Source: Alphaproteobacteria bacterium
GTDB lineage: Bacteria > Pseudomonadota > Alphaproteobacteria > UBA828
Length of the DNA stretch: 64,000 nt
Assembly (NCBI GenBank): GCA_965237415.1
Contig: CBDEFM010000002.1
Span: forward strand, 1,024,001 to 1,088,000
Direction of reading: 5' to 3'
The notes below the pieces were generated by a model. It did not search any database, had not been told where the DNA came from, and saw only the letters and a list, made by a program, of their open reading frames with translations. This document shows, one piece after another, positions 1 through 64,000 of this stretch; position 1 is the first letter of the stretch, and every line of letters begins with the position of its first letter. The position numbers and the translations under genes are program-made.

Positions 1-778
1 GCGTCTCGCAGCGGAGCCGCCCGTCATCGGCGAGCTGCACCGGGAGCGAATTCACCTCGCCCATGAACTCGGTGACGAAGCGGTTCTCAGGCTGGGTGTA
101 GATCGTCGCGGGGCTGCCGACCTGCGCAAGCTTGCCCTCGCGCATCACGCCGATGCGGTCGGACATCACCATCGCCTCCTCGAGGCTGTGGGTGATGTAG
201 ACGAAGGTCTTGCCCGTCTCGCGCTGGATGTCCTTGAGCTCCTTCTCCAGCGTCTTGCGCAGGCGATAGTCGATCGCCGACAGCGGCTCGTCGAAGAACA
301 GGATCTCCGGGTTGAAGGCCAATGCTCTGGCCAGCGCCACGCGCTGGCGCTCTCCGCCCGAGCACTGGTCCACGGCCTTGTCGTAGTAGCTCTGCGGCAA
401 GTGAGCGAGCTTCAGGCATGCGGCTGCACGCTGCCGGCGCTCCTTCTTGCCGATGCCCTTGCACTTGGCCGAGTACTCCACGTTCTCGCCCACGCTCATG
501 TGCGGAAAAAGCGCCAGCGACTGGAAGACCATGCAGGTCGGGCGTTTGTTGGCGGGGACGTCGTTGATCCGCTTGCCCCTGAGCAGGATGTCGCCGGAGG
601 TCGGCGAATCCATCCCGACAAGCAAGCGGATAAGCGTCGTCTTGCCCGAGCCCGAGGGGCCGACGATGGTGAAGAGCTCGCCCTCCTCGATATCGAGGCT
701 GACGCCGTCGACGGCGTTCAGGCTGCCGAAGCTCTTCACGATGTTTCTGAGTTGCAATATGGGCGTGGCTGAGGCCAT
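1..778 (-). CDS. PotA-like ABC transporter ATP-binding subunit (3' end runs off the window)
   Basis: Own translation from ATG at 778: MASATPILQLRNIVKSFGSLNAVDGVSLDIEEGELFTIVGPSGSGKTT (Walker A), later SGGERQRVALARAL and FDEPLS; lies downstream of a PotD-like gene. Confidence 0.9.
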   Translation of the reverse strand, partial: MASATPILQLRNIVKSFGSLNAVDGVSLDIEEGELFTIVGPSGSGKTTLIRLLVGMDSPTSGDILLRGKRINDVPANKRPTCMVFQSLALFPHMSVGENVEYSAKCKGIGKKERRQRAAACLKLAHLPQSYYDKAVDQCSGGERQRVALARALAFNPEILFFDEPLSAIDYRLRKTLEKELKDIQRETGKTFVYITHSLEEAMVMSDRIGVMREGKLAQVGSPATIYTQPENRFVTEFMGEVNSLPVQLADDGRLRCET

Positions 779-848
779 CGCACACCGTGCTCCCGCCATG
801 CGTGCGTGTCGGCGCGGGCGGCGTACCGCCCGCGCCGACGACCAAGGA

Positions 849-2138
849 TCAGGCGCCGCGGCTGCGCTTCGCCTGAGTGTAGAGGTCGTGCATCGCGTCG
901 TAGTCGGGATTGATGTCGAAGTCGACGCAGCGATCGACCAGCGAGGCCAGCCAGCTGCCGTCCTCGCCCCAATGCACGGCGTCGAGCTCGTCCTGGGAGA
1001 ACTGGCCCAGCACCTCCGGCGCCCCCATCTGCACCACCGGGTTGAGCGTGCCCGGCGCCTTGGCCGCCACCTTGTAGGCGGCCTCGGGCGTGTGGCAGTA
1101 AATAAGGAACGCCTCGGCCAGCGGCGTCGGGTCGGGGTTGTTGACCAGCGAGGTGACCTCGATCCAGACGATACCGCCCTGGCCCATCGGCCGCTCGGCA
1201 GTCTTGGTCTCCTCGGGACCTTCCGCCGGCACCACGTTCACCAGCTGGGTCTCGCCTTCGAGCCTGGCAGCCGAGACGGTATAGACCGAGCCGGGGTAGG
1301 TCCCGATGATCTCGCCGGTGATCATGTCGCGGGCCAGCGCCGCCTGGTCGTCCGAGACCTTCTTGGCGTTCTCGAAGAGCTTGAAGATGTTCTCCTCGAA
1401 GGCCGCCATCTCATCGGCGGTGTGCTCGCGGAAGGGGATGAAGCCCGACGCGATGCACGTGTGCATGATCACCCAGTTCTCGTAGTCGAGGATGCCGTAC
1501 TGGCCCTTGGCGCCCTCGATCATCTCCATGTAGCCGCCGCTCTCCATCGTCTGCGGATCGACCAGATCAGTATTGACCGCCAGGCCGGCGGGGCCATAGC
1601 GCTGGAGCATGCCGAGCAGGTGCTCGCCGCTCTCGTCGAGCGCCCAGTGATAGGGCCACTCGAAGCCCCCCACGTTCATGTCGTAGAGCGGCGCGAACTT
1701 GTCCTTGTCGAGGGGCACGATCAGTCCCTCGGGGAAAAGCTGGTTGCGCTGCCAGGAGTTGTTGAGGTTGATCACGTCCCAGGTCGAGGTGCCGCCGCCG
1801 CGCAGGTTGTTCACGGCTGCGGGGTCCGAGATCAGCATCTGCGGGTTGACGTTCGCCCCGGTCTGGCGGCTGAAGGGGTCGAGCACCGGCTCTTCGGTGT
1901 AGCCCTCCCACGAGTGCAGGTTGAGGTCCATGCGGATATCGCTCATCCCGGCGAGCTCGGCCTTGGTCTTTTCCCAGAGCTCGTTCGCATAGGCCGAGCC
2001 CGTCGCCGCCTTCGCGCTGCCTGCACCCGCGCTGAGGGCGGCAGGCGCCACGCCGACCGCGGCGGCCAGCGCTGCCGACTGCTTCAGGAATTGCCGGCGC
2101 GAGGAGCTGAAGCTCCTGAAAATGTTTCCACTGTTCAT
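849..2138 (-). CDS. PotD/PotF-like extracellular solute-binding protein, Tat-exported
   Basis: Twin-arginine motif SRRQFLK, 'LNLHSWEGY' start of mature domain, next to ABC ATPase. Confidence 0.85.
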   Translation of the reverse strand: MNSGNIFRSFSSSRRQFLKQSAALAAAVGVAPAALSAGAGSAKAATGSAYANELWEKTKAELAGMSDIRMDLNLHSWEGYTEEPVLDPFSRQTGANVNPQMLISDPAAVNNLRGGGTSTWDVINLNNSWQRNQLFPEGLIVPLDKDKFAPLYDMNVGGFEWPYHWALDESGEHLLGMLQRYGPAGLAVNTDLVDPQTMESGGYMEMIEGAKGQYGILDYENWVIMHTCIASGFIPFREHTADEMAAFEENIFKLFENAKKVSDDQAALARDMITGEIIGTYPGSVYTVSAARLEGETQLVNVVPAEGPEETKTAERPMGQGGIVWIEVTSLVNNPDPTPLAEAFLIYCHTPEAAYKVAAKAPGTLNPVVQMGAPEVLGQFSQDELDAVHWGEDGSWLASLVDRCVDFDINPDYDAMHDLYTQAKRSRGA

Positions 2139-2475
2139 GTCTTCCTCCCGGTTTGCCGTGGGATCTCACGAAACGTGGTCCGCCTCGGATGCTAAATGAT
2201 GACAGGGACTGTCTCCAGTGCGATTGACGCGGTTCCGCAGGCCAAGTCACAACCCAGACTCGGGACCGCTTGCGCGTGGGCCACCACCAGGGCGTCACAG
2301 GGGAGCCGCAGCGCTCCGGATGGACGGCGTGCCGACCCGGCACCTTCGCTACCCCGATCACAAAATCTTGACTCTGACAGAGCCCGGAATTCGTAGTAGT
2401 CGCAGCGATTAACGCCAATCCGCAGTAACGTGAGTTCACGGCCTTGAGAGGCCCCGGCTTTTGGAGCACTCTGCC

Positions 2476-3678
2476 ATGATGGATCGTTGGTGGGAGAGCC
2501 GGACGGGCGTGCGCACCGCCCTCGCAAACGTGACGCGCCCGATCGAGGAGTGGGCGAGCGGACTGCCGAACGAGGCCTATGTGTCGGACGCCTTCGCCGA
2601 GTGGGAACAGGATGTGCTCCTGGCCCGCACCTGGGCCTGCATCGGCACAGGCAGGCGCGTGCCCGAGGTGGGCGATGCCATGCCGCTCGAATTCGCCGGC
2701 CTGCCGCTCTTCATGCTGCGTGGAAACGACGGCGAGGTGAACGTCTTCCACAACGTGTGCAGCCACCGCGGCATGGTGCTGATGGACAAGCCCACGCGGA
2801 CGCGCGGCGCGATCCGCTGCCCCTACCATTCCTGGACCTACGACCTGGACGGCTCGCTTCGCTCGACGCCCATGATCGGAGGCACCGACAGCCACACGTG
2901 CGAGGGCTTCGAGCGCGCGAAGCATGGCCTGAAGCCGGTTCGGACCGCCACTTGGTTCGACGCCGTGTTCGTCAACCTGAGCGGCGATGCACCGCCCTTC
3001 GAGACCTTCATCGCGCCGGTGGCCAAGCGCTGGAAGGATTTTTGCGGCGCCGACCTGCGCTACGAGGAGAGCGACTCCTCCTTCACCCTGGACGTCGCCT
3101 GCAACTGGAAGCTCGCGGTGGAGAACTTCTGCGAGGCCTATCACCTGCCGTGGATCCACCCCAGCCTCAACAGCTATTCCGGGCTCGAGGATCACTACCA
3201 GATCGCGGAGGAGGAGGACGGCTACGCCGGCCAGGGCAGCACCGCCTACCGGCCGCAGCTCGCGGAAAACAGCAACGGCTTTCCGACCATGCCGGGCCTG
3301 CCGGCGCGCTGGCAGGGGACGGCAGAATATGTCGCGCTGTTCCCGACCGCGCTCTTCGGCGTCCACGCCGACCATTGCTTCGTCGGCACGCTGATGCCGG
3401 CGGGCACCGGGCGCACCATCGAGCATCTCGACATCTACTACTTCGCCGACGAGGCCGTGGGCGAGGGCTGCGCCGAGCTCAGGGAGGCCAACACGCGCCA
3501 GTGGCGCGGCATCTTCGAGGAAGACCGCTTCGTCGTCGAAGGGATGCAGCGTGGCCGCGCCTCACCGGCCTACAAGGGCGGCGTGCTCTCCCCCGTGCTG
3601 GAGCGCACCACCCACGCCTTCTACCGCTGGGTGGCGCGGCAGATGATGGAAGCGACGGAGACCAACGGCGCTCCGTGA
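2476..3678 (+). CDS. Rieske non-heme iron oxygenase alpha subunit (choline/betaine monooxygenase-like)
   Basis: Rieske motif CSH...CPYH, mononuclear Fe motif ENFCEAYHLPWIH and distal EED; start placed at ATGATG 2476. Confidence 0.88.
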   Translation: MMDRWWESRTGVRTALANVTRPIEEWASGLPNEAYVSDAFAEWEQDVLLARTWACIGTGRRVPEVGDAMPLEFAGLPLFMLRGNDGEVNVFHNVCSHRGMVLMDKPTRTRGAIRCPYHSWTYDLDGSLRSTPMIGGTDSHTCEGFERAKHGLKPVRTATWFDAVFVNLSGDAPPFETFIAPVAKRWKDFCGADLRYEESDSSFTLDVACNWKLAVENFCEAYHLPWIHPSLNSYSGLEDHYQIAEEEDGYAGQGSTAYRPQLAENSNGFPTMPGLPARWQGTAEYVALFPTALFGVHADHCFVGTLMPAGTGRTIEHLDIYYFADEAVGEGCAELREANTRQWRGIFEEDRFVVEGMQRGRASPAYKGGVLSPVLERTTHAFYRWVARQMMEATETNGAP

Positions 3679-3693
3679 GCGGCAGGTCTACGG

Positions 3694-4008
3694 TCAAATC
3701 TCGCAGGCGTCGCCGTTGCAGCCCTGCTTGTCGCGTCCGAATAGGGCGCGGATAGGCGGAAGGTAGAGGGCCAGCCCGTAAAGAAAGAATAGGGGAACCT
3801 GCAGGCACACCTTGCGCGTGGCGTAGACGCCGGTGAATGCCCTGCTGCTCTCCTTCTCCACCACCACGATTTCGCCGACGGGGACCGGGCCCAGCGGTGA
3901 ATCGTCCGTCCGCAGCTCGACGCGGCCCAGCCAGTCCATGCGCGCCGTGAGGTTCGCCTGACGGACGCAGTCGGGACAGCGCGGGTTGTAGAAGAGCGCT
4001 ACGGTCAT
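3694..4008 (-). CDS. DCC1/DUF393-like thiol-disulfide oxidoreductase
   Basis: N-terminal FYNPRCPDC (CxxC), small size, C-terminal CNGDAC. Confidence 0.65.
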   Translation of the reverse strand: MTVALFYNPRCPDCVRQANLTARMDWLGRVELRTDDSPLGPVPVGEIVVVEKESSRAFTGVYATRKVCLQVPLFFLYGLALYLPPIRALFGRDKQGCNGDACEI

Positions 4009-4017
4009 CCCGCGTGT

Positions 4018-4824
4018 CTACACCCCGGCGCCCACGGGGCCGGTCCGACCGTAGAATCCCAAACGTTCCGTATCGCTGAAGGTGACGTCGGGCCTCTCGT
4101 AATAGGAGAATACGGCGATGATCCTTGCGCGATGGCCTTCGACCGGCGTCACGCGATGCGCCGTGTTCTTCCCCTTGAAGACGTTGAGCGTGCCGGGTGC
4201 GAGCGGCAGGGTCTGCACGCGTTCGTCATGGCCGGTCAGAAGACGGGCGACGCCTTCGTAGTTCGGATCCGAGTCGCTTCTGAGCCCGCTGCGGTACCGA
4301 AACTCCCCGCCCGTGCGAGGCGCCTGCAAGAGGATGGTGATGGTGAATTCGGCCCGGTCGAAGTGCCAGTTGAGCCGCTCGCCAGCCCCATAGGCCATGA
4401 CGTTGATCCGGCCGAGGGGATCGGCCATCGGGTAGAGCCGCGGCTTCTCCAGCGCCGCCGCCAGGAAGTCGATAAGCGGCTCCCACTCGTAAACCTGCGC
4501 GATCGTGCTGGCCGGAATCTGATCGCCGCAGATCGTGTGATTGACGGTCGTGTGTCGGCTCAGCGCCGGGTGACCGGCCTCAAGGCCCTCGATCTCGTCA
4601 TCGAAGTAGATGTTGTGATCCCGAGCATGGGTGAAGGACGCCGTGTCGAAAAGCGGCTCGACCTCCTCGATGGCGGCCCGAAGGGTCTTGGGCCGGATGA
4701 GGCCTGCGAGACTGAACATGCCGGCGTCGCACAGCTCGCCCCGGCAGCGGGCGACCAGCGCCTGCCCCCGCGCACCGTCTAGCGCATCCACGGGCCAGCG
4801 ATCGAGGTCGAGGATCGATCTCAT
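4018..4824 (-). CDS. 2-oxoglutarate/Fe(II)-dependent oxygenase (BesD/HalD-like fold, hydroxylase-type HxD)
   Basis: WHFD...GGEF...TAHRVTPVEG..R motifs (HxD...H...R). Confidence 0.8.
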   Translation of the reverse strand: MRSILDLDRWPVDALDGARGQALVARCRGELCDAGMFSLAGLIRPKTLRAAIEEVEPLFDTASFTHARDHNIYFDDEIEGLEAGHPALSRHTTVNHTICGDQIPASTIAQVYEWEPLIDFLAAALEKPRLYPMADPLGRINVMAYGAGERLNWHFDRAEFTITILLQAPRTGGEFRYRSGLRSDSDPNYEGVARLLTGHDERVQTLPLAPGTLNVFKGKNTAHRVTPVEGHRARIIAVFSYYERPDVTFSDTERLGFYGRTGPVGAGV

Positions 4825-4855
4825 GATGACATTCTTCGGGTCGGAGTCCCCTCTC

Positions 4856-6094
4856 CTACAGCCAACTCTCCTCCATCGGATACGACGAAAGCTGCTCGTA
4901 GCCGTCGGCGGTGATCAATACCTGCTCTTCGAGCTTGACCGATTCGCGGCCGCCGGCAGGCGAAGTGAGCGCCTCCACGCAGAACACCATCCCCTCGCGG
5001 AGCACGCCGTCGTCGCCGGGCTCCCAGTCCTCGGGATAGTGGATGACCGGATACTCGTCGCAGAGCCCCACCCCGTGCATCGCCGCCACGTAGCGCTGCT
5101 CGACGAACTCGTCGCCGAGGGGGCGCAGCCCCTCGGTCACCTCGCGAAAGGTCACGCCCGGCTTCAACAGCGCCTTGTTCTCCTGAATGTGCGCGTAGGC
5201 CTCGGCGTAGAGGCGCCGCTGCTCGTCGCTCGGGCGCGCATCGCATACCCACGTGCGCGAGATGTCGCTGCAATAGCCGTAGGGCCCGATGAGGTCGGTG
5301 TCGAAGGCCACGATGTCGCCGCGTTCGATGACCCGCATCGAGGATTCGCGGAACCACGGGTTGGTGCGCGGCCCCGACGCGAGCAGCCGGCACTCGATCC
5401 ACTCGCCGCCGCCGGCGATGTTGCCGCGGTGGAGCTCGGCCCAGAGCGCGTTCTCCGTGATGCCGGGCTGCAATGCCGCGCGCATCTGTGCGATCGCCTG
5501 CTCGCACACCGCGATCGAGTGGCGCATCAGGGTGATCTCGTCCGGCGACTTGACGACACGGGCGTTCTCCATCACCTCGAACCCGTCGACGATGTCGTAG
5601 CCCAATCGCTGCAACTCGAAGACACCGAGTGGCATGACACGGTCGAGGGCGATGCGCCGATTGCCGCCGCTCCGCTCGCGAATGACCGAGTCGATGTCGG
5701 CGGCCCAGGCCTTCGCCTTGTCTTCGTGTCGCTGGCCGGCAATGAAGTAGAGGAACGAGATGGTGGGACGGACCTCGTCGACGGTGGGCAGCCCCGTGGT
5801 GAGCAGGTCGCTGCCGCCGCCGAATTCGAAGAGGCAGGTCGGGCCCTCGGTCGGCACGTAGAGGTAGCGCGCCTCGTTGCGTGAACACCAGATCTCCATG
5901 TTCGACGAGTCGACGGCGTAACGGATGTTCACCGGGTCGTAGAGGATGATGCCAGCGAGATCGCGCGCCGCCAAAGCCTCGCGCACGCGCGCGATTCGGT
6001 AGCGGCGGACCTCGTCGAGATCGCACGGCGGGATTGTGTGCTCCATTGCACCGTGCTGGCGCGCGGTATTGGTGCGGTCGGTGCCGTCAGTCAT
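4856..6094 (-). CDS. M24 metallopeptidase-fold protein, DddP (DMSP lyase)-like
   Basis: GEWIECRLLASGPRTNPWF, FDTDLIGPYGYCSDISRT, RY...MHGVGLCDEYP, CVE, VKLEEQVLIT closely follow the DddP motif set. Confidence 0.82.
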   Translation of the reverse strand: MTDGTDRTNTARQHGAMEHTIPPCDLDEVRRYRIARVREALAARDLAGIILYDPVNIRYAVDSSNMEIWCSRNEARYLYVPTEGPTCLFEFGGGSDLLTTGLPTVDEVRPTISFLYFIAGQRHEDKAKAWAADIDSVIRERSGGNRRIALDRVMPLGVFELQRLGYDIVDGFEVMENARVVKSPDEITLMRHSIAVCEQAIAQMRAALQPGITENALWAELHRGNIAGGGEWIECRLLASGPRTNPWFRESSMRVIERGDIVAFDTDLIGPYGYCSDISRTWVCDARPSDEQRRLYAEAYAHIQENKALLKPGVTFREVTEGLRPLGDEFVEQRYVAAMHGVGLCDEYPVIHYPEDWEPGDDGVLREGMVFCVEALTSPAGGRESVKLEEQVLITADGYEQLSSYPMEESWL

Positions 6095-6308
6095 GGGCCA
6101 ATTCCTATCGGGGCGGGGAAGCGCGACTGGAACGTACTACGGTCCGGGCCTCGATGCGTCCGGTCGCGGGTCAACGTGGCTACAGCCTTTCCGCTTCTAT
6201 CCATAGACGCTCCCTTCCCACCGATTTGAACTCGCCCCGGGAATGAGGCGCAATACGATCAGTGGAATCAGTATGCGCACGCGCATCGGACCTCGCCGTC
6301 GAGCAGCC

Positions 6309-6920
6309 TCATCCTGCCAGCTTTCGCACCTCTCCAGGCGCTGGCGTCCCCTCAGCTTCGAACCCCCAACACGTCCAATTGGGATTGGCCAAGCCGAGCC
6401 CGTCGGGCTCGCGCGAGAACAGCTCGATCTTGCGGAGAAGAGGGAACATTTTGTCTATTCGCAGCCGCACCTCGTCCGGCTTTTGCGAGTGTGACTCACG
6501 CTTGGCCGTGAGAAGCTGGCGGACGTTTCGTGCGCCGCGCGGGGACGGAATCTTACCCTTCTTGAACACGAGACAGAGCTCGCATTGGCTCATGGTGTAG
6601 AAGCCGGGGTTTACCCGCACCTTATCCCACACAAATGCGACCGTGGCCCAGGCGAAGCCCCATGCCTTACCCAGTTCGATCGCCTGGTCCAGGTGCGGAT
6701 TGGTCGCCCACATGAACAAGAGGCAGTCTCTCGCAGAAATACTGGGGACGTCCAACATCTTGAGATCGTCCAGGGTCACGGTCGGATAGTGCCTGACGGC
6801 GCCGCCTGTGTCCTGGCTGCCCTCGCCGGCGTGTTGAAGCTGACCTTTGTAATCCCACGGCGGGTCGGCATAGATGATGTCGAAAGGGCCGGACGGAAGC
6901 GGCGGAAAGGGCATCCCCAT
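6309..6920 (-). CDS. MT-A70 family N6-adenine methyltransferase
   Basis: FDIIYADPPW, LFMWATNPHL, WDK, ELCL, HSQKP, KIELFSR motifs. Confidence 0.9.
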   Translation of the reverse strand: MGMPFPPLPSGPFDIIYADPPWDYKGQLQHAGEGSQDTGGAVRHYPTVTLDDLKMLDVPSISARDCLLFMWATNPHLDQAIELGKAWGFAWATVAFVWDKVRVNPGFYTMSQCELCLVFKKGKIPSPRGARNVRQLLTAKRESHSQKPDEVRLRIDKMFPLLRKIELFSREPDGLGLANPNWTCWGFEAEGTPAPGEVRKLAG

Positions 6921-6922
6921 CG

Positions 6923-8131
6923 TTACACCTCGTGGCCAAGCAGCCTCTCGTCCAACGGGAACGTGCTCATCAGCTCGATACCTGTCTCGGCGACCAGGAC
7001 CTGCTCTTCCAGCTTCACCCCCTCGCCGCCCTCTTCGTGGCCGATGAAGCTCTCCACGCAGAGCGTCATATTGGGTTCGACGACACCGTCGTAGTCTTGC
7101 CCGCCGTCATAGTCGGCCTCGTAGATCATGTACGGATATTCGCCGGTCGCCCCGATGCCGTGAATCATCACGAAGTACCGTCTTGCGTAGTACGGGGCGG
7201 GAATCGTCCAGGCCGCCTCCGTGATCTCCCGGAACGTCCGCCCCGGCTTGATCAGCGCCATGTTGTGCTGGATCTGCTCATGGGCGAGGCGATAGAGCGT
7301 TCGTTGCGCCGGCGTCGGCCGTCCGTCGCCGCAAAGGAAGGTGCGCGAGAAATCCGCGTAGTAGCCGTGCGGGCCGACGACATCGGTGTCGTGGGCAATC
7401 AGGTCGCCGGCTTGGATCGCGCGGGTGCCGGTCTCCTGAAACCAGGGGTTGGTCCTCTCGCCCGAGCTGAGTAGCCGCGTCTCCACGTAGTCCCCATCGT
7501 TGGCGATCACGTGGCGATGGAACTCCGCCCACAGCGCGTTCTCGGTGATCCCCGGCCTCGCGGCATCCTGCAGTGCCTGCTCCGCCGCCATGACGCACGC
7601 CATAGAGCGCTTCGAGCAGACGATCTCCTCCGGTGTCTTGATCGAGCGCGCCCTTTCGGCCGGCGCCTGAGCGTCGAGGATGGTGAAGCCCGCGTCGGCG
7701 AGATAGCTGACAGCGCGCGCATCGATGCGCTCCAGTCCGATCCGCGTCTCCCCCGGGCAGTGCTGGCGCATCAGCGCGGCGATCTCCCCCGCCCAGACCC
7801 TTGCCGTCTCCTCCAGAAGCGGCCCGCGCGCCACGTAGGAGACCGTCGTGGAAACGCGGATCTCGTCGATCGCCGGATTGTCCCGTTCCAGGTGTTCGCA
7901 ACCCGCGAACTCGAACAAGACGACCGGCCCTTCCAGGGGCACGAACACGTAACGGGCCGGATTGCGCAGGACGAAGGGCATCATGTTCCGCGCGCCGGTC
8001 GCGTAGCGCACATTGTGCGGGTCGGTCAGCACCAGTGCCGCGAATTCGAACCGCGCCATCTCCGCGCGGAGACGCGCCAGCCGGCCCCGCCGAAGGGCCG
8101 TCTCGTCGGGCGCCGGCGGCAACTCGCTCAC
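6923..8131 (-). CDS. M24 metallopeptidase-fold protein, divergent DddP-like paralog
   Basis: ETRLLSSGERTNPWFQE, HDTDVVGPHGYYADFSRT, HGIGATGEYP, CVE, VKLEEQVL. Confidence 0.8.
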   Translation of the reverse strand: MSELPPAPDETALRRGRLARLRAEMARFEFAALVLTDPHNVRYATGARNMMPFVLRNPARYVFVPLEGPVVLFEFAGCEHLERDNPAIDEIRVSTTVSYVARGPLLEETARVWAGEIAALMRQHCPGETRIGLERIDARAVSYLADAGFTILDAQAPAERARSIKTPEEIVCSKRSMACVMAAEQALQDAARPGITENALWAEFHRHVIANDGDYVETRLLSSGERTNPWFQETGTRAIQAGDLIAHDTDVVGPHGYYADFSRTFLCGDGRPTPAQRTLYRLAHEQIQHNMALIKPGRTFREITEAAWTIPAPYYARRYFVMIHGIGATGEYPYMIYEADYDGGQDYDGVVEPNMTLCVESFIGHEEGGEGVKLEEQVLVAETGIELMSTFPLDERLLGHEV

Positions 8132-8135
8132 GGGG

Positions 8136-10244
8136 TCACTGCGCGACGTGTTGGTCCCGGTCGGGAATGGAGATCACGGGCTCGACCTCGCGCAACTCCT
8201 CGAGCGGGATATGGCAGGCAATCACGTGACGGTCGGCGTTGGTTCTGAGCGGGGGCGGCTCGGTCTCGCAGATTTCGCCGAGCTTGCGCGGGCAGCGCGT
8301 CGAGAACGGGCACCCCTTGGGCGGGTCGAGCGGGCTCGGCAGCGAGCCTTGCAGGACAATACGCCGCCTCTCGACCTCGGGGTCGGCAATCGGCACCGCA
8401 GAAAGCAACGCTTCGGTGTAGGGGTGATAGGGCGGCGAGAAGACTTCTTCCGTCGAGCCGCGCTCCATGATCTGCCCGAGGTACATCACCACCACCCGGT
8501 CGGCGAGATAGCGCACCGCCGAGAGATCGTGGCTGATGAAGAGCAGCGTGGTGCGGTGCTCGCGCTGAATGTCCATCAGCAGCTCCGTCACCGCGGCGGC
8601 AACCGAGACGTCGAGCGCCGAGATCGGCTCGTCCGCAATCACCGTCTTGGGGTTGCCGGCGAAGGCGCGGGCGATGCCCACCCGCTGCTTCTGGCCGCCC
8701 GAGAGTTGACGCGGCTTTCGCGAAACAAAGGTGCGCGGCAGCTTCACCGTATCCAACAGCTCCTGCACCCGCTCCAGCCGCTTGACCGAATTGCGTTCGA
8801 TGCCGAAGCGCTTGATCACCCGGCCGATCTGGTAGCCGACCGAGTGGGACGGGTTGAGCGTGTCGTTCGGGTTCTGGAACACCATCTGCAGCGAAGAGAG
8901 CTGCGCCGCCGTACGCTTGTTGACCGGAATGGCGCCGAGGTCGGTCCCGTCGAGCCGGACCTCGCCGTCGGTCGCGGTCTCCAGCCCCATCAGCACCTTG
9001 GCGAAGGTGGACTTGCCGCAGCCCGATTCGCCGACGATGGCAACCGTCTCGCCCTCGCCCGCGCGGAAGTTGATGCTCTCGTTCGCCTTGACCTCGCGCA
9101 CCGCGCCGCCGGACAGCAAAGCCGCAAACGAACGATCGCGCACCTTGTAGTACTTGCGCATGTTGGTGACTTCGAGGACGGTCTCGCCGACGTCGATCGG
9201 CTCGCGGCTCTCCTCCACGCGCACCACTTCTGTAACGTCGATCTCGTTCCAGCGGGTGCAGCGGACCCTGTGAGCGGGATCGTCGTCGGTGTGCACCTTC
9301 TCGATCGGGATCAGGCCTGTGTCGCACCGGCCGCCCGCAAAGAAGCCGCAGCGCGGGCCGAAATTACAGCCCTCGGGCCGCTGGTGGGGGAGCGGAAGCT
9401 GGCCCTTGATCGAGACCAGCGGGCGCGCGTTCTTGTCGGCATGGGGCAGCGGAATGCAGCCGAAGAGCCCTTGCGTGTAAGGGTGCTTGGGCCAGGAGAA
9501 GATGGAATCGATCGTCCCTTCCTCCACGACCTCGCCCGAATACATGACGCAGATACGGTCGCAGACCTCCAGCATCAGACCGAGATTGTGGGAGATGTAG
9601 AGCAGCGACGAGCCGGTCTTGCGGCTGAGCTCGGCGATCAACTCGACGATCCCCGCCTCCACCGTCACGTCGAGCGCCGTCGTGGGCTCGTCAAGAAGCA
9701 GAAGCGCCGGTTGCGAGAGCAGCGCCATGGCAATCACCACGCGCTGCTGCTGGCCGCCGGAGACCTGGTGCGGATAGGAGATCATCAGGCGCTTCGGGTC
9801 CGGGATGTCCACCGCCGCCAGCATGTCGTAGGCGCGCTGGAAGGCCTCGGCCCGGCTCACACCCTCGTGGATTATCGGCACTTCCATGAGCTGGGCGCCG
9901 AGGGTCAGGCTCGGATTGAGCGATGCCATCGGCTCCTGATAGATCATGGCGATGTCCTTGCCGCGCACGCGGCGGATCTCCTCCTCGGACATCTCGGCCA
10001 TGTCCCGGCCCTTGAACTTGATGGTGCCGCCGACGATGTCGCCGTTGTGACCCATGTAGCGCATGATGCCGTTGGCCACGGTGGACTTGCCGCAGCCGGA
10101 CTCGCCGACAAGCCCGACCGATTCGCCCTTGGCCACGGTGAGATCGAAGTCGTAGACCGCCGGCACCTCGCCGGCCCGCGTGTAGTAGCTGAGGCAGAGG
10201 CCGGTTATCTCGAGGACCGGCGGCTCGTGGCTATCGTCCGACAT
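8136..10244 (-). CDS. Fused dipeptide/oligopeptide ABC ATP-binding protein (DppD+DppF)
   Basis: Two GESGCGKST Walker A motifs, two SGGQ signatures, two Cys-containing C-terminal oligopeptide-ABC extensions. Confidence 0.93.
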
Positions 10245-10252
10245 ACTGCCTC

Positions 10253-11140
10253 CTAATCCCTGAGCGACACTTCGCGCAGGCCGTCAGCCAGCAGGTTGAA
10301 GCCGAGCACCAGCAGTGACACCGCACAGGCGGGCAGGATCGCCATGTGGGGGAAGCCGCCGGAGACGAAGGCGCGGGTCTCGGTGATCATCCCGCCCCAG
10401 TCCGGGTCAGGCGGCGGCAGGCCGAGACCGAGGAAGCCCAGCGCACCGATGGTGATCGTCGTGTAGCCCATGCGCAGGCAGAAATCGACGATCAAGGGCC
10501 CGCGCGCGTTGGGCAGGATCTCCACCAGCATGATGTACCAGGACCCCTCGCCCCGGGTCTGGGCCGCGGCGATGTAATCGCGGGTGGCGATGTCCATCGT
10601 GACGCCGCGTACGATGCGCATGACGCCGGGCGACGACGCGAAGACGACCGCGAAGATGATGTTGATCCCCGACGCGCCGACCTTCGCGATGATCAGCACG
10701 TAGAGCACCATGATGGGGAAGGAGAGAATGACGTTGGCGACGAACGAGAGAAGCTCGTCCAGGTAGCCCCGGAAGTAGCCGGCCGCGAGGCCCATGAGGA
10801 TGCCCACGACGTAGGCGCAGGCCGTGGCCGCGGTGGCGTAGAACAGCACCCGCTGACCGCCGAAGATGATCCGCGACAGAATGTCCCGGCCCAGGTGATC
10901 CGTGCCCAGCAGGAAGACGCGCCCGTCCGGCCCCTCCGCGCCCGGAAAGACGAAGGGCACCATCGTCGCATTGGGGTCGAAGGGCGCGATGAACTCCGCG
11001 AAGATCGCCAGGATTACGAACATCAGGACGATGGCGCCGCCGATCATGCCGACCGGACTCTCCCGAAGCAGCATGACCGGCCGGAGCGCCGATGCGATAT
11101 TCGTGCCCAGCCTGGCAGCCGGCTCGCGGGCGACACTCAT
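10253..11140 (-). CDS. DppC/OppC-type ABC permease
   Basis: LGTDHLGRDILSR, hydrophobic helices, LADGLRE end. Confidence 0.92.
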   Translation of the reverse strand: MSVAREPAARLGTNIASALRPVMLLRESPVGMIGGAIVLMFVILAIFAEFIAPFDPNATMVPFVFPGAEGPDGRVFLLGTDHLGRDILSRIIFGGQRVLFYATAATACAYVVGILMGLAAGYFRGYLDELLSFVANVILSFPIMVLYVLIIAKVGASGINIIFAVVFASSPGVMRIVRGVTMDIATRDYIAAAQTRGEGSWYIMLVEILPNARGPLIVDFCLRMGYTTITIGALGFLGLGLPPPDPDWGGMITETRAFVSGGFPHMAILPACAVSLLVLGFNLLADGLREVSLRD

Positions 11141-11150
11141 GCGGAGCGCC

Positions 11151-12083
11151 TCATTTGAACCGAATCCTCGGGTTCAGGTAGGTGTAGCCGAGGTCGCCCA
11201 CGGTTTGCGTAAAGACGGCAACGAAGACTGCCGCCGTGCCGCAGGCCTCGATGACGAAGATATCGCGCCGGAGCGCCGCCTCCAGCAGCAGCGCGCCGAA
11301 TCCCTTGTAGCCGAACGCGAACTCGGTCACGACCACGCCCGAGAGCAGCCAATTGATCTGCAGCATGATCACGGTGAAGGGCGCGATCAGCGCGTTCCGG
11401 AGCGCGTGCTTCATGATGATACGCCGGTAGGGCAGGCCCTTGAGCACCGCGGTTCGGATGTAGGGCGTGGTCATCACCTCGGCCATCGACGCCCGGGTCA
11501 TCCGCGCGATGTAGCCGAAACCGTAGAGGGTGAGAACGAACACCGGCAAAATCATCTGGACCGGGTCGAAGCCGGAGGTCATCGACGAGGTTCCCGGCAG
11601 CCAGCCCAGCCAGAAGACGAAGATCCCGACGAGGAAGACCGCGCTCGCGTATTCCGGGATCGAGGTGGTGATGATGGAGAAGACCGAGATCGCCCGATCC
11701 TGCGTCGAGCCTTCCTTCATGCCCGCCAGCACGCCGAGGGTGAGCCCGATCAGGACCATGATGACGAAGGTGACGCCGGCCAGGATGCCGGTATTGCCGA
11801 GGCGGTCCCAGAAAATCTCGTTTACGGGCCGCTTGTAGATGACTGATTGGCCCAGGTCGCCGCCAAGCATCCGGCCGATCCACTCGAAATAGCGGATGAA
11901 AATGGAGCGGTCGTAGCCGTTCTCGACGACCCAGGCGTCGAGCTGCTGGACCTGTGCGTAGGGGCCGAGGACACTGCGCGCGATGAGCCGCGGATCGCCC
12001 TCGTTGATGAGGAACAGCAGCAGCGCGACGACCAGCATGATGAGAACCATCATGCCGACCCGCCTTACGATCAGTTGGACCAT
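11151..12083 (-). CDS. DppB/OppB-type ABC permease
   Basis: GDLGQS, YIRTAVLKGL, HALRNAL, LNPRIR end. Confidence 0.92.
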   Translation of the reverse strand: MVQLIVRRVGMMVLIMLVVALLLFLINEGDPRLIARSVLGPYAQVQQLDAWVVENGYDRSIFIRYFEWIGRMLGGDLGQSVIYKRPVNEIFWDRLGNTGILAGVTFVIMVLIGLTLGVLAGMKEGSTQDRAISVFSIITTSIPEYASAVFLVGIFVFWLGWLPGTSSMTSGFDPVQMILPVFVLTLYGFGYIARMTRASMAEVMTTPYIRTAVLKGLPYRRIIMKHALRNALIAPFTVIMLQINWLLSGVVVTEFAFGYKGFGALLLEAALRRDIFVIEACGTAAVFVAVFTQTVGDLGYTYLNPRIRFK

Positions 12084-12135
12084 GTCGGTCTCCGACCGTC
12101 AGACAGTACCCACACGCGCGCAGCTCCCCGCGGCG

Positions 12136-12173
12136 AAAAACGCGGCGCGGGAGCCCGGAGCCTCCCGCGCCGC
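12136..12173 (-). terminator. Intrinsic terminator / stabilising hairpin after solute-binding gene
   Basis: 12-bp stem GCGGCGCGGGAG/CTCCCGCGCCGC (12142-12173) followed on the minus strand by GTTTTT. Confidence 0.7.
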
Positions 12174-12180
12174 TCGTCGC

Positions 12181-13905
12181 TTACGCGTCGTCCAACCACA
12201 CGTTGTGGAACTGATGATACAGCGTCGGATGGGTCTGGTGGCCTTTGACCCGCTTGTTCGACGCCTTGTAGACCGAGCGCCAGAAGGGCTGCGGGACGAT
12301 CGCGTCGTCCTGAATGATCTTCTGGCAGACCGCCATCTTCGTCCTGCGCTCCTCAACGTCGAGGGTGCCCTCGGCATCGTCGAGCGCCGCATCGAAGGCC
12401 GGGTTGTCGTAGGCGCATTCGTTCCACGGCACGCCGGCCCGGTATGCAAGGCCGAGCACCATGGTGCCGAGCGGCCGATGCGTCCACGCCGTGTAACCCC
12501 ACGGTGCCTTGTCCCAGACCTCCCAGTACTGATTGGACGGCATCTTGTTGATGTCGATGTCGATGCCCGCCGGCGCCGCCTGGTTCTTGAAGATTGCGCA
12601 GGCGTCCGTCATCCAGGGACCCTCGGTATCGCCGTTGGCGATCTCCAGCGTGATCCCGTCGGGATAACCGGCCTCCGCCAGCAACGCCTTCGCCTTCTCG
12701 ATATCCCGCTTGAGCGGCGGCAGCGCCGCATATTCGGGATGGATCGGGCAGACATGGTGATTCTCGGCAATCTGACCTCGGCCCTGGAACGCCTTGTCCA
12801 GGATCTCCTGGTGGTCCATGCAGGCCGCGACCGCCTGGCGAAGCTTGAGATTGTCGAAAGGCGCCTCGCTGATGCGGAAGCGCATGACCGCGGTCTGCGC
12901 GGTCGTCACCGGGTGAATATCCACGAAGGGCAGAGCCTGCGCCGCGTCGATGAGGTTGTTCGGCAGGCGGAAGACCATGTCCACCTGCTGCGACGCGAGC
13001 GCCGCGATCCAGGCGTTGGTGTCCTCACCATGGTCGAAATAGTGGATCTCATCGAGGTGGAACGGGCCGGCCCACCAGTCCCGCGCCTTCCGCATGATGG
13101 CCCTTTCGCCGAGCGCGTACTCGGCCAGCTCAAACGGGCCGGTGCCGATGGGATTTGCCGAGAGATCGGCATCGTAATCCACACCGAAGCCCCGGTGCAC
13201 GATGGCGGTCGGATAGTTGTAGAAGTTCTCCGGCATGGCCAGAGCGGCCTGCTTCAGGTTGAACTGGATGGTGTGATCGTCGATCACCTCCACCGCGCCC
13301 GCGATGCCCCGCGGCTGGCCGTCCTCGCCCTCCTCGACCATGGCGCCGAAGAGGCCAAGGTTCGATGAACCAACCGCCGGGTCGAGCCAGCGGTTGACCG
13401 TGTGGGCGACGTCGGCCGAGGTGAAGGCGTCGCCGTTCGACCAGGTGATGCCTTCGTTCAAGTGGAACACCCAGGTCGCGAGATCGTCGGAGGCCTCCCA
13501 ACTCTTGGCGAGATAGGGGACCGTGACGTTGTCGGATTTCGTCCGCGTCAGATACTCCACCATGAGGCGCGAGACGTTCGACCTCTCCGTCCAGGGGAAG
13601 GTCGCCGGGTCGGTCATCTCCTGCACGCGCATGGAAACCCTGAGCGTGCCGCCCGCCTTGGGCATCTCGTCCGCCATCGCCGATCCGATGATGCCGCCGC
13701 CGAGCTTGTCGGCCATGGCGTAGACCGTGCCGGTCGCCACGCCGAGCAGCGCCGCCTGGCGCAGGAAATCGCGCCGGCTGATCCTGCCCGTCTGAAGCTG
13801 GTCGCAGAGCTCCGGCATATAGGAGTGAGTCTCGGCGCCTAACGCGCGCTCCGACGGCAGCGTGTACCGCCGCGGGTCACGGCTTAACACTTTCTTGTCT
13901 TTCAT
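12181..13905 (-). CDS. Family 5 ABC substrate-binding protein, Tat-exported
   Basis: SRRDFLR, PYLAKSWE, WSNGDAFTSADV, PIGTGPF motifs. Confidence 0.92.
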   Translation of the reverse strand: MKDKKVLSRDPRRYTLPSERALGAETHSYMPELCDQLQTGRISRRDFLRQAALLGVATGTVYAMADKLGGGIIGSAMADEMPKAGGTLRVSMRVQEMTDPATFPWTERSNVSRLMVEYLTRTKSDNVTVPYLAKSWEASDDLATWVFHLNEGITWSNGDAFTSADVAHTVNRWLDPAVGSSNLGLFGAMVEEGEDGQPRGIAGAVEVIDDHTIQFNLKQAALAMPENFYNYPTAIVHRGFGVDYDADLSANPIGTGPFELAEYALGERAIMRKARDWWAGPFHLDEIHYFDHGEDTNAWIAALASQQVDMVFRLPNNLIDAAQALPFVDIHPVTTAQTAVMRFRISEAPFDNLKLRQAVAACMDHQEILDKAFQGRGQIAENHHVCPIHPEYAALPPLKRDIEKAKALLAEAGYPDGITLEIANGDTEGPWMTDACAIFKNQAAPAGIDIDINKMPSNQYWEVWDKAPWGYTAWTHRPLGTMVLGLAYRAGVPWNECAYDNPAFDAALDDAEGTLDVEERRTKMAVCQKIIQDDAIVPQPFWRSVYKASNKRVKGHQTHPTLYHQFHNVWLDDA

Positions 13906-14125
13906 GAGTTTGTCCTCCGTTTGTTGCTCCGTGCCGGCACCGCTCGATCCCGATGCAAACAGTGCACCGATCTCGGTAGAGGTGCGCGCGGCCCCATACT
14001 CCCTGCTTTAATCGCCAAGCCTAACCCATAGCCGACCGTCTGTCGCCCTCGTCCCCGGCGAGGGGCAGGCGCGCCGTCGCACCGGGCCGTAATGAGTGGC
14101 GAGGGAGGACGAGTGCAGACACATA

Positions 14126-16612
14126 TCAGTTCCGCATCCGCCCGCCGTTAGGATCGTAGAGCGGCGTGGTCTGCACGCGTGCCGGGAACATCTCCCCCAG
14201 GATCTCGACGTCGAAGCGCTCGTCGGTCGTTGCGATCTCGGTCGGTACGTAGCCCATCGCCAAGGATTGCCCGACGTGATGCGCGTAGCCGCCGGAGGAG
14301 ACATAGCCGACCGCAGCACCCTCCCGCAGGATCGCCTCGTCGTTCGAGACGTCGATGGGCTCGCCGTCGATCATGGGCGAGTCGATGACAAGCGGTACCA
14401 GGCGCTTTGCGGGCCCCGCCCGGCGCTCCGCCTCCGCCGCCGCCTTGCCGACGAATTCCTTGTCCCATTGGATGAAGGCGTCGAGGCCGCTTTCGGCCGC
14501 CGTGAAGTCGGGCCGATAGTCGAGGGTCCAGACACCCCAGGCCTTCTCCAGCCTGAGCGACATCAGCGCGCGCGCGCCGTACCAACGGAGGCCGAGATCC
14601 GCGCCCGCCCCCTCGACCGCCTCCGCCAAGGCAATCTGGTACTGCGGCGCGACGTAGATCTCGTAGCCGAGCTCGCCCGAGAAGCTGAGCCGCGAGACGA
14701 TGGCCGGTACGCCGCCGACGAACATCTGGCGGATATCGCGAAAGCGGAACGCCTCAGCGGACACGTCGGCCCGGGTGATCCGGGCCAGCAGATCGCGCGA
14801 GTTCGGGCCCGAGAGCCCGATGCCGTGCAGGTCATCCGAACGGTTGCGGTAGTCGACGCCCGTTCCGAGGCGTTGCCCGAACCAGCGCCGGTGCGCCTCC
14901 TGCATCGCGCCTGAGCCGAACACCATGAAGTTGTCTTCGGACAAGCACGCGACGGTGAGGTCGCCATAGAGCTTGCCCTTCTCCGTCAGCATAGGGGTGA
15001 GCGCGAGGCGACCCGGCTTCGGCACGCGACCGGCCAGCACACGATTCAGGAAGGCGCGGGCGCCGGGGCCGGTAAACGCGTGCTTGGAGTAGTTGGCGAT
15101 CTCGATGCAGCCCACGGCCTCGCGGACCGCCTTCACCTCCTGCGCCACGTAGTCATGCGCGCGGGAGCGTCGGAAGGACGGATCCTCATGGGCGTCCCCG
15201 GGACCGCCGGCAAACCAGAGCGCGTGCTCCAGCCCGAATCCCTGGTCCATGACTGCGCCATTCGCAACCAGCCGGTCGTAGAGCGCGGTGGTCTTCTGGC
15301 GCCGGCCCTTCGGCAGGGTTTCGTTGGGGAACGTCATCACGAAGCGGCGTTCGTAGTTCTCCGACGACTTGACCGTGCCCCACTCGGGTGTCGCGAACTC
15401 GCCGAAGCGGGCGATGTCCATCGCCCACACGTCGATCGAAGGCTCGCCGTCGATCATCCACTCGGCGATGCTGCGCCCGACGCCGCCGCCCTGGCAGAAG
15501 CCCGCCATGACGCCCACCGCGACCCAGTAGTTCCGCATCCCCGGCACCGGGCCGATCAGGGGGTTGCCATCGGGGCCGAAGGTGAAGGGGCCGCAGATGA
15601 TGTCCTTGATCCCCGCCTCGCCGAGCGTCGGGATACGCTCGAACGACATCTCCAGCCGGTCGGCGATGCGGTCGAGATCGGGCGGCAGCAGCTCCTGACC
15701 GAAGTCGAGCGGCGTGCCGGAGACGTTCCACGGGGTCGACTTCGGCTCGTAGGTGCCGAGCAGGACGCCCTGCCGCTCCTGCCGGAAATAAATGTTGGCC
15801 TCGTAGTCGATGCCGCCCGGCAGGCGGCCGGCCCCCCCCTCCCCCATCCGCTCGACGATCGCCGGGATCGGCTCGGTGATGAGGTAGTGGTGCTCCATCG
15901 GCTGAATGGGGAGCGCGGCTCCCGCCATCTCCCCCACCTCGCGCGCCCACAACCCGCCGCAGTTCACGACGTGCTCGGCATGGACCGTGCCGCGCGGCGT
16001 GACCACGTCCCACGAGCCGTCCGGCCGCTGGTTCGTCTCCACCACCGGGGTGTGCGTGAAGTACTGCGCGCCGTGCACGCGGGCCGACTTGGCGAAGGCG
16101 TAGGTCGCGCCGGAGGGGTCGAGATCGCCGTCGAGCTCGTCCCAGAGAGCCGCGTAATAGTGCTTCGGGTCGATCAGCGGATGGCGCTCCGCCACCTCCC
16201 TGGGCGAGATGAACTCCTGGTCCAGCCCCATGTAGCGCGCCTTGGAGCGCTCGCGCTTCAGATAGTCGTACCAGTCCCGCGTGGACGCGAGATAGAAGCC
16301 GCCGGTGTTGTTCAGGCCGACGGACTGACCCGAGGTCTCCTCAATTTCCTTGTAGAGGTTGATCGTATAGCCCTGCAGGCGGGAGATATTGGGATCGGAC
16401 GAAAGCGTGTGGATCATCCCGGCCGCGTGCCACGACGATCCGGCAGTGAGCTCGTGCCGCTCAAGCAGGATGACGTCCTTCCACCCGAATTTCGCGAGGT
16501 GGAAGAGGATTGAGCAACCGACCACGCCGCCGCCGATGACGACCACTCTGGCATGACTGGGAAGCGGCTTGCCGGCGGTGCCAGCGCTTTCGTCTCGTCG
16601 AATTTCAGGCAT
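14126..16612 (-). CDS. GcvT-family FAD-dependent oxidoreductase (dimethylglycine/sarcosine dehydrogenase-like)
   Basis: VVIGGGVVG FAD motif, SSWHAAG, C-terminal GcvT domain (SFSGELGYE, SLRLEK, YDPNG). Confidence 0.9.
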   Translation of the reverse strand: MPEIRRDESAGTAGKPLPSHARVVVIGGGVVGCSILFHLAKFGWKDVILLERHELTAGSSWHAAGMIHTLSSDPNISRLQGYTINLYKEIEETSGQSVGLNNTGGFYLASTRDWYDYLKRERSKARYMGLDQEFISPREVAERHPLIDPKHYYAALWDELDGDLDPSGATYAFAKSARVHGAQYFTHTPVVETNQRPDGSWDVVTPRGTVHAEHVVNCGGLWAREVGEMAGAALPIQPMEHHYLITEPIPAIVERMGEGGAGRLPGGIDYEANIYFRQERQGVLLGTYEPKSTPWNVSGTPLDFGQELLPPDLDRIADRLEMSFERIPTLGEAGIKDIICGPFTFGPDGNPLIGPVPGMRNYWVAVGVMAGFCQGGGVGRSIAEWMIDGEPSIDVWAMDIARFGEFATPEWGTVKSSENYERRFVMTFPNETLPKGRRQKTTALYDRLVANGAVMDQGFGLEHALWFAGGPGDAHEDPSFRRSRAHDYVAQEVKAVREAVGCIEIANYSKHAFTGPGARAFLNRVLAGRVPKPGRLALTPMLTEKGKLYGDLTVACLSEDNFMVFGSGAMQEAHRRWFGQRLGTGVDYRNRSDDLHGIGLSGPNSRDLLARITRADVSAEAFRFRDIRQMFVGGVPAIVSRLSFSGELGYEIYVAPQYQIALAEAVEGAGADLGLRWYGARALMSLRLEKAWGVWTLDYRPDFTAAESGLDAFIQWDKEFVGKAAAEAERRAGPAKRLVPLVIDSPMIDGEPIDVSNDEAILREGAAVGYVSSGGYAHHVGQSLAMGYVPTEIATTDERFDVEILGEMFPARVQTTPLYDPNGGRMRN

Positions 16613-16749
16613 GTCGGCGCTCTCCCGGTTTCAGAACGGCCGGCGCACGCATCGCGAATGGGCTGCCACACATCCCCCGCCCTCATACCATCCGAGGGCG
16701 TGGGGCCGTTGGCTTCTATGAGACGTGTTTTCGTCGGATTCCGGCAGGA

Positions 16750-18363
16750 TCACTCGATCGACCCGCCGCTGGCGGTGCGCCAATAGGGAATAGCGGCGGC
16801 GAAGGTGCGCCAATCCTCGGCGGTTTGGTCCCGGGTCTCCTTGCGTACGCGGGCGTGCCAGCCAATCACCTGCCCGGCGCCCACCCCGATCGCAGCGAAA
16901 TCGACGCTTTCCCGGTGGGTGGCGAGCAACTCTTTCAAACAACGCTCAGCGACGGCAGCGTCGTTGAGTCGGCCGAGGTCGTCCTGGAGCCTGCGCAAAG
17001 CCCTGATATAGGGGCGCGGCTTGCCGTCGGGGAATTGAGCGGCGAAAAACTCGCCCGCGTAGCGCAGCTTCTTGAGCGCGATCCTGAGCCTGTGAAGACG
17101 GTCGTCCGAGAGTCGCGCGAAATTGCGTCCGCGCTTAAGCACCCGCTCGTGCCGCCTGTCGAGCAGGGCCCCCCCGAGACTCGCGAGCGGCCGGTCGAGT
17201 AAGGCGCCGTTCGCCTCGCCCCGCCAACCCGCGGTTTCGATCCACCGGCCAAAGCGGAGCAAGAATGACGTGTGTTCTGGCGCGCGCAACGCCTCCGCCT
17301 GCTCGTAGGCGCGCGCCCGTTCCGCCTCGGCCGCAACTGCGAGACACTCGAGAGTTGTGTCGTCCGGCCGAGCGCGCCGGACCGCGGCGAGCGTCTCGGT
17401 GATAAACACGTCCCAGTCGCGCGCCGGGCCAAGCAGATCGATAAGACGGCAGGCCTCCCGCTCCAACCAGGCGGCGTCCTCGGCCGGGAGAACAGTCTTG
17501 AAGACCACGAGGGCCGAGCGCATCCGGCGCAAAGCGACGCGAAACTGGTGCACGCCTTCAGGATCGCTGCGGTCCAGCACCGCATCGTGGTTCGCGGCGC
17601 ATTGGTTGGCGCAGGTGCGAAAAATCTTGCCGAGGGCCTCATCCACGGAGATGCCCTCCGCGAGCGCGAGGGCCGGCGCCTTGTAGCCGGCATAACTCTC
17701 CCCGCCGGCGAGGACGTAGCCGCGCTTCGCCTTGCTCGCCGTCTGTATGCTGAGCGGCGCCGAGGCTTGCAGCGTGAGGGCGAGCTCGTAGAGAGCGCTC
17801 GCCGGCCCCTCGATCAGTTCGAGCTCCAACTCGGCGATGGTGTCGAATCTGTTCCGCGCCCTGATCTCCCCGCTATCGAGCGCGAGCTCGACCAGGGCCG
17901 TGCCATGATCGGGTGCTGTGACCTCGACCACGGCGGTGCGACGCATGACGTCGGTGGAGAACGCGGGCGCCAGCTCCGCCGCTTGCAGTGGCCCTATAGC
18001 GTCGCGGATCGCCGGGTCGGATACGACGGGAAGGCTCGGCACCGGCGCCTCGACCGTGCGCGACCATTCGTTGCGCTTGAGTACGGCGCCGGCTGACGAC
18101 GGACCGTCCGACTTCAGGGTCTGGACCAGCCGTTCCCCGTCCTCGCGGATACGCAACGTGAAGCCGCGCCGGCGCAGGCGGAAATCGCCGGTATCGAAAT
18201 AGGTGCTGCGCAGCCGCCGCGATGGGCTGCCTCCGCCCGCGGGGACAGCCGCGCGCCAGCCGCGGTCGAGGGCAGCGGGATCGCCGCCGAGCTTAAGCTC
18301 GATCTCGAGCACGGAATCGCCTCCCGCGGCGTCCGCTCCTGCCCCGCCGTTTGCCTTGCCCAT
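16750..18363 (-). CDS. CYTH + CHAD domain protein
   Basis: EIELKL, STYFDT, LRIR, ELELEL, SKAKRGY (CYTH); VHQFRVALRRMRS, RDWDV, LHRLRIALKKLRY, LQDDLGRLND (CHAD); start uncertain. Confidence 0.9.
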   Translation of the reverse strand: MGKANGGAGADAAGGDSVLEIELKLGGDPAALDRGWRAAVPAGGGSPSRRLRSTYFDTGDFRLRRRGFTLRIREDGERLVQTLKSDGPSSAGAVLKRNEWSRTVEAPVPSLPVVSDPAIRDAIGPLQAAELAPAFSTDVMRRTAVVEVTAPDHGTALVELALDSGEIRARNRFDTIAELELELIEGPASALYELALTLQASAPLSIQTASKAKRGYVLAGGESYAGYKAPALALAEGISVDEALGKIFRTCANQCAANHDAVLDRSDPEGVHQFRVALRRMRSALVVFKTVLPAEDAAWLEREACRLIDLLGPARDWDVFITETLAAVRRARPDDTTLECLAVAAEAERARAYEQAEALRAPEHTSFLLRFGRWIETAGWRGEANGALLDRPLASLGGALLDRRHERVLKRGRNFARLSDDRLHRLRIALKKLRYAGEFFAAQFPDGKPRPYIRALRRLQDDLGRLNDAAVAERCLKELLATHRESVDFAAIGVGAGQVIGWHARVRKETRDQTAEDWRTFAAAIPYWRTASGGSIE

Positions 18364-18633
18364 CGATCGCCGTTCCCGGTGTTGGATGCGATCCCAGCGC
18401 TGATCCGCGCGCTCTAATCCGCGTTCGGTTTCGATAGTCGCCAAACACGCATCAACCCATCAGCATAGCCCAATCGGCTCACGACCTGGAAGCGCCACCG
18501 GCAGAGGCCGCCCGGAAAACGCTGCACCGACGTTTTGAGTTGATGGCACGGCACGCATCCCCTATTCAGGAACGCAGGGCGACACGCCGAACGGCGGCGC
18601 AAGCCAACGCTCATTACGAGGAGGAATAATTCG

Positions 18634-19965
18634 ATGACCGACCGTGGAAACTCTTGGTCGAGCAACCCGCTCTCGCGGCGGACTTTTCTGAAGGGTACGG
18701 CGGCAGGGGCGGCCGCGCTCTCCGCCGCCGGCACCGGCACCTTTGCGAGCCAGGCGCGCGCGTCGGACTGGTCCGGTGAGACCCTGCGCTTCATGATCAT
18801 CAACCCGCACGCAGGCTCGATCAAACCGCTGTCCGCGGGATTCACCGAGCTCACCGGCGCCGCGGTCGAAGGGGTGAAGGTCCCCTACGACCAGATCACG
18901 GCACAATCGACGCTGGACGTGATGTCCGGCATCAACGAAATCGACGTCTTCCAGTATTGGTATGTCGACAAGGAAGCGCTGGTGCGGGACGGCGTGCTCG
19001 CCGACATCACCGACCGCATCGCGGCGGAGGAGACCGATATCGACCCCGCCGACTTCCTGGGCGCGCTCTACGACGCCTATACCCTGGTGGACGGGCGCCG
19101 CTACGGCCTGCCCTACGACGGCGACACGCACGTCCTCTTCTATAACAAGGAAATCCTCGACCGGAACGGCCTGCAGCCGCCGGCCACGTGGGACGAGTAC
19201 AACGCGGTCGCCAAGGCGGTGACGGATGCGGAATCCGCCAACGGCGTCTACGGCGCCCTGCTGATGTGCAAGCAGTTTCCGATCATCCTCTGCTCGACCT
19301 ACGCGAACCGGCTGGGCGGTTACGGCGGCGACTTCCTCGACGCCAACGGCGCGCCTGCGCTCACCAGCGATGCCGCGATCGGCGCTGCGCGGACGCTGCT
19401 TGAGGCCGGCCCCTCCGCGGTGCCGACGCCGCTGGAGACCGAGTTCGGCAACTCGATCCCCGTGTTCCTGAGCGGGGGCGCTGCCATGATCGAGTTCTGG
19501 ACCGACCTCGGCACCTGGGCGCAGGACGCCAACCAGAGCCAGATCGTCGACAAGTGGGGCGTCTTGCCCATGCCGGTCGCCGGCAGCAACACGGTCAACC
19601 GGCCGGCGATGAACGCGGGTTGGTCCTTCGGCGTCTCGTCCGGATCGCACAACCCCGAGATGGCCTGGGAGTTCGTGCGCATGTCGTCGAGCAAGGACTT
19701 CCACATCCGCGTGCTCACCGACAACACTACCGGCGTGGACCCGACCCGGCGCTCGGCCATGCCCGCCTATCGCGAATTCGCGCCGCTGCAGGCGGACGCC
19801 GTCGAGCAGGCCATTGACGACGCCTTCGCCTGGCCGACGAAGCCGGAATCGCCCAAGCTCATGCAGTCGCTCACGGACGAGCTTGGCCTGATGATGGCCG
19901 GCGACAAGACCGCCGAGCAGGCCATGGCCGATGCCCAGGCCTCCTGGGAGGATATCCTGGGCTAG
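18634..19965 (+). CDS. Carbohydrate-type ABC substrate-binding protein, Tat-exported
   Basis: SRRTFLK, YGLPYDGD..LFYNKEIL, PATWDE motifs. Confidence 0.9.
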   Translation: MTDRGNSWSSNPLSRRTFLKGTAAGAAALSAAGTGTFASQARASDWSGETLRFMIINPHAGSIKPLSAGFTELTGAAVEGVKVPYDQITAQSTLDVMSGINEIDVFQYWYVDKEALVRDGVLADITDRIAAEETDIDPADFLGALYDAYTLVDGRRYGLPYDGDTHVLFYNKEILDRNGLQPPATWDEYNAVAKAVTDAESANGVYGALLMCKQFPIILCSTYANRLGGYGGDFLDANGAPALTSDAAIGAARTLLEAGPSAVPTPLETEFGNSIPVFLSGGAAMIEFWTDLGTWAQDANQSQIVDKWGVLPMPVAGSNTVNRPAMNAGWSFGVSSGSHNPEMAWEFVRMSSSKDFHIRVLTDNTTGVDPTRRSAMPAYREFAPLQADAVEQAIDDAFAWPTKPESPKLMQSLTDELGLMMAGDKTAEQAMADAQASWEDILG

Positions 19966-20138
19966 GCATCGACTCGCCCCGTATCGAGACGCCGACAGGC
20001 GCGGAGAAACGCCCGGACACGGCGGATGGTCAACGCGATCCGAGATCGTCTGACCGAGTCCGGGCGCTGACAATACCGTGTGCCAGGCGGCCGCCGGCGT
20101 TGAGCATCCTCTAGCGGCGGCCGCCTCGATTCCCAGAC

Positions 20139-21095
20139 ATGGCTGAGCCGCAAACTGCGCCTCGGGACGCGCGAGCCGGTTCGCATGTGAGGGAGCGCCG
20201 AGCCGGCTTGCTCACTCTCGACCGGCGCAGGCTGATGGGGTGGGCGGTGGTCATGCCGCTCATCGGCGGCCTGGTCGTCTTCGCCGTCTACCCCTTCATC
20301 TACCTGATCTTCCTCTCCTTCTCCGATTCCAATCTCGGCACCCTCTTCCGCGGCTGGGTCGGCGTCGAGAACTACACGGACGCTATCGGGCAGGCGAAGT
20401 TCACCAAGTCCCTGCTTCGCTCCGCCATATTCGCGCTGATGACGACGCTGGTTTCCGTCGTGCTCGGCGTGGTCGTCGCCCTTCTCCTCGATCGCGCGGT
20501 GAAGGGCCGGCAGATCCTGCGCACGCTCATCCTCCTGCCGCTGATGACGCCGCCGATCACCGTCGCCGTCATGTGGCAGCTCTTGCTCATGCCCAAGGGG
20601 GGCTGGCTCAACAGCTTCCTCATGGACATGGCGCTCTTCAGCCGGCCGGTTAGCTTCCTGGGCTCGCCCACCATGGCGTTCCCCTTCGTGTGCCTGGCGG
20701 ACGTCTGGCAGTGGACGCCCTTCATCGCGCTGATGACTTATGCCGCCCTCCAGACCCTGCCGGAGGATGTCTACGAAGCGGCCAGGCTCGACGGCGCGTC
20801 AGGGCCCGCGATGTTCTGGAGCATCACGTTGCCAATGTTGGCGCCCGCGCTGCTCGCCATCGCGGTGCTCAAGCTCGTCATCGGCTTCAAGGTCTTCGAC
20901 CTCGTCTTCGTGCTGACCGCCGGCGGGCCGGGCCAGGCGACGACCGTCTCGAGCTTCTACATTTACCGGGTCGCGATCCAGCAGTTCGACATAGGCGCGG
21001 CAGCGGCGCAGACGCTCATGTTCGCGGTGGTCGTGGGCCTCGTCACCATCCCCTTCACCACCGCTCACGACTTCGCCGAGAAGAAGCTTTCGTGA
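20139..21095 (+). CDS. Carbohydrate ABC permease (MalF-like)
   Basis: DVWQWTPF, YEAARLDGA, FKVFD, TAGGPG. Confidence 0.92.
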   Translation: MAEPQTAPRDARAGSHVRERRAGLLTLDRRRLMGWAVVMPLIGGLVVFAVYPFIYLIFLSFSDSNLGTLFRGWVGVENYTDAIGQAKFTKSLLRSAIFALMTTLVSVVLGVVVALLLDRAVKGRQILRTLILLPLMTPPITVAVMWQLLLMPKGGWLNSFLMDMALFSRPVSFLGSPTMAFPFVCLADVWQWTPFIALMTYAALQTLPEDVYEAARLDGASGPAMFWSITLPMLAPALLAIAVLKLVIGFKVFDLVFVLTAGGPGQATTVSSFYIYRVAIQQFDIGAAAAQTLMFAVVVGLVTIPFTTAHDFAEKKLS

Positions 21096-21958
21096 AAGCC
21101 GCCGGCACCAGAAACATCGACGGCGGCACCTGGCTCTCGGACGCACCGGTCGATCTTTGGACCATTGCGCGGTGGGCGGGAACTGCGGCGGTCGTGCTCT
21201 TCTTCATCTTCCCCATGATCTTCATGTTCATGGTCTCGTTCAAGGCGCAGCCCGATATCGCGAGCGGCGGCTTCATACCGCAGGAGTGGTTCTGGCAGAA
21301 CTATCCGGACGCGTGGAACTCAGTCGCCGTCGGAACCTACCTGCGCAATTCAATCGTCGTCGCCGCGTGCGGCGCGCTGGTAACGCTCGTCATCGCGGTG
21401 CCCGCGACCCATGCCATCGTGCGTTATCGCATCGGCGGCAAGTTCCTGCCGGCGTTCATCCTCGCCACCTACGTGGCACCCCCGATCGTGGCGCTCTTCC
21501 CCCTCTTCTTCCTGCTTCGCTCGATCGGGCTGTTGAACTCGTTGGCCGGCTTGGCCCTCGTCTACGGCGTGATGAATCTGCCCGTCGCCTTCTGGCTCTT
21601 GTCGAGCTTCGTGCGCCGCCTGCCGGAGGAGCTTGAGGATGCCGCGCGCATCGACGGCGCGGGTTACGGCTCCGTGCTGTTCCGCATCACGGTGCCCCTG
21701 CTCATGCCGGGCATCATCAGCACAGGGATCATTTGCCTGATCCTGGCCTACAACGAATTCCTGCTGGCTTCCTTCCTCACGCGGAGCGAAAGCACGCAGA
21801 CCCTGCCGGTCGGCCTCTCGCTCTACCAAGGGGACCGGCAGCTTCGATACGGGCAGATGTCGGTCGCGTCGCTCATCGGCATCGTGCCGGTCTACCTGTT
21901 GGCGATGTTCTTCCAGCGTTGGCTCATCCGCGGCTTGACGGCGGGGAGCACGAAATAG
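21092..21958 (+). CDS. Carbohydrate ABC permease (MalG-like)
   Basis: GTG start overlapping upstream stop (GTGA); PEELEDAARIDGA, YNEFL, FQRWLIRGLTAGSTK. Confidence 0.9.
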   Translation: MKAAGTRNIDGGTWLSDAPVDLWTIARWAGTAAVVLFFIFPMIFMFMVSFKAQPDIASGGFIPQEWFWQNYPDAWNSVAVGTYLRNSIVVAACGALVTLVIAVPATHAIVRYRIGGKFLPAFILATYVAPPIVALFPLFFLLRSIGLLNSLAGLALVYGVMNLPVAFWLLSSFVRRLPEELEDAARIDGAGYGSVLFRITVPLLMPGIISTGIICLILAYNEFLLASFLTRSESTQTLPVGLSLYQGDRQLRYGQMSVASLIGIVPVYLLAMFFQRWLIRGLTAGSTK

Positions 21959-21995
21959 CCGTGGCGATGAACCGGGCAACCGTGAGCAGCCGGCG

Positions 21996-22592
21996 ATGAC
22001 CGAACCCGCGACGACGCCCGCGGCGATCGCGGCGATGCTCAAGGAGCTGGTGGACGTGCTGCTGCCGGGCAACGGGCGATTCCCGGCCGCGAGCGACGCT
22101 GGCACCCATGGCCTGGTGGCGGATCGATTGATGGCGCGAACGGGCGAAAGCGCGTTGGACGATCTCGCACAGACGGTCGCTGACTGCGGCGGGCCGCTCA
22201 CGCCGCTTAGCCAAGAAGAGCGGCAGGCGGTCGTCCGCCGCATGGAGGAGACGCAGCCGGAGCAGTTCGAGACTCTCCGAATGGTGAGCTACCTCGCCTA
22301 TTACGAAAGCCCCGCCGCGGTGCGCGCCGTGCGTGCGCTCGGCCATGTCTACAACGACGCGCCGCAGCCGGCGGGCTACGTCATGGCCCCCTTCGACGAG
22401 AGCGACCCCCTGCAGGCGCCCGCGCACCGGCGGGGCCATTATGTCGGGACGGAGGACGTGAAGCGCCTCGATCTCGCGCCGCTGCCGCCCGATCCGCTGG
22501 CGCCAGAGACCGTGACGGAGGACGACGCGGTGGCGAGCGGCCGCGGCGGCATCGCCAAAGGCGCGGGCAGTCGATCTGCTGGCCGGACATAG
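21996..22592 (+). CDS. Gluconate 2-dehydrogenase subunit 3-like small subunit
   Basis: DVLLPG..FPAASDAG, AYYESP...LG...PQPAGY pattern; co-located with a GMC gene. Confidence 0.6.
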   Translation: MTEPATTPAAIAAMLKELVDVLLPGNGRFPAASDAGTHGLVADRLMARTGESALDDLAQTVADCGGPLTPLSQEERQAVVRRMEETQPEQFETLRMVSYLAYYESPAAVRAVRALGHVYNDAPQPAGYVMAPFDESDPLQAPAHRRGHYVGTEDVKRLDLAPLPPDPLAPETVTEDDAVASGRGGIAKGAGSRSAGRT

Positions 22593-22601
22593 GGGCAGGT
22601 C

Positions 22602-23681
<1,080 letters not shown>

Positions 23682-23691
23682 GGCGAGCGCG

Positions 23692-25347
23692 ATGGTCCAG
23701 CGCACGCCTCACGATCACGCCGACGTCGTCGTAATCGGTTCCGGCCCCGGCGGCGTCATCCCGGCCACCGTGCTGGCCCGGAAGGGCATCAAGGTGGTCT
23801 GCCTGGAGCAGGGCTCGTGGTTCCCGCCAGCCGAGCGCCCCCATCATGGCCGGGACTGGGAATGGCGGCGCGCCACCGACTGGTCGATCGCCGTCAACGT
23901 GCGCGGTCAGGCGCAAGACTATCCGGTGGACACCACGGACGAGACGACGCTGATGTGGAACGGCGTCGGCGGCTCCACCGGGATCTACACCGCTACCTGG
24001 CCGCGCTACCGCCCCTCGGATTTCCGCAAGGGCGCCGAGCACGGCCTGGCACCGGACTGGCCGATCTCCTACGAGGACCTCGCGCCCTACTTCGAGATCG
24101 CGGATGCCGCCTGCGGCGTCTCCGGCTGGGCGGGCGATCCGGCCATGCCGCCGCGCGGCCCCTTCCAGACGCGCCCCTGCCCGCCTGGCGCCATGGGCGA
24201 GGCCGTCGCACGTGGTTTCGATGCGCTCGGCTGGCACTGGTGGCCCATGCCATGCGCCATTCTGGCGGAGGCTTACGACGGCCGCCTCGCCTGCAACAAT
24301 TGCGGCGCCTGCCAGAGCGGCTGCCCGCGCGGCTCGCTCAACGACATGGCCGTGACTCACTGGCCGAAGGCGCTTGCGGCGGGCGTCGAGCTCAGGACCG
24401 ACAGCCGTGTCGAGCGCATCGAAACCGATGCCTCGGGGCACGCCACCGGGGTCGTCTACGTCGAGCGCAACACCGGCGTTCGCCACGTCCAGTCGGCCGA
24501 CATCGTGATCCTCGCCGCGAACGGCGTCGGCACGCCGCGTCTGTTGCTGCTGTCGGAGAGTACGGCGCACCCGCAGGGGCTCGCGAACCGGTCCGATCAG
24601 GTCGGCCGCAATCTGATACACCACACGCTCGGCATGGTGGAGTGCTGGGTCGACGCACCCACCGAATCGCACAAGGGTCTGATCTCCGCCATCGCCATCT
24701 GCGAGGAGTTCGCGGAGAGCGACACGTCGCGGGGTTTCATCAACGGCTTCACACTCCACATCGTGCGGCAGAACGGCGCAGGCTATCAGGCGCTCGGCTC
24801 GCACTCCGGCAACGTGGCGCCGTGGGGCGCGGATCACCACGCGTGGTTCGCCAGACACTTCGGGCACGGCATGGGCATCCTCATCGTGGGCGACGACCTG
24901 CCGCGGCCCGATAACCGCGTCACGCTCTCCGACACCCTGGTCGATTCATCGGGGTTGCCGGCCCCCCGCATTGCCTACGGCATGTGCGAGAACGATGCGC
25001 GGCTTGCGCGCTTCGGCATCGACCGGGCCGTCGCACTGGCGGGCGCGATGGATGCGTGGGACGTCAAGGTCAATCCCTTCCGCGACGCCAACGGCGTCTA
25101 CGCGCCGCCCGCCTGGCACCTGCTCGGCACCGCGCGCATGGGGGACGATCCGGAGACCTCGGTCGTCACCAAATGGCACCAGGCCTGGGACTGCCCCAAT
25201 CTCTACATTACCGACGGCAGCGTCATGGCCACGGGCGCGGCCATCAACCCGACGAGCACGATATCGGCGCTGGCCTATCGCGCGGCCCATCATCTCGCCG
25301 ACAGATTCGCAGAAGCCCGCCGGGCGAAAGGGCCGTTGCTGGACTAA
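23692..25347 (+). CDS. GMC family FAD oxidoreductase with Cys cluster
   Basis: VVVIGSGPGG, GVGGST, CNNCGACQSGC, HLLGTARMG, INPTSTI. Confidence 0.9.
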   Translation: MVQRTPHDHADVVVIGSGPGGVIPATVLARKGIKVVCLEQGSWFPPAERPHHGRDWEWRRATDWSIAVNVRGQAQDYPVDTTDETTLMWNGVGGSTGIYTATWPRYRPSDFRKGAEHGLAPDWPISYEDLAPYFEIADAACGVSGWAGDPAMPPRGPFQTRPCPPGAMGEAVARGFDALGWHWWPMPCAILAEAYDGRLACNNCGACQSGCPRGSLNDMAVTHWPKALAAGVELRTDSRVERIETDASGHATGVVYVERNTGVRHVQSADIVILAANGVGTPRLLLLSESTAHPQGLANRSDQVGRNLIHHTLGMVECWVDAPTESHKGLISAIAICEEFAESDTSRGFINGFTLHIVRQNGAGYQALGSHSGNVAPWGADHHAWFARHFGHGMGILIVGDDLPRPDNRVTLSDTLVDSSGLPAPRIAYGMCENDARLARFGIDRAVALAGAMDAWDVKVNPFRDANGVYAPPAWHLLGTARMGDDPETSVVTKWHQAWDCPNLYITDGSVMATGAAINPTSTISALAYRAAHHLADRFAEARRAKGPLLD

Positions 25348-25431
25348 GTTGAGGAAAGCACCAGTAACCACTCTGCCTTCAACGCCGGAAAGTTGCCTAA
25401 TGCCAAATCAAAGCGTAAATGGATGAGGAAC

Positions 25432-25989
25432 TTACGCTAACTCGTCATCTTGATCGATTTCAACCACCACGTGCTTCATTGCTTCCTCAAACAATTTCTC
25501 TATTTTTGACGGAGTTGGGTTCAAGCACGCACAAGTCAGCGCTGTGAATTTCTCGACCATTTCTATTGAACTCATAGTGCTTACCGGTCGTTCCGACATT
25601 ACCAACATTGTAGTCATTGTATTGAGTTCGTCTCTTGACAACGTAGAATCTAGCTTGTGTGCAAATTTGTTGCGCAGTTTATTGAGCGTTAGGAGTCCCG
25701 GCTTGAAGAGAGCGGGAGCTTCATTCCGCTCAGGTAGCAGCATCACCTTTTGATAGTATGACAGCCGAACGTCACCCAAATTCATTATGGAAAGCTTGTT
25801 CTTCAGATATTTCTCAAGATACACTTCGGAAATCAAGTGACATTTTATGATCCTTCCAAAAAGTGAGCTGTCTTTCTGGAACAATTGATTGTACTCTCGT
25901 ATATCACGTTCAAATTGGTCACTTATTTCTTGCCAATGTGGCCGCAAAATCTCAACAGCTTTGCTAAAGCCCTTAGTATTGTTTGACAT
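25432..25989 (-). CDS. AT-rich hypothetical protein with HEPN-like RNxxAH motif (MtlR-like HEPN)
   Basis: HLISE...LSYYQKV...LNKLRNKFAH; much more AT-rich than flanks; start may be 26001. Confidence 0.6.
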   Translation of the reverse strand: MSNNTKGFSKAVEILRPHWQEISDQFERDIREYNQLFQKDSSLFGRIIKCHLISEVYLEKYLKNKLSIMNLGDVRLSYYQKVMLLPERNEAPALFKPGLLTLNKLRNKFAHKLDSTLSRDELNTMTTMLVMSERPVSTMSSIEMVEKFTALTCACLNPTPSKIEKLFEEAMKHVVVEIDQDDELA

Positions 25990-26346
25990 ATTCCGTAACA
26001 AGTCTCCGCACTCCTTACGATCTAGTGAACTGACAATTGGAAGCTCTGCAGCAGCTGGTCAAGCCGTTACTGTTTGGTTTATCCGTGTCGATCAAGAGGT
26101 TCGCGGCGGGACACAGGGGTTGCCTTTCACGCTATTCCACTTCTCGGACTCGGCGATGACCTGTTCACGCCAGACTGAGGGCGAGGTGTACCGGCCTTGG
26201 TTGAGTCGTCTGCCGCGAGGCATTCTATCCTGCCCAGCGGCGATCGTAACGGGCAGCCGGCGGCGTGTGCTCATTCGACACTCGACTCCATGCCGGAGTG
26301 CGCACGTATTATGATGCACACGCGTCGGCACCGGGTGGAGGGAACG

Positions 26347-27630
26347 ATGGCCGGCTACACAAGCGCAGAGTTGCGAGAGATGGTGCAGCCCGACCGGGTG
26401 CACCGCGCCATCTACACCGACCCGGCGATCTTCGAGATCGAGATGGAGAAGATCTTCCGCCGGGTGTGGCTCTATGTCGGCCACGAGAGCCTGGTGCCGA
26501 ACCCCGGCGACTACTACTGCACCCACCTCGCGCGGCAGCCGGTGGTGCTGAGCCGGCATAAGGACGACGGCATCTGCGTTCTGTTCAACCGCTGTGGCCA
26601 CCGCGGCGCCAAGGTGCTCAACCGCGAGCGCGGCAACGCCAAGGTCTTCACCTGCATGTACCACGGCTGGAGTTTTCGGCCGAACGGCGCGCTCGCCGGC
26701 GTGCCCATGCGCGCGGACTTCCCCGAGGAGCCGTTCAAGGACCCGAAGTTCGGCATGGCGCGGCTGCCGCGGGTGGAGAGCTACCGCGGCTTCGTCTTCG
26801 CCTCCTTCAACGCGGACGCCGAGCCGCTGCTCGACTATCTCGCCGAGGCGCGGCGCGGCATCGACGAACTGGTCGACCGCTCGCCGGAGGGGGAGGTAGC
26901 GCTCAGCGCCGGCTGCCACCGCTACCACTACCGCGGCAACTGGAAGCTCCAGCTCGAGAACCTGGCGGACATGTACCACCCCGCCGCCTGTCATGCATCG
27001 ACCGTCGGCCCCGACGGCCGGCAGTTCAAGCGCCGCGCCGGCGACAAAGGCGGCGATGCCGCGTTCTTCGCCCCCAACGGCGAAGCCATCGTCGCCCAGA
27101 CCGGCGTGCGCGGCCTCAACAACCGGCACAGCTCCGAGGCGTCGCTCTTCGACAAGGAGCAGTCGGGCGGCCACTGGGACGACTACCGGGCGATCATGGT
27201 GGCGCGCCACGGCGAGGAGCGCACGGCGGACATCCTGAAGAACCGCCGCCACAGCATGACCTTCTTTCCCAGCTCCGACATTCTGCTGGCGCAGACCTCG
27301 GTGCGGGTGATCCGGCCCGTGGCGGTGGACTTCACCGAGGTCGAGGTCTGGCCGGTCCGTCTCATGGGCGCGCCCGGCAGCATCTCGGACGACCTCGTGC
27401 GCTTTGTGAACATGACGCATGCAGCCGCCTCCTTCATCCAGTCCGACGACATGGAGGCCTTCGAGCGCTGCCAGGAGGGGCTCTCAACCCAGGGCACCGA
27501 CTGGGTCCTCGTCGCCCGTGGCCTCGGCGCCGAGATCGACGAGGGCGACGGCGTGCTCTTCGGGCCGCGCTCCAGCGAGGTCGGCCAGCGCGCCCAGCAC
27601 GAGGCGTGGCGCGACCTGATGGGCGCATGA
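26347..27630 (+). CDS. Aromatic ring-hydroxylating dioxygenase alpha subunit
   Basis: NRCGHRG...CMYHGW, ENLADMYHPAACH, SDDMEAFER; RBS-like GGAGGG upstream. Confidence 0.92.
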   Translation: MAGYTSAELREMVQPDRVHRAIYTDPAIFEIEMEKIFRRVWLYVGHESLVPNPGDYYCTHLARQPVVLSRHKDDGICVLFNRCGHRGAKVLNRERGNAKVFTCMYHGWSFRPNGALAGVPMRADFPEEPFKDPKFGMARLPRVESYRGFVFASFNADAEPLLDYLAEARRGIDELVDRSPEGEVALSAGCHRYHYRGNWKLQLENLADMYHPAACHASTVGPDGRQFKRRAGDKGGDAAFFAPNGEAIVAQTGVRGLNNRHSSEASLFDKEQSGGHWDDYRAIMVARHGEERTADILKNRRHSMTFFPSSDILLAQTSVRVIRPVAVDFTEVEVWPVRLMGAPGSISDDLVRFVNMTHAAASFIQSDDMEAFERCQEGLSTQGTDWVLVARGLGAEIDEGDGVLFGPRSSEVGQRAQHEAWRDLMGA

Positions 27631-28145
27631 GCGTCACCGCCGAGGCCCGCGCCGCCGCCGGATCGAACGCCGTCGCGCTCGACGAGCTGCGCCGCTTCCT
27701 CGAGCACGAGGCGGACCTGCTCGACGAGCGGCGCTTCGACGAGTGGTGCGATCTCTACACCGAGGACGCCGTCTATTGGGTGCCCGCCGCTCCTGAGCAG
27801 GAGAGCTGGCACGACCACGTGTCGCTCTTCTACGACGATAAGGCGACGATGCGGGTCCGCGTCCAGCGGCTCAATCATCCCCGCATCCACTGCCAGAGCC
27901 CGCCGTCCCGCTGCGTGCGCGTGGTCTCGGGCGTCCGGCTCGACGAGGTAACGGCAGACGGCGCCTGGCTGGTGCGCTGCAAGTTCGTGATGATCGAGGA
28001 CCGCCCCGGCGCCGAACAGCGCGTCTTCGGCGGCCGCTATTCCCACACCATCGTACAGGAGGACGGCCGGCTGCGTATCCGGCTGAAGCGCGTCGACCTC
28101 ACGAACTGCGATCAGAGCTTTCCGATGCTCACCCAGCCGTTCTGA
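27627..28145 (+). CDS. Aromatic ring-hydroxylating dioxygenase beta subunit
   Basis: EADLLDERRFDEW..LYTEDAVYWVP, KRVDL; ATGA overlap with alpha. Confidence 0.92.
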   Translation: MSVTAEARAAAGSNAVALDELRRFLEHEADLLDERRFDEWCDLYTEDAVYWVPAAPEQESWHDHVSLFYDDKATMRVRVQRLNHPRIHCQSPPSRCVRVVSGVRLDEVTADGAWLVRCKFVMIEDRPGAEQRVFGGRYSHTIVQEDGRLRIRLKRVDLTNCDQSFPMLTQPF

Positions 28146-28226
28146 TCCGCGTCCGAACCCGGACTGAATATAGCGATCCCGGACAAGCGGCTGTTTCCCG
28201 ACCGTCGCGCCGGGATAGTGTGAGGC

Positions 28227-29180
28227 ATGGGGCAGGAGACTCCGCAGGCACCATCGCAGCCAGGCGGGTCCGCGCGCACGGGCCAGGCGCACGCGCACGC
28301 GCTCGCCTTCCTGATAATCGTCATCATTTCCACGTCCTTTCCCCTGGGCGAGCACATCACCCACGGCCTCGACCCGGCGGTGTTGATGTGCATCCGCTTC
28401 GTGCTCGCCGCGCTGCTCATGGCGCCCATCGTGGCCTGGCGCGAAGGGCTGGAGCTGCCGCCGGCCCGCGCGTGCGTGCGCTATCTCGCGCTCGGCGCGC
28501 CGCTGGCCTTCTTCTTCTGGTGCATGTTCGAGGCGCTGCGGTACACCAGCGGCCTCAACACCAGCGCGATCTTCACCATCGTGCCTGGCCTCTCCGCGCT
28601 GTTCGGCGCGGTGCTGGTGGGCGAGCGGCTCGGCCTCCATCGCCTGGCCGCCCTCGTCCTCGGCATGATCGGCGCGGTCTGGATCATCTTCCGGGGCGAT
28701 CCCGCGCGCCTCTTCAATCTCGAAGTCAACATCGGCGACGGGATCTTCCTCGCCGGCTGTCTCGGCTACGCCGTCTACGGCTCGCTCATCAAACGCCTGC
28801 ACCGGGGCGAGCCGATCCTGGTGCAAACCTTCTGGACGCTGGTGGCGGCAGGGCTGTGGCTGCTGGCGGCGAGCAACGTCAAGCTCTGGCGTACCGATTG
28901 GTCGGAGGTCGAGGCGGTGGTGCTGGGCGGCATCGTCTATCTCGCGGTCCTGCCGACCTTCGTCTCCTTCTTCCTCACCCAGTACACAACGCTCCGCATC
29001 GGCCCGACGCGGGTGCAGGCCTACGGCTACGCGCTGCCGGCGATCGTGCTGCTGCTCGACCTCGCCTTGGGCAAGGCCGCGCCGCCGCTGATGACCGTGC
29101 CCGGCCTCGCCATCGTGCTGCTCGCGAGCCTGGTGGTTCAGCTCGGCGCGATCCGCGAGTTCCGCCCCGAATCGACTTAG
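28227..29180 (+). CDS. DMT/EamA family transporter
   Basis: About ten hydrophobic segments in two repeats, GERL and GD motifs. Confidence 0.88.
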   Translation: MGQETPQAPSQPGGSARTGQAHAHALAFLIIVIISTSFPLGEHITHGLDPAVLMCIRFVLAALLMAPIVAWREGLELPPARACVRYLALGAPLAFFFWCMFEALRYTSGLNTSAIFTIVPGLSALFGAVLVGERLGLHRLAALVLGMIGAVWIIFRGDPARLFNLEVNIGDGIFLAGCLGYAVYGSLIKRLHRGEPILVQTFWTLVAAGLWLLAASNVKLWRTDWSEVEAVVLGGIVYLAVLPTFVSFFLTQYTTLRIGPTRVQAYGYALPAIVLLLDLALGKAAPPLMTVPGLAIVLLASLVVQLGAIREFRPEST

Positions 29181-29641
29181 GGCGTGCGAAGCCGGTCGAG
29201 CGCGCCCTGCAGGATGTAGGCCGCGGCCACCCGATCGACGACCCGCGCCCGTTTGCGGCGCGAAAGATCGGCGTCGAGCAAGGGGCGTTCGGCCGCGACG
29301 GTGGACAAGCGCTCGTCCCAGAAGGCGACAGGCAGCGCCAGCGCCTCCGCCAGCCGCGCCGCTATGTCGCGTGTGGACTGCGCGCGCGGCCCCTCGCTCC
29401 CATCCATGTTGACCGGGAGCCCGACCACGATGCCGCCGATCCCTTCCACCGCGATCATCGCGCGCAGGGCCTCGATGTCGCGCGTGAGCTTGGTGCGCCG
29501 GAGCGTCGTGCGCGCCGTCGCGATCGTGCGGGTCACGTCGGAGACCGCGACACCCATGGTCTTGGCGCCGAGATCGAGCCCCATCAGGCGCGCGTCCGGC
29601 CCCAGCAGGCCGTTCATCTCGATCAGATCGCAGATCGCCAT
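29177..29641 (-). CDS. ruvX: RuvX/YqgF family RNase H-fold nuclease
   Basis: GLDLGAKTMGVAVSD, VVGLPVNMDGSEG, WDERLST, DRVAAAYILQ. Confidence 0.93.
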   Translation of the reverse strand: MAICDLIEMNGLLGPDARLMGLDLGAKTMGVAVSDVTRTIATARTTLRRTKLTRDIEALRAMIAVEGIGGIVVGLPVNMDGSEGPRAQSTRDIAARLAEALALPVAFWDERLSTVAAERPLLDADLSRRKRARVVDRVAAAYILQGALDRLRTP

Positions 29642-29652
29642 GGCCGCGCGCC

Positions 29653-31125
29653 TTACGCGCCCGGCGTCCCGGCCGCAAGCGCCTGCGCCGTCCGGGCGAT
29701 GCGCGCCCAGGTCCCCTCGACATGCTCGCGGCGGGTCGCGAGAGCGCCGATCGCGAGGCGAAGAACCAGTTGGTCGTCGAGTATTGTGTGGGTGAGATAG
29801 AGCGCGCCCGACCGGTTCAGCCGGTTCATCAGGGTTTCGGTGAACGCATCGCCCGCGCGGTGGCGGAAGCACACGAGGCCGACCGAAACCGGCGCAGCAA
29901 GCTCGAACTCCTCGCTCGCCTCCACCTGTGCCGCAAACCATTCGGCGAGCGCGATGCAGTGCCGGACGTGAGCACGCAAGCCCTCGGCACCGTAGTGGCG
30001 GATGACAAACCAGAGTTTGAGCGCGCGGAAGCGGCGGCCGAGCGGCACCTGCCAGTCGCGGTAGTCGATGACCGCGCCGGAATCCGTCGTACGGTTGCGC
30101 AGATACTCGGGCAGGACGCTCAGCGCCTCGATCAGCGCGGCGCGGTCGGCAACCCAGAAGCAGCTGCAATCGAAGTTGGTGAGCAGCCACTTGTGCGGGT
30201 TGAAGGTGTAGCTGTCCGCCAGCTCCAACCCGTCGATGAGGCCCCGGTGCTCGGGGCAGACGGTGGCGCTGCCCGCGTGCGCGGCATCGACGTGAAGCCA
30301 GATGTTCTCGCGCCGGCAGAGCTCGCCGATGGCGCGCAGGGGATCCACGGCGCAGGACGACGTCGTGCCGACGGTGGCGCAGACCATCGCGGGCACGGCC
30401 CCGGCCGCGCGATCCGCGGCGATCGCCGCCTCCAGCGCATCGACGCGCATCGCATACCGCTCGTCGGCATCCACGAGCCGCAGGCTGTCGCGCCCGAGGC
30501 CCGCGATCTTCACCCCCTTCTCGATCGAGGAGTGGGCGTGGCGCGAGGTGTAAACGGTGAGCCGCTGCCCCGAGGCGCCCGTTGGGCCGTGGCCGACGCC
30601 ACCATCATTGGTCGCGCCGCCGCTCGCGCGCTCGCGCGCGGCGAGGAGCGCGGTCAGCGTGCTGCTCGACGCGCTGTCCTGAATGACGCCGCCGCCGGCC
30701 GTGCTCGAGAGGAACCCCTCCGGCAGTCCGAGCAGGTCGACCAGCCAGTCGAGCACATGGGTCTCGAGCTCGGTGCAGGCGGGGCTCGTTGCCCAGAGCA
30801 TGCCCTGCACCCCGAACCCGGAGGAGAGAAGATCGCCGAGGATCGAGGGGCCGGAGGCATTGGCCGGGAAGAAGGCATAGAAGTTGGGGGACTGCCAGTG
30901 CGTGAGGCCGGGAACGATGATCTCGTCGACATCGCGCAGAACGTCCTCGAAGGGCTCGCCCTGCTCGGGCGCAGCCACCGGCAGGCGCGCGCGGACCGAT
31001 CCGGGCTCGGCCTGGCTGAGCACCGGGTAGCGCTCGACCTCTTCCATGTAGCGGGCGATCCGCTCGATGATCGCATGGCCTGAGCGCCGGAACTCGTCCG
31101 GCGTCATGTGCCTGGCATCGTCCAT
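29653..31125 (-). CDS. PLP-dependent aromatic L-amino-acid (DOPA/Trp/Tyr) decarboxylase family protein
   Basis: THWQSPNFYAFFP, SPACTELE, WLHVDAAHAG, FNPHKW (PLP Lys), DYRDWQVPLGRRFRALKLW. Confidence 0.9.
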   Translation of the reverse strand: MDDARHMTPDEFRRSGHAIIERIARYMEEVERYPVLSQAEPGSVRARLPVAAPEQGEPFEDVLRDVDEIIVPGLTHWQSPNFYAFFPANASGPSILGDLLSSGFGVQGMLWATSPACTELETHVLDWLVDLLGLPEGFLSSTAGGGVIQDSASSSTLTALLAARERASGGATNDGGVGHGPTGASGQRLTVYTSRHAHSSIEKGVKIAGLGRDSLRLVDADERYAMRVDALEAAIAADRAAGAVPAMVCATVGTTSSCAVDPLRAIGELCRRENIWLHVDAAHAGSATVCPEHRGLIDGLELADSYTFNPHKWLLTNFDCSCFWVADRAALIEALSVLPEYLRNRTTDSGAVIDYRDWQVPLGRRFRALKLWFVIRHYGAEGLRAHVRHCIALAEWFAAQVEASEEFELAAPVSVGLVCFRHRAGDAFTETLMNRLNRSGALYLTHTILDDQLVLRLAIGALATRREHVEGTWARIARTAQALAAGTPGA

Positions 31126-31211
31126 GGGTGAGTCCTTCGCGTTGATTGCCGTCAGGGAGGCCCTGCTAAGCGGCAATGATGGCGGCATCCTGGCCATTTG
31201 TGCAGTGCCGC

Positions 31212-31417
31212 TGGTGTCCCATTCGAGAATTTCCTGCGCATTCGCAAGGTGTCCCCTCCTCGTCATGGCCGGGCTTGTCCCGGCCATCCACGCCCCTCCG
31301 TCCCGCCTGGCCGATGGAGATGCCCGGAACGAGTCCGGGCATGACGGAGTGAGGGAGTGAGGTCGAAGAGGACTCGTACAGGGTCGAAAGCGTAAGAACT
31401 TCGGAAACGCGGCACTG
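31212..31417. mobile_element. Degenerate MITE copy 1 with internal REP-like double hairpin
   Basis: Ends TGGTGTCCCATTCGAGAATTTCC ... GAACTTCGGAAACGCGGCACTG resemble those of the copy at 34503-34717; internal GTCATGGCCGGGCTTGTCCCGGCCATCCAC...GATGCCCGGAACGAGTCCGGGCATGAC at about 31262-31345. Confidence 0.65.
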
Positions 31418-31418
31418 G

Positions 31419-31680
31419 CCCCGATTTCTCGCCCCGATTGCGGTTACGTTCCGCCGCCCACTTTGGCCTCACGTTAATTCCTATGCGGGATTTGCCGGGA
31501 TTAAGTGGGATTAAGTGGGATAAGTGGGATTCCGAGGGACGGGCGGTGGCCGGCACAGGCCGCGGCCACTCGACAGAGAAGGGCCCTCTCACCGCAACTG
31601 GCGCGCCCTCTCTACCCTCGCACCGCATCGCGTGACGATGACGCGCTCCCCCCGCGCCGTGCAGGGCACCATGGTCCGGG
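31419..31680. repeat. Dispersed non-coding element copy A with 10-bp-period GGGA array
   Basis: GGGA boxes start at 31487, 31497, 31507, 31517, 31526, 31536; homologous in inverted orientation to 55240-55461. Confidence 0.85.
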
Positions 31681-31832
31681 TCGTCGCGCGAGCCTGAAAG
31701 GTCTCGCGCGCGCAAGAAGAGTCACGAGCGGAACGCGCGCGGCACACGTAAAGCGGGCCAAGCCCCAGGCATCGGCCCCGCCGCCGTGGCGCCATGCTAT
31801 CGTGCCGGCGGGGGACAGAGGGGAGACATGTC

Positions 31833-32588
31833 ATGCGGTTGAACGGCAAGGTTGCGATCGTCACCGGGGGCTCGCGCGGGATCGGCGCCTGCATCGCGCG
31901 CCGCCTCGCGTCGGAGGGGGCGCAGGTCGCGGTGGTCGCGCACACGGCGCGCGCGAAGGCGGAGGCCGTGGTGCAGGAGATCGTGGACTCAGGCGGCCGC
32001 GCCGCGCCGTTCCAGGCGGATGTCTCGCAGGTCGCCGACTGCGAGCGGCTGGCGGCCGAGGTGGCGGAGGCCTTCGGCACCATCGACATCCTCATCAACA
32101 ACGCCGGCGTCTACCACCCGCTCCCCTTGGAGGAGACCACCGAGGCGCTCTGGGACGCCCAGATCGACATCAACCTCAAGGGCAGCTTCTTCATGATCAA
32201 GGCGGTGGCGCCGGCGATGAAGGCGAAGGGCGCGGGCAAGATCGTCAATATCACGTCCACCTTGGGCCTCGTCGGCACCAGCGCCGGCGCCGCCTATTGC
32301 GCGTCGAAGGGCGGCCAGATGCTGCTGACCAAGGCGCTCTGCCTGGAGCTCGGGCCGCACGGAATCAACGTCAACGCGGTGGGGCCCGGTGCGACGATAA
32401 CCGACATGAACGCGGCGATCCGCGCCCAGCCCGGCAAGGAGGAGCGCATGAACGACCTCTCGCCCATCGGCCGCTACTGGATGAACGCCGATGACATGTC
32501 GGGTGCGGTGGCCTATCTCGTGTCTGCGGAAGCGGACGCCGTGCACGGCGCCCACCTCATGATCGACCACGGCTGGACCGCCTGGTAG
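31833..32588 (+). CDS. Short-chain dehydrogenase/reductase (SDR)
   Basis: TGGSRGIG, NNAG, YCASK, NAVGPG. Confidence 0.93.
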   Translation: MRLNGKVAIVTGGSRGIGACIARRLASEGAQVAVVAHTARAKAEAVVQEIVDSGGRAAPFQADVSQVADCERLAAEVAEAFGTIDILINNAGVYHPLPLEETTEALWDAQIDINLKGSFFMIKAVAPAMKAKGAGKIVNITSTLGLVGTSAGAAYCASKGGQMLLTKALCLELGPHGINVNAVGPGATITDMNAAIRAQPGKEERMNDLSPIGRYWMNADDMSGAVAYLVSAEADAVHGAHLMIDHGWTAW

Positions 32589-32620
32589 GGCGCTCCGGCA
32601 TCGCGCGCGCAGCCCCGATC

Positions 32621-33322
32621 GTGTGCGGGCGATTCACGCAGCGCCTCTCGTGGCGCGAGCTTCATAAGCTCCTCGGCCTGATCGGCCCGGCCCAGAACGT
32701 GCGGCCGCGCTACAACGTGGCGCCGGGGCAGACCATCGCCGCGGTGCGCCTGAGCGGCGGCGACCGCCACCTCTCCATGCTGCGCTGGGGTCTGATCCCC
32801 GCGTGGGCCAAGGAGCCCAACATCGGCTACAAGCTGATCAACGCGCGCGCCGAGACCGCGCACGAAAAGCCCTCGTTCCGCGCCGCCTTCCGCGCGCGCC
32901 GCTGCCTGATCCCGGCCGACGGCTTCTACGAATGGGCGAAGGCAGGCAAGGGCAGAGCCAAGCAGCCTTGGCTGTTCGGGATGAAGGGCGGAGGCGGCTT
33001 CGCCTTCGCCGGGCTGTGGGAGAGCTGGACGGTTCGCGAGGGCCTCGCGCTCACCGGCTCCCTCGCCGAGTTAGAGCCGGGCGATACGCTGGAGACCTGC
33101 ACCATCCTCACCACCGAGGCCAACGAGACCGTGGCCCCCGTCCACCACCGCATGCCGCTGATCCTACCGGCGGCGGCATTCGACCCCTGGCTCACGGGCG
33201 ATGCGGTCCCGCTGGCCCCCTACCCTGCAGACGCCATGACCGCTCATCCAGTGAGCATGCTTGTCAACAAGCCCGCGAATGACGATGAACGGTGTGTGGA
33301 GGCTGCCCCTCCCCACGACTAG
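32621..33322 (+). CDS. SOS response-associated peptidase (SRAP/YedK/HMCES)
   Basis: N-terminal MCGRF, RYNVAP, NARAET, GFYEW, HHRMPLIL. Confidence 0.93.
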   Translation: MCGRFTQRLSWRELHKLLGLIGPAQNVRPRYNVAPGQTIAAVRLSGGDRHLSMLRWGLIPAWAKEPNIGYKLINARAETAHEKPSFRAAFRARRCLIPADGFYEWAKAGKGRAKQPWLFGMKGGGGFAFAGLWESWTVREGLALTGSLAELEPGDTLETCTILTTEANETVAPVHHRMPLILPAAAFDPWLTGDAVPLAPYPADAMTAHPVSMLVNKPANDDERCVEAAPPHD

Positions 33323-33464
33323 CGGCAGATGACAAAGTCCTCCGCTTCGGCTAATTCTTTTACATGTGGTGCCTGGTTGGCCAACAATTCTCTGACAGTC
33401 GGCTAGACAAAAGACCCCATGATACGCTCAATAGTTTTGGGCAGAGCGAAAGCTGAGTAACGCT

Positions 33465-34505
33465 GTGATTGACGAAAACGGATTTGAAGGCGACGAAGCC
33501 CCACCCTCCGCGCTGGAGATTGCTACGGATTTTGTCACTGGCGTGCCAGTTCCTGCGCCGCTTAAGAGAAATTTGCTCAAAGCAATCTCACGACTGTGCT
33601 CTGCTTTGATCGATAATCCCGTGGCGCACCTCCAGGGCAAAGCAGAAGAACGACGCGCGGTGACGAAGGCGCGCATACGGTTGATAGATACCACCGCCGA
33701 TCGTGTTGCAGAGCAAATGCGCCTAGATCCAGAGTATGCGCGGCGGGCAATTTCGCAGTTTGGCAATAGGATACTTCGAGAGCAGGTCAACCTGGATACG
33801 ATCACGCGAAAGGGGATAGAAGAATTAAATCGTGAAACGACTTCTAGATATGACACTTCTTCAGATGCGGAGATAAGTGACGATTGGTTAGCATGTTTTG
33901 AAGAGGAAGCACGAAAAAAGAGCGCAGAGGATACGCAGATATATTTTGCCCGTGTACTAGCAGGAGAAATTCGGAAGCCGAATTCATACTCGTTGAAGTC
34001 AATAAAGACCCTCGGTGAGATGGATCAGGAAATAGCCAAAGCGTTCCACAGGCTTTGTTCTATGAGCGTAATTTTGGGAGATGCATCAAATCAAATTATC
34101 GACATCCGTGTTTTGTCACTTGGTGGCAATGCCGCCAATAATTCGTTAGATAAGTATGGCTTGCCTTTCAACCTCCTAAATTTATTGAATGAGTACGGGC
34201 TCATCATCTCAGACTTTAATTCGTGGCGGGACTATCAAATCTGTATAGGTTTGGCCGTATCATCTGAAGGCGGTCAACCCCGAACAGTTCGTTTACCTCT
34301 TATCCATCAGGGAGTATCTTGGCTCATACAGCCGTTACCAGGACGAAACCCTAGTAAGAAGTTTAAGGTGCACGGAGTAGCGCTAACTCAAACTGGTCAA
34401 GAATTATCGAAGGTTGTTGAATTGGAGCCGATTGAAGAATATACGAGAGAATTGAAGAACTTTTTTCGAATAAGCAAGTTGGAAATGACGGCGTTGAGAA
34501 GTTAG
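33465..34505 (+). CDS. DUF2806-like hypothetical protein, AT-rich
   Basis: EQVNLD.I, ISDDWL..F...A, FARVLAGEIRKPNSYSLKS, LNEYGLI, LTQTGQEL pattern. Confidence 0.7.
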   Translation: MIDENGFEGDEAPPSALEIATDFVTGVPVPAPLKRNLLKAISRLCSALIDNPVAHLQGKAEERRAVTKARIRLIDTTADRVAEQMRLDPEYARRAISQFGNRILREQVNLDTITRKGIEELNRETTSRYDTSSDAEISDDWLACFEEEARKKSAEDTQIYFARVLAGEIRKPNSYSLKSIKTLGEMDQEIAKAFHRLCSMSVILGDASNQIIDIRVLSLGGNAANNSLDKYGLPFNLLNLLNEYGLIISDFNSWRDYQICIGLAVSSEGGQPRTVRLPLIHQGVSWLIQPLPGRNPSKKFKVHGVALTQTGQELSKVVELEPIEEYTRELKNFFRISKLEMTALRS

Positions 34506-34717
34506 TGTCCTGATCGAGAAGTTCGTATGCATTGCGGGAAACCCCAACACGTCATGGCCGGGCTTGTCCCGGCCATCCACGCGTTCGCCCAGCGTCCGAC
34601 GGGTCTGGCTGAGCGAGATGCCCGGAACAAGTCCGGGCATGACGTTGCAGGAGTGGCTGGTTCGGAGAGGTCAGACGCCCACTCCGAAATCATGCGAACT
34701 TCGGAAGCCGGACATTA
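34503..34717. mobile_element. MITE copy 2 (TA-ended, imperfect ~28-bp terminal inverted repeats) with internal REP-like double hairpin
   Basis: Left TAGTGTCCTGATCGAGAAGTTCGTATG vs reverse complement of right end TAATGTCCGGCTTCCGAAGTTCGCATG; internal palindromes at about 34551-34643. Confidence 0.75.
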
Positions 34718-34896
34718 GGTTATTTCAAGCTCTACGGCCTATAGAAAAGAGGCCCGAAAGTCTCGGGTGAGATCGCGCGCTCTATGCCCGGGGACCAATG
34801 TCCCCAAGCGTACCGCGCACAGCACCTGACTTGGGAGTCGGCGCGCCTCGTAACCGTTGCCACCGTTGGGAATTGCGCCTTCGGCAGGCGAGGGAA

Positions 34897-35184
34897 CTAC
34901 TTCGCCCCGGCAGCTCTCCGGAGTTGGGCCGCGGGCCGGAATCTGAGGGCCTTGGAGGCCCTGATCCGGATCGCCTCGCCGGTCTGCGGGTTGCGGCCCT
35001 TGCGCCTGGGGCGCTTGACGACGGTGAAGGTGCCGAAGTTGCCGATGGTGTAGCGGCCTTCCTTCTTCGACTTCTTGAGCCCGGCCTCGATCTCGCCCAG
35101 CACCAGGTCCACGGTGCGCTTGGCCTCGGCCTTGCTCAACTTGCCCTTCTTGGCGACGTTCTCGATGAATATGGCTCTGCTCAT
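34897..35184 (-). CDS. HU/IHF family DNA-binding protein
   Basis: LSKAEA, FGTFTV, RKGRNPQTGEAIRI, FRPA. Confidence 0.92.
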   Translation of the reverse strand: MSRAIFIENVAKKGKLSKAEAKRTVDLVLGEIEAGLKKSKKEGRYTIGNFGTFTVVKRPRRKGRNPQTGEAIRIRASKALRFRPAAQLRRAAGAK

Positions 35185-35300
35185 GGTCGGAAGCCCCTCT
35201 GTCGTTCCTTATAGCGACTCGAGTGTGACTAAACCGCTACATATAGCGGGTTTCAGGCGATGTACACCCCATAAATGTGAGACAATGGGGCGGCTGGCCC

Positions 35301-35332
35301 CTCCTCTCCTCTCCCGAGGGGAGGAGAGGGAG
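35301..35332. repeat. Purine/pyrimidine-asymmetric hairpin (REP-like)
   Basis: CTCCTCTCCTCTCCCGAGGGGAGGAGAGGGAG, similar in style to the hairpin at 38842-38886. Confidence 0.5.
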
Positions 35333-35357
35333 TGTCGGGCGGTCTCGGGCTTGGCCC

Positions 35358-35930
35358 TCAATCCGCGCGGCAGGTGATGCGCCAGTCGATGGCGCCGGCC
35401 TTGTCGCGGCGTTCGTAGCTCACGCGGGACTTCTTGAGCTCGGCACGCGCGATCTCGACCAGGCCGTCCTTGAGCGCGGGCGGCAGCGCGTCGAGGTCGA
35501 GGGTGACGGTGACGGGCTCCCGGCGCTTGCGCGCCTTTGCCGGCCGGCCTGCGCGCGCCGCCTGGCGTTGGCGGGGCGCCTCGTCTTCCTCTTCGCCGTT
35601 CGTCCCGTTCCGGTTGGCCCAGATCGAGTCCCAGCCGCTGCGGTAGGCCGGCGTCCTCACGCTCGAGAAGTAGCCGTAGTGAGCGTCTGACTTGCCGCCG
35701 ATGGAGTCGCGCGCGGACTTGCCGGCGTCATTGCCGGACTCCTTGGCTCCGTCCGACGACTTCGTGTCGGTGGAGGACGACTCCGGCGCCGTGCTCCCGG
35801 CGTCGTCCTTGGCCTTGGGCGTGGCATCGGCGCTCTCGCTCTTGCTCTCGGCCTTGGGCGCCGATTCGGTCTTGGGCGCCGATTCGGTCTTGGCCTTCGG
35901 TGCCTTCTTGCTGCTCTTGGCTTCGCTCAT
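35358..35930 (-). CDS. Hypothetical protein, Lys/Ala/Ser-rich low-complexity N-terminus
   Basis: Host-like codon usage; KTESAP repeats; ordered-looking HYGYFSSVRTPAYRSGWDSIW block. Confidence 0.7.
   Translation of the reverse strand: MSEAKSSKKAPKAKTESAPKTESAPKAESKSESADATPKAKDDAGSTAPESSSTDTKSSDGAKESGNDAGKSARDSIGGKSDAHYGYFSSVRTPAYRSGWDSIWANRNGTNGEEEDEAPRQRQAARAGRPAKARKRREPVTVTLDLDALPPALKDGLVEIARAELKKSRVSYERRDKAGAIDWRITCRAD
35853..35893. repeat. 18-bp in-frame tandem repeat (about 2.3 units)
   Basis: CTTGGGCGCCGATTCGGT x2 + CTTGG, encoding TESAPK repeats. Confidence 0.85.
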
Positions 35931-36129
35931 CTCTCTCGCTCGTCGACAGCTTCATACACGGGCCCTGGGGGCGTAACGGCTGGGGTATACGAGCAAGACC
36001 GGCCTGCATCAAGACCCCCGTTATGCCAACGTGGGACTGCCTCCCCGGCGCGCGCCGCCGGCCCGGCTTGGAGGCGCATTGCAAATGTGGAATATTCCGC
36101 CGCGCCACATGGGGAGGGAGACGCAGGCC

Positions 36130-37017
36130 ATGATGGACGATCGCGCGCCGGACGAGACCACCAACGTCACCGTGGACGGCCACAACGTCGTCGCCTACAG
36201 CTTCGGCTCCGGCGACGAGGTGCTGTTCTGCGTCAACGGGGGGCCGGGGCTCCCCTGCGACTACCTGCGCGACAGCCACTCCTGGCTCGCCGACAAGGGC
36301 TACCGGGTCGTGGCCTTCGACCAGCTCGGCACCGGCAAGTCGGACCGGCCCGACGACGAGGCGCTCTGGACCATCGAGCGCTATGTCGAGGAGACGGAGA
36401 CCGTGCGCACCGCGCTTGGGCTCGGCCCCGTCCATTATCTGGGGCAGTCCTGGGGGACGTGGCTCGGCCAGGAATGGGCGCTGACCTATCCTGAGAGCTT
36501 CAAGACCATCACCCTCGCCGACGGGGCCGGCGACATTCCGCACCTCGTGAGCGAGCTGCACCGGCTTCGTCAGGCTCTGGGGCCCGAGACCGAGGCGATG
36601 ATGCAGCGCCACGAGGCGGAGGGCACCCTCGAGCACCCCACCTACCAGGCGGCCATCACCATCCTCAACTACCGCCATGTGTGCCGGCTCGACGAGTGGC
36701 CCGCCCCGGTCATGCGATCCCTCGGCGACTGGAACATGGGGCCCTACATGGCGATCCAGGGACCCAACGAGTTCTGCTACACCGGCAGCATCAGGGACAA
36801 GAACTGGCTCCCCGATCTGCACCGGGTGCATCAGCCGGCGCTGGTGCTCTGCGGCCAGCACGACGAGCTCACGCCGGCGTGCTCCATGAAGATCGCGGCG
36901 GCGCTCCCCAACGCCCGGATCAAGGTGTTCCCGAACTCGTCCCATCTGCCGATGTTCGAGGAGCCGGAGGCCTATTTCGAGACCCTGCTGAGTTTCTTGG
37001 ACGCCCATCGCGGTTGA
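36130..37017 (+). CDS. Proline iminopeptidase-family alpha/beta hydrolase
   Basis: NGGPG, DQLGTGKSD, GQSWG nucleophile elbow, QGPNEF, HDE, SSHLP. Confidence 0.9.
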   Translation: MMDDRAPDETTNVTVDGHNVVAYSFGSGDEVLFCVNGGPGLPCDYLRDSHSWLADKGYRVVAFDQLGTGKSDRPDDEALWTIERYVEETETVRTALGLGPVHYLGQSWGTWLGQEWALTYPESFKTITLADGAGDIPHLVSELHRLRQALGPETEAMMQRHEAEGTLEHPTYQAAITILNYRHVCRLDEWPAPVMRSLGDWNMGPYMAIQGPNEFCYTGSIRDKNWLPDLHRVHQPALVLCGQHDELTPACSMKIAAALPNARIKVFPNSSHLPMFEEPEAYFETLLSFLDAHRG

Positions 37018-37038
37018 ACCAAGAGACGGAGAGAAAAT

Positions 37039-37305
37039 ATGGACGTCAAACAAGCAGTAGAGGTGGCAAAAGTCTATGTTTACGACCTATTTAAGGATGA
37101 AGGTGCAACGAACATAGGCCTGGAAGAAATTGAAGATGAGGGAGGATACTGGAAGATAACTATTGGCTTTTCCCGTCCGTGGGATCGGAATATTGGCTCT
37201 GTCCTAAGCGGCGCGACTTCTCGCACGTATAAGACTATACTAGTCGACGACGAGGACGGTCGCATCATGTCCGTGAAAAACCGAATTTTCCCCAAAGAAC
37301 AATAG
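37039..37305 (+). CDS. Small hypothetical protein upstream of PIN gene
   Basis: 88 aa, AT-rich, GGAGAG RBS-like sequence; GLEEIE...WKITIGF...RTYK...DGRIMSVK. Confidence 0.75.
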   Translation: MDVKQAVEVAKVYVYDLFKDEGATNIGLEEIEDEGGYWKITIGFSRPWDRNIGSVLSGATSRTYKTILVDDEDGRIMSVKNRIFPKEQ

Positions 37306-37309
37306 TTCG

Positions 37310-37774
37310 ATGCTTCCTACGAAAATATTTGTCGATTCGAACCTGCTTGTACTTCTTGTGGTTGGCGAAACTGACAAGAAGCTCATCGTGAAACATCGCC
37401 GCTTAAGAGAATTTCAAGAGGAGGACTACGAAAGACTGGTCAGACTAGTACATCATATTGATCAGATACTTATCACACCTAATACTCTTACTGAAGCGTC
37501 CAACTTATTGGCCCAACATGGAGAGCCTGAACGATCACGCTTTTTCGAAGTGCTTCGAATCCTTATCGAAGAGCATGAGGAGATTGTTGTGACTAGTAAA
37601 ACCGCTAGTCACAACAAGGAATTCGCTCGACTTGGCCTTACGGATGCTGCGCTCCTGGAGGTCGTTTCGAATTCGAATCCTTTAATCACAGTAGACCTCG
37701 CCCTATATCTCGCAGCCATAAGCAAAGAAAGCGAGTCCGCGTACAACTTTAGACATTACCAATCATGGCCATGA
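37310..37774 (+). CDS. PIN domain protein
   Basis: IFVDSNLL, TPNTLTE, LGLTDAAL, LITVD supply the four acidic PIN positions. Confidence 0.82.
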   Translation: MLPTKIFVDSNLLVLLVVGETDKKLIVKHRRLREFQEEDYERLVRLVHHIDQILITPNTLTEASNLLAQHGEPERSRFFEVLRILIEEHEEIVVTSKTASHNKEFARLGLTDAALLEVVSNSNPLITVDLALYLAAISKESESAYNFRHYQSWP

Positions 37775-37839
37775 ACCACCCTATCGCTCGGACAGTCATG
37801 TCAACCATCGACGATCCGGGCTAAACGGAGGTAAGAAGC

Positions 37840-38733
37840 ATGAATGCGAGCGAGAAGCGCGCCGCGCTCGCCGGCGCGATCAGGAACGGCCAGTTCGTCG
37901 TGGCCCCCGGCGTCTACGACATGATTTCCGCCAAGGTCGCCGACGGCATGGGCTTCCGCGCGCTCTACATGACCGGCTACGGCGTCGCGGCCTCCCACCT
38001 CGGCCTGCCGGACGCGGGGGTCGCGAGCTACGCCGACATCGTGAGCCGGGTCCGCACCATCGCGGGCGGCACGGCCTCGCCGCTGATCTGCGACGCGGAT
38101 ACCGGCTTCGGCGGCCTCCTCAACGTCCGCCACACGGTGCAGGGCTACGAAGACGCGGGCTGCAGCGCGATCCAGCTCGAAGACCAGGAAATGCCCAAGA
38201 AGTGCGGGCATACGCCAGGGCGCCGCGTCGTCCCCATCGAGGACATGGTGGAGAAGATCAGGGTCGCCACGGAGGCGCGACGCGATCCCAACTTCCTGAT
38301 CATCGCGCGCACCGATGCGCGCACGAGCCTCGGCCTCGACGAGGCGCTCGCCCGGGGCCATGCCTTTGCCGAGGCCGGCGCCGACGTGATCTTCATCGAG
38401 GCGCCGGAGAGCGAGGCCGAGATCGCGCGGATCGGCGAGACCTTCGACAAGCCGCTGCTGGCCAACATGGTGGACAGCGGCAAGACCCCCATCGTGCCGG
38501 CGGACCGCCTTGCGGCGCTCGGCTTCAACATCGCCATCTATCCCGCCATCGGCATGCTGCCGGCGGCCGGCTCCATGAAGCGCGCGTTCGAGGCCCTGCT
38601 GCGCGACGGCTCGACCGCCAACGTCGATGCGCCGATGATCTCGCTGCCCGAGATGCACACGCTCATGGGCTTCGAAGATGTCTGGGCCTTCGAGCGCCGC
38701 TGGGCCCGGCCCGAGGCCGAGGCGGCGGAATAG
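37840..38733 (+). CDS. Isocitrate lyase/PEP mutase family lyase (PrpB / 2,3-dimethylmalate lyase-like)
   Basis: YMTG, DADTGFG, EDQEMPKKCGH, IARTDA. Confidence 0.9.
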   Translation: MNASEKRAALAGAIRNGQFVVAPGVYDMISAKVADGMGFRALYMTGYGVAASHLGLPDAGVASYADIVSRVRTIAGGTASPLICDADTGFGGLLNVRHTVQGYEDAGCSAIQLEDQEMPKKCGHTPGRRVVPIEDMVEKIRVATEARRDPNFLIIARTDARTSLGLDEALARGHAFAEAGADVIFIEAPESEAEIARIGETFDKPLLANMVDSGKTPIVPADRLAALGFNIAIYPAIGMLPAAGSMKRAFEALLRDGSTANVDAPMISLPEMHTLMGFEDVWAFERRWARPEAEAAE

Positions 38734-38841
38734 GCGCCGGTTCGGCTCAAATCTTATTAGGACCGCGCGCGTCGCAGTCGCGCCGTCCAGGCCTGTTGCC
38801 CGGGGAGGGCGGAGGGGGGAACGTAGGCGGCGCCGCGGGCT

Positions 38842-38886
38842 CCCTCTCCGCCCCTGGGGGCGGAGAGGGCCGGGGTGAGGTGGGGG
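38842..38886. repeat. REP-like palindrome between convergent genes
   Basis: CCCTCTCCGCCCC-TG-GGGGCGGAGAGGG stem followed by CCGGGGTGAGG. Confidence 0.7.
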
Positions 38887-38896
38887 TGCTTGTTCC

Positions 38897-40822
38897 TTAC
38901 TCCGCCGCCGCGCCTGCCGCCGCGGCCTTGGCTTCGCGCTCCTGCAGGAAGCGCAGCACCCGGCGGTTGAACTCCGGCGGCTTGGGCGGGGCGAGCTCGG
39001 TCTCTTCCAGGCAGCGCTCCCGCAGCTCCTCGACGGTGCCGCCCCGGTCGAACAGTTTTACCTCGCCCCGCGCGGCGCGGAGTTTCTCGCGCAACGCAGC
39101 CGTCGCCTCTTCGTCGACCATCAGATCGTCCCGCAGCACCACGCCGTAGCGCTCGGCGCCGGCCCGCGTGACCAGCCCGCGCTCGACCTCCAGCGCCACC
39201 AGGGCGGCATCGCGCTCGTAGGGATCGCCCCAGCCGCCGCCACCCCAGGTCTTGAAGAGGAGCAGATCGCCGGCCTCGACCTTCACGTGGTCGCACTTGG
39301 AGCGCAGCACTTCGAACGAGCCGTCGGCGCGGTGAATCTCCTTGCGGCTCCGCCCACCCGGCAGGCCGCCATTGACGCCCCACGGGTAGGTGAGCCAACG
39401 GTCGTCGTGCAGCGACATCTCGCCGGGCTCCAGCGCCCGGTAGCCGATGGTGACGCCGTTGCCGCCGCGATGGAGGCCGGGCCCGCCCGAATCCGGGATG
39501 GTCTCGTAGACCTCGATGCGGAGCGGGAAGTACGCCTCCAGGAACTCGTTGGGGACGTTGGTGAACGAGGGCCAGAGGGAGTGCCCGTCGGGGCCGTCGC
39601 CGGCCGGCCGGCCGGGGATCCCGCCGAAGCCGATCTGGTAGAGCTGGTACCACTCGCCCTCGCTCGAATAGCCCGAATACATGAAATGCGGGCTGTCGGA
39701 GAAGCCGGCCGCCACCATGAGGTTCGGCGCGCGCTGGCCGAGCAGGCCGCCGAGCACGTCGAAGATCCGGCCTAACGCATGGGTCCGCGAGGAGAGCGCC
39801 GCCGGCTTCAGCGGCTTGAGCAGCGTGCCCGGCGGAATCCGCACATCGACGTGATCGTAGAAGCCGTCGTTGAACATGATCTGTGGATCGAAGACGTTGA
39901 TCATGTAAACGCCGACGAACATCTTGAACATTTCTTCGTTGAGGAAGAAGTTGATCGAGCTTTCCGACTGCGGATCGGTGCCTTCGAAATCGAAGACCAG
40001 GACGTCGCCGTCGCGCCACATGTTGCAGGCCATCTTGTAGGGGCCCATGCCGAGGCCGTCGTCGCAGATGTAGTCCTCGAAGTAGAGCGTCTCGTCCTCG
40101 CCGACGGTGTTGCGGATCAGGTGCAGCATCGCGCGGCGATTGCGCTCCAGCAGTTCGCCCATCGCGCCGATCAGGGTGTCGACTCCGAAACGATCGCAGA
40201 GCTCATGAATGCGCTTCTCGGCGAGGCGCACGGCGGCGACCAGCGCGTTGAAGTCGCTCCGGTTCCACTGCGGCATCCGGCACTGATGCAGGATCACCCT
40301 GAGCACGTCTTCCTGCAGCTCGTCGTTCTTGTAGATCTTGACGACGGGGATGACGACGCCTTCCTCGTAGATCTGGTTGGCGTCGGTGGGGAGGCTGCCG
40401 GGCACCTTGCCGCCGACATCGGTCATGTGGCCGAACATCGAGGCGTAGGCGATCAGCCGGCCGTCGCGGTAGACCGGGCGCAGGATCAGCCAGTCCGGCG
40501 CGTGGCTGATCGCGCCGGCGCAGCTGTAGGGATCGGAGGTGAGGAAGATGTCCCCTTCCTCGATCGTGCCGTCGTATTCGCGCTTGAAGCCGTGGATGAA
40601 CGAGCCGAACTGCCCGACCACCATCTTGCCCTCGGGGTTGGCGATCATCGGGAACTCGTCGTGCTGCTCGCGGATTCCCGGCGACATGGCGGTGCGGTAG
40701 AGCACGGCGTCCATCTCGTAGCGGGCGCTGCGCAGCGAGCTCTCGATGATATCGAGAGTGATCGGGTCGATGTCGACCGGCTCGAACGGTGCGTCGTTGG
40801 TCTGGACGATAGTGACTGGCAT
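38897..40822 (-). CDS. Hydantoinase B / 5-oxoprolinase family subunit
   Basis: RTAMSPGIRE, SDPY, HMTDVGGKVPGS, IYEEG, SGGPGLHRGG, GGGGWGDP. Confidence 0.92.
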   Translation of the reverse strand: MPVTIVQTNDAPFEPVDIDPITLDIIESSLRSARYEMDAVLYRTAMSPGIREQHDEFPMIANPEGKMVVGQFGSFIHGFKREYDGTIEEGDIFLTSDPYSCAGAISHAPDWLILRPVYRDGRLIAYASMFGHMTDVGGKVPGSLPTDANQIYEEGVVIPVVKIYKNDELQEDVLRVILHQCRMPQWNRSDFNALVAAVRLAEKRIHELCDRFGVDTLIGAMGELLERNRRAMLHLIRNTVGEDETLYFEDYICDDGLGMGPYKMACNMWRDGDVLVFDFEGTDPQSESSINFFLNEEMFKMFVGVYMINVFDPQIMFNDGFYDHVDVRIPPGTLLKPLKPAALSSRTHALGRIFDVLGGLLGQRAPNLMVAAGFSDSPHFMYSGYSSEGEWYQLYQIGFGGIPGRPAGDGPDGHSLWPSFTNVPNEFLEAYFPLRIEVYETIPDSGGPGLHRGGNGVTIGYRALEPGEMSLHDDRWLTYPWGVNGGLPGGRSRKEIHRADGSFEVLRSKCDHVKVEAGDLLLFKTWGGGGWGDPYERDAALVALEVERGLVTRAGAERYGVVLRDDLMVDEEATAALREKLRAARGEVKLFDRGGTVEELRERCLEETELAPPKPPEFNRRVLRFLQEREAKAAAAGAAAE

Positions 40823-40839
40823 GTCGATCCTCCCCCGAC

Positions 40840-42894
40840 TCAGTGGCCGATCGGGTTGATGATGATGTTGCCGTATCCGTCGACCACGCCGATGTGGCCC
40901 GGCAGGATTAGAGTAGTCGAATCCATCTCGGTCACGATCGCTGGCCCCTCGATCCGGTTGCCGGCCTCGAGCTTGGCGCGATCATAGATCGCGGCGTCCT
41001 GATCGCGATTGTCGACGTAAACCGTGCCGTTCGCAACCTTGGCCGCAGACGGGTCGGCGCCACCCTGCGGAACGGTGGCCGCTTCGATGAAGGTCTCGGC
41101 ACCGCGCACGATCGCACGCAGCGTCACGATCTCGTGCTCCGCATCGAGGGCGAACGTGAAGAGCTGAGTGTGCTCGTCATCGAACTGCTGCGCCATCCCA
41201 TCGAGCCCGTCCCGTTCGAACTCCTCGGCGGTGAAGCCCACCGGGAGCTGCAGCCCCTGGCCGTGGTAGCGGAGGTCCACCTCGTACTGCACGGACTGGT
41301 CTTCGCGCGCGATGCCCTCGGCATCGAGTTCCTGCCGGGCGCGGGTCTCGAGATCGTCGAGGATGCCGCGCACCTCGGCGTCCGAGGTTTCGGAGAAGCG
41401 CCGCACGAAGCTCCTCGAAGCCTCGTCGGTGACCCGCGTCGTGGCGTCGCCGTAGGCGCAAAGCACGCCCGGTGAGGGTGGGATCATGACCGGCCACGAG
41501 TTCATCAGCCTGGCAAGCGCATTGGCGTGCAGCGGCCCTGCCCCACCGAAGGCGATGAGCGCGAAGTCGCGCGGATCGAAGCCCTGCTGCACCGAGACCA
41601 GCCGGAGCGCGCCGAACATGTTCTCGTTGACGATGTCGATGATCCCGGCGGCGGCCCGCTTGAGATCGAGGCCGAGCGCCGTGGCGACCGTCTGCACTGC
41701 GGTGACGGCGGCATCGACATCGAGCTTCATCTCGCCGCCGATCAACTCGCTCGGCAGATAGCCGAGCACGACATTGGCGTCCGTGACGGTGGGCTGGTCG
41801 CCGCCCTGCCCGTAGGCCGCAGGCCCCGGATCGGCGCCCGCGCTCTGCGGCCCGACCCGGAGCGCGCGGGTGATCTCGGGAACATGGGCGATCGAGCCGC
41901 CGCCCGCGCCCACGCTGCGGACGTCGAGGGAGGGCGCGCGCACGGTGACGTCGCCCACCGTGGTCTCGCGCCGCTTGCGCGGCACGCCGTCGAGGATCAG
42001 CGCGACATCGGTGGACGTGCCGCCCATGTCGAGCGTAAGCAGGTTCTGGTAGCCGGCCTGCCTGGCGATCCAGAGCGCGCCGGCGACGCCGCCGGCAGGG
42101 CCGCTCATCAGCACGTTCACCGGCGAGTTCCGGCTTGCCTCGACCGAGGCGAGACCGCCGTCCGAGCGCAGGATGTGGAGATGGGCGTCGATCTTGCGCT
42201 GCTCCAGCTCCCGCTCCATGTTGTTGATATAGCCCTGGACCACCGGCGCGACGTAGGAATTGGCGACTGTGGTGATGGCGCGCTCGTATTCGTACATCTC
42301 CGGCAGGACCTCGGAGGAGAGCGAGACCGGCACGCCGGGGAGCACCTGGTTCGCGATTGCACGGATCTGCTCCTCATGCACGCCACCCGCATAGGCGTTC
42401 ATCAGGCAGACGGTCAGCGCCTCGATCCCCCTCGCCTTGAGGTGGCTGAGCTTCTCGCGCAGATCGTCCTCGTTCAGCTCGCGAACGACCTCGCCGCGGG
42501 CGCTGGTGCGCTCCTTCGCCTCGACGGTGAGCTCCAGCGGGGCCAGCGGCTCGGGCTTGGGCCAGATGATCCAGCCGGCGAGGATGCCGGGCACGAAGGA
42601 ACGGGCGATCTGCAGCATCTGCCCGTAACCCTCCGAGGTGACGAGGCCGACCCGGGCGCCCTTGCCCTCCAGGATGGTGTTGGTGCCAACCGTCGTGCCG
42701 TGCATCACGTGGGTGATTGCGGCCGGCTCGACGCCGGCGTTATCGCACACCCGCTCGATGCCGCTGAGCACGCCGATCGAGGAATCGTGCGGGGTGGAGG
42801 GCACCTTCGCGCGGAAGGTGCCGCCGCTCGATTCGTCGATCAGCAGGAGATCGGTGAACGTGCCGCCGACATCGACACCTAAGCGAAAAGCCAT
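40840..42894 (-). CDS. Hydantoinase A / 5-oxoprolinase family ATP-binding subunit
   Basis: GVDVGGTFTD, HGTTVGTN, SGPAGG, DMGGTSTD, GAGGGS, FGGAGPLH. Confidence 0.93.
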   Translation of the reverse strand: MAFRLGVDVGGTFTDLLLIDESSGGTFRAKVPSTPHDSSIGVLSGIERVCDNAGVEPAAITHVMHGTTVGTNTILEGKGARVGLVTSEGYGQMLQIARSFVPGILAGWIIWPKPEPLAPLELTVEAKERTSARGEVVRELNEDDLREKLSHLKARGIEALTVCLMNAYAGGVHEEQIRAIANQVLPGVPVSLSSEVLPEMYEYERAITTVANSYVAPVVQGYINNMERELEQRKIDAHLHILRSDGGLASVEASRNSPVNVLMSGPAGGVAGALWIARQAGYQNLLTLDMGGTSTDVALILDGVPRKRRETTVGDVTVRAPSLDVRSVGAGGGSIAHVPEITRALRVGPQSAGADPGPAAYGQGGDQPTVTDANVVLGYLPSELIGGEMKLDVDAAVTAVQTVATALGLDLKRAAAGIIDIVNENMFGALRLVSVQQGFDPRDFALIAFGGAGPLHANALARLMNSWPVMIPPSPGVLCAYGDATTRVTDEASRSFVRRFSETSDAEVRGILDDLETRARQELDAEGIAREDQSVQYEVDLRYHGQGLQLPVGFTAEEFERDGLDGMAQQFDDEHTQLFTFALDAEHEIVTLRAIVRGAETFIEAATVPQGGADPSAAKVANGTVYVDNRDQDAAIYDRAKLEAGNRIEGPAIVTEMDSTTLILPGHIGVVDGYGNIIINPIGH

Positions 42895-43008
42895 GCTTCC
42901 TCCTTCAGATCACCGGATTCGCGTTCGGTCGCAGCCTAGCAAGCATGCCGCAGCGGCTGGCATCCCTTAGGGGTCGGAGCCGGCCTCAGCGCGCGATGGC
43001 CGCCCGGC

Positions 43009-43872
43009 CTAGCCGTCCGACGCCTTCCCGGCCTTCCTTGCGATATTGAACCCGGCGCCGGTCCGCCGTTTCTGGATGAAGTAGACGGCGGCGAAGCTCA
43101 CGAAAATCACCACGAGCGAGAACACCGTCGTTATGGTTCCGATGGCATAGATCGCCGGCGTCGCTGCCAGCGTGAGTGTGTTCACAAGCTCGACCGGGAG
43201 CGTGTTGAACTCGCCCGCCACGCTCGATGTGCGAGGGAATTCGTCGTAGGAGAGGGTGAATCCGAAGAGCGCGACGCCGATAAGCCCCGGCAGCGTGATC
43301 GGTATGATCACATTGCGCAGCGTCTGCCATTGGGTCGCGCCCTGGTCCTTGGCCGCCTCCTCGAGCTGCGGGTCGAGCCGGCTGAAGACCGCCAGCATGA
43401 TGAGAACGCCGAATGGCAGCGTCCAGCTCAGATGCGCGCCGAGGGCGCCGGACCACCACTGGCTGGTCATGCCCAGATTGGAGAAGCCGAGCCCGATGCC
43501 CAGGCTGATGAGGATCGACGGGCAGATCAGACTGGCGACGACCAGATAGAAGACGATGATGTTGCCGGTGAAGTTCTTGCGGAACGCGAGACCGGCAAGG
43601 AAGGAGATTCCCATGGTGAGGATCATCACGATGAGGCCCAGGATCAGCGAGCGCCCGAACGGCCAGCGGAAGTCGCCGATATAGGTCGGATCGATCACCT
43701 CCTTGAACCAGAACAACGAGAACCCCTGCATCGGGAAGGAGAGCGAGGCGCCGGGGCCCTGAAACGACAGCATCACGATGATCAAGATCGGCCCGTACAG
43801 GAACAGGAGGTACAGGAAGAAGACCGCTGCACGCGGCCAGTAGCCCGGCGCTCGTCTGCTTTCCTTCGCCAT
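43009..43872 (-). CDS. PotC-like ABC permease
   Basis: FLYGP, LEEAAKDQGA, FTLSYDEF. Confidence 0.9.
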   Translation of the reverse strand: MAKESRRAPGYWPRAAVFFLYLLFLYGPILIIVMLSFQGPGASLSFPMQGFSLFWFKEVIDPTYIGDFRWPFGRSLILGLIVMILTMGISFLAGLAFRKNFTGNIIVFYLVVASLICPSILISLGIGLGFSNLGMTSQWWSGALGAHLSWTLPFGVLIMLAVFSRLDPQLEEAAKDQGATQWQTLRNVIIPITLPGLIGVALFGFTLSYDEFPRTSSVAGEFNTLPVELVNTLTLAATPAIYAIGTITTVFSLVVIFVSFAAVYFIQKRRTGAGFNIARKAGKASDG

Positions 43873-43874
43873 GG

Positions 43875-44747
43875 CTAGAGCTGCTTCCGCACGTCGACGA
43901 GTCGCATGATGATGCCGACGATCAGCAATACGGCCAGCAGCAGAACGATGGCCGAGGCGGACGCCGGCGGGTATTGGACATTGATTATCTGGTTGGTCAT
44001 CGAGGCCATCACCGTGCCGACGCGCGCGCCGCTGAGAATGCGGATCGCCGTGAAATCGCTCGCCACCAGCGCGATGACGAAGATCGCCCCGATGGCAAGG
44101 CCCGGCTTGCAGAGCGGGATGATCACGTGGAGCAGGATCTGGAGCCCGGAGGCACCGTTATCCTTTGCTGCCTCGATCAGGTCGCGGTTGATTCGCGCCA
44201 TGACGTTGAACAGCGGCGCCATCATGAACAGCGTGAATATCTGTATGTAAGACAGAAAGACGGCGAATTCCGAGAATAGGAGAAATTGGAGCGGCGTGTC
44301 CGATATGCCGACGACCATTATCGCCTGATTGATGATGCCCTCCTTGCCCAGGAACGGCAGCCAAGCCACCATGCGGATAACGCCGGAGGTCCAGAACGGC
44401 ACGACGCAGAGCAGGAACAGGAGCAGCTTCGTTCTCAACAGGATAAGGTCGAAAACAAGAAAATAGGCGAGCGTAAAGCCGAGAACCGTCGTGATAGCCA
44501 GCGTAATCGCCAGCATTTTCAACGTCTGCAAGTAATTGTCGAGAGTCAGGTTCTTGGAAAATAATTTAATGTAATTGGAGAACCTCCAATCGCCCTCCAC
44601 CATCATGAAACCGTTGAAATGCCACAGGCTGATGATCAGGATCACGATCATCGGCCCGATCAGGAAGAACAGCAGCGTAATCAGCAGCGGCGAGATTTGC
44701 AGCGCCGTCGCGTAGCGATTGAAGATCGCGTTTACCGCTGCCATCAC
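43875..44747 (-). CDS. PotB-like ABC permease
   Basis: VPFWTS, GIIN, LIEAAKDNGA. Confidence 0.9.
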   Translation of the reverse strand: MMAAVNAIFNRYATALQISPLLITLLFFLIGPMIVILIISLWHFNGFMMVEGDWRFSNYIKLFSKNLTLDNYLQTLKMLAITLAITTVLGFTLAYFLVFDLILLRTKLLLFLLCVVPFWTSGVIRMVAWLPFLGKEGIINQAIMVVGISDTPLQFLLFSEFAVFLSYIQIFTLFMMAPLFNVMARINRDLIEAAKDNGASGLQILLHVIIPLCKPGLAIGAIFVIALVASDFTAIRILSGARVGTVMASMTNQIINVQYPPASASAIVLLLAVLLIVGIIMRLVDVRKQL

Positions 44748-44784
44748 CAGTGACTCTTCGACAATTCGAGCCTGCGGGAATCGG

Positions 44785-44828
44785 AAAAGGAAGCGGGGGT
44801 GCGGAGCGGCACGCCGCCCAGCACCCCC
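44785..44828 (-). terminator. Hairpin after solute-binding gene (terminator or mRNA stabiliser)
   Basis: GGGGGTGC...GCACCCCC stem with inner GC stem, followed on the minus strand by CTTCCTTTT. Confidence 0.5.
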
Positions 44829-44843
44829 AAATGCATTCGCCCC

Positions 44844-46151
44844 TTACGCGGCGATGAACTCGTTCCAACGGTCGGTGAGGTACTCGTTCTCGTCCATGAC
44901 CGAGTTCCACACCGCGACGCGACCCATGCGGTTCTTGTAGGAGCCGCCGTCGCGAACCGCGCCCGGCTTCTCCATGAGCTTGCCGAACGGGCTGTAGATG
45001 TCGACCGTGGCGGGCTTGCCCTCGAACCAGAAATCCCACTCTGCCTCGGGCAGGTGCTTCTGGGTATTGTCGGGCGTCACCACGTAGTAGCCCTGGCGGG
45101 CGAAGAACGCGCCTGCCGGCCCCGAGTGATACCAGGTCACGTAGTCGTAGACCGCGCCGAGCTTCTTGCCCTCGACGTGCTTCGGCATCAGATGCCCCAG
45201 GGTCCAGGAGCGATAGCCTTCCTTGAGATCCTGGTAGATGCACGGCACGCCCTGCTCGCGCACGGCTGTCACTGCCGGCGACCACATGGACTGGATGACG
45301 ACCTCACCCCCGACCATGAGCTGAACCGACTCATTGAAGGTCGACCAGAGGGCACGCCAGTGGCCGACGTCCTTGAGCTCGATGAGACGGTCGATGGAGT
45401 AGTCGATCTCCTCGCGGGTCATGTTGCCCTTGTCGCCGTACTCGAGCTCGCCATTGGCCTGGAACGCCAGGGCGGCGTCCATCAGGCCGATCTGCGGGAA
45501 GGCCACGAGCGCCGACTTGCCGGCGAACTCGGGATTGATGATCTCGGCCCAGGAATCGATGGGCCGGCCGATCAGGTCGGGCCGGATGCCGAGGGTGTCG
45601 GCATTGTGCAGCACCGGGTGGTTGGTGATCCACTTCGTCGAGCCCGGCTCGACGAAGTCGGTCGCCAGATGGTCGGAGGTGTACGCCACCGTGCTCGGGT
45701 TCTGGCCATCGCCGAACCAGGCATCCGGCCAGATTTTACCGGGTGCCTTGTAGAGATCGACCACCGTGTCCCACTCGGGCAGCTTGGTGGTGTCCCAGGC
45801 CTGGAAGTTGCCGGACGGCCACATGAACTTCATCAGCATGTAGGGCGGCTCGAAGAGGTCGCCCGAGTCGGGCTGGGTCAGGCCGCGGGCCTGGATCGAC
45901 GGGATCTCGGCGGCCGTCTGGCGCACGTTGAAGTCGAGGGCCTCGTTGGCCATGTCCTCGAGCGGCTTCATGTTGGAAACCGCCATGCCGACGGTACGGA
46001 CGGTGATGTCCTTGATGTCCTGCGCCCATACGGTCGGGAAGCCGCCGCTAAGCGTCGTCGCCGCGGCAGCACCGGCCACGGCCGCCGTCCCCTTAAGGAC
46101 CGAGCGGCGGCTCACGCCCGTCTTGCTATCGTCGCTCTTGGTCTTGCGCAT
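44844..46151 (-). CDS. PotD-like substrate-binding protein, Tat-exported
   Basis: SRRSVLK after ATG at 46151 with GGGAGGA RBS; NADTLGIRPDL, QSMWSPAV. Confidence 0.88.
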   Translation of the reverse strand: MRKTKSDDSKTGVSRRSVLKGTAAVAGAAAATTLSGGFPTVWAQDIKDITVRTVGMAVSNMKPLEDMANEALDFNVRQTAAEIPSIQARGLTQPDSGDLFEPPYMLMKFMWPSGNFQAWDTTKLPEWDTVVDLYKAPGKIWPDAWFGDGQNPSTVAYTSDHLATDFVEPGSTKWITNHPVLHNADTLGIRPDLIGRPIDSWAEIINPEFAGKSALVAFPQIGLMDAALAFQANGELEYGDKGNMTREEIDYSIDRLIELKDVGHWRALWSTFNESVQLMVGGEVVIQSMWSPAVTAVREQGVPCIYQDLKEGYRSWTLGHLMPKHVEGKKLGAVYDYVTWYHSGPAGAFFARQGYYVVTPDNTQKHLPEAEWDFWFEGKPATVDIYSPFGKLMEKPGAVRDGGSYKNRMGRVAVWNSVMDENEYLTDRWNEFIAA

Positions 46152-46266
46152 GCTTTCCTCCCTCGCCTGCGTTCCTCGAATGCTCGCCCTGTCGCCGGCC
46201 CGGACGATTACTACTTCGCTCGATGCAGTGCGACGGCCGCCGGCGGCCGCCAATGGATAAACGTTG

Positions 46267-47391
46267 CTAGAAATTCTCCCCGATCAGGTTCTGGGCGCCG
46301 GTAGCGCGCTCCATCAAGCGCACGTCCTTGCTCGCCCAGGTGACGGTGACCTGGTCACCCACCTTGGTCGGGTTTAAGAAATACTCGCGATCCTCGATCA
46401 CAGCGACGAGGTCCCGCTTCTCCTCCCGGGTCATGGTGAGCTTCACCCAGTTACCCTGGTACTCGATGGCATGGACAGTGCCGCCCAGCGCGTTGCCGCG
46501 GTCAAGATCGATGCTTCCGCCCGCCAGATGCACCTTGTCGCGGCGGATTCCGAAGTTGACCTCCTGGCCGACCTCGTGGCCGTCGCGCGGCAGGTGGAAG
46601 TTGTCGCCCTCGGCACCCATGACCGTCACCAGGTCGTTCTCGACTCCCGCCACCTTGCCGGTAAACACATTCCAGCCGCCCATGAACTCCGCCACATAAG
46701 TGGTGCGCGGCTCGTCGTAGATCTCCGGCCCCGTCGCCGCCTGCTCGATATGGCCGGTGTCCATCACGACGACCATGTCGGCGATGGCCAGCGCCTCGGG
46801 CTGGGTGTGGGTGACGTGGATGAAGGTGATGCCGAGGTCGATCTGAATGTGCTTCAGCTCGGCGCGCATCTGCAGGCGCAGGAACTCGTCCAACGCAGAC
46901 AGCGGCTCGTCGAGCAGCAGCACCTTGGGGTTGGTGATCAACGAGCGGGCGAGCGCGACACGCTGCTGCTGCCCGCCGGAGAGCTGCGCCGGCATGCGGT
47001 CGGCCAACGGGTCGAGCTGCACGCGCTGCAGCACCGCGTAGGCGCGCTCGCGGCGCTCGCCCTTGCCCACGCCCTTCATCTTCAGGCTGAACGCGACATT
47101 GTCGAGCACCGTCAGATGAGGGAAGAGCGCGTAGCTCTGAAACATCATCGACGTGCCGCGCTGGCCGGTGGGCTTGCCGATCACGGATTCGCCGCCGATC
47201 AGCACGTCGCCCTCGGTTGGCGCCTCGTGACCCGCAATGATGCGCAGGAGGGTCGTCTTGCCGCAGCCGCTCGGCCCGAGCAGGCAACAGTAGGAGCCGT
47301 CGGGAATCGTGATGTCGATATCCTCGACAGCGACAGTGGGGCCGAACAGCTTGGTCACGCCCCTGATTTCGACATCGCCACGTTCTGCCAT
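46267..47391 (-). CDS. PotA-like ABC ATP-binding protein
   Basis: GPSGCGKTT, FQSYALFPH, LSGGQQQR, LDEPLSALD. Confidence 0.93.
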   Translation of the reverse strand: MAERGDVEIRGVTKLFGPTVAVEDIDITIPDGSYCCLLGPSGCGKTTLLRIIAGHEAPTEGDVLIGGESVIGKPTGQRGTSMMFQSYALFPHLTVLDNVAFSLKMKGVGKGERRERAYAVLQRVQLDPLADRMPAQLSGGQQQRVALARSLITNPKVLLLDEPLSALDEFLRLQMRAELKHIQIDLGITFIHVTHTQPEALAIADMVVVMDTGHIEQAATGPEIYDEPRTTYVAEFMGGWNVFTGKVAGVENDLVTVMGAEGDNFHLPRDGHEVGQEVNFGIRRDKVHLAGGSIDLDRGNALGGTVHAIEYQGNWVKLTMTREEKRDLVAVIEDREYFLNPTKVGDQVTVTWASKDVRLMERATGAQNLIGENF

Positions 47392-47566
47392 GGCTGCCAG
47401 CGTCCCTATCGCCCGCATGGGGATCTCGCCGCTCCCTCGGGGCGTACATCATCTATGCCAAGACAGGATGACATACCGCCCACGCGGCGCAGTCTCAAGC
47501 ATTTTCTCGACCAGGCCGGCGGGATATGCTCGCGGCCCACACACCGGAGGACGGGAGCACGTGGCG

Positions 47567-48736
47567 ATGGCGAACAGTGCCGAGACCGTGGACGCAGAAC
47601 AGGAAGCGCTGATCCTCGACGGAATCGAGCGATTCCTGGACCGCGATGTCCGCCCCCACGTCGCCGCGCTCGAGCACGACGACATCTATCCAGAAGACAT
47701 CGTCGAGAAGATGAAGGAGATGGGGCTCTTCGGCGCCACCATCTCCGAAGAGTATGGCGGCCTCGGCTTGCCGGTCACCACCTACGCCAAAGTGATCGAG
47801 CGGCTTTCCCACGCCTGGATGTCGGTGAGCGGCCTTATCAACTCTCACCTCATCATGGCCGCCGCCGTTGAGCGCTTCGGCACCGACGAGCAGCGCCACG
47901 ACTACTTGCCCCGCTTCGCCACCGGCGAGCTCCGGGGCGGGCTCGCGCTCACCGAGCCGGACTGCGGCACCGACCTGCAGGCGATCCGCACCACGGCACG
48001 CCGCGAAGGCAACGATGCTTATGTAATTAATGGTGCCAAGACCTGGATCACCAACAGCATCCACGGCTCCTGCCTCGCACTTCTGGTCAAGACCGACCCC
48101 GGCGCCGAGCCCCGCCACAAGGGCATGAGCCTGTTCCTCGCCGAAAAGGGCGAGGGCTTCCGCGTCAGCCGCAAGCTGGAGAAGCTCGGCTATCGCGGGA
48201 TCGACACGGCCGAGCTCGCGTTCGAGGACTACCGCATCGATGCCGACAAGCTCATTGGCGGGGTGGAGGGCAAGGGCCTGCAGCACGTGCTGAGCGGCCT
48301 TGAGCTGGGCCGCATCAATGTCGCCGCCCGCGGCGTCGGCGTCGCCCAGTCGTGCCTCGACGAGTCCGTGCGCTACTCTCAGGAGCGCAAGACCTTCGGC
48401 AAGCCGATCTGCCAGCACCAGGCGATCCAGATCAAGCTCGCCGACATGGTGACCCGGACCGAGGCCGCGCGGCTGCTCACCGAACGCGCGGCGGTCGCCT
48501 ACGAGACCGGCCAGCGCTGCGACATGGAGGCCGGCATCGCCAAGCTCTTCGCCACGGAGGCGGCGCTAGAGAACAGCATCGAGGCCATGCGCATCCATGG
48601 CGGCTACGGCTATTCGAAGGAGTTCCCGATCGAGCGGATGTACCGCGACGCCCCGTTGCTCTGTATCGGCGAGGGCACCAACGAGATCCAGCGGCTGATC
48701 ATCGCGCGTCAGCTGATCGAGCGTAATCCGGCGTGA
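47567..48736 (+). CDS. Acyl-CoA dehydrogenase family protein
   Basis: LTEPDCGTD, NGAKTWITN, ERKTFGKPI, HGGYGY, IGEGTNEIQ. Confidence 0.93.
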   Translation: MANSAETVDAEQEALILDGIERFLDRDVRPHVAALEHDDIYPEDIVEKMKEMGLFGATISEEYGGLGLPVTTYAKVIERLSHAWMSVSGLINSHLIMAAAVERFGTDEQRHDYLPRFATGELRGGLALTEPDCGTDLQAIRTTARREGNDAYVINGAKTWITNSIHGSCLALLVKTDPGAEPRHKGMSLFLAEKGEGFRVSRKLEKLGYRGIDTAELAFEDYRIDADKLIGGVEGKGLQHVLSGLELGRINVAARGVGVAQSCLDESVRYSQERKTFGKPICQHQAIQIKLADMVTRTEAARLLTERAAVAYETGQRCDMEAGIAKLFATEAALENSIEAMRIHGGYGYSKEFPIERMYRDAPLLCIGEGTNEIQRLIIARQLIERNPA

Positions 48737-49974
48737 GCGACGACGCTGCCGCGGCACCTCAGGCGCCCCCGATCCGCCCGCTCGAAGGGCTCACCGTCGT
48801 CTCCATCGAACAGTACGGCGCCGCCCCCTTCGGCACCATGTACCTCGCCGACCTCGGCGCAGACGTCATCAAGATCGAGAACCACAAGACCGGCGGCGAG
48901 ATGGGCCGCCATGTCCTGCCCTACGCCGAAGACGGCGACAGCCTCTTCTACCAGACCTTCAGCTGCAACAAGCGCTGCCTCGCGCTGGACCTGAAGAAAC
49001 CGCGCGGCCGCGAGATCCTGGAGCGCCTGGCTGGGCGCGCAGACGCCCTCATCAACAACCTGCGCGGCGATCTGCCGGGCGCGCTCGGGCTCGACTATGC
49101 CAGCCTCAGCGCCGCCAACCCGCGCCTCGTCTGCGTGCACCTCTCGGCCTACGGCCGCGACAACGAGCGCGCCGCCTGGCCCGGCCTCGACTACGTGATG
49201 CAGGCCGAGGCCGGCTACCTTTCCATGACCGGGGAACCCGACAGCGTGCCGACCCGATTCGGGCTCTCGGTCGTCGATTTCATGGGCGGGCTCACCGCGG
49301 CGCTCGCGCTGGTCTCGGGCGTCATGCGGGCGCGCGCCACCGGGCAGGGCATGGACCTCGACACCCCGCTCTACGACGTGGCCATGAACAACCTCAGCTA
49401 CCCGGCGACCTGGCACCTCAACGAGGGCTTCGAGCCCAAGCGGGTGGCCCGCTCTGGCCATCCCTCGCTGGTGCCGAGCGAGCTCTACCGCACCGCCGAC
49501 GGCTGGATTTTCGTGATGGCCAACAAGGCGAACTTCTGGCCCGCCCTTTGCCAGGCGATGGAGCGGCCGCAATGGATCGAGGATCCCCTGATGCGGGACT
49601 TCGCCGCACGCTACGAGAACCGGGACGAAGTCGTGCGTCGGCTGGAGGCGGTGTTCCTGACCCGCACCACCGAGGCGTGGCTGGAGCGGCTCGGCGGCGT
49701 CCTCCCCTGCGCGCCGGTCAACGACGTGGCGGGCGCGCTCGCGAGCGGCTTCGCCGAGCAGAGACGTATAGTGCAGGAGGTGCCGCATCCCGCGCGGGGC
49801 GCGATGCGCATGGTCCGCCAGCCGATCACGGTGGACGGCGCCGTCATGCCGCGCCGCGCCGCGCCTGCGCTCGGCGCCGATACCGCCGCCATCCTCGCCG
49901 AGCTCGGTTACCGACCTGACGAGATCGAAGCCCTGGAGGCCGACGGCACGGTCCTCCGCGCCAGCGGCTCATAA
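48733..49974 (+). CDS. CaiB/BaiF (family III) CoA-transferase
   Basis: AAPFGTMYLADLGADVIKIE, NKR...LDLK, GLDYVMQAEAG, APALGADT. Confidence 0.93.
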   Translation: MSDDAAAAPQAPPIRPLEGLTVVSIEQYGAAPFGTMYLADLGADVIKIENHKTGGEMGRHVLPYAEDGDSLFYQTFSCNKRCLALDLKKPRGREILERLAGRADALINNLRGDLPGALGLDYASLSAANPRLVCVHLSAYGRDNERAAWPGLDYVMQAEAGYLSMTGEPDSVPTRFGLSVVDFMGGLTAALALVSGVMRARATGQGMDLDTPLYDVAMNNLSYPATWHLNEGFEPKRVARSGHPSLVPSELYRTADGWIFVMANKANFWPALCQAMERPQWIEDPLMRDFAARYENRDEVVRRLEAVFLTRTTEAWLERLGGVLPCAPVNDVAGALASGFAEQRRIVQEVPHPARGAMRMVRQPITVDGAVMPRRAAPALGADTAAILAELGYRPDEIEALEADGTVLRASGS

Positions 49975-50004
49975 CACCGGCGACCCCGCGGGCCGGCTAC
50001 CGCG

Positions 50005-50316
50005 TCATGCCGCATGGATGGTCTCAGCAGACCCCAAGATGGCCTTTCGGCGTAGGTGATTGCAGCTCCGCTCGATGCCGCGGCGGCTCACGAGATCGAC
50101 TTCGCGGCCGAAGAGCGCCCTCAGCTCTTCCTCCATCTCAACCATGTTGAAGAGCGTGTGGCGCGCGCCATCCTTGAACGCGACGAGCACGTCGATGTCG
50201 CTGTCCGGCCCAAAATCGTCCCGCAGGACGGAGCCGAACAGCGCCATCTCCGTCACCTGCCAGCGCTCGCAGAAGGCGGCGAGTCCCTCGGTCGGTATGG
50301 CGATGCGCGCGGTCAT
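50005..50316 (-). CDS. Minimal nucleotidyltransferase (MNT/MntA-like), no intact HEPN partner
   Basis: LFGSVLRDDFGPDSDIDVLV, GREVDLV. Confidence 0.88.
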   Translation of the reverse strand: MTARIAIPTEGLAAFCERWQVTEMALFGSVLRDDFGPDSDIDVLVAFKDGARHTLFNMVEMEEELRALFGREVDLVSRRGIERSCNHLRRKAILGSAETIHAA

Positions 50317-50342
50317 GCCCAAAGCGCCTGATTCGCGCCCTC

Positions 50343-51767
50343 TCAGGCGAAGCTAAAGAGCCGCGCCACCTCTGCCGGCGTGGAGTCTCCATCGAGCGCC
50401 ATCACCGCGTCTAACGCACGCGCGGCCCGGTCGGGTGCGAGCGTCATCGCCGCGTTGTCGCGGAACTTGGCGATGATCTCGTCGGCGCCGAGGGGCCGGC
50501 TGTCGGCGCCTCGATTGACCTGCTCGCGGTGGCTGAGCGTGCGGCCGTCGGTGGTGCGGATCACCACCTCGCCCGAGTAATAGGTCGGGAAGGCCGAGTC
50601 GGGATCGACGCGATAGCTGATCCGGTCGCAGAGCGCGAGCACCGCCGGGTCGGTGTAGGCCTGGGGCTCGAGCTCGGCCAGGGTGAAGCGCCCGCGGGCG
50701 AGCACGCTCGCGATCATGTAGTGGACGCTGAACTGGGCCTCGTAGGCGCTGGCCGGGCGGCGCTTGGCGGCCTCGGGCTCGCATACGACGCTGACACAGC
50801 CCTCGCCGATCAGCGCGTCCACGCTCTCCACATCGTCGGGCGCGATCCCGTGGTCGTCGCGCAGTACCTGTGCCGCATCGCCGAGCGCATGCACCAGGTG
50901 GCAGGCCGGATAGGGCTTGATGCCGATGCGCAGCATCTCCCAATCCTCGCCGAGGCCGGCCGTGCACATCGGCCAGTCGATCGCCGCATCGTGGGCGCCG
51001 TAGAGCGCGTAGAGGCCGAATCGCCCTTCGTATGGTTCGGCCGGACCTCGAAAACCCTGCTGGGCGAGAGCGGCGGCGCTGATCCCGGAAACGGCTGCCC
51101 AGCCGGGGTGCATCCGCTTGGTCCAGGCGCCGTCATCCAGGAACTGCAGGCTGCCGGAAGCCATGCTGAGCGCGATGCCCTGGGCATGGGCGAGCTGCGC
51201 CTCGGTCATGCCCGCGAGCCGGCCGGCGGCGAGCGTCGTGCCGAACACGCCGACCATGCCGGTGGGATGGAAGCCCAGCCGATGGAAGCCGCCCTGGGCG
51301 GCGGCGGCGATGCGCGCCGCGCCCTCGATGGCCGCGAGATAGGCCGCGAGCGTCTCCCGCCCCGAGGCGCCGTGCCGCTGGCCGGCGGCGAGCACCGTCG
51401 GCACCGCGCTCGCCGTGGCATGGATCACGCCGCCGACGTGGGTGTCGTCGTAGTCGAGGCCGTGGATCAGGAAGCCGTTCATCTGTGCGGCGTCGCGCAG
51501 CGGCAGCGCTGCCGGCATCCCGATGACGGGATAGGGCCCGTCGCCGGCAAGTCCGTGGATGGCCGTCAGCGTCTTGTGGCTGAAATCGTAGCGCGACGCC
51601 GCGAGGCCGATGCCCAGCGCGTCGAGGATGTGCAGCTTCGCGCGCTCGATCACGGCTTCGGGCACGTCGTCGAGGGTCAGCTCGCGGGCGAAGCGCGCAA
51701 GCGTGCGCGCGATCGGCTCGCTCCGGGCGGGTTCGGGCTGCGGGGCGGTCGCTTCGGCGAGGGCCAT
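50343..51767 (-). CDS. MmgE/PrpD family protein
   Basis: HGLDYDDTH, GFHPTG, KRMHPG, IKPYPACH, AQFS. Confidence 0.92.
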   Translation of the reverse strand: MALAEATAPQPEPARSEPIARTLARFARELTLDDVPEAVIERAKLHILDALGIGLAASRYDFSHKTLTAIHGLAGDGPYPVIGMPAALPLRDAAQMNGFLIHGLDYDDTHVGGVIHATASAVPTVLAAGQRHGASGRETLAAYLAAIEGAARIAAAAQGGFHRLGFHPTGMVGVFGTTLAAGRLAGMTEAQLAHAQGIALSMASGSLQFLDDGAWTKRMHPGWAAVSGISAAALAQQGFRGPAEPYEGRFGLYALYGAHDAAIDWPMCTAGLGEDWEMLRIGIKPYPACHLVHALGDAAQVLRDDHGIAPDDVESVDALIGEGCVSVVCEPEAAKRRPASAYEAQFSVHYMIASVLARGRFTLAELEPQAYTDPAVLALCDRISYRVDPDSAFPTYYSGEVVIRTTDGRTLSHREQVNRGADSRPLGADEIIAKFRDNAAMTLAPDRAARALDAVMALDGDSTPAEVARLFSFA

Positions 51768-51882
51768 CGGGAGTCTCTGTCGTTGTGGGGATCGGCCAGT
51801 CTGACTCTAGCACGGCTCTTTGGAGGCCGCCTTTGCTATGCGATGGTGGCGACGCCTTGCGCTCTTGCCCGGAGAGGAAGAC

Positions 51883-52569
51883 ATGACCGCGCAACCCATC
51901 AAGCCCGCGCTCTTCGACTTTCTGCGCGAGCTCAAGGCCAACAACGAGCGGCCGTGGTTCGAGGCGAACAAGGCGCGTTACCGGGCCGAGGTGCGCGACC
52001 CCATGCTCGACTTCATCCAGGCCTTCGCGGAGCCGCTGGCGGAGATCAGCCCGCACTTCCGCGCCGATCCCAGGCCCAACGGCGGCTCGCTCTTCCGCAT
52101 CTATCGGGACACGCGGTTCTCGAAGGACAAGACGCCCTACAAGACCAATGTCGGCGCGCACTTCCGCCACGAAGCGGGCAAGGATGCCCACGCGCCCGGC
52201 TTCTATCTGCATCTGGAGCCCGGCATGTGCTTCGCCGGCTGCGGCGTCTGGCATCCGGACGGCGCCACGCTCGGGAAGATTCGCGACGCGGTCGTGGAAC
52301 GACCGGAGGAATGGACGCGCATCACCGCGTCCGACGCCTTCTGCCAGACCTTTCACTTGGCGGGCGAGGCGCTCAAGCGGCCGCCGCGCGGCTACGACCC
52401 CGAGCACCCTCTGATCGAGGACCTCAAGCGCAAGGACTTCGTGGCGATCACCGACATCCCCGAGGCCGAGGCGATCCGCCCCGACTTTCTCGTGCGCTTC
52501 ACGACGATTGCGCGCGCCGGTGGCGAGTTGACCGCCTTCCTGTGCAGAGCCGTCGGCGTCCCGTTCTAG
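51883..52569 (+). CDS. DUF2461 (TIGR02453) family protein
   Basis: FLRELKANNERPWF, FRIYRDTRFSKDKTPYKT, LKRPPRGY. Confidence 0.9.
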   Translation: MTAQPIKPALFDFLRELKANNERPWFEANKARYRAEVRDPMLDFIQAFAEPLAEISPHFRADPRPNGGSLFRIYRDTRFSKDKTPYKTNVGAHFRHEAGKDAHAPGFYLHLEPGMCFAGCGVWHPDGATLGKIRDAVVERPEEWTRITASDAFCQTFHLAGEALKRPPRGYDPEHPLIEDLKRKDFVAITDIPEAEAIRPDFLVRFTTIARAGGELTAFLCRAVGVPF

Positions 52570-52588
52570 GAGGGCGTCCTCCCCTGCC

Positions 52589-53035
52589 CTATTCCCCTTT
52601 CGGTGGGGTCGCCGCTGGCCTGGGCGCCCCTTGTGGGAACTCCTGCACACCCTCCGGGAACCTGATCCAGGGATGCTTGCTCTCGCTCCAGACCACGCGG
52701 GCGGGCTCGACAAAGCCGGGCTCGGCGAAACAGCCGACTGCGACGCCGAGATGCTCGGGGCGAAGCTCCGCGGTCCAGTAGACGCTCGTCCCGCACTCGG
52801 GGCAGAAGCGGATGGAGACGTCCAGCCCTGAGTCTGCCACCCTTGAGTGGACCCGTGCCTCGCCCTCTGTCGTCGCCGCCTCCTTGCGGAAGTAGGCGCC
52901 CATCCCGAAGGGGCTGCCGGTGCGCCGCTGGCAGGCCAGGCAGCTGCAGGCCATGACGATGTCGGGATCGCCGACCGTGTTGACCCGGAGCTGACCGCAT
53001 TGGCAGGTGGCCCGATGGGTGTCTGCGCCTGACAT
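52589..53035 (-). CDS. GFA (Mss4-like Zn-binding) family protein
   Basis: CQCG, CSCLACQRRTG, FCPECGT. Confidence 0.9.
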   Translation of the reverse strand: MSGADTHRATCQCGQLRVNTVGDPDIVMACSCLACQRRTGSPFGMGAYFRKEAATTEGEARVHSRVADSGLDVSIRFCPECGTSVYWTAELRPEHLGVAVGCFAEPGFVEPARVVWSESKHPWIRFPEGVQEFPQGAPRPAATPPKGE

Positions 53036-53148
53036 GGGAGTTCTCCGCCGCTCGATCCGATCGGCACACCATAGCCGCGCGGGTGACGGCCGGAAACCGC
53101 CCCGCAGACCATGACCCCGGCGAGAAATCCGGGCTAGGCTGCGAGACT

Positions 53149-55230
53149 ATGCGCCCGGCGATCCTCAATTCGCTCTTCGCGCCGGCGACGGCGTTGCCAG
53201 GACTCGGCCCCCGCACCGCGCCGGCTGTCGAGCGACTGGCCGGGCCGCTGGCGGTGCACCTGCTTTGGCATCTCCCGTCGGGGCTGATCGACCGGCGCCA
53301 CGCGCCGAAGGTCGCCGAAGCCGAGGCCGGCACCACGGCGACGCTCACGGTGCGGGTCGATCGCCACCAGCCCGCGCCGGACCGGCGCCGCCCCGCCAGG
53401 GTCTATTGCTCGGATGAGACCGGGACCCTCACGCTGGTCTTCTTCCACGCGAAGGGCGACTGGCTCCGCCAGAAGCTGCCCGAAGGGACCGTGCGGGTGG
53501 TGAGCGGGCGCGTCGAACGCTACGGCAGCGAAATCCAGATGGTGCACCCCGATCACATCGCGCCGCTCGACGAGCGGGATAGCGTGCAGACGGTCGAGCC
53601 CATCTATCCGCTGACCGCGGGGGTTACGCTGAAGCCGATGACCCGCGCGGTGCGCGCCGCGCTCGCGCGAGCGCCGGCGCTGCCGGAATGGATCGAGCCG
53701 CGCTTGGCGGCGGCGCGTCGGTGGCCGCCCTGGAACGAGGCGCTCGCGGCGGCGCATGCGCCCGAGAGCGCCGCCGACCTGGAAGCGGACACCCCTGCCC
53801 GCTCGCGCCTCGCCTACGACGAGCTGCTGGCGAACCAACTGGCGCTGGCGCTGATGCGCCGCTCCGCCCGAGGCGGGCGGGGCCGCGCCATCGCCGGCGG
53901 CGGCCGGCTGCGCCGCGCGGTCGAGGCCGCGCTCCCCTTCCGCCTGACCGAAGGCCAGCGCGCCGCCGCCGCCGAAATCGCCGAGGACCTCGCGAAGGAA
54001 CGCCGCATGCTCCGCCTCTTCCAGGGCGACGTCGGCAGCGGCAAGACCGTGGTGGCATTGCTTGCCATGCTGGTCGCGGTGGAGGCCGGCGCGCAGGCCG
54101 CGCTGATGGTGCCGACCGAGCTGCTGGCGAACCAGCACGCCGCTACGCTCGGCGCTCTGTTGGAGGGCAGCGGCGTCTCCCTCGCCCTGCTCACGGGGCG
54201 GGATACGGGGCGCGCGAGAGAAAGAACGCTGGCGGCGCTGGCCGCCGGCGAGGTCGATATCCTGGTCGGCACCCACGCGCTCTTCCAGAAGGGGGTCGAC
54301 TTCAAGGACCTCGCCCTCGCCGTGGTCGACGAGCAGCATCGCTTCGGCGTGCACCAGCGCATGATGCTCGCGCGCAAGGGGCCGGCGGCAGACCTGCTGG
54401 TGATGACCGCGACCCCGATCCCGCGTTCGCTCGTGCTCACCGCTTATGGCGACATGGACGTCTCCCGCCTCGAAGGTCGACTGCCGGGCCGGGCCGCCGT
54501 CGAGACCCGCGCCATGCCGCTGGAGCGGCTGGAGGAGGTCGTCGCCGCCGTGCGCCGCGCGCGCTGTACCGGCGCCAAGGTCTACTGGGTCTGCCCGCTG
54601 GTGGAGGAGTCGGAAGCCGTGGACCTCGCCGCCGCGACAGACCGCCATGCACGGCTCGCCGAGGCGTTCGGCGACAGTGTCGCGCTGATCCACGGCCGCA
54701 TGAAGGCGCCGGAGAAGGACGCCGCCATGGCCGCCTTTGCCGAGGGCAGCGCCGACATCCTGGTGGCGACGACGGTGGTCGAGGTCGGTGTCGACGTGCC
54801 CACGGCCACCATCATGATCGTCGAGCACGCGGAGCGGTTCGGGCTCGCTCAGCTTCACCAACTGCGCGGGCGGGTGGGGCGCGGCGAAAAACCGGGCACG
54901 TGCCTGCTGCTCTATGCCCCGCCACTCGGCGAGGCCGCCCGATCGCGGATCAACATTCTCCGCGAGACCGACGACGGCTTTCGCATCGCCGAGGAGGATC
55001 TCCGCCTGCGCGGCGCCGGTGAGTTGCTGGGCACGCGCCAGAGCGGAGCGCCGGACTTCCATCTCGCCGATCTCGCCGTCCACGAGGAGCTGCTGGCGGT
55101 CGCCCGCGACGACGTGCGCCTCGTCCGCGACCGCGACCCGGAGCTCGAATCGGAGCGCGGACAGGCGCTGCGCACGCTGCTTTATCTCTTCGAGCGCGAC
55201 ATGGCGGTGCGCTACCTGCGCTCGGGTTGA
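53149..55230 (+). CDS. recG: ATP-dependent DNA helicase RecG
   Basis: QGDVGSGKT, DEQHRFG, MTATPIPR, QLHQLRGRVGRG, GTRQSG; wedge-domain N-terminus. Confidence 0.96.
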   Translation: MRPAILNSLFAPATALPGLGPRTAPAVERLAGPLAVHLLWHLPSGLIDRRHAPKVAEAEAGTTATLTVRVDRHQPAPDRRRPARVYCSDETGTLTLVFFHAKGDWLRQKLPEGTVRVVSGRVERYGSEIQMVHPDHIAPLDERDSVQTVEPIYPLTAGVTLKPMTRAVRAALARAPALPEWIEPRLAAARRWPPWNEALAAAHAPESAADLEADTPARSRLAYDELLANQLALALMRRSARGGRGRAIAGGGRLRRAVEAALPFRLTEGQRAAAAEIAEDLAKERRMLRLFQGDVGSGKTVVALLAMLVAVEAGAQAALMVPTELLANQHAATLGALLEGSGVSLALLTGRDTGRARERTLAALAAGEVDILVGTHALFQKGVDFKDLALAVVDEQHRFGVHQRMMLARKGPAADLLVMTATPIPRSLVLTAYGDMDVSRLEGRLPGRAAVETRAMPLERLEEVVAAVRRARCTGAKVYWVCPLVEESEAVDLAAATDRHARLAEAFGDSVALIHGRMKAPEKDAAMAAFAEGSADILVATTVVEVGVDVPTATIMIVEHAERFGLAQLHQLRGRVGRGEKPGTCLLLYAPPLGEAARSRINILRETDDGFRIAEEDLRLRGAGELLGTRQSGAPDFHLADLAVHEELLAVARDDVRLVRDRDPELESERGQALRTLLYLFERDMAVRYLRSG

Positions 55231-55239
55231 TGCGCATTC

Positions 55240-55461
55240 CCCGGACCATGGTGCGGTGCATAGCGCGCGGCGGGCGCGTCAGGATTGCGCCATGCAGTGC
55301 ACGAGCGAACCGCCCGCACCCCACGTCATTGCCGCCGCTTGTCCCGGGGAATCCCACTTATCCCACTTAATCCCACTTAATCCCGGCGAATCCCGCATGA
55401 AGAAGTGTGTTGTTCGAGGTGGGACGCGGAACCGGACCGCGAGCGTAGCGAAAAATGCGGG
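55240..55461. repeat. Dispersed non-coding element copy B with 10-bp-period TCCC array
   Basis: TCCC boxes start at 55342, 55352, 55361, 55371, 55381, 55391; fills the gap between convergent recG and DUF1491 genes; inverted homolog of 31419-31680. Confidence 0.85.
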
Positions 55462-55469
55462 TTAGGCGT

Positions 55470-55808
55470 TCAGCCGGTCAGCGTCGCGAACGGATTGCTG
55501 CCCTCGGGGTCCTCGACCTCGACGATCCAGACGTCCGGATCGAAGTCGATCTCCCGCGTCAGCCGCGCCTCGGCGTCCGCCTCGGGGATCCAGCCCTCGC
55601 CGGTCGCGCGGCGCCAGGTGAGATCGCCGTCGAGCGATTGCGTCCGGGCGAAGACCGCCGCCGTGCCGTCGAGGCGGCTCACCTTGACCAGCAGCGCCCC
55701 CGCGTCGGCATCGCCCCGCCGCCTGAGCACGGCGGCGAGCAGCGCCTGCTGGCAATAGCGGAAGCCCGCCTGCACCAGCACCTCGGTCTTGAGCCGTGCC
55801 TCGGTCAT
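55470..55808 (-). CDS. DUF1491 family protein
   Basis: RLKTE, RRGDADAGALLVKV, FDPDVWIVEVED. Confidence 0.88.
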   Translation of the reverse strand: MTEARLKTEVLVQAGFRYCQQALLAAVLRRRGDADAGALLVKVSRLDGTAAVFARTQSLDGDLTWRRATGEGWIPEADAEARLTREIDFDPDVWIVEVEDPEGSNPFATLTG

Positions 55809-55836
55809 CGCCGCGCCCCTGCCTCGGGGTCAACCT

Positions 55837-56334
55837 TCACTCGTCTTCCTCGGCCGCGGCGCGGTCGATGAGCGGATGACGCAGGCGGTCGCCGGGAGCG
55901 ATCCCGAGGCGCTCAGCACTGCCGCCCGCCATCTCCAGCACGAAGCGGACCGGCTGGCCGGAGCGTATCCGATTCTCCGAAAGCGGCGTGGTCCGCTCGG
56001 CGATGGTGACGATTCGGCCGTCGCTCTCGGCGAAGAACATGTCGAGGGGAATCAGGGTGTTCTTCATCCACATGGTGACCTGCCGCGTCGCGCGGAAGTC
56101 GAACAGCATGCCGCGGTCTGGCGCGAGTTCGGTGCGGTGCATGAGGCCGACTCCGCGCTCCTCCGGCGTGTCGGCGATCTCGACCATGACGGTGTGAGCG
56201 CCCGCGCCGGTTTCAATCGTCAACGGCTCCGGCGCGTCGTTCTCCGCCGCAACGGCAGAGGCAAACCCCGCAACCGTGAGCAGAGCCACGAGTGCAACCG
56301 CGAGCGCGAGCATCGGCTGTCGGCGAATGACCAT
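55837..56334 (-). CDS. DUF192 family exported protein
   Basis: VEIADTPEERGVGLM, GMLFDF, MWMKNTLIPLDM, VLEMAGG. Confidence 0.9.
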   Translation of the reverse strand: MVIRRQPMLALAVALVALLTVAGFASAVAAENDAPEPLTIETGAGAHTVMVEIADTPEERGVGLMHRTELAPDRGMLFDFRATRQVTMWMKNTLIPLDMFFAESDGRIVTIAERTTPLSENRIRSGQPVRFVLEMAGGSAERLGIAPGDRLRHPLIDRAAAEEDE

Positions 56335-56507
56335 CGGCGTGGTCTATCGGCTGCGCGCAGTCCCGTAAACCGGATTCGGGCCTCCCAGCTGCCGCCTGCG
56401 CGACGACCGGCCACTCAGGAGCCTCGAACGCGAATTCGGACGATTGTCACGCCTTGTTCGGCCCCCTACCCTAGTGAGCGGTCAGACCTGACAGGGGGGA
56501 CCAGACC

Positions 56508-57005
56508 ATGAAGAAGATCGTCTTGTCATTGGCGGTACTAATAGCGTCGGTAGGCGTGGCGAACGCCGGCCAGTATCTGCAGGCGTCATCGTCCGTGACC
56601 CAGTGCCCGGGCACGGCGCCCGAGGTGGTCGCGATGGATATCGTCGATGCGGCCAAAGGCATCGCCATGGCGAACAATCAGATCACGGTCGGGAAAGCCG
56701 GGGCCTATCTGATCTTCGCCGCACCCCAGGTCGGCCGCGAGGGCGGGGGGCCATACGGCTGCTTCGACCTGTGGCTGCGGATCAACGGCGCCGATGTCGC
56801 CAACTCCAACGTCCAACTCTGCCAGGACGAGGGCAGCATGGCCAAGGACGTCATCATCTCCCAGGGCATCGTCCCCATGGCGGCGGGCGACATGCTCGAA
56901 GTGATGATGTCGGCCAGCAACCCCGAGGCGAACATCTGCATCGAGGCGATTCAGCCAGCCGGTGAGCCGCTGGTGCCGGCGATCATCTTCTCGATGATCA
57001 AGTAG
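56508..57005 (+). CDS. Secreted hypothetical protein, possible C1q/TNF/BclA-CTD-like beta-sandwich
   Basis: Sec signal MKKIVLS...ANA; ITVGKAGAYLI, LWLRING, AAGDMLEV pattern; four Cys. Confidence 0.65.
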   Translation: MKKIVLSLAVLIASVGVANAGQYLQASSSVTQCPGTAPEVVAMDIVDAAKGIAMANNQITVGKAGAYLIFAAPQVGREGGGPYGCFDLWLRINGADVANSNVQLCQDEGSMAKDVIISQGIVPMAAGDMLEVMMSASNPEANICIEAIQPAGEPLVPAIIFSMIK

Positions 57006-57009
57006 CGGA

Positions 57010-57060
57010 GAGTGCGCCGCTCCGGACGCCTCGCCGGACTGCGGCGCACTCCTTACTTTC
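57010..57060 (+). terminator. Probable intrinsic terminator
   Basis: GAGTGCGCCGC/GCGGCGCACTC stem with inner TCCGG/CCGGA, then CTTACTTTC. Confidence 0.55.
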
Positions 57061-57190
57061 GCTTTCCTCGCTGACCCTTGGTGGCGCGGGGCAATCGCCC
57101 GCGGACGGTCGAGGCAGGCTTGCATGGCTGGTTGCAAGCTGCCATGTAACCTTGCCCAACCGCACACTCTCCAGCCGGGAGCACACGGGA

Positions 57191-58096
57191 ATGGATCCCC
57201 TTATCGGCCAGGCGGCCGGCGGCACGTCGCAGCCGAAGGACACGACGACCCAGAGCTTCGCCGCCGACGTGATCGAAGCGTCGCACTCGACCCCCGTGAT
57301 CGTCGATTTCTGGGCACCCTGGTGCGGCCCCTGCAAGCAGCTTGCACCGATCCTGGAGAGGACGGTGAGGGACGCCGGCGGCAAGGTCGCGCTGGTCAAG
57401 GTCAATATCGACGAGAATCCGGAAATCGCGCAGCAGCTCCGCATCCAATCCATTCCAGCCGTCTTTGCGTTCAATCAGGGGCAGCCGGTCGACGGCTTCA
57501 TCGGCGCTCAGTCGGAAAGCCAGATCAAGGGGTTCGTGGAGCGTCTGGTCGGGCCGATGGGCCCTTCGCCGCTGGAGCAGGCCCTGGAGCAGGCCAAGCA
57601 GGCGCTGGATGACGGCGACTATACCGGCGCGTCGAACATCTACGGCCAGGTCTTGCGGCAGGTGCCGGGCGAGACGGCGGCGATCGCGGGGCTGGTGCGC
57701 TGCCTCGTCGCCGCCGGCGATCTCGCCGAGGCCCGCGAGCTGGTGGACGGGCTCGACGACGATGCGCTGAAGGACGCCGACGTGGAGGGCGCGATATCGG
57801 CGCTCTCGCTCGCCGAGCAGGCCGGCGAGGCCGATAGCGATACCGCCGCGCTCCAGGCGCAACTCGCCCAGGACCCCGGCGATCACCAGGCCCGCTTCGA
57901 CCTCGCCATGGCCCATCACGGCGCCGGGCGCAACGAGCAGGCCATCGACGAGCTGATCGAGATCATTCGCCGCGATCGGGAGTGGAACGAGCAGGCCGCG
58001 CGCCAGCAGCTGCTCAAGCTGTTCGAGGCCCTGGGCCACGCGGAACCGCTCACGGTCGCCGGCCGCCGCAAGCTGTCGTCGATCCTGTTCTCCTGA
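57191..58096 (+). CDS. Thioredoxin + TPR chaperedoxin (YbbN/CnoX family)
   Basis: DFWAPWCGPCK, IQSIP, C-terminal GRRKLSSILFS. Confidence 0.92.
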   Translation: MDPLIGQAAGGTSQPKDTTTQSFAADVIEASHSTPVIVDFWAPWCGPCKQLAPILERTVRDAGGKVALVKVNIDENPEIAQQLRIQSIPAVFAFNQGQPVDGFIGAQSESQIKGFVERLVGPMGPSPLEQALEQAKQALDDGDYTGASNIYGQVLRQVPGETAAIAGLVRCLVAAGDLAEARELVDGLDDDALKDADVEGAISALSLAEQAGEADSDTAALQAQLAQDPGDHQARFDLAMAHHGAGRNEQAIDELIEIIRRDREWNEQAARQQLLKLFEALGHAEPLTVAGRRKLSSILFS

Positions 58097-58104
58097 GGCA
58101 TGCC

Positions 58105-58770
58105 GTGAGCGCCGGCAACGAACCGGGCGGCATCGACGATTTGCCGCGCGTCATCCCCATCTTCCCGCTACCGGGGGTGATGCTGCTGCCGCGCGGGCGC
58201 CTGCCCCTCAATATCTTCGAGCCGCGCTACCTGCAAATGACCCAGGACGCGATGGCCGCGCACCGGACGATCGGCATGATGCAGCCGGCCGACCCGAAGG
58301 CCAAGCTCGACGAGCCCGAGGTTTATCCCGTCGGTTGTGCCGGCCGCATCACCTCGTTCTCCGAGACGCCGGACAATCGCTTCCTGATCACGCTCAGCGG
58401 CGTCTGCCGCTTCGCCATCGCGCGCGAGCTGGAGGCGGACGGGCTGCTCTACCGCCGCATCAGTGCGGACTACAGCCGCTTCGCCGGCGACCTGCCGGAG
58501 CCCGCGCCGCTCACCGTGGATCGCGGCCGCCTGATCCCGGCGCTCAAGTCCTATTTCGACCACAACGGGCTCACCGCCGACTGGGACGCGATCGACCGGG
58601 CCGATGACGAGGCCCTGATCACCTGCCTCGCGATGGCCTGCCCCTTCGAGCCGAACGAGAAGCAGGCGCTGCTCGAATGCTCGAGCGAGACTGAACGCGT
58701 GGCCCTGATGCAGGCGCTGTTCGAGATGGCGGCCCACGGCGCGGCCGGCCCGCGCTCGCGGATGCAGTGA
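58105..58770 (+). CDS. LON peptidase substrate-binding domain protein
   Basis: [30 protein letters not shown]. Confidence 0.9.
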
Positions 58771-58784
58771 GGGAGGTCGCGACG

Positions 58785-58985
58785 ATGGCGGAGGAACGGG
58801 CTACGGTCGACCCTAAGCTGCTGGAGATCCTGGTCTGCCCGCTCACCAAGGAGCCGCTCCGCTACGACGCCGAGCGTCAGGAGCTGATCAGCGACCGCGC
58901 CAAGCTGGCCTTCCCGATCCGGGACGGCATCCCGATCATGCTGCCGGACGAAGCCCGGCCGTTGGAGGAGGACGAGACCCGGTGA
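58785..58985 (+). CDS. Trm112 family (YcaR-like) protein
   Basis: [25 protein letters not shown]. Confidence 0.92.
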
Positions 58986-59353
58986 GCGCGTCCTTCGACG
59001 CTCAGCCCTGGCCGGTCGAGCTTCGCTCCAAGAGCGCCGAGAAAGCCCTGGAGATCGATTTCGACGACGGTCTCAGGTGCAGCCTGCCGGCCGAGCTGCT
59101 GCGGGTGGAGAGCCCTTCGGCGGAAGTAATGGGCCACGGCGAGGGCAAGATCATCGTCCCCGGCCGCCGCCATGTCGGCATCACCCTGATCGAGCCGGTC
59201 GGCAACTACGCCGTCCGCCTCCACTTCGACGATCTGCACACCACCGGCATCTATACCTGGTCCTACCTCCGGCACCTCGCGGAGAGCCGCGATGCGATCT
59301 GGCGCACCTACCTCGATGCGCTGGAGGAGCGAGGGCTGAGCCGGGACCCGTAG
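58982..59353 (+). CDS. DUF971 (GBBH N-terminal-like) protein
   Basis: [31 protein letters not shown]. Confidence 0.9.
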
Positions 59354-59390
59354 GGCGTGTGCGGCCCCGAGCGGGCCGATTCAGGTCCGA

Positions 59391-60257
59391 TCAGGCTGCC
59401 TGCCTGGCTCCGGTTCGCTGGAAGATGACGTCCTCCTGGTCATCGGGGACATAGAAGTAGTCGCCCAGTCTCGGGGCATGCCCGAGATCGCCCAGGAGCC
59501 GACGCTGACGCGGCGTGCATGCATCCATGACACCGGCCATGGTGGGGAAGTCATACGCCTTCATGAACATTTGCGCGTAGTTGTAGAGCAATGATTTTCG
59601 GCCCTTCCCCGAATGATTCGGTGCCGGTCCGTGCCACAGCGCGTGACTGAACAGATAGCAATCGCCTGCCTTGCCGCCCAATTGGACAGCTCCCGGCGTG
59701 CGGGGGTTCGGGGCCGCGTCATTGTCGAACGGGATCTGCCGAAGATGGCTGCCAGGGAAGACCGTGAAATTGCCGCAGTCCGTTCCCTCGACGTCGGTGA
59801 GAAGGTACAGGGCCTTAATCGCCAGCGGATTGCTGGTTTCCGTCACGCGAATCCGCCGGAGCGCCTGCCCTCCGTCCGTGTGGGTAAAACCACGGAATTC
59901 GGTTGTGGAAGCACGGACAATTGCTTGCGACATGCTGAGCACGATGTAGGGACCCATGAGCTCAAGAATCGGGTCGAAGACGTTCGTTCGGTCCATGAGG
60001 TCCAGGAACGGCTGGGCGTAGCCCAGGATGTCCCGGCGGTCCATGAAGGATTCTGGGTCGTTCGCCGTCGCATTGTGCTCCACCCAGCCGTAATGGCCGA
60101 ACGGCAGACCCGGTAGAGGCTCCCATCCTGCCTGATGGCGCATGGAGTCGATCAGTCCGCAGTACAGCGAAACTTCCTGCGGATCCAACGCTCCCTTCAA
60201 ATGGATGAACCCGTCTACCGCCCACTGGCGGCGTTGCTCATCGGTCAACGACGGCAT
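59391..60257 (-). CDS. Phytanoyl-CoA dioxygenase (PhyH) family 2OG/Fe(II) enzyme
   Basis: DGFI, HTD, PGSH, GKAGD...WHG..PN...R; ATG at 60257 preceded by GGAGGAGG. Confidence 0.88.
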   Translation of the reverse strand: MPSLTDEQRRQWAVDGFIHLKGALDPQEVSLYCGLIDSMRHQAGWEPLPGLPFGHYGWVEHNATANDPESFMDRRDILGYAQPFLDLMDRTNVFDPILELMGPYIVLSMSQAIVRASTTEFRGFTHTDGGQALRRIRVTETSNPLAIKALYLLTDVEGTDCGNFTVFPGSHLRQIPFDNDAAPNPRTPGAVQLGGKAGDCYLFSHALWHGPAPNHSGKGRKSLLYNYAQMFMKAYDFPTMAGVMDACTPRQRRLLGDLGHAPRLGDYFYVPDDQEDVIFQRTGARQAA

Positions 60258-60400
60258 GGCGCGGTCCTCCTCCGGTTCGGAGCACAAGATACGACGCGAG
60301 GATGATGCCATTCCCGACTTCGACGGTATAGGTCGTTGGGGGGATGGTTCGTCCTGCGCGCTCGCCGACGGGCTGCAGACGGCCGTGCCTTGGCGCGCGG

Positions 60401-61621
60401 TCAGGCGCGCGCAGACGGCCCGTAGGCCAGATACATGGGCTCGCCCTCTGCGAAGCGCGAGGGCCTGAGCGGGCGGATGTCGAAGGGCGATTCGGCCTCG
60501 AGCACGGCCGCGGCAACACACTCGCCGACCGCCGGCGAAAGCTTTAGCCCGTGCCCGGAGAAGCCGGCGGCGAGATAGAGCCCGTCGAGCCCCGGCGCCC
60601 AGCCCAGGATCGGGTGGAAGTCGGGCGTGATGTCGTAGGCGCCCGAGACCGTGCGCACGACCTTGGCATCGACGAAATCCGGCAGCCGCTCGGCAAGCGC
60701 CTTGTCGAGGCGCGTCCGGTGGCGGGCCTCGTCCTCCGCCGACGCAGGCGCGACGGGGTCCGTGACCTCGGGCATCTCGTTGGGATAGGCGACCGCCAGC
60801 AGATAGGGCCCCATGTCGGGGCGCATCACCACGTTGGAGTTGCCGTCGGTGATGCAGGTGCGGATCGTGGGCCGGCCCGGCGGCTGTTCGAGATAGGCCA
60901 TGTCGAGGCGACGGCGCTCGATTGGCGCATCGATGCCGATCGGTGCCAGCAGGTCGGTGGTCCAGGCACCGGCCGCGCAGATCACCACGGGAGCCTCGAT
61001 GCGGCCCTTTGCGGTGTCCACGCCCACGACCCTGCCGTCCGCCGTGGCGATCCCCTCCACCCGGAGTCCCGAATGAAGCGTCGCGCCTGCCGCCTGCGCC
61101 GCGCCGAGCCAGCTCAGCACCATGCGGGTCACGTCGATGTAACCGCCGTTGGGCTCGTAGGCGCCTCCGGCGAGATCGTCGGTGGCGAGCGCCGGTTCCA
61201 GCGCCTTGATCTCGTCGGGGCTGGCGAAGCGCGTGTCAACGCCGAGCTGGCGGCCGAGATCGACGTTGCGCCTACAGGCCTCCACCTGCGCCTCGACGAC
61301 GAGCAGCATGTAGCCGAGCTTCACGTAGCCGGGGTCGCCGACGCCAACCTCCGCCTGCCAGTTGTTCAGCACCTCGAAGCCTCGAATGGCCATCTCGACC
61401 ATCAGCGCGTTCGAGTAGTGCTGGCGGATCTGCCCGAATGTGCGGCCAGACATGCCGCCGACCGGGGGCCGCTCGTCGACCACCACGACCTTGCGGTCCG
61501 ACCGCCGCGTGAGCTGAAAGGCGATGCTCGCCCCCATGATCCCCGCGCCGATCACCACGATGTCGGCGGCGCCCAGCCGCTCCCTGCCACGCACCGTCAT
61601 CTCCGCTCCGCCGTCCGTCAT
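60401..61621 (-). CDS. FAD-dependent oxidoreductase (DAO / sarcosine oxidase beta-like)
   Basis: VVIGAGIMG, AAGAW, YDITPDFHPILG, GFSGHGLKLSP. Confidence 0.9.
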   Translation of the reverse strand: MTDGGAEMTVRGRERLGAADIVVIGAGIMGASIAFQLTRRSDRKVVVVDERPPVGGMSGRTFGQIRQHYSNALMVEMAIRGFEVLNNWQAEVGVGDPGYVKLGYMLLVVEAQVEACRRNVDLGRQLGVDTRFASPDEIKALEPALATDDLAGGAYEPNGGYIDVTRMVLSWLGAAQAAGATLHSGLRVEGIATADGRVVGVDTAKGRIEAPVVICAAGAWTTDLLAPIGIDAPIERRRLDMAYLEQPPGRPTIRTCITDGNSNVVMRPDMGPYLLAVAYPNEMPEVTDPVAPASAEDEARHRTRLDKALAERLPDFVDAKVVRTVSGAYDITPDFHPILGWAPGLDGLYLAAGFSGHGLKLSPAVGECVAAAVLEAESPFDIRPLRPSRFAEGEPMYLAYGPSARA

Positions 61622-61782
61622 CGCCAGGCCCCCACCGGGCGCGGGAGACTAGCACGCGCCGCCTGGCGGCGGTTAGGATCGCGGGCTATCGGGCGTGGCA
61701 GACGTGAAGACCGCGGAGATTGCCACATGACCGACCACCGGCGGCGATCACCGCCTCGGCCGTAGTCTAACGGGGCCACCCA

Positions 61783-62586
61783 GTGCCTCGCACCGCCGGC
61801 GGCCCGCCCGTACTCCAGGTGAGGGACGTGCGCACGCGCTTCCGCACCCAGGGCGGCGGCATGGTGCACGCGGTCAACGGCATCAGCTTCGACCTGCACG
61901 AGGGCGAATTGCTGGGCGTGGTGGGCGAGAGCGGATCGGGCAAGAGCGTGACCATGCTCTCGCTGCTCAGGCTGCTCCCCATGCCGCCGGCCGAGATCGT
62001 CTCTGGCCAGGCGCCGCTCGACGGCGAGGACCTGCTCGCGCTCGACCCGGCACGGCTTCGCCACGTGCGCGGTGCAAAGGTCGGGTTCGTCTTCCAGGAC
62101 CCGATGGCCTCCCTGAACCCGGCACTCAGTGTCGGCTACCAGCTCACCGACCTCGCGAGCTTCTGGGTGCAGATCAAGCAGATGGCGATGCCGGTGATGG
62201 TGCTCGCGCTCTTCAACGCGGCGCAGATCAGCCGCTTCATGCGTGCCGCCGTGCTCGACAATCTGACGCAGGATTATGTGCGCACCGCCCGCGCCAAGGG
62301 CCTGCGCGAGAGGGTCGTGCTGTTCATCCACGTGCTGCGCAACAGCCTGATTCCGGTGGTAACCCTGATCGCGCTCGGCATCCCCACCGTCTTCGGCGGC
62401 GCCATCATCACCGAGAAGATATTTCGGGTGAACGGTATCGGCGAGCTTCTTATCACCGCCATTCAGGGCGCCGACATTCCCCTGGTGCAGACGCTCTCGT
62501 TCCTCTTCACGGTGCTGATCGTGCTCTTCAACCTGATCGCGGACGTGCTCTACGGCGTCCTCGATCCGCGCATCCGCTACGGCTGA
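61783..62586 (+). pseudogene. In-frame chimera: N-terminal part of a DppD ATPase fused to C-terminal part of a DppB permease
   Basis: GESGSGKS and FQDPMASLNP, then directly QMAMPVMVLAL...DYVRTARAKGL...LDPRIRYG; ABC signature, Walker B and permease N-half are absent. Confidence 0.85.
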
Positions 62587-62589
62587 GCG

Positions 62590-63519
62590 ATGCCGACGAC
62601 CTCCTCAGGCAGCCTTGGCAGCCCGTCGCGCGCGACAGGGCGTCACCGCTCGCTCTGGATGGATGTCTGGCTCGCCTTCCGCAACCACACCGGCGCGCTG
62701 GCTGGCGCCGGAGTCTTTCTCTCAATCTCACTGGCGGTCGCCATCGGCCCGCTCATCCATACCGTGGACCCCCACTATCTCGACATCCTGGCGAAGAACC
62801 AGGGCCCCTCACTCGCGCACCCGATGGGGACCGACAACTTCGGCCGCGACACGCTCGCCCAGATGCTGGCGGGGGGCCGCATATCGCTCGCCGTCGGCTT
62901 CACCGCGATGCTGATCTCGCTGGTGCTCGGCACCCTGGTGGGCGTGTTCGCCGGCTTCTTCAGAGGGCTCGACGGCCTTCTGATGCGGCTCACCGACATG
63001 TTCCTGGCGCTGCCGCTGCTGCCGCTGCTGCTGGTCGTCATCATGCTGTTCCGCGACAGCCTGCGCGGCGCCTTCGGCCCGGAGACCGGAATCTTCCCGC
63101 TGGTGGTGTTCATCATCGGCATCACCAGCTGGATGCAGACCGCGCGCATCGTGCGCGGCGACGTGCTGGCGCTCCGGGAGCGCGAGTTCGTGACCGCCGC
63201 GCGCAGCATCGGCACGCGCAGGCGGCGCATCATCACCCGTCACATCCTGCCCAATGTGCTGAGCCCGATCATGGTGTCTGCGACGCTCGGCATCGCCAAC
63301 GCGATCATCATCGAATCGGCGCTCTCGTTCCTCGGGCTGGGCTTCCCGCCGGACTTCCCGACTTGGGGGCGGCTGCTCTTCGACGGCGCCAACTTCATTT
63401 CCGTCACGCCGGCGCGCGTGCTCTGGCCCGGCTTGGCGATCTCGCTCACGGTGCTGAGCGTCAACTACATCGGCGACGGTCTGCGCGACGCACTCGACCC
63501 ACGCCTCCGGGGCGCATAA
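62590..63519 (+). CDS. DppC/OppC-type ABC permease
   Basis: HPMGTDNFGRD, REFVTAARSIG, HILPN, IGDGLRDALDPR. Confidence 0.93.
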   Translation: MPTTSSGSLGSPSRATGRHRSLWMDVWLAFRNHTGALAGAGVFLSISLAVAIGPLIHTVDPHYLDILAKNQGPSLAHPMGTDNFGRDTLAQMLAGGRISLAVGFTAMLISLVLGTLVGVFAGFFRGLDGLLMRLTDMFLALPLLPLLLVVIMLFRDSLRGAFGPETGIFPLVVFIIGITSWMQTARIVRGDVLALREREFVTAARSIGTRRRRIITRHILPNVLSPIMVSATLGIANAIIIESALSFLGLGFPPDFPTWGRLLFDGANFISVTPARVLWPGLAISLTVLSVNYIGDGLRDALDPRLRGA

Positions 63520-63522
63520 AGC

Positions 63523-64000
63523 CTATCTGTACGGCGAAAGGTCGACCGGCAGGTCGTAGGCCTCCCGCAGGCGCCGGTACTTGCCGGTGGCGACCATGGC
63601 GGCGACGGCGTGCTCGACCGCGTGATGGAGCTTGTCGTTGTCCTTCTTGATGGCGAAGCCCACCTCGCGCACCGGGCGGAACACACCTTCCACGAGATGG
63701 GTGCGGGATTCGGGGTCGGCGGTGATCGCCACCGCGCTCACGGTCTGGACGAAGTAGCCCTGCGCGTGCCCCATGGAGACCGGGAAGTGGGTCCAGCGGT
63801 GGTGGGGGAAGGAGTGGACGTGCATCGGCGCGCGGCCCGCTTCCTCGAACTTTCGGTTGAGGGCGTGGGCGAAGCGCTCCGCGCTCGAGCCCGACGTGAC
63901 CGAGGCGACCCGGCCGCTCAGGTCGTCCACCGCCTTGATGCGGAACGGATTGCCCCTGAGCACCATCAGGTGATCGCCGACGACCAGATACGGCACGGTC
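63523..64000 (-). CDS. Amino-acid ABC substrate-binding protein, family 3 (5' end outside window)
   Basis: PYL, DDLSGRVASVTSGS, GFAIKK, MVATGKY pattern. Confidence 0.75.
   Translation of the reverse strand, partial: TVPYLVVGDHLMVLRGNPFRIKAVDDLSGRVASVTSGSSAERFAHALNRKFEEAGRAPMHVHSFPHHRWTHFPVSMGHAQGYFVQTVSAVAITADPESRTHLVEGVFRPVREVGFAIKKDNDKLHHAVEHAVAAMVATGKYRRLREAYDLPVDLSPYR

Follow-up and report, generated by a model that had tools for sequence, protein, structure and literature searches.

Which genetic system accounts for a short non-coding element that is found twice, in opposite orientations, in a 64,000-nucleotide stretch of the genome under study (G000; two contigs of 4.04 Mb and 0.71 Mb, 66.7% G+C), and that carries a row of regularly spaced GGGA boxes? 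The whole stretch, here called the window, corresponds to positions 1024001-1088000 of contig C2. Copy A is located between a gene for a PLP-dependent decarboxylase on the minus strand and one for a short-chain dehydrogenase on the plus strand, copy B between the convergent ends of recG and of a DUF1491 gene. An earlier note, made from the letters of the sequence, had described the pair as a dispersed non-coding element, a description that holds, and the alignment on which it relied was reproduced: aligned with 55348-55398 in reverse complement, the core of copy A (31483-31533, plus strand) is identical at 50 of 51 positions, the single mismatch being a T/C difference in the first unit, and both copies contain six GGGA boxes spaced 10,10,10,9,10. 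In copy A the boxes start at 31487, 31497, 31507, 31517, 31526 and 31536; in copy B they run on the minus strand from 55394 to 55345 with the same pattern. About 130-190 bp after the array both copies reach an identical 15-mer (31666-31680 and 55240-55254), and the indel of about 40 bp reported between the core and the 15-mer block amounts to 39 alignment columns. Three GGGAT at 10-bp spacing occur four times in the window, against 0.04 expected from shuffled sequences, and none of 100 shuffles reaches four.

Arrays and cassette anatomy

The two copies are part of a large family, and the picture of an element with only one partner proved wrong: G000 contains 66 arrays with at least three boxes, on both contigs and both strands, which carry 341 GGGA boxes in all according to the genome scan; the tally of boxes per array ranges from 2 to 13. 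Among 275 units, 202 are 10 bp long and 69 are 9 bp long, with a mean of 9.76 bp; the commonest ones are GGGATTAAGT (101 occurrences) and GGGATAAGT (60), and the invariant part of the box is GGGAT, not TGGG. The 10,10,10,9,10 pattern is exact in 11 of the 66 arrays, copy A among these, and one array shows six consecutive 9-bp spacings. Such runs of 9-bp units argue against a strict positioning of the boxes on one face of the helix, as had been supposed from the first two copies; with many 9-bp units and the mean length given above, strict phasing is not seen. According to a conservative gene call, 64/66 arrays are intergenic.

Known classes of repeats do not explain the arrays, in agreement with the earlier note, which had set aside REP, CRISPR and riboswitches. 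The array is a direct repeat and not a set of imperfect palindromes as in REP/BIME elements, REP-like hairpins being separate neighbours; its units are 9-10 bp long and abut each other, against the 23-50 bp repeats with unique spacers of CRISPR loci; and no Rfam model reaches its gathering score anywhere in the window. A role linked to replichores or similar to that of KOPS was dropped, given that, of the 60 arrays on C2, 26 have their GGGA boxes on the leading strand and 34 on the lagging one, with no strand bias, and that the spacing of the arrays is indistinguishable from random (CV 1.18, against 0.80-1.18 under random placement). The same two results leave the iteron- or parS-like role, suggested at first, without support.

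Comparison of all copies revealed a modular organisation. In its own direction, a full cassette consists of an R module, a gp27-like gene, the GGGAT array, whose 9-10 bp units are found at or just past the 3' end of the gene, and an optional L end; most copies are gene-less and comprise R, a short remnant and the array only. The cassettes measure about 0.25-1.3 kb and are scattered. In public DNA and RNA sequencing runs alike, the bins that hold arrays have about 50-100 times the depth of their flanks at the contig level, as for a collapsed repeat.

The R module was matched 75 times in G000 by blastn and 78 times by a profile search, and an array follows R in 66 of the 78 profile matches. Seen from the arrays, 64/66 have R within 1.4 kb, downstream and in fixed orientation, at a distance of 32-1138 bp (median 134 bp), and 51/66 lie downstream of a gene that is co-oriented with the R-to-array direction. 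R resembles a promoter region, with a 16-bp palindrome at its opening and a start codon inside, and it terminates in the 15-mer noticed in copies A and B. Most of the 75 copies break off sharply at this end; beyond it, unrelated DNA, REP-like hairpins or, in few cases, inverted L termini are found, and a REP-like hairpin adjoins many R ends. The L module gave 20 blastn matches and is present in 26/66 arrays by profile search, so it is absent from 40/66.

No gp27-like ORF is present in copies A and B, which consist of an R module and an L module with the array and what remains of the gene in between. In copy A, a diverged L module followed by an AT-rich spacer extends up to the array (31411-31482, plus strand), as identified by alignment to copy B and by a match to the L profile at C2:1055411-1055466, corresponding to 31411-31466 of the window (nhmmer, E 2e-4). 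The array occupies 31487-31540 on the plus strand, with five GGGAT boxes and a terminal GGGAC, and it is followed by a middle segment (31541-31609, plus strand), the interval that holds the ORF in long copies and that includes the 39-column indel. The R module is found on the minus strand at 31610-31681 (blastn and nhmmer matches at C2:1055610-1055681); it contains an imperfect 16-bp palindrome at 31664-31679, taking in the 15-mer, and the complement of the cassette ATG at 31626-31628. Its end is abutted by a GC-rich REP-like hairpin at 31682-31722, not assigned to a strand, which has about 28 genomic copies by blastn coverage and is a member of a separate repeat family, outside the cassette proper.

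BLAST coverage bounds copy B sharply near 55465 and 55240. Its L module (55399-55465), array (55341-55394) and middle segment (55311-55340) are on the minus strand, and its R module, delimited by R alignment and by the sharp repeat boundary at 55240, is on the plus strand at 55240-55310. The R palindrome, at 55241-55256 in this copy, has one mismatch; the cassette ATG is located at 55292-55294, and CAGGAT at 55280-55285 may represent a -10 element.

A gp27-like gene and a split set of Mu-like phage genes

Where array and R are separated by 590-1138 bp, the gap is filled by an ORF on the opposite strand, which starts with an ATG inside R and runs toward the array. Ten copies were detected by tblastn, all on C2, four of them of a first type and six of a second one (one split); thus, the search for a copy linked to an ORF with a helix-turn-helix (HTH), recommended in the earlier note, was successful. 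The type-1 protein P0001 (233 aa) matches the Pfam family PF11985 (Phage_Mu_Gp27) with 84 bits, against a cut-off of 28 (E 2e-23), and PHROG 426, terminase small subunit, with E 2e-27; from these profile matches the four type-1 ORFs are clearly assignable as Mu gp27-like HTH small terminase (TerS) genes. The type-2 protein P0002 falls just under the 28-bit cut-off of PF11985 with 27.1 bits and matches PHROG 426 with E 4e-7; the HTH region is disrupted in the six type-2 genes, which counts against a role of the cassettes in DNA packaging. Searches of G000 by tblastn, with P0001 and P0002 as queries, gave no further gp27 homolog.

Residue 183 is the last one covered by the Pfam match in type-1 proteins; from there the reading frame continues across the array, which encodes residues 202-217 of P0001. 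The AlphaFold2 model of P0001 has a mean pLDDT of 73 and predicts helices at residues 24-35, 40-49 and 56-88, followed by long helices; its N-terminus, confidently predicted, appears HTH-like. A fold search of this model against the PDB gave no match at E <= 0.001, the Sf6 TerS being placed at rank 18 with E 2.7, and a profile search against PDB sequences gave no relevant solved homolog. The dN/dS ratios among the four type-1 paralogs, 0.35-0.82, suggest moderate constraint only, a further point against packaging.

None of the ten gp27-like copies adjoins a large terminase gene in G000, unlike the arrangement in Mu-like prophages. A Mu-like large terminase gene is present 2 kb upstream of a Mu-type portal gene (PF06074, E 7e-87) and is preceded by an R-like module; it was identified by its match to Terminase_6C (E 2e-19) and by tblastn similarity to the terminases of Mu-like loci (E 7e-62), and it has no TerS gene beside it. 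The portal gene stands alone among host genes, with R upstream. R also precedes two head-protease loci of G000: one continues with genes for a scaffold and a major head protein, the other with those for a tail terminator, major tail protein, chaperone, short tape measure, minor tail protein, J-like fibre and collar fibre. Like the large terminase and portal genes, the head and tail genes are single-copy. An ORF of 96 aa, situated ahead of R at the two head-protease loci, was considered as a possible regulator; it has no family match.

This fixed position before phage-like genes suggests that R is a promoter; its palindrome is perfect at the portal. Scans for sigma-70 promoters and intrinsic terminators around copies A and B returned no sites, and since no sigma-70 consensus was found the argument for a promoter is one of position.

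In 16 of the 20 further genomes of the genus a portal with 84-96% identity is present, in most cases as one copy, and R was found at a conserved position upstream of the gene in 5/5 other loci that were read. The conservation of the portal across most of the genus makes the whole gene set look like a domesticated particle system similar to gene transfer agents (GTAs), in which phage-derived structural genes are conserved and vertically inherited; this was found for the portal, head, tail and large terminase genes having been examined in G000 only.

Distribution in the genus and orthologous sites

Genes similar to gp27 are present in 17 of 20 other genomes of the genus, with 1-17 copies each; outside the genus, 7 of 300 sampled genomes of the class have a match, in 1-2 copies and with about 30% identity. 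GGGAT arrays, searched for as three boxes with 4-6-bp spacers, were found in 19/21 genomes, and the control pattern had no match anywhere. Genomes G012, G015 and G016 possess no gp27-like gene and show at most three GGGAT-array matches; G012 and G016 also lack the portal. Among 17 loci of relatives within the genus, 15 have R upstream and direct repeats of about 10 bp at or just past the 3' end of the gene, the two exceptions being L028, cut by a contig end, and L033, with none in view; the period of the repeats at the 3' ends of these genes is 9-10 bp throughout the genus. At two Mu-like prophage loci outside the genus, L038 and L039, there is no array and the large terminase gene directly follows gp27.

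The sequence of the repeat changes among lineages together with the predicted recognition helix of the protein. The helix SAVGRY.K(N/D/T) is paired with ATCCC boxes, SAVVRYVKG of G020 with TTGGRCC, and SAIARYARR of G002 and SAVNRYVRP of G019 with units of the TGTGCC type. The G020 motif was found at 8 loci in G020 and at none in G000, G004, G019 or G002, and in G020, the one genome besides G000 whose gene-less arrays were inspected for their motif, the three that were read all carry this motif together with an R module of their own. It is thus suggestive that the array motif tracks the recognition helix; the covariation has no statistical weight, because the lineages are few and related, and a genome-specific motif could equally arise by amplification of a single master copy. 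A pac or cos site is expected to lie in or beside the TerS gene and to be specific for it, and the position and motif of the arrays agree with this; binding by TerS, cutting by the terminase and ends of packaged DNA at the arrays would be further predictions.

Gene-less cassettes also persist at the same chromosomal sites. The copy B site is occupied in G000, G004, G017, G006, G001 and G009, shows an R remnant alone in G019, is filled by other DNA in G003 and G018, and is empty in G020 and G002, where 12-14 bp separate the two stop codons. Identities to G017, G006 and G001 amount to 86-91% for the coding flanks, 83-93% for the array, 84-94% for the middle segment, 80-83% for R and 65-76% for L. 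A second gene-less cassette, at 2361 kb of C2, is occupied in 6/6 genomes, with an array that varies from about 4 decayed boxes in G017 and G006 to about 30 in G009. Boxes and spacing are kept at orthologous gene-less sites with box numbers from 4 to about 30; the short, partly decayed arrays of G017 and G006 count against the packaging reading. The core had been called near-invariant, which is correct among the paralogs of G000 and of its nearest relative and does not extend to the orthologous site in other species, where arrays are 83-93% identical and units have been gained and lost. The copy A site is common to G000 and G004; in the four remaining genomes tested, the genes on its two sides are not neighbours.

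A proposed role in packaging, and the rival readings

The array belongs with the TerS-like gene and not with the neighbouring host genes, and copies A and B represent the gene-less form of a TerS-gene cassette whose family is dispersed in the genome. The preferred reading, which has about an even chance of being right, takes the array for a cognate, pac-like track to which the TerS-like protein would bind, binding and packaging both being inferences. Boxes about one turn apart, located beside the gene and changing with the recognition helix, would fit such a track, and a multimeric protein-loading site, one of the candidates listed in the earlier note, is the best reading here too, with binding as a prediction. 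One HTH domain of a ring-shaped TerS oligomer would dock on each box, about one helical turn from the next, in a manner that would resemble TerS at a phage pac or cosB site. As no TerS gene adjoins the large terminase gene, the scattered cassettes would supply TerS in trans to this single-copy enzyme; they would also mark dozens of chromosomal sites at which a GTA-like particle could begin to package host DNA. Because only scattered gp27 homologs were found, and because the phage-like operons share R with the cassettes, a GTA-like machine with dispersed TerS/pac cassettes is the simplest model of the system; it would involve protein binding to the array, a ring oligomer, promoter activity of R, production of particles and initiation of packaging.

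A wider form of this proposal is put forward more tentatively, as one that may well fail: a domesticated Mu-like GTA would have kept an HTH-bearing TerS, and the chromosome would have been seeded with at least 60 cognate pac arrays, each with a copy of the inducible promoter of the system. Packaging of host DNA would then start at defined sites throughout the genome, and the recognition helix would co-evolve with all the arrays of a genome as one specificity system. In addition to the points raised above, the random placement of the arrays and their absent strand bias count against packaging, and a pure pac role leaves the retention of R in gene-less cassettes unexplained.

The main rival is selfish amplification with slippage, which is judged rather unlikely. 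According to this reading the cassettes are, or were, non-autonomous mobile elements, with the array serving their mobilisation as a subterminal repeat, or being no more than a satellite prone to slippage; the uniformity within a genome would come from the recent amplification of a master copy and from gene conversion, not from a present function. High copy number, mosaic make-up, the intergenic position of nearly all arrays, the empty sites in G020 and G002 and the fast change in unit number are all in its favour. So is the structure of the L end found at 26/66 arrays: the L module, in copy B as in others, opens with TA and a terminus of approximately 33 bp, found as well at the ends of MITEs that form a distinct family, about 210-300 bp long and with TA duplications, and TA precedes the terminus in most of the 20 aligned L modules. 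However, the remaining 40 arrays have no such terminus, and an inverted terminus beyond R, that is a cassette with both termini, was seen in a few copies only. In copies A and B terminal inverted repeats at both ends are absent, the L side alone having a terminus and the R end leading into unrelated DNA, without TA in copy B. The genome has 11 matches to IS630-type DDE_3 transposases, a further point in favour, but none of the 11 is within 3 kb of an L-type terminus in G000. Thus, of the mobile-element candidate in the earlier note, the TA-flanked inverted-repeat terminus is real for part of the family, whereas a second terminus in copies A and B and a matching transposase were not found. Further evidence against the selfish reading is that the constant partners, R and array, are the flanks of the TerS gene, that two gene-less cassettes are kept at orthologous sites in six species, and that array, middle segment and R are more conserved than L. 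In their small size, intergenic position, high copy number and modular structure, with TA-flanked inverted termini in some copies and interleaved REP-like hairpins, the cassettes do resemble MITE, BIME and REP elements; they differ in that the modules they have in common flank a gene family on its 5' and 3' sides, that a second terminus is absent from most of them and that their sites are kept across species.

The other readings are weaker. An improbable one is that the gp27-like protein is a regulator or a nucleoid-type factor, which the arrays titrate or through which they set local transcription, with no part in packaging. The HTH of the protein, and repeats next to its gene that look cognate, would suit a regulator, and the gene-less cassettes retain a promoter-like module that points at the array, with most arrays (51/66) downstream of a co-oriented host gene. 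However, the family is annotated as a small terminase, the large terminase has no adjacent partner gene, and R heads, besides the cassettes, the portal, large terminase and head-protease operons, the latter covering head and tail.

A function at the RNA level is highly improbable; in this reading, transcription from R would yield a short RNA with C-rich repeats, complementary to the boxes, that would work as a sponge or as antisense RNA. R is found at a fixed distance upstream of genes and is aimed into the array, and metatranscriptome contigs cover the array; nevertheless, the ratio of array to flank depth is in the same range in RNA and DNA runs, indicating no expression beyond copy number. 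Neither strand of copy B folds more stably than expected (z +0.63 and +0.17), which also removes support from the structured RNA once considered for the element. The absence of Rfam matches stands against an RNA function as well, a permissive search of copies A and B having given one chance-level match to a mammalian lncRNA model (E 0.36), and so does the absence of sigma-70 promoter or intrinsic terminator consensus. The short ORF that crosses copy B does not persist in G017, whose array lacks 10 alignment columns.

Scarcely credible is a site for a host factor, in which the arrays would bind MraZ, whose operator consensus consists of TGGGN direct repeats at 10-bp spacing, or would form G-quadruplexes from G3 runs with 6-7-nt loops: the AAGT-GGGAT boxes do include TGGGA at 10-bp spacing, the region upstream of mraZ in G000 has TCCCAT/TACCAT/TCCCAT at 10 bp, and G000 arrays fit a G3N1-7 pattern by eye, but MraZ was found in 5/5 genomes tested, including G012, G015 and G016, which almost lack arrays, the repeats upstream of mraZ are conserved in G000, G020 and G019, whereas the arrays of these differ completely, the invariant part of the box is GGGAT and not TGGG, and the motifs of G002 and G019 are devoid of G3 or C3 runs. 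In box sequence and spacing, the MraZ operator and the arrays resemble each other; the arrays follow the lineages of gp27-like genes, not MraZ.

The packaging reading finds its closest parallels in phage systems. The R sites of lambda cosB and the pac site of SPP1 are examples of sites bound by the small terminase, and in packaging redirection of the SaPI type a satellite encodes its own TerS with its own pac site. The likeness to pac and cosB would be that an oligomeric HTH TerS recognises, with cognate specificity, several short sites within or next to its own gene; the difference is in the tandem array of 9-10-bp units, of which a host chromosome has about 66 copies, most of them lacking the gene. 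As in SaPI, a large terminase in common use could be steered to new DNA by a TerS variant and its cognate site; the cassettes differ in having no integrase, replication or capsid-remodelling module. A passage of PMC6854486 describes phage TerS as composed of an N-terminal HTH, a central oligomerisation domain and a tail that binds the large terminase, with rings of 8-11 subunits proposed to wrap about 100 bp of DNA; a cos:TerS complex of HK97 is described in PMC10370121.

According to the same passage of PMC6854486, the TerS of the Rhodobacter capsulatus agent (RcGTA) has no DNA-binding domain, a loss that explains random packaging, and GTAs have no known discrete sites at which packaging starts. 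Both RcGTA and the system of G000 comprise phage-derived genes for head, tail and packaging that are conserved in a lineage and distributed over several loci; the latter, a putative particle system, differs in being Mu-like (portal PF06074, gp27) and not HK97-like, and in a TerS-like protein that keeps its HTH and is multi-copy, with dispersed putative cognate arrays. No description of such cassettes was found in the literature searched, subscription journals being outside its scope.

If the packaging reading is correct, a sequence-specific TerS with dozens of chromosomal sites would represent a second, unrecognised route to the transfer of host DNA, and the problem of packaging the host and not oneself would have been solved in the opposite way to RcGTA, with TerS specificity kept. 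The reading predicts that the map positions of packaged DNA ends coincide with the arrays, and the genus would offer a natural system of protein and site co-evolution over about 20 species. Even if packaging fails, the cassette family accounts for a large share of the intergenic repeats of the genus and illustrates how the flanks of a gene can outlive the gene itself at orthologous sites.

Cassette ends at the copy B site

In the related genome G004, the site that corresponds to copy B, between recG and the DUF1491 gene, carries a low-G+C insert of 1.2 kb (about 2600-3800 of the extracted locus L050), which contains a ParE/RelE-like ORF of 92 aa together with an ORF of 171 aa. Its borders are formed by a portion of the R module that has been duplicated; the type-2 gp27-like genes, too, are arranged in the order R-gene-R. 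New cassettes may therefore stack at R ends.

Palindromic repeats around the cassettes

A GC-rich, REP-like hairpin of about 30-40 bp is found at 31682-31722 of the window and also at many R ends across the genome. These hairpins are often in tandem, and are placed either between the array and R or immediately past R; within the type-2 gp27-like ORFs, the hairpin sequence appears to be translated as peptide repeats. A second short repeat, also palindromic and with GCCCGG/CCGGGC as its paired arms, occupies window positions 31250-31360 and has dozens of matching places in relatives, many of them, for instance, in G003.

ORFs at the phage-like loci

In the source genome, the interval that separates the Mu-like large terminase gene from the portal gene encodes a protein of 450 aa that carries RTX calcium-binding repeats (contig C2:1228074-1229426). 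Both head-protease loci carry the same 96-aa ORF about 200 bp upstream of R, in DNA of lower G+C (C2:24122-24412, with the matching ORF near C2:1133.4-1133.7 kb); it has no known family and is a candidate regulator.

Transposable elements and other short repeats

The start of the L module is the same terminus that bounds a MITE family of the source genome. This family is distinct from the cassettes, its members being about 210-300 bp long, with inverted termini of about 33 bp and TA duplications (C2:588858-589133, 1387963-1388234, 2762000-2762277 and about 12 others). IS630-type transposase matches, including three identical 379-aa ORFs, cluster at C2:3.62-3.82 Mb, and the surrounding 350-kb stretch of C2 has zero GGGAT arrays. 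A tandem array of about nine copies of the 9-bp unit GGGGAACCT (C2:1679752-1679840) has no relation to the GGGAT family. Upstream of mraZ on C2, TCCCAT/TACCAT/TCCCAT repeats with 10-bp spacing (1130-1190 of the extracted locus L080) are kept in the related genomes G020 and G019.
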